A stretch of DNA of 5,627 nt. It comes from a virus. Location of the stretch: the IMG/VR virus record IMGVR_UViG_3300017770_005808; one strand, written 5' to 3'. The notes beneath the pieces were generated by a model, which was given only the letters and a program-made list of their open reading frames with translations, was not told the DNA's origin and did no database searches. Position numbers and translations under genes: made by a program. Each line of letters starts with the position of its first letter. Position 1 is the stretch's first letter. Positions 1 to 5,627 of the stretch are shown in pieces.

Positions 1-123
1 ATTTATTGCTTTCAAAAAACGGAACCACACTTCCGCCAATGCCCGTTTCGCCTTTATATGACCGGTTCAATTCTTCCATAGAACCGTTAAAACGATCAAA
101 CGCAAGCATTGGTACATAATGCG
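1..123. repeat. Terminal redundancy copy A, identical to 5505..5627; assembly overlap of a circular genome
   Basis: Aligned by eye, bases 1-123 (atttattgctttcaaaaaacgg...ggtacataatgcg) match 5505-5627 exactly. This gives a unit length of 5504 nt. The capsid ORF reads in frame through the junction. Confidence 0.95.
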
Positions 124-349
124 CCATAACATCTACACGTATACCATTCATCAACAGCTCGGCTGTTTCCATCATTTCTATATTCACCCGAACGCGCCCA
201 CGCTTTACTGCATCTTCGCGCAGCATCGGAATATATTTAATAGGCAAAGCAAAACCTGCGTCCGCTGACGTCAATACACGACCGCGATCGCGGCGCGTTG
301 ACCTTTGCACATTTATCGGTGCACTTGGCACCATTTCCGTCATTCGCAT
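1..349 (-). CDS. VP1: Major capsid protein, N-terminal portion (3'-partial in this copy; continues at 5504 downward through the circular junction)
   Basis: I translated the minus strand by hand upstream of the ATG at 109..107 (the same codon as 5613..5611). The frame stays open to an in-frame TAA at 367..365, and the first ATG is at 349..347. The product begins MRMTEMVPSAPINVQRSTRRDRGRVLTSADAGFALPIKYIPMLREDAVKRGRVRVNIEMMETAELLMNGIRVDVMAHYVPMLAFDRF. An AAGGA Shine-Dalgarno sits at 363..359, 9 nt upstream. The segment VDVMAHYVP resembles the conserved VDIFTFYVPHR region of phiX174 F and gokushovirus VP1 N-termini. Confidence 0.9.
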   Translation of the reverse strand, partial: MRMTEMVPSAPINVQRSTRRDRGRVLTSADAGFALPIKYIPMLREDAVKRGRVRVNIEMMETAELLMNGIRVDVMAHYVPMLAFDRFNGSMEELNRSYKGETGIGGSVVPFFESNK

Positions 350-420
350 TTCATTTTTTCCTTTTTATTCGTTTCACCATGGCAACAAACTTCTGCCGTA
401 TTTTCTTGCACTTTTTACAC

Positions 421-1200
421 TTACTTATATTGCGCATCTACCGCGCGACTGAACTGGCGCTGAAATCGCCATTCATCTAATTTTTGACCAACGTTTTTTC
501 CAAAATCAAAAAGCTTTGTTCCAGAATATTGCGATATACCGCCCGCTATAGCGCCAATATCCGCATCCTCTGGGTTCCAAGGTACAAAAATTGTATTACC
601 CATTGGTGTTACCAACGGATACAAACCTGCAGTCAACGTGTTATTAACATAACTTCCGTCGCCTGTTTTAGTCACTCGCACATCAACAGGTGTTTGTGCT
701 AAAACTTCGTCTAACGTTTTATCTGTACCAGGCAATAACATCGCTTCGCTTATTTTGCCTGTTGTATTTCCGACATTTGCACCAGCAGTTAAAACATTTC
801 CGGTAATAGTTGCACCGCCGGGCGTACCGGCTTGTTTTGACAATATTCCCGTATAACGCGTATTAGCCAAAGTGTTGCCAATATCCGCTTTCATACTTTT
901 TAAAGTCAAATCTCTTACTTGCTTGTTATATTTATCAATAGGCGCCTGCCTATATGCGTCAAATATACCCGCTGCCGCATTTCCAAACGCTGCCGCCTTT
1001 GAAATAGTCGGTAAACCTGTAAAACCTTGTCCACCAGTATTTCGCAAAACTGTTAACGGGTTAAAACCCGCACGTTGCGCCGCATTTCTCATACGTACAA
1101 ACTGGTTATCTTGATCTTTTATTGCTTGGCTTCGTTGTTGTTGCGCAGCTTTGTACGAAAACAAAGACCCAACCACCGCAGCTGCTATTTGTCCAAACAT
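421..1200 (-). CDS. VP2: DNA pilot / minor capsid protein (VP2, H-like)
   Basis: A 259-aa ORF preceded by a strong AGGAG Shine-Dalgarno (1214..1210) 9 nt before the ATG at 1200. It has a hydrophobic N-terminal helix (MFGQIAAAVVGSLFSY) and a Gln-rich stretch. It carries RNAAQRAGFNPLTVL, matching the AG(L/F)NP motif typical of gokushovirus VP2. The rest is Gly/Thr/Asn-rich. It lies directly upstream of the capsid gene. Confidence 0.85.
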   Translation of the reverse strand: MFGQIAAAVVGSLFSYKAAQQQRSQAIKDQDNQFVRMRNAAQRAGFNPLTVLRNTGGQGFTGLPTISKAAAFGNAAAGIFDAYRQAPIDKYNKQVRDLTLKSMKADIGNTLANTRYTGILSKQAGTPGGATITGNVLTAGANVGNTTGKISEAMLLPGTDKTLDEVLAQTPVDVRVTKTGDGSYVNNTLTAGLYPLVTPMGNTIFVPWNPEDADIGAIAGGISQYSGTKLFDFGKNVGQKLDEWRFQRQFSRAVDAQYK

Positions 1201-1220
1201 TATTTTTTACTCCTAATAAT

Positions 1221-1289
1221 TTCAATTACTGCTAAAACCGCAACAATGGCGCTTACAAATCCCCACAAAAAATATGGATTTGTTAACAT
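1221..1289 (-). CDS. Candidate 22-aa hydrophobic micropeptide (MLTNPYFLWGFVSAIVAVLASN)
   Basis: Hand translation. The ATG at 1289..1287 overlaps the TGA of the preceding 32-aa ORF (TGATG). The peptide is almost entirely hydrophobic. The stop TGA is at 1223..1221, just before the VP2 Shine-Dalgarno. There is only a weak GGA upstream. It is too short for the ORF track. Confidence 0.3.
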
Positions 1290-1387
1290 CACCATTTCCA
1301 ATCGAAATATATTGGACCGTATAACGCTACACTAATTACGGCTCCCATTACTGCTCCATGCAGCACGTTTACAAACGTTTTATTCAT
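1289..1387 (-). CDS. Candidate 32-aa single-pass membrane peptide (MNKTFVNVLHGAVMGAVISVALYGPIYFDWKW)
   Basis: Hand translation. The ATG at 1387..1385 overlaps the end of the 64-aa ORF (ATGAATAA). A GGAG sits at 1399..1396, 8 nt upstream. The layout is a short polar N-terminus, a hydrophobic core of about 20 residues, and an aromatic Trp-rich C-terminus. Confidence 0.4.
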   Translation of the reverse strand: MNKTFVNVLHGAVMGAVISVALYGPIYFDWKW

Positions 1388-1574
1388 CTCTTGCACTCCG
1401 CTCTAATTTAGACAAAATAAGATCTGCAAGAACACATAAAATCGTAATCGCAGCAGTTTCCACTTGCACCGCTTGCTCTTGTGCGATACCAACTCCAACC
1501 AACGTTCCGCCAATCATTGAACCTGCTCGGCGTATCAATGGTTTCAAAAATTCTCTAGCTATAATATTTATCAA
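1380..1574 (-). CDS. Small hydrophobic protein with a charged C-terminus (holin-like architecture); start uncertain
   Basis: A 64-aa ORF in the track. Its start is TTG (1574..1572) with a poor Shine-Dalgarno. An alternative ATG at 1517..1515 would give 45 aa (MIGGTLVG...). There are two hydrophobic stretches, GSMIGGTLVGVGIA and AAITILCVLADLIL, followed by the charged tail KLERSARDE. Confidence 0.5.
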   Translation of the reverse strand: MINIIAREFLKPLIRRAGSMIGGTLVGVGIAQEQAVQVETAAITILCVLADLILSKLERSARDE

Positions 1575-1608
1575 TTGGTCTCACATTGGAACTTTAACCA
1601 ACTTGTTC

Positions 1609-1626
1609 GCATAATATATATTATGC
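1609..1626. repeat. Perfect 18-nt AT-rich palindrome GCATAATATATATTATGC in the largest intergenic region
   Basis: All 9 positions are self-complementary when checked base by base. It sits inside the 151-nt non-coding gap between the Arg-rich ORF (ends 1726) and the 64-aa ORF (starts 1574). CAAC-containing sequence flanks it on both sides. Its function (origin, operator or promoter) is unknown. Confidence 0.6.
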
Positions 1627-1725
1627 AGTAGTTGTTTTTTTCCAACCCCTTACGTTTTTTGTTCTTGCTGTGTTATTGTTACAAACTTGTTTCGTACCTT
1701 GTCAAGCTTTGACACTAACTTTTTT

Positions 1726-2046
1726 TTAACACCACGGAATAAATTCTTTTCGACCTCTTCCACCGCCGTGCGGTTTATTGTTTTTTGGTCTATCCTTGCA
1801 CCTTACCCGCAGCCTTACGTCTGACCGTTCTTTTTTCACGGGGGTTTCTCGCTGGCGCTGTCTTCCGGTAGGGGAGGGTGCTGCAGCAACGCTTTCTACC
1901 AATACTGGTATACGTTTTAATTGTTGCCGCTGCCTTACTGTTGCTGCAACTTTTCTAACAACTCGCGTTGTACGTCTTCGTATAACTCCAGACGTTTGAT
2001 TTCTCCGTGTTCCACGTAATGATTTATTTCGTCTACGCTTCGCCAT
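1726..2046 (-). CDS. Arginine-rich small DNA-binding/packaging protein (J / VP8-like in function), overprinted on the VP4 3' end
   Basis: A 106-aa ORF that is extremely basic (runs of R/K such as MAKRRRNKSLRGTRRN, IRRRTTRVVRK, GGGRGRK). A GAGGA Shine-Dalgarno at 2057..2053 lies 6 nt before its only ATG (2046..2044). It overlaps VP4 codons by 112 nt in a different frame. Small highly basic DNA-condensing proteins are a hallmark of Microviridae. Confidence 0.7.
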   Translation of the reverse strand: MAKRRRNKSLRGTRRNQTSGVIRRRTTRVVRKVAATVRQRQQLKRIPVLVESVAAAPSPTGRQRQRETPVKKERSDVRLRVRCKDRPKNNKPHGGGRGRKEFIPWC

Positions 2047-2957
2047 TGTCCATCCTCATAAATTTCATTATCGTTCTTTTTACCGTGTATAACTATATCG
2101 CGTCCCGCATAATTTATCTCCATCAAAACGCCCATATCGATCGTTTGATTAAAATCTATCCACGGTTGTATATACTTTACGTCTTTATGATGTAATCGTT
2201 TCACTAATTCTTCGTCTGTATATTCCAATTTATAATTTGTTTCGTCCCATTCCTCAAAAAATTCACTAAACGGCTCTTTGCCGTATTTTTCTATCCATCC
2301 GTTTTTAAACGCGGCCATAAAATTTTCCCGCGTTTTTCCTTGCATCATAAAAACCTTTTCCGTGCCGTTATCTTTTCTTACGCCACCCACCTTATATTTA
2401 AACGAACGCGGTATCACCGCTTGCTCGACATGCGTTTCTGCTAGGTCCATAAAAAATTCATGGCCTAGTGGTGGTTTTTTGCTCATTGCAAGATGACTAT
2501 CGGCACTATCCAAATCAGTGTCTTTCAACACGTATTTCAATACGTACTGAAACCCTTTCCAATCTGGTTGCTGAAAATAACTGAACCCTTTGTGCCAGTA
2601 TTTCCAATCTACCCGTACGTTTTCTTTTATTTCTGGATATTTATCCTTAAAAAATAAAATTATGTGCCAATGGGCCCGGCCTTTCGCCGTGCCATATTCA
2701 CCCGCCACAATATACCGTACGTCGTAACGCTTTCTAAGCCGTTTCAAAAAATCTTGAACGTCTTTATAAACCAGCGTTACAGCGTTAACCCCTGCGTCGT
2801 TCGCATAGGTCAACGTTACTGCGTAGGTTTTCTTCGAATACCTACTTTCGGCAATGCATCGACCTACAAGGTCGTTCACTCTGTTTCTTTTGCATTGCCA
2901 ACATTTGCGACACGCTACCTCGGTTCCGTCATCTAATCTGTTTGGTGTCCTGCACAT
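1935..2957 (-). CDS. VP4: Rolling-circle replication initiation protein (HUH endonuclease; VP4 / protein A-like)
   Basis: A 340-aa ORF. Motif I is AVTLTY. Motif II (HUH) is RAHWHIILF, with HWH at 2672..2664. Motif III is YVLKYVLK, with two Tyr at 2546..2544 and 2534..2532, matching the YVAKYVNK pattern of phiX174 protein A. The N-terminal Cys cluster C-x13-CRKCWQC is as in gokushovirus VP4. A GAGG lies 12 nt upstream of the ATG at 2957. Confidence 0.95.
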   Translation of the reverse strand: MCRTPNRLDDGTEVACRKCWQCKRNRVNDLVGRCIAESRYSKKTYAVTLTYANDAGVNAVTLVYKDVQDFLKRLRKRYDVRYIVAGEYGTAKGRAHWHIILFFKDKYPEIKENVRVDWKYWHKGFSYFQQPDWKGFQYVLKYVLKDTDLDSADSHLAMSKKPPLGHEFFMDLAETHVEQAVIPRSFKYKVGGVRKDNGTEKVFMMQGKTRENFMAAFKNGWIEKYGKEPFSEFFEEWDETNYKLEYTDEELVKRLHHKDVKYIQPWIDFNQTIDMGVLMEINYAGRDIVIHGKKNDNEIYEDGQWRSVDEINHYVEHGEIKRLELYEDVQRELLEKLQQQ

Positions 2958-3024
2958 TTTCGCCGTTTACCTCGTCAGCGGTGTCACTAAATGCATATCC
3001 TAACAAGAAAGGTTGTATGCGTTC

Positions 3025-3069
3025 GGCAGAACGGAACTCCAATACGTGGAGTTTCCGTTCCGTTCTGCC
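3025..3069 (-). other. Strong stem-loop immediately after the peptidase stop codon (13-bp perfect stem, bulge, 3-bp extension)
   Basis: 3025-3037 (ggcagaacggaac) pairs perfectly with 3057-3069 (gttccgttctgcc). The inner tcc (3038-3040) pairs with gga (3048-3050) around the loop aatacgt. The right arm contains a tandem ttccg ttccg duplication, which allows slipped alternative pairings. No U-tract follows directly on the coding strand, so it is not a canonical intrinsic terminator. Confidence 0.6.
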
Positions 3070-3654
3070 TTAGTCGACTTCATCGACATAAATGGGACGT
3101 CCTATTTTCGGCTCGTCTTTACGAAGCCGCCAGTTTTTCAACTGCCAATGTGCTGGGTCGTAGAAATTCCAATCGCCACCCCAATCTAATTTAAGATTGC
3201 GTTTTCTTGCAATTTCTTTACCTATCGACCCAACAATGTCCCATTCTTTTTTGCTAAGGTTCCAATATCTTGTGGCGTGAACTATATCCACTGCACAACC
3301 ATATTGATGCGGTGAATTACCGCCCTTAGCTTTACTTCTCCCTTGCGCGTGTAATTCGTTTTGACGTTGCTCATCGCGCAACATTTCAAACGCTAAAACA
3401 GGTATGTTTCGCGCGCTGCATGCTTTAAGCATTGCTTTCCAAAAATCGACAATCTCAGGGTGTACACCCTCATATTGCGTTTCTGTTTGTTTTTGAATTA
3501 CATCTTTTCGCTTCAGGGCTTTTGCGTCTGCTAGTGCATACGCTGCTACCGTATAATCTTTATGAACAGGCTCATCCCTAAACCACGCCTGAACGCGATC
3601 TAGGAACTTCACCCATTTCATAAACTTATTCGGCGGTCGTTGCTCCTGTTGCAT
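3070..3654 (-). CDS. Zinc D,D- / L-Ala-D-Glu-type peptidase, family M15 (VanY-like phage endolysin fold); peptidoglycan hydrolase
   Basis: A 194-aa ORF. The signature is LRDEQRQNELHAQGRSKAKGGNSPHQYGCAVDIVH ... LKLDWGGDWNFYDPAHWQL. That is the SxHxxGxAxD (H-x6-D) plus WGGDW...D..H pattern of M15 peptidases. Putative Zn ligands are H116 (3309..3307), D123 (3288..3286) and H169 (3150..3148). An AGAGGG Shine-Dalgarno at 3665..3660 lies 5 nt before the ATG at 3654. It overlaps the upstream ORF by 29 nt. There is no N-terminal hydrophobic segment. Confidence 0.9.
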   Translation of the reverse strand: MQQEQRPPNKFMKWVKFLDRVQAWFRDEPVHKDYTVAAYALADAKALKRKDVIQKQTETQYEGVHPEIVDFWKAMLKACSARNIPVLAFEMLRDEQRQNELHAQGRSKAKGGNSPHQYGCAVDIVHATRYWNLSKKEWDIVGSIGKEIARKRNLKLDWGGDWNFYDPAHWQLKNWRLRKDEPKIGRPIYVDEVD

Positions 3655-4174
3655 CGTCGCCCTCTAATTGCTCACTCTGTGCCTCCGGCACTGGCTGTTG
3701 CTCCTGTTCGCTACTTTGCTGAGAAACTTGTTCCCTCAACTTTGCCAGTTCTGCGCGCTCGTCTGCCATCGCAGCGTCGCGTCGCTCTTCGTTTAATTTT
3801 ACCCACTTCATCATCCGCGCAAACTCATCGTTATTGCGTACCCGTGGCTCTATATTAACATAACTGTCTTTCTCAACTGGCGCCATACGTTGGTCAACGT
3901 CTCGGATGTTCACAAACACCGATGCGCCCTTTTCCGCTTTAATTTGCACCCAACTGCTTCCGACTGCTGTATATTCTACAGTCATTTTATCGTCCGCTGC
4001 GCCCTGCAATACGGCTTCTTTCATATCCGCATTGTCCGCCGCCCAAACTTCAATTTTTGAGTTTGCGTTTACTTGAAAAGTAACGCGCTTTGCTTTGCTA
4101 CTTTCAAATGCAATTACCGCTCCAGCTTTTACTTGTTGCCATTCTGTCAATGACCCATTCTTAAAGTGCTTCAT
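3626..4174 (-). CDS. Hypothetical 182-aa structural-module protein (beta-rich N-terminal half, helical middle, acidic Gln/Glu-rich tail); possible scaffold or spike/decoration protein
   Basis: A long ORF with a GGAG Shine-Dalgarno (4187..4184) 9 nt before the ATG at 4174, directly downstream of the capsid gene. The N-terminal ~95 aa show an alternating hydrophobic/polar pattern (VIAFESSKAKRVTFQVNANSKIEVWAA..., MTVEYTAVGSSWVQIKAEKGASVFVNI). A predicted helix follows (EFARMMKWVKLNEERRDAAMADERAELAKLREQ), then the tail SSEQEQQPVPEAQSEQLEGDD. I recognise no family signature. Confidence 0.75.
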   Translation of the reverse strand: MKHFKNGSLTEWQQVKAGAVIAFESSKAKRVTFQVNANSKIEVWAADNADMKEAVLQGAADDKMTVEYTAVGSSWVQIKAEKGASVFVNIRDVDQRMAPVEKDSYVNIEPRVRNNDEFARMMKWVKLNEERRDAAMADERAELAKLREQVSQQSSEQEQQPVPEAQSEQLEGDDATGATTAE

Positions 4175-4193
4175 TTCTTTCTGCTCCTTTTTG

Positions 4194-4227
4194 TTAAAAT
4201 GGGCGGGCAGGGGAGGACCACCCGCCC
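4194..4227 (-). terminator. Putative rho-independent terminator downstream of the capsid gene
   Basis: On the coding strand, 6 nt after the VP1 stop, the sequence reads GGGCGGG-TGGTCCTCCCCTG-CCCGCCC followed by ATTTTAA. This is a 7-bp all-GC stem (4221-4227 with 4201-4207), possibly extended by wobble pairs, then a short T-run (4199..4196). Attenuating terminators after capsid genes are known in phiX174-type phages. Confidence 0.5.
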
Positions 4228-4233
4228 GTCACA

Positions 4234-5627
4234 TTACTTGACGATGCGAGCGCTATCGACCAAGTCTGTGATTTCCTGATAATCAGACGTTGCGTCTGTT
4301 TCCAACAACCGCTGTCCAAATACCGTATTGCCCGTAATTTCGATGTCTGAAATACACGTTATCTCAAAAGCGTCTGCGACCTGATCGCTAAACACTTTTT
4401 TATGCAAACCTGACACCAAATAAAAATCTTCCGACAAAGTCGGGTCAGTTTGTTCTACGGTCCAAATTTTTGCACGATCTGAATCGAACGCATCGCTTGC
4501 TGGTCGGTAATATTTACCACCCACATTTACCATATCGCGCTGATATTCATGATTTAACGGTGCATATCCAAACGTACCGTTTGGTGTACTGTGGTTAACG
4601 TCCAGGTGGTCATTTTTTACAACTGACACTTGTTCTGGATCCAAAACATCACGCAAATAATTTGGTAAATTATCTGGATTTGTTTCGTACAAGAAATAAT
4701 CTTTCTTGCGTTCCCACATCTGTTCCGGAACAATTTCCGCCGTAATCATTATTACACCGCCTGTATTCATTTGCGGTGTTCGAATTGAACATTCCACACT
4801 AGCAAATCCATTTGTAACACTTGTATCCAAATTTGCAGCGTCTGTTGCATAACGTTGATTATATCCAATCATTGTTGATTTTTTACTCAACAAAATTGGT
4901 TGCTTCATTGTTTCTTCTGGAACGCGAATGCCTTCCATCAACATGTCAATGATGTGCTCGTCATCAATCCCATCATACATGCTACGCACTTTAGCAAACG
5001 CTGCTGTTTTCTTTGCTTGATCAATATCCGCTAATGACATCGTAGCGTTGCCGCCAGACGTCAATTCCGCGTATAAATTATTCCAAACATGTTCTCCATC
5101 AGCATTTGTTGTTGTCGCGGGACTAGTCGTATCAGATGGCGTTCTATGACCATTATAATACAAAACATTCTGCGACACCAATGGCGCTTCAAACGTCAAA
5201 CCGTTTAACGCTACTTCGCCATCAATCAACTTTTGGTCAAAATCTGGAACAATATGATTATTGTCCAACGACCAAAACGCTTCTGCCAAATTATGATCAT
5301 AAGCATTGCGCAACGGCAGCGAAGCTGACCGAGCTTTACGTCTATGATTAACAATTGCATTATAAGCTTCAACAACTATACTGTTATTTTGAACTGAGTT
5401 AGTATGAAGCCCCATCATTTGGTAAAACGTTCCTCGACCATACGCATTAGACGTATCAAACGAACTGCTATTAGCAACTGTACCTACAGCGCTACCATCC
5501 CAATATTTATTGCTTTCAAAAAACGGAACCACACTTCCGCCAATGCCCGTTTCGCCTTTATATGACCGGTTCAATTCTTCCATAGAACCGTTAAAACGAT
5601 CAAACGCAAGCATTGGTACATAATGCG
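4234..5627 (-). CDS. VP1: Major capsid protein (F / VP1 jelly-roll), 5'-truncated by the window end; full gene = 349..1 joined to 5504..4234 on the circle, 539 aa
   Basis: The largest ORF in the window. The frame stays open past the track start (5613) to the window edge and continues in copy A at 1..349. The C-terminal half contains FGYAPLNHEYQRDMVNVGGKYYR, resembling the conserved FGYQ.R..EYR segment of gokushovirus VP1. Size and position are typical of Microviridae capsid genes. The stop TAA is at 4236..4234. Confidence 0.95.
   Translation of the reverse strand, partial: HYVPMLAFDRFNGSMEELNRSYKGETGIGGSVVPFFESNKYWDGSAVGTVANSSSFDTSNAYGRGTFYQMMGLHTNSVQNNSIVVEAYNAIVNHRRKARSASLPLRNAYDHNLAEAFWSLDNNHIVPDFDQKLIDGEVALNGLTFEAPLVSQNVLYYNGHRTPSDTTSPATTTNADGEHVWNNLYAELTSGGNATMSLADIDQAKKTAAFAKVRSMYDGIDDEHIIDMLMEGIRVPEETMKQPILLSKKSTMIGYNQRYATDAANLDTSVTNGFASVECSIRTPQMNTGGVIMITAEIVPEQMWERKKDYFLYETNPDNLPNYLRDVLDPEQVSVVKNDHLDVNHSTPNGTFGYAPLNHEYQRDMVNVGGKYYRPASDAFDSDRAKIWTVEQTDPTLSEDFYLVSGLHKKVFSDQVADAFEITCISDIEITGNTVFGQRLLETDATSDYQEITDLVDSARIVK
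5505..5627. repeat. Terminal redundancy copy B, identical to 1..123
   Basis: See copy A. The match is exact over 123 nt up to the window end. Confidence 0.95.

What the first reader, a model, noticed from the sequence alone, without database searches (positions are those of the whole stretch)
1221..1574. Three consecutive miniature hydrophobic ORFs (64, 32, 22 aa) with overlapping stop/start codons: candidate holin-type or membrane-remodelling module
The 354 nt between the Arg-rich gene region and VP2 would be an unusually long non-coding stretch for a microvirus. Hand translation shows a chain of small minus-strand ORFs instead. The 64-aa ORF has two hydrophobic segments and a highly charged C-terminal tail, which is a holin-like layout. 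Its last codons overlap the ATG of a 32-aa single-TM peptide (ATGAATAA) that has a GGAG 8 nt upstream. The TGA of that peptide overlaps the ATG of a 22-aa hydrophobic peptide (TGATG). These are the only obviously membrane-directed small ORFs in the genome, and the M15 peptidase lacks an export signal. A split holin/antiholin or holin plus accessory system is therefore a reasonable hypothesis. Alternatives are superinfection exclusion peptides, membrane anchors for replication or assembly, or no function for the two smallest.
Basis: partly seen in the sequence, partly recalled or inferred. Interest (0 to 1): 0.7.

Follow-up and report, generated by a model that had tools for sequence, protein, structure and literature searches.

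The report
Candidate holin module in a microvirus
Three tiny, overlapping membrane-protein genes in this small marine ssDNA phage are real and conserved, and the largest is probably the missing "hole-former" that lets the phage's cell-wall-cutting enzyme escape and burst the host, a role never described for this virus family.

Summary
The window is a complete circular microvirus genome (5504 nt plus a 123-nt overlap, Occultatumvirinae-like). The three minus-strand mini-ORFs exist and are chained by overlapping stop/start codons, with corrections. ORF A (1380-1574, 64 aa) starts at TTG. ORF B is 1289-1387 (32 aa). ORF C is 29 aa, not 22 (1200-1289), and its stop overlaps the pilot-gene ATG.

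All three are under strong purifying selection. ORF A belongs to an unnamed family of at least 105 sequence clusters, all found so far in microviruses or microvirus prophages. It is a 60-70 aa two-helix hairpin (N-in/C-in), with a short Gly-rich first helix, an invariant acidic residue in the second, and a basic tail.

ORF A co-occurs with the signal-less M15 peptidase: 50 genomes have both, 0 have ORF A alone, 6 have neither. It has consistent but sub-threshold similarity to Pfam Phage_holin_10. ORF B is a GxxxG single-pass peptide that follows ORF A in the marine lineages. ORF C is sporadic.

Best reading: ORF A is the holin for the M15 endolysin, ORF B is its timing partner, and ORF C is an accessory. 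Function is inferred, not shown. No searched paper or GenBank record calls any of them a holin.

The parts
1380..1574 (-). ORF A: a 64-aa two-helix membrane hairpin with a TTG start. Candidate holin. Family motif P12-L-x-R-R16-x-G18, and Asp51 inside the second helix.
   Evidence: ORF and overlaps. Start position homologous to an ATG in relatives. pN/pS about 0-0.07. 105 cluster representatives by HMMER. AlphaFold helices 2-27 and 32-63, pLDDT 74.7. Charge and topology statistics. PF23987 hit of 17.3 bits (gathering score 27).
1289..1387 (-). ORF B: a 32-aa single-pass peptide (inferred N-in/C-out) with a G-x-x-x-G ... L-[FY]-x-[PD] core. Its ATG lies inside the last codons of ORF A (ATGAATAA), with GGAG 8 nt upstream.
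   Evidence: pN/pS about 0-0.06. Homologous peptides in the same slot across marine lineages. 50 of 64 ORF A-positive loci have such a peptide overlapping the ORF A stop.
1200..1289 (-). ORF C: a 29-aa single-pass peptide (inferred N-out/C-in, RSKK tail). Its start overlaps the ORF B stop (TGATG) and its stop overlaps the pilot ATG (TAATG). It contains the AGGAG Shine-Dalgarno sequence of the pilot gene.
   Evidence: Present in the window, L006/L026, L007, L009/L028, L015, L051 and L059 only. Versus L051/L059: 76% nt identity, pS 0.81-0.86, pN 0.076.
421..1200 (-). DNA pilot protein (VP2-like, 259 aa). It is the downstream end of the translationally coupled chain. Context only, not part of the proposed lysis function.
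   Evidence: weak match to the pilot PHROG. Syntenic with the annotated DNA pilot protein of CRPss-154 and the Flyfo microviruses.
3070..3654 (-). M15 family metallopeptidase (194 aa), the proposed endolysin partner. It carries an SxHxxGxAxD-type motif (SPHQYGCAVD) and has no N-terminal hydrophobic segment.
   Evidence: Peptidase_M15_4 at 5.4e-10 and VanY. Endolysin PHROG 465 at 3e-24. Hydropathy of the N-terminus here and in 5 relatives.
1575..1725 (-). Conserved non-coding leader upstream of ORF A. It has an 18-bp perfect palindrome GCATAATATATATTATGC (1609-1626) and a TTGGAA-16-TAATAT arrangement. Candidate promoter/operator, or possibly the origin.
   Evidence: Sequence. Alignment with relatives including CRPss-152. 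The consensus promoter scan did not report it on the minus strand (8 of 12 matches).

Best explanation
ORFs A, B and C are three real genes for membrane miniproteins. They are translated as a coupled chain that runs on into the pilot gene.

ORF A inserts into the inner membrane as a helical hairpin, with both ends in the cytoplasm. It accumulates during late infection and then permeabilises the membrane. This releases the cytoplasmic, signal-less M15 peptidase to cut peptidoglycan cross-links and lyse the cell. In other words, ORF A is the holin of a holin-endolysin system in an ssDNA microvirus.

ORF B, a GxxxG single-pass peptide made from an overlapping start, most likely packs against ORF A's glycine-rich first helix. 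It would tune when or how large the holes form, acting as a co-holin or antiholin in the way Gp5 acts on Gp4 in mycobacteriophage Ms6.

ORF C is an accessory single-pass peptide of opposite orientation. It is present only in some lineages. It may modulate the same process or do something unrelated at the membrane.

Shown here: the genes exist, are under purifying selection, are chained by overlaps, have the stated predicted architecture, and co-occur with M15.
Inferred: membrane insertion, hole formation, A-B interaction, and dependence of the peptidase on ORF A.
For: (1) All three ORFs are coding. pN/pS is about 0-0.07 for A and B and about 0.09 for C at deep divergence. The overlapping junctions are conserved.

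(2) ORF A founds a family of 105 cluster representatives, 60-70 aa, matched end to end. R16 and G18 are invariant, and P12, G29, D51 and L52 are nearly so.

(3) The family has a holin-like anatomy. The N-terminus is net positive in 101/106 members, the loop is net negative or neutral in 106/106, and the C-tail is net positive in 98/106. TM1 is 15 aa and 56% Gly/Ala/Ser/Thr; TM2 is 20 aa and 36%. An acidic residue sits in TM2 in 106/106. AlphaFold predicts a two-helix hairpin.

(4) The M15 peptidase has no N-terminal hydrophobic segment in this genome or in 5 relatives, so it needs a membrane lesion.

(5) Co-occurrence among near-complete genomes of this capsid family: A+/M15+ 50, A+/M15- 0, A-/M15+ 4, A-/M15- 6 (Fisher p = 4e-6, uncorrected). 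One of the four A-/M15+ cases is a contig-end artefact. The other three carry a different small TM ORF in the same region. Peptidase-less relatives still have the pilot gene but no ORF A.

(6) The only Pfam family hit by the window protein and its close relatives is Phage_holin_10 (E = 0.001-0.03), spanning the whole 52-position profile. Across the wider family, 20/106 members hit it, the best at 3.3e-6. In phage Pam3 that family sits next to a lytic enzyme with the same Peptidase_M15_4 domain.

(7) An ORF B-type GxxxG peptide overlaps the ORF A stop in 50/64 loci. This parallels the Ms6 Gp4/Gp5 pair described in PMC6116114.

(8) All family members whose context could be read lie in microvirus genomes or microvirus prophages that carry M15.
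Against: There is no functional evidence of any kind.

The Pfam match is below the gathering score (17.3 against 27 bits). Profile-profile comparison with the Pam3 gp28 family gives only 12% probability. A reciprocal HMM test with reversed and shuffled controls is marginal. Pam3 gp28 is itself only a putative holin.

ORF A's weak, Gly-rich TM1 resembles pinholins, which normally pair with SAR endolysins. This endolysin has no SAR segment.

ORF A is about 1.5 kb from the peptidase gene and abuts the pilot gene. The peptidase-less genomes represent only about two lineages, and these are the most divergent ones (35-44% capsid identity). The co-occurrence could therefore be phylogenetic inertia.

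The window's own C-tail has net charge 0. No spanin-like gene was found. TM calls rest on hydropathy scales and AlphaFold, not on a dedicated predictor.
Confidence: 0.55

Rival explanations
1. ORFs A and B are membrane accessories of the DNA pilot protein or of assembly. They might, for example, help insert or chaperone the pilot protein, or anchor replication or assembly at the inner membrane. This would explain why they always sit directly upstream of the pilot gene and are translationally coupled to it.
For: ORF A (or A-B, or A-B-C) invariably abuts the pilot gene in Roseobacter, Rhizobium, Flyfo and tortoise microviruses and in prophages, often with stop/start overlap. ORF A is not adjacent to the peptidase gene.
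Against: Six related genomes keep a recognisable pilot gene but lack ORF A, and these are exactly the genomes that lack M15. In M15-positive genomes without ORF A, a different small TM ORF fills the slot. That pattern is typical of holin replacement rather than of a dedicated chaperone. The hairpin with a basic tail and an acidic residue in TM2 has no known counterpart among microvirus assembly proteins (from my own knowledge).
Confidence: 0.15
2. The peptides, ORF C especially, are superinfection-exclusion or host-takeover membrane proteins that block entry of competing phages or alter host envelope physiology. They would not be lysis proteins.
For: ORF C has the patchy distribution of an accessory gene. 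It appears in several lineages whose neighbouring genes are much more divergent. Some members of this phage group are prophages (PMC11499846). Other small ORFs are inserted in this same region in relatives.
Against: ORF A is close to a core gene (50 of 54 M15-positive genomes) and ORF B is nearly fixed in the marine lineages, which is unusual for exclusion genes. PADLOC gives no match. This idea explains neither the link to M15 nor how the signal-less peptidase reaches the wall.
Confidence: 0.12
3. One of the peptides is a single-gene lysis protein of the phiX174 E or levivirus Sgl type. It would block a step of cell-wall synthesis and act independently of the M15 peptidase, whose role would then lie elsewhere, for example in entry.
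For: Microviruses are the classic single-gene-lysis phages (Roux et al. 2012, PMC3394797). ORFs B and C are single-TM peptides of Sgl-like size.
Against: Carrying an endolysin-type peptidase makes a second lysis route unnecessary. ORF A's presence tracks the peptidase. The peptides are separate genes, not embedded in another gene as E is. There is no sequence similarity to E or to any named family.
Confidence: 0.07
4. The two smallest ORFs, or all three, are chance open frames in a non-coding spacer.
For: They are very short. Of the 114 stop-to-stop fragments of 25-80 aa in the six frames of this genome, 3-11% reach the same peak hydrophobicity.
Against: Synonymous change far exceeds non-synonymous change in exactly these frames. 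Start and stop overlaps are conserved. The protein families are recoverable by HMM in dozens of genomes.
Confidence: 0.02

Closest known systems
Pfam PF23987 Phage_holin_10 (Pam3 gp28 family; putative holin of Pseudanabaena myophage Pam3 and Bosea prophages)
   Same: Both are small proteins with a two-helix hairpin followed by a basic RRK-type stretch. PF23987 is the only Pfam family the window protein and its close relatives hit, and the match covers the whole profile. In Pam3 it sits beside a Peptidase_M15_4 lytic enzyme, the same enzyme family as here. Many members occur in Alphaproteobacteria.
   Different: Scores are below the gathering threshold, hhalign probability is 12%, and the reciprocal HMM test is marginal. 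The conserved motifs differ: PLxRRxG and D51 here, against EQFWSxxRT and RRKAGLVASAAALPEV there. gp28 has a C-terminal extension of about 35 aa. gp28 is itself only annotated as a holin, not tested.
Mycobacteriophage Ms6 Gp4 + Gp5 (two holin-like proteins)
   Same: A small two-TM protein whose first TM is weakly hydrophobic and SAR-like is followed immediately by a gene for a one-TM protein. The two interact and together set the timing of lysis (PMC6116114). ORF A and ORF B have the same layout.
   Different: No sequence similarity was detected. Ms6 is a dsDNA phage of a mycolata host, and its endolysin is exported with a chaperone. Here the endolysin appears cytoplasmic, ORF B is only about 30 aa, and a third peptide may follow.
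Phage 21 S21-68 pinholin (class II holin)
   Same: Similar size (68 aa), two TM domains, a Gly/Ala-rich weak TMD1, polar residues in TMD2 and a charged C-tail (from my own knowledge; hydropathy compared).
   Different: Pinholins make small channels and work with SAR endolysins. The M15 peptidase here has no SAR or signal segment. No dual-start motif is evident in the window, which has a single TTG start.
phiX174 protein E (microvirus single-gene lysis)
   Same: Both are small membrane proteins of a microvirus connected with lysis.
   Different: E is a one-TM inhibitor of MraY, encoded inside gene D, and phiX174 has no endolysin (PMC3394797). Here there are separate genes, a hairpin protein and an M15 peptidase.
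Hypothetical proteins of cultured Occultatumvirinae (CRPss151_03, CRPss251_02/03, RHph_Y2 EVB83_006, RHph_TM24 EVB33_003)
   Same: These are true homologues of ORF A (E = 1e-10 to 4e-27), in the same position. CRPss251_03 is an ORF B homologue.
   Different: They are annotated only as hypothetical. ORF B is not annotated at all in CRPss-151, -152 and -155. None of these isolates has ORF C.

Membership tests
Pfam PF23987 Phage_holin_10 | Whole-protein score at or above the curated gathering score (27 bits) | tested here: not met
   The window ORF A scores 17.3 bits, E = 0.0048. Relatives score 14.7-19.5 bits. 20/106 family members reach E <= 0.01, the best at 3.3e-6.
Pfam PF23987 Phage_holin_10 | Profile-profile homology to bona fide members (Pam3 gp28 relatives) | tested here: inconclusive
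   hhalign gives probability 12%, E = 0.0024, over 59 columns in the expected register. In the reciprocal HMM test, 8/106 members score >= 10 bits, against 0/106 reversed and 2/530 shuffled controls; the reverse direction shows nothing.
Holin, class II (operational definition) | Small protein with two transmembrane helices, with N and C termini in the cytoplasm | tested here: met
   By prediction only. Hydropathy, an AlphaFold hairpin with helices 2-27 and 32-63, and charge distribution across 106 members. No dedicated TM predictor was available.
Holin, class II (operational definition) | Hydrophilic, charged, usually basic C-terminal tail | tested here: met
   The tail KLERSARDE is highly charged but has net charge 0 in the window. 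The family mean is +2.6, and the tail is positive in 98/106 members.
Holin, class II (operational definition) | Genetic association with an endolysin that lacks its own export signal | tested here: met
   Co-occurrence counts are 50/0/4/6. M15 has no hydrophobic N-terminus. The two genes are not adjacent (1.5 kb apart in a 5.5-kb genome).
Holin, class II (operational definition) | Forms lethal membrane lesions at a programmed time; complements a holin-null phage | not testable with these tools
   Requires expression and complementation experiments.
Pinholin / SAR-endolysin system | Weakly hydrophobic, Gly/Ala-rich TMD1 able to leave the membrane | tested here: inconclusive
   The composition fits: TM1 is 15 aa, 56% G/A/S/T, mean KD 1.34 against 1.60 for TM2 (p = 1e-10). 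Exit from the membrane cannot be tested here.
Pinholin / SAR-endolysin system | Partner endolysin carries an N-terminal signal-anchor-release segment | tested here: not met
   Maximum KD15 within the first 45 residues of M15 is 0.25 in the window and <= 1.04 in five relatives.
Spanins (i-/o-/u-spanin), considered for ORFs B and C | Lipobox cysteine (o- and u-spanin) or a sizeable periplasmic domain after an N-terminal TM (i-spanin) | tested here: not met
   ORFs B and C contain no Cys and are 32 and 29 aa long, with at most 6 residues outside the TM segment.
phiX174 E-type single-gene lysis protein | One N-terminal TM protein encoded within another gene, in a genome without an endolysin | tested here: not met
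   These are separate, non-embedded genes, and an M15 peptidase is present. There is no similarity to named families.

The most novel reading that the evidence does not exclude
A, B and C form a multi-component miniprotein holin. The pinholin-like hairpin (A) would be converted into a large-hole former by one or two single-pass partners of opposite orientation: B is N-in/C-out with a glycine zipper, and C is N-out/C-in. The large holes would release a non-SAR endolysin. The invariant cytoplasmic PLxRRxG motif would act as a docking or trigger site. This would be a holin-endolysin system assembled from 29-64-aa parts in a 5.5-kb ssDNA genome, and it would be the general lysis route of Occultatumvirinae-type microviruses.
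Probability: 0.15. Interest if true: 0.75.

Novelty: new variant of a known kind. Interest (0 to 1): 0.6.

Why it matters
Microviruses are the textbook case of lysis by a single small protein (phiX174 E). How the far more numerous non-phiX microviruses lyse their hosts is largely unknown. M15 peptidases were proposed as microvirus endolysins in 2012, but no partner that would let a cytoplasmic enzyme cross the membrane has been described.

This work gives a concrete, widely conserved and currently unannotated candidate. It is present in cultured Roseobacter and Rhizobium microviruses and in prophages. That makes the question directly testable with isolates that already exist.

It would also add a very small holin family, and possibly a two- or three-part one. 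It shows that genome annotation of these abundant marine phages systematically misses 29-32-aa genes.

Tried and rejected
- PHROGs, NCBIfam and PADLOC gave no meaningful match for A, B or C.
- A PDB sequence search gave only insignificant matches to GPCR TM1-TM2 hairpins and Rossmann-fold N-termini.
- A Foldseek search of the AlphaFold model against BFVD gave nothing significant. I did not run the pdb library, because a 64-aa hairpin matches non-specifically.
- Rfam found no RNA family in the window.
- Pam3 gp28 alone against the ORF A profile was not significant. Pam3 gp27 against the window peptidase showed no pairwise similarity by BLASTP, although both carry Peptidase_M15_4.
- A search for IMG/VR relatives of the peptidase-less CRPss-154 found none. 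The peptidase-less set therefore had to come from GenBank Ciona-associated microviruses.
- My first narrow ORF B HMM wrongly suggested that ORF B was missing from many genomes. A positional search showed a divergent homologue in the same slot.
- A 24-codon ORF whose stop overlaps the ORF A TTG was considered as a fourth link or leader peptide. I rejected it because its amino-acid sequence changes non-conservatively and its ATG is not conserved.
- Three hydrophobic TTG-initiated minus-strand ORFs inside the capsid gene were judged spurious and not pursued.
- I initially mis-stated the unit genome length as 5507 nt. The correct value is 5504. Only internal coordinate labels were affected.
Full report
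WHAT THE WINDOW IS

The first 123 bases repeat at the end, so the window is one circular genome of 5504 nt. All genes lie on the minus strand. In order they are:
- capsid protein (539 aa, wrapping around the ends);
- a 182-aa protein (3626-4174);
- an M15 metallopeptidase (3070-3654);
- the replication initiator (1935-2957);
- an Arg-rich 106-aa protein (1726-2046);
- a 151-nt non-coding stretch;
- the three small ORFs;
- a 259-aa pilot-type protein (421-1200).

The nearest cultured relatives are the Roseobacter phages CRPss-151, -152, -153 and -155, at about 71% nucleotide identity over about 45% of the genome. These are assigned to the proposed subfamily Occultatumvirinae (PMC11499846).

CHECKING THE OBSERVATION

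The three ORFs and their junctions are real. ORF A runs 1380-1574, ORF B 1289-1387 and ORF C 1200-1289. The junctions are ATGAATAA (A/B, with GGAG 8 nt upstream of the ORF B ATG) and TGATG (B/C).

Three details were wrong in the finding.
- ORF A begins at a TTG. Its only ATG is codon 20. The full 64-codon reading is correct, because relatives carry an ATG at exactly the TTG position and residues 1-19 are conserved.
- ORF C is 29 aa, not 22. It ends at 1200, where its TAA overlaps the pilot-gene ATG (TAATG). The Shine-Dalgarno sequence of the pilot gene (AGGAG) lies inside ORF C.
- The Arg-rich gene and the pilot gene are separated by 525 nt, of which 151 nt are conserved non-coding sequence.

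ARE THEY GENES?

Yes, all three.
- Among close relatives from IMG/VR, ORF A shows 2-15 synonymous and 0-2 non-synonymous differences per pair.
- ORF B shows up to 11.5 synonymous and at most 3.5 non-synonymous differences per pair.
- ORF C has too few changes among the closest relatives to judge. Against L051 and L059, whose capsids are only about 65% identical, it is 76% identical in nucleotides, with pS 0.81-0.86 and pN 0.076. Both overlapping junctions are kept.

HOW FAR EACH GENE EXTENDS

Conservation is nested.

ORF A is the broadest.
- A profile search of 1.84 billion representative proteins found 105 clusters. Nearly all are 60-70 aa and matched end to end.
- R16 and G18 are invariant. 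P12, G29, D51 and L52 are nearly invariant.
- Every member whose context I could read lies in a microvirus-sized contig, in a microvirus prophage with the order ORF A, pilot, capsid, a gene of about 200 aa, M15, Rep, or in deposited microviruses from Roseobacter, Rhizobium, tortoise and bat samples.
- In GenBank these proteins are labelled 'hypothetical protein'.

ORF B at first seemed restricted to a subgroup. A positional search then showed that almost every marine lineage has a small single-pass peptide overlapping the ORF A stop by 4-14 nt, in 50 of 64 ORF A-positive loci.
- These peptides align on a G-x-x-x-G ... L-[FY]-x-[PD] core.
- Some carry an N-terminal soluble extension of about 50 aa with no signal sequence, which places the N-terminus in the cytoplasm.
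- The Rhizobium, Flyfo, Tortoise 72 and prophage lineages lack ORF B.

ORF C occurs only in the window, four close relatives, and L051/L059.

ANATOMY OF ORF A

- Hydropathy shows a short, weak first hydrophobic stretch (residues 17-31, AGSMIGGTLVGVGIA) and a stronger second one (36-55).
- AlphaFold, run on a 17-sequence alignment, predicts helices at 2-27 and 32-63 with a turn at 28-31 (mean pLDDT 74.7).
- Across 106 family members, the N-terminal segment is net positive in 101, the loop is net negative or neutral in all 106, and the C-tail is net positive in 98.
- TM1 is 15 aa and 56% Gly/Ala/Ser/Thr. TM2 is 20 aa and 36%.
- An acidic residue occupies position 51 inside TM2 in all 106.

By the positive-inside rule this is an N-in/C-in hairpin. 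That is the layout of class II holins, and the weak TM1 recalls pinholins and Ms6 Gp4 (PMC6116114). The hydropathy scales are quoted from memory, and no dedicated TM predictor was available.

LINK TO THE PEPTIDASE

- The M15 protein matches Peptidase_M15_4 and VanY, and endolysin PHROGs.
- It has the SxHxxGxAxD-type motif (SPHQYGCAVD, read).
- It has no N-terminal hydrophobic segment here or in five relatives. It should therefore stay in the cytoplasm unless the membrane is breached.

Among near-complete genomes of this capsid family, 50 have both ORF A and M15, none has ORF A without M15, and six have neither. The six are CRPss-154 and five Ciona-associated genomes. Four have M15 without an ORF A hit. 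One of these is cut at the contig end. The other three have an unrelated small TM ORF in the same region, two of them directly upstream of the pilot gene. This looks like non-orthologous replacement.

The peptidase-less genomes keep the pilot gene, which argues against ORF A being a pilot accessory.

Caveat: the six double-negatives come from about two lineages, and these are the most divergent in the set. The Fisher p of 4e-6 therefore overstates the evidence.

SIMILARITY TO A KNOWN HOLIN FAMILY

The only Pfam family hit by the window protein and its close relatives is PF23987, Phage_holin_10 (Pam3 gp28 family).
- The window scores 17.3 bits, E = 0.0048. Relatives reach E = 0.001-0.03. The match always spans nearly the whole 52-position profile.
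- In the wider family, 20 of 106 members hit it, the best at 3.3e-6; three other families were hit by one or two members each.

In phage Pam3, gp28 lies next to gp27, a lytic enzyme with a PG_binding_1 domain plus the same Peptidase_M15_4 domain.

However, all scores for the window protein are below the gathering threshold. hhalign between the two family alignments gives only 12% probability. A reciprocal HMM test with reversed and shuffled controls is marginal. The conserved motifs differ. gp28 itself is only a 'putative' holin. I therefore do not place ORF A in that family. The resemblance is a supporting hint.

MOST LIKELY MECHANISM

ORF A is translated inefficiently, from a TTG start with a weak Shine-Dalgarno sequence. 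It accumulates in the inner membrane as a hairpin and eventually forms lesions that release the M15 endolysin.

ORF B is made by coupled translation. It probably packs through its GxxxG face against ORF A's glycine-rich TM1 and adjusts the timing or size of the holes, as proposed for Gp5 acting on Gp4 in Ms6.

ORF C is an optional extra peptide of opposite orientation and unknown role.

The main tension is that ORF A looks like a pinholin while the endolysin is not of the SAR type. Either ORF A makes large holes despite its build, or the partner peptides matter for that step. I put the holin reading of ORF A at about 0.55. The specific role proposed for ORF B is less likely than that. The role of ORF C remains open.

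NOVELTY

- Roux et al. (2012) proposed M15 peptidases as microvirus endolysins and noted holins only in the dsDNA (pro)phages from which the gene may have come.
- The papers describing the CRPss, ICBM5 and Rhizobium microviruses never mention a holin or a transmembrane protein.
- Full-text searches combining microvirus terms with 'holin' found nothing relevant.
- The ORF A family has no significant PHROG or NCBIfam match.

Within what I could search, the module is undescribed. Holins are a known kind of protein with many unrelated families, so I rate this as a new variant of a known kind, not as categorically new.

Noticed in passing
window 1575-1725 (palindrome at 1609-1626): The 151-nt non-coding stretch upstream of ORF A is strongly conserved at the nucleotide level, even in CRPss-152. 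It contains an 18-bp perfect palindrome GCATAATATATATTATGC, a TTGGAA-16-TAATAT arrangement on the minus strand with conserved spacing, and a TTGACA near 1700-1705. It could be a promoter/operator or the replication origin. The consensus promoter scan did not report it on the minus strand.
   Followed up: partly
window 1571-1645, minus strand: A 24-codon ORF ends in a TGA that overlaps the ORF A TTG start (AATTGA). Its amino-acid sequence varies non-conservatively among relatives and its internal ATG is not conserved. It is probably not coding, but it lies in the conserved leader.
   Followed up: partly
L027 (=L005) 515-718; L030; L044; L062: Some close relatives carry an extra 50-67-aa acidic, non-hydrophobic ORF inserted between ORF A and ORF B, again with overlapping start and stop codons. 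The A-to-pilot interval appears to be a hot spot for gain and loss of miniature genes.
   Followed up: no
L033, L037, L039, L082 (ORF directly after ORF A): In these lineages the ORF B-type TM helix is fused to an N-terminal soluble domain of about 50-60 aa (DLPSDFD.KFAEQT..AY..IY motif) of unknown function.
   Followed up: partly
L113 (Tortoise microvirus 70) 4858-5091; L114 (Rattus microvirus) 4646-4834; L110 (Tortoise microvirus 38) 4602-4709: These M15-positive microviruses have no ORF A hit but carry different small hydrophobic ORFs between the Arg-rich gene and the pilot gene. The Tortoise 70 and Rattus ORFs resemble each other (LLPMLAGALGTIIFVMSP against LVLPVMAGAFGAILYIVSP). They may be non-orthologous holin replacements.
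   Followed up: partly
L024 (CRPss-154), L104-L108 (Ciona-associated Microviridae sp.): These related microviruses lack both the M15 peptidase and ORF A, so their lysis mechanism is unknown. CRPss-154 has an unannotated 34-aa ORF with a hydrophobic N-terminus at 1657-1761. The Ciona genomes have 600-950 nt of unannotated sequence between Rep and the pilot gene.
   Followed up: no
L001-L003 (CRPss-152, -155, -151) 1616-1711: The GenBank records of these cultured phages leave the 31-aa ORF B homologue unannotated. It is annotated (29 aa, hypothetical) only in CRPss-251.
   Followed up: yes
L019 7200-13700; L020-L022: Microvirus prophages of this group are integrated next to TatD DNase and metallo-beta-lactamase-fold genes in bacterial contigs. 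One of these contigs is 946 kb.
   Followed up: no
window 1-123 and 5505-5627: A 123-nt terminal direct repeat shows that the window is a circularly permuted complete genome of 5504 nt. The capsid gene spans the junction.
   Followed up: yes
window 1935-2046: The Arg-rich 106-aa ORF (1726-2046) overlaps the 3' end of the Rep gene (1935-2957) by 112 nt in a different frame. The same overlap is annotated in CRPss-151 and -152. Its C-terminus (CKDRPKNNKP...FxPWC) is conserved across very distant relatives.
   Followed up: no

Follow-up and report, generated by a model that had tools for sequence, protein, structure and literature searches.

Gene organization and relatives of the virus

The locus studied here is a peptidase gene that lies between the capsid module and the replication gene of a small circular genome, the place originally predicted for it (Table 1). 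The window, by which we mean the whole stretch of 5,627 nt that was analyzed, begins with 123 bases (1-123) that are repeated exactly at its other end (5505-5627). Given this 123-nt terminal redundancy, the window is a single genome, circular and 5,504 nt long. Every gene of the window is carried on the minus strand. No match in Pfam or PHROG was found for orf182, for the Arg-rich ORF or for a truncated capsid ORF; Pfam gave no match for the full-length capsid protein either, and for VP2 only matches below threshold. A dif-like XerCD site was observed at 1608-1626.

Table 1. Genes, protein regions and other features of the window (coordinates on the 5,627-nt stretch; the genes in the first rows follow the order of transcription, with start before end)
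Feature	Coordinates	Strand	Evidence or remark
Rep/VP4	2957 to 1935	-	Pfam REP_ORF2-G2P match
Arg-rich ORF, 106 aa	2046 to 1726	-	net charge +28
orf64, 64-aa holin-like membrane protein, two-helix hairpin	1574 to 1380	-	first of three small membrane ORFs between the Arg-rich ORF and VP2; synteny, profile link, AF2
orf35, 32-aa single-pass membrane protein	1387 to 1289	-	second of the three; paired with orf64 across relatives
orf33, 29-aa single-pass membrane ORF	1289 to 1200	-	third of the three; TGATG and TAATG overlaps to orf35 and VP2
VP2-like protein, 259 aa	1200 to 421	-
Capsid protein, 539 aa	349 to 1 and 5504 to 4234	-	spans the window ends
orf182, 182-aa protein with acidic tail	4174 to 3626	-
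M15 peptidase gene	3654 to 3070	-
Shine-Dalgarno sequence GAGGG	3660..3664	-	5 nt upstream of the start codon at 3654, read from sequence
Cationic amphipathic helix, residues 7-26 (RPPNKFMKWVKFLDRVQAWF)	3577..3636	-	AF2, hydrophobic moment
N-terminal helices, residues 30-58, motif KDYxxAAxxLxD	3481..3567	-	pack against the catalytic domain in the model
Catalytic core, residues 60-176	3127..3477	-	invariant columns, motif alignment
Zinc ligand H116	3307-3309	-	invariant column
Zinc ligand D123	3286-3288	-	invariant column
Catalytic D166	3157-3159	-	D166-P-A-H169, three residues before the last His
Zinc ligand H169	3148-3150	-	invariant column
Stable hairpin	3025..3069	-	directly follows the stop codon of the endolysin gene; closes the gene series ahead of Rep

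The nearest isolates are the Roseobacter phages CRPss-151, CRPss-152, CRPss-153 and CRPss-155, which share about 71% nucleotide identity with the window across 44-46% of the genome. The major capsid protein (MCP) is 67-69% identical to those of the same four phages over 100% of its length; in comparison with CRPss-152, Rep is 62% identical and VP2 37%. These phages have been assigned to a proposed subfamily, Occultatumvirinae (Zhang et al. 2024, PMC11499846). The VP1, VP2 and VP4 proteins of the window are related to those of isolates from the subfamily, and the window shares their gene order, VP2-VP1-peptidase-VP4, all on a single strand of a small circle. Judged by these sequence relationships, the window is an Occultatumvirinae microvirus, and it is a species-level lineage distinct from the CRPss-15x phages. 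Four IMG/VR contigs (L002 to L005) encode peptidases that are 97-99% identical to that of the window.

The peptidase gene and its product

The peptidase ORF encodes 194 amino acids from an ATG start and takes up 585 of the 5,504 nt of the genome (10.6%), in agreement with the share of about 11% first estimated. The gene has its own Shine-Dalgarno sequence and overlaps the end of orf182, the upstream ORF, by 29 nt, both as the original prediction described, and an identical 29-nt overlap is present in the annotation of phage CRPss-152. An internal start at Met12 was considered and was rejected as the main start from the position of the Shine-Dalgarno sequence before the ATG at 3654; residues 6-11 (RPPNKF), which are conserved in homologues, also speak against it. 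In one database homologue (P0014) the annotated start corresponds to Met12. Purifying selection acts on the gene: dN/dS is 0.04-0.14 across codons 11-60 and 0.05-0.09 across the core. Since codons 11-60 are constrained as strongly as the core, the N-terminal extension is both translated and functional. The hairpin that follows the stop codon has a predicted dG of -27.1 kcal/mol (z -5.3), and none of 200 shuffled sequences folded as well. It has no T-run, which is why it was not called by a simple terminator scan; a scan of promoter and terminator consensus sequences gave nothing above chance.

That the gene encodes a full-length M15 zinc peptidase was borne out by profile searches and by structure prediction. 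The product matched both Pfam Peptidase_M15_4 (E 5.4e-10; 40.1 bits against a cut-off of 25) and, just above the same cut-off of 25, Pfam VanY (25.9 bits). Five PHROG endolysin families also matched, the best of them being phrog_465 (E 3.4e-24). The H-x6-D...H metal triad noted in the original prediction is intact: H116 and D123 fall in the motif SPHQYGCAVD, and H169 falls with D166 in the motif YDPAH. All four residues are invariant among 44 aligned homologues, and in LysB4 and LysECD7 they correspond to the SxHxxGxAxD and DxxH motifs. Matches to PDB sequences were to LysB4, LysECD7, Ply500 and ChiX. The AF2 model of the peptidase (pLDDT 88.5) has the LAS fold, and in Foldseek it matched LysECD7 (8q2g), ChiX (5opz), Ply500 (2vo9), RB49 (23ri) and LysB4 (6akv) with a probability of 1.0 and E values of 8e-8 to 3e-6. 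The T5 endolysin (2mxz), which together with Ply500 had been proposed for superposition, was a further match. Family, catalytic residues and modelled fold together identify the product as an M15/LAS zinc peptidase. VanY- and LdcB-type carboxypeptidases were poorer matches than L-alanoyl-D-glutamate endopeptidases, and for this reason we read the enzyme as a putative M15C-type endolysin. Its substrate, as we infer from these relatives, is most probably the L-Ala-D-Glu bond of the stem peptides.

No hydrophobic export segment was found in the peptidase, whose highest Kyte-Doolittle mean over 19 residues is 0.98, and none of 88 full-length homologues reached the criterion of 1.6 over 17 residues. 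A signal peptide and a SAR endolysin were both ruled out, the N-terminus being polar and cationic with no hydrophobic core, and the original reading of this region as free of either signal is upheld. The protein has the attributes of a canonical endolysin, namely a phage enzyme of a muralytic family that carries no signal peptide, SAR or transmembrane segment.

The N-terminal region had been described as about 80 residues that precede the catalytic core and match nothing recognizable. A region does precede the core, but its extent and its novelty were overstated: the core starts near residue 60, and only residues 1 to about 28 are lineage-specific. Residues 30-58 are modelled with pLDDT of 83-96 and include two positions, A37 and L41, that are at least 90% conserved. 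The segment at residues 7-26 has the highest hydrophobic moment of the protein (0.60) and would present a large aromatic and hydrophobic face. AF2 predicts a helix at residues 9-25 (pLDDT 63-75) that is unpacked from the core in the model. The amphipathic property persists in divergent homologues although the sequence changes, as in RVVQRFLRRLQRRW. By threshold, 41 of the 88 homologues have an 18-mer at the extreme N-terminus that is cationic and strongly amphipathic. Among the 61 homologues with long extensions, 36 beat their own shuffles at p<0.05, and the median net charge of residues 2-29 is +5; the shuffle test of the window peptidase itself gave p=0.07. When a profile of the extension was compared with 1.84 billion representatives, 24 proteins were retrieved. 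The match was N-terminal in all of them, their size is similar to that of the peptidase, and M15 domains were present in nine of the ten that were scanned. That the extension is a mobile module also found on other enzymes is ruled out by these N-terminal-only, M15-linked matches. The modelled helix probably mediates contact with a membrane, either by docking at the inner membrane or by breaching the outer membrane.

The small membrane ORFs upstream of VP2

Small membrane ORFs at 1221-1574 had been pointed out as possible partners of the enzyme, and this pointer proved to be well placed. Almost every complete relative carries the same pair of small genes in this place, downstream of the Arg-rich gene and upstream of VP2. 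The first gene, represented in the window by orf64, encodes proteins of 59-66 amino acids with the motif LKPxIRRxG(T/S)...G...DLxLS. The second, represented by orf35, encodes single-pass proteins of about 31 amino acids, and its ATG overlaps the end of the first gene. In the window this overlap is 8 nt, and orf35 is apparently translationally coupled to orf64. The pairing persists down to about 30% orf64 identity. The window's orf64 starts with TTG, and an ATG occupies the same position in the relatives L001, L046, L048 and L049. Substitutions in both genes are overwhelmingly synonymous (dN/dS 0-0.10 for orf64 and 0-0.12 for orf35), and the two are evidently conserved coding genes under purifying selection. 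The third ORF, orf33, is limited to close relatives of the window and to L048.

The orf64 protein is hydrophobic (Kyte-Doolittle mean over 19 residues, 1.96) and ends in a charged C-terminal sequence, ERSARDE. AF2 models it as a hairpin of helices at residues 2-27 and 32-63, with an invariant Gly29 at the turn. As a database query on its own, orf64 returned four near-identical matches, and a family profile was needed to retrieve more. The window protein scores 17.3 bits against Pfam Phage_holin_10 (PF23987), which is below the cut-off of 27, and we therefore call it holin-like and not a member of that family. Eight of 18 diverse members of the orf64 family match Phage_holin_10 (best E 1e-5), and a few match PHROG holin families, weakly. 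The family profile retrieved 14 proteins with a precomputed PF23987 assignment (E 1e-15 to 1e-10). They come from Rhizobium microviruses and prophages, and one bears the name "Pam3-gp28 family putative phage holin"; their genes lie in integrated microviruses with the same gene order. These profile matches show the orf64 family to be related to the Phage_holin_10 putative-holin family. Like orf64, proteins of the Pam3-gp28 family (PF23987), which relatives of orf64 match, are small membrane proteins of about 60-90 amino acids. Our search of the literature found no experimental paper on Pam3 gp28, whose designation as a holin comes from a database. Pinholins, which are unable to pass a folded 22-kDa enzyme, are among the holins with two helices.

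Among the complete genomes, 22 carry both the peptidase and orf64, four carry neither, two carry the peptidase alone and none carries orf64 alone, counts that are not phylogenetically independent and in which the peptidase-less sample is the four genomes. These four are CRPss-154 and three Ciona-associated microviruses, and they are among the more distant genomes, with MCPs 36-44% identical. The two genomes that have the peptidase and no orf64 HMM match each encode a somewhat longer transmembrane (TM) protein. That of L064 is an 81-aa TM ORF that aligns with the orf64 family, and Rhizobium microvirus proteins near-identical to it carry PF23987; that of L065 is a 77-aa TM ORF upstream of VP2. 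No close relatives of the peptidase-less CRPss-154 were found in IMG/VR, and an alignment with CRPss-154 as the lead sequence yielded, for the most part, genomes that carry the peptidase. The co-occurrence of the orf64 family with the peptidase fits the original view that the enzyme needs a partner to reach the murein.

The two genes appear to have had different histories. Identity of the M15 peptidases follows MCP identity (Spearman rho 0.83, n=47), and the corresponding value for orf64 is 0.42. Because peptidase identity tracks capsid identity and because the nearest relatives are all microviral, the peptidase appears to be vertically inherited within this microvirus group. The same observations argue against a recent transfer from a tailed phage or from a host, for which no donor was found. 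In L046, L048 and L049, by comparison, nucleotide identity to the window is 76-84% across the orf64 module and orf64 is 81-91% identical, but the capsid protein is only about 50% identical and Rep about 36%. On this evidence the orf64 module moves between lineages on its own, uncoupled from the endolysin. Mosaicism of this kind is usual for holin genes and would be expected if the hole that is formed is non-specific.

Lysis and comparison with known systems

The reading that we favor, to which we give a probability of roughly 0.6, is that the peptidase is a canonical holin-dependent endolysin with orf64 as its holin-like partner. The signal-less M15/LAS metallopeptidase would be made and would accumulate in the cytoplasm. 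Late in infection orf64, probably acting jointly with orf35, would permeabilize the inner membrane and allow the enzyme to reach the murein, where it would then cut the L-Ala-D-Glu bond of the peptidoglycan stem peptides. Holin is the most likely function of orf64, as we infer from sequence alone. The orf64 module and the endolysin gene are on the same strand and about 1.7 kb apart; they are non-adjacent, with VP2, the capsid gene and orf182 separating them. Lysis is also the function assigned to the M15 gene in the literature (PMC11499846, PMC3394797).

Export could instead be holin-independent, by way of the enzyme's own N-terminal helix or of some host route, with orf64 and orf35 serving some other membrane role such as superinfection exclusion or the anchoring of replication or assembly. 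Holin-independent endolysins have been described, M4Lys being one (PMC7143992). The conservation of the helix property in divergent homologues argues for such a route, as do the median charge of +5, the 36 of 61 homologues that beat their shuffles and the freedom of the helix from the core in the AF2 model. It is also in keeping with orf64 being unlinked to the endolysin and evolving independently of it. The strong helix is present, however, in only 41 of the 88 homologues, and the remainder have no export signal of another kind either; proteins of the orf64 family repeatedly match a putative-holin family; and orf64 is missing from all four of the complete genomes that lack the peptidase. We regard holin-independent export as possible, though considerably less probable than the involvement of a holin.

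The original prediction also allowed that the enzyme might be packaged and used during entry, and for this we found no support. In such a case the Arg/Lys-rich N-terminus would be bound to ssDNA or to the capsid and the enzyme would open the wall as the virus enters. The N-terminus is basic like the DNA-associated internal proteins of microviruses, but the aromatic and hydrophobic face of the helix is typical of membrane rather than DNA binding, and a T=1 capsid leaves little room to spare. Some infectious relatives, CRPss-154 among them, do without the gene, and entry therefore does not require the peptidase. The lysin Gp7 was detected in virions of the microvirus Ebor, but the amount was merely a trace (PMC11980548), and we consider a virion-borne entry enzyme improbable. 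Still harder to credit is a non-lytic role, in which the protein would condition the host as a wall-remodelling or D-Ala-D-Ala carboxypeptidase-type accessory. The Pfam family names do refer to D-alanyl-D-alanine carboxypeptidase, but all of the closest relatives with solved structures are lytic L-Ala-D-Glu endopeptidases, and the best PHROG matches are endolysins. Furthermore, as long as the cell is intact, a cytoplasmic enzyme without a signal is unable to remodel the cell wall.

Under the favored reading of a holin-dependent endolysin, no gene for the final step of lysis is apparent, as neither a spanin nor another outer-membrane-disrupting gene was recognized in the window. One speculative extension, which we hold to be rather doubtful, is that the helix is a built-in disruptor of the outer, or else of the inner, membrane and, with orf64 and orf35, makes up a complete three-step, spanin-less system of holin, endolysin and fused "disruptin" for the lysis of Gram-negative cells. 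If true, Microviridae, the textbook single-gene lysers, would have their first defined holin-endolysin system. Disruption of the outer membrane by the helix could follow the pattern of phiKT gp28, a cationic amphipathic peptide of the "disruptin" type, which disrupts this membrane in phages that have no spanins (bioRxiv 10.1101/515445). What phiKT and the window share is a cationic amphipathic helix together with the lack of recognizable spanins. Unlike phiKT gp28, the helix of the window is fused to the endolysin, and the likeness is one of property, the function being putative.

Microviruses are taught as lysing without a muralytic enzyme. The Occultatumvirinae are a large, ocean-wide group that appears to use an endolysin instead, as has already been published, and no holin has been named for any microvirus in the papers that were searched. 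The additions made here are a candidate holin pair, orf64/orf35, and a conserved amphipathic N-terminal helix, which may provide the outer-membrane step that is missing. Should both hold up, these genomes would be among the smallest known with a holin-endolysin system and would offer a compact source of Gram-negative-active lysins.

The peptidase itself is not new and is a published hallmark of Occultatumvirinae (PMC11499846); the expectation that its presence would not be unprecedented was correct. M15 peptidases were reported in gut microviruses, with an endolysin role proposed (Roux et al. 2012, PMC3394797), and a lys gene is annotated in Rhizobium microviruses (PMC9512667). An M15 metallopeptidase is present in five of six CRPss phages and in most Occultatumvirinae, in the order VP2-VP1-peptidase-VP4 (Zhang et al. 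2024, PMC11499846). Of the subfamily, for which roughly 250 genomes are available, subgroups 6 and 7 are reported to lack the gene. In isolated phages, the annotation given to relatives is M15 metallopeptidase or endolysin. The same peptidase gene at the same genome position is found in CRPss-151, CRPss-152, CRPss-153, CRPss-155 and CRPss-251 and in Rhizobium, tortoise, flying-fox and rat microviruses, the arrangement shared in Occultatumvirinae being VP2-VP1-(182-aa gene)-peptidase-Rep. In the CRPss-15x phages the peptidase core is 55-70% identical to that of the window, length and N-terminal extension are similar, and there is no difference of kind. Ebor, also an alphaproteobacterial microvirus, belongs to a different subfamily (Tainavirinae) and has a peptidoglycan hydrolase, Gp7, together with a small predicted membrane protein, Gp1 (PMC11980548); we liken the two proteins to those of the window by description. 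The Ebor lysin degrades peptidoglycan and is found only in traces in virions (Bardy et al. 2025, PMC11980548).

Outside the microviruses, the closest parallels are the catalytic domains of T5 Lys, RB49, LysECD7, Ply500 and LysB4 (MEROPS M15C-type), which have the LAS fold, the H-x6-D...H triad and the Asp of the DxxH motif. Tailed-phage L-Ala-D-Glu endolysins have no signal peptide, as is the case for the window enzyme, and their release depends on a holin. The window enzyme is 25-29% identical to the tailed-phage endolysins and differs from them in its extra cationic amphipathic N-terminal helix of about 28 residues, in having no cell-wall-binding domain and in being encoded by a 5.5-kb, presumably ssDNA, genome. 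ChiX of Serratia marcescens, the structural match 5opz, is likewise an L-Ala-D-Glu endopeptidase without a signal, and a holin-like protein carries it to the periplasm. ChiX/ChiW, however, is a bacterial secretion accessory and not a phage lysis system, and its holin-like partner is unrelated to orf64. Protein E of phiX174 is comparable in providing lysis in a microvirus. It does so as a single gene, by inhibition of MraY, which blocks wall synthesis, and without a muralytic enzyme; the mechanism proposed for the window would be the opposite, with an enzyme of a muralytic family present.

Dif-like site and prophage junctions

The dif-like motif of the window (see the table below) lies 52 nt upstream of orf64, which encodes a holin-like membrane protein, and its core is identical to E. 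coli dif (GGTGCGCATAATGTATATTATGTTAAAT) at 15 of 16 positions. With up to 4 mismatches allowed, 71 of 89 related loci carry the motif 51-89 nt upstream of orf64; in one of these, L044, the distance is 249 nt. At the same threshold, 716 kb hold 80 plus-strand matches, of which 71 are these sites upstream of orf64. These sites point to XerCD-mediated integration as the predicted mode of insertion. Dif motifs in Occultatumvirinae prophages have been stated as not previously identified (PMC11499846).

A microvirus prophage in the Rhizobium chromosome spans the holin-like gene to Rep, with direct repeats on both sides. Such repeats are the signature of dif/XerCD integration. The prophage junction, between Rep and the holin-like gene, corresponds to the place of the dif-like motif in the window.

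Features of the window and of the Rhizobium loci (L138, L139)
Feature	Coordinates	Strand	Remarks
Dif-like motif	1608-1626 (wider context 1603-1630)	minus	GCATAATATATATTATGCG; quasi-palindromic
Exchanged block	about 1198-1724		Non-coding region with dif-like site, orf64, orf35, orf33
Arg-rich ORF	1726-2046	minus	106 aa; net charge +28
Hairpin	3025-3069		Directly past endolysin stop codon, ahead of Rep; dG -27.1 kcal/mol, z -5.3
Conserved protein	3626-4174	minus	182 aa; C-terminal tail acidic, Gln/Glu-rich
Major capsid protein	4234-5504 plus 1-349	minus	539 aa
Direct repeats	L138 7926-7948 and 14195-14217; L139 14202		TCGCATAATATACG(G/T)TATGGAAC; flank microvirus prophage

Membrane-protein genes

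Overlapping stop and start codons chain four genes, orf64, orf35, orf33 and VP2 (the pilot protein), across positions 1200-1574 of the window. The overlap is 8 nt for orf64/orf35, TGATG for orf35/orf33 and TAATG for orf33/VP2, which suggests that translation of the membrane proteins is coupled to that of the pilot protein.

The block comprising the dif-like site and the three membrane-protein genes is 76-84% identical in nucleotide sequence between the window and three related contigs, L046, L048 and L049, whereas the capsid proteins of these contigs are only about 50%, and their Rep proteins about 36%, identical to those of the window in amino acids. The block has therefore been swapped between distant lineages by recombination. 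L046 and the near-twins of the window come from one IMG sample series.

In one sublineage (L006, L009, L011 and L015), the small partner following the orf64 homologue is 75-91 aa long, compared with about 31 aa. It carries an extra soluble, acidic N-terminal region, and since the TM segment is kept at the C-terminus, the protein looks tail-anchored.

Capsid protein and other conserved features

The major capsid protein had no Pfam matches, including to the classical microvirus capsid family, and a shortened form of it had no PHROG match; it is 36-69% identical to annotated Occultatumvirinae capsid proteins. Occultatumvirinae are under-detected by profile libraries.

The 182-aa protein likewise matches no Pfam or PHROG family. 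Its gene is always located between the capsid and endolysin genes, and its identity follows capsid identity (rho 0.79). A possible function is that of a scaffolding protein. The strong hairpin past the endolysin gene lacks a T-run, and could be a terminator-like element or a signal for ssDNA replication or packaging.

The Arg-rich ORF and the 3' end of Rep overlap in different frames; the ORF is kept in relatives at 33-54% identity. Its product is probably a DNA-binding, charge-neutralising protein comparable to J/VP8.
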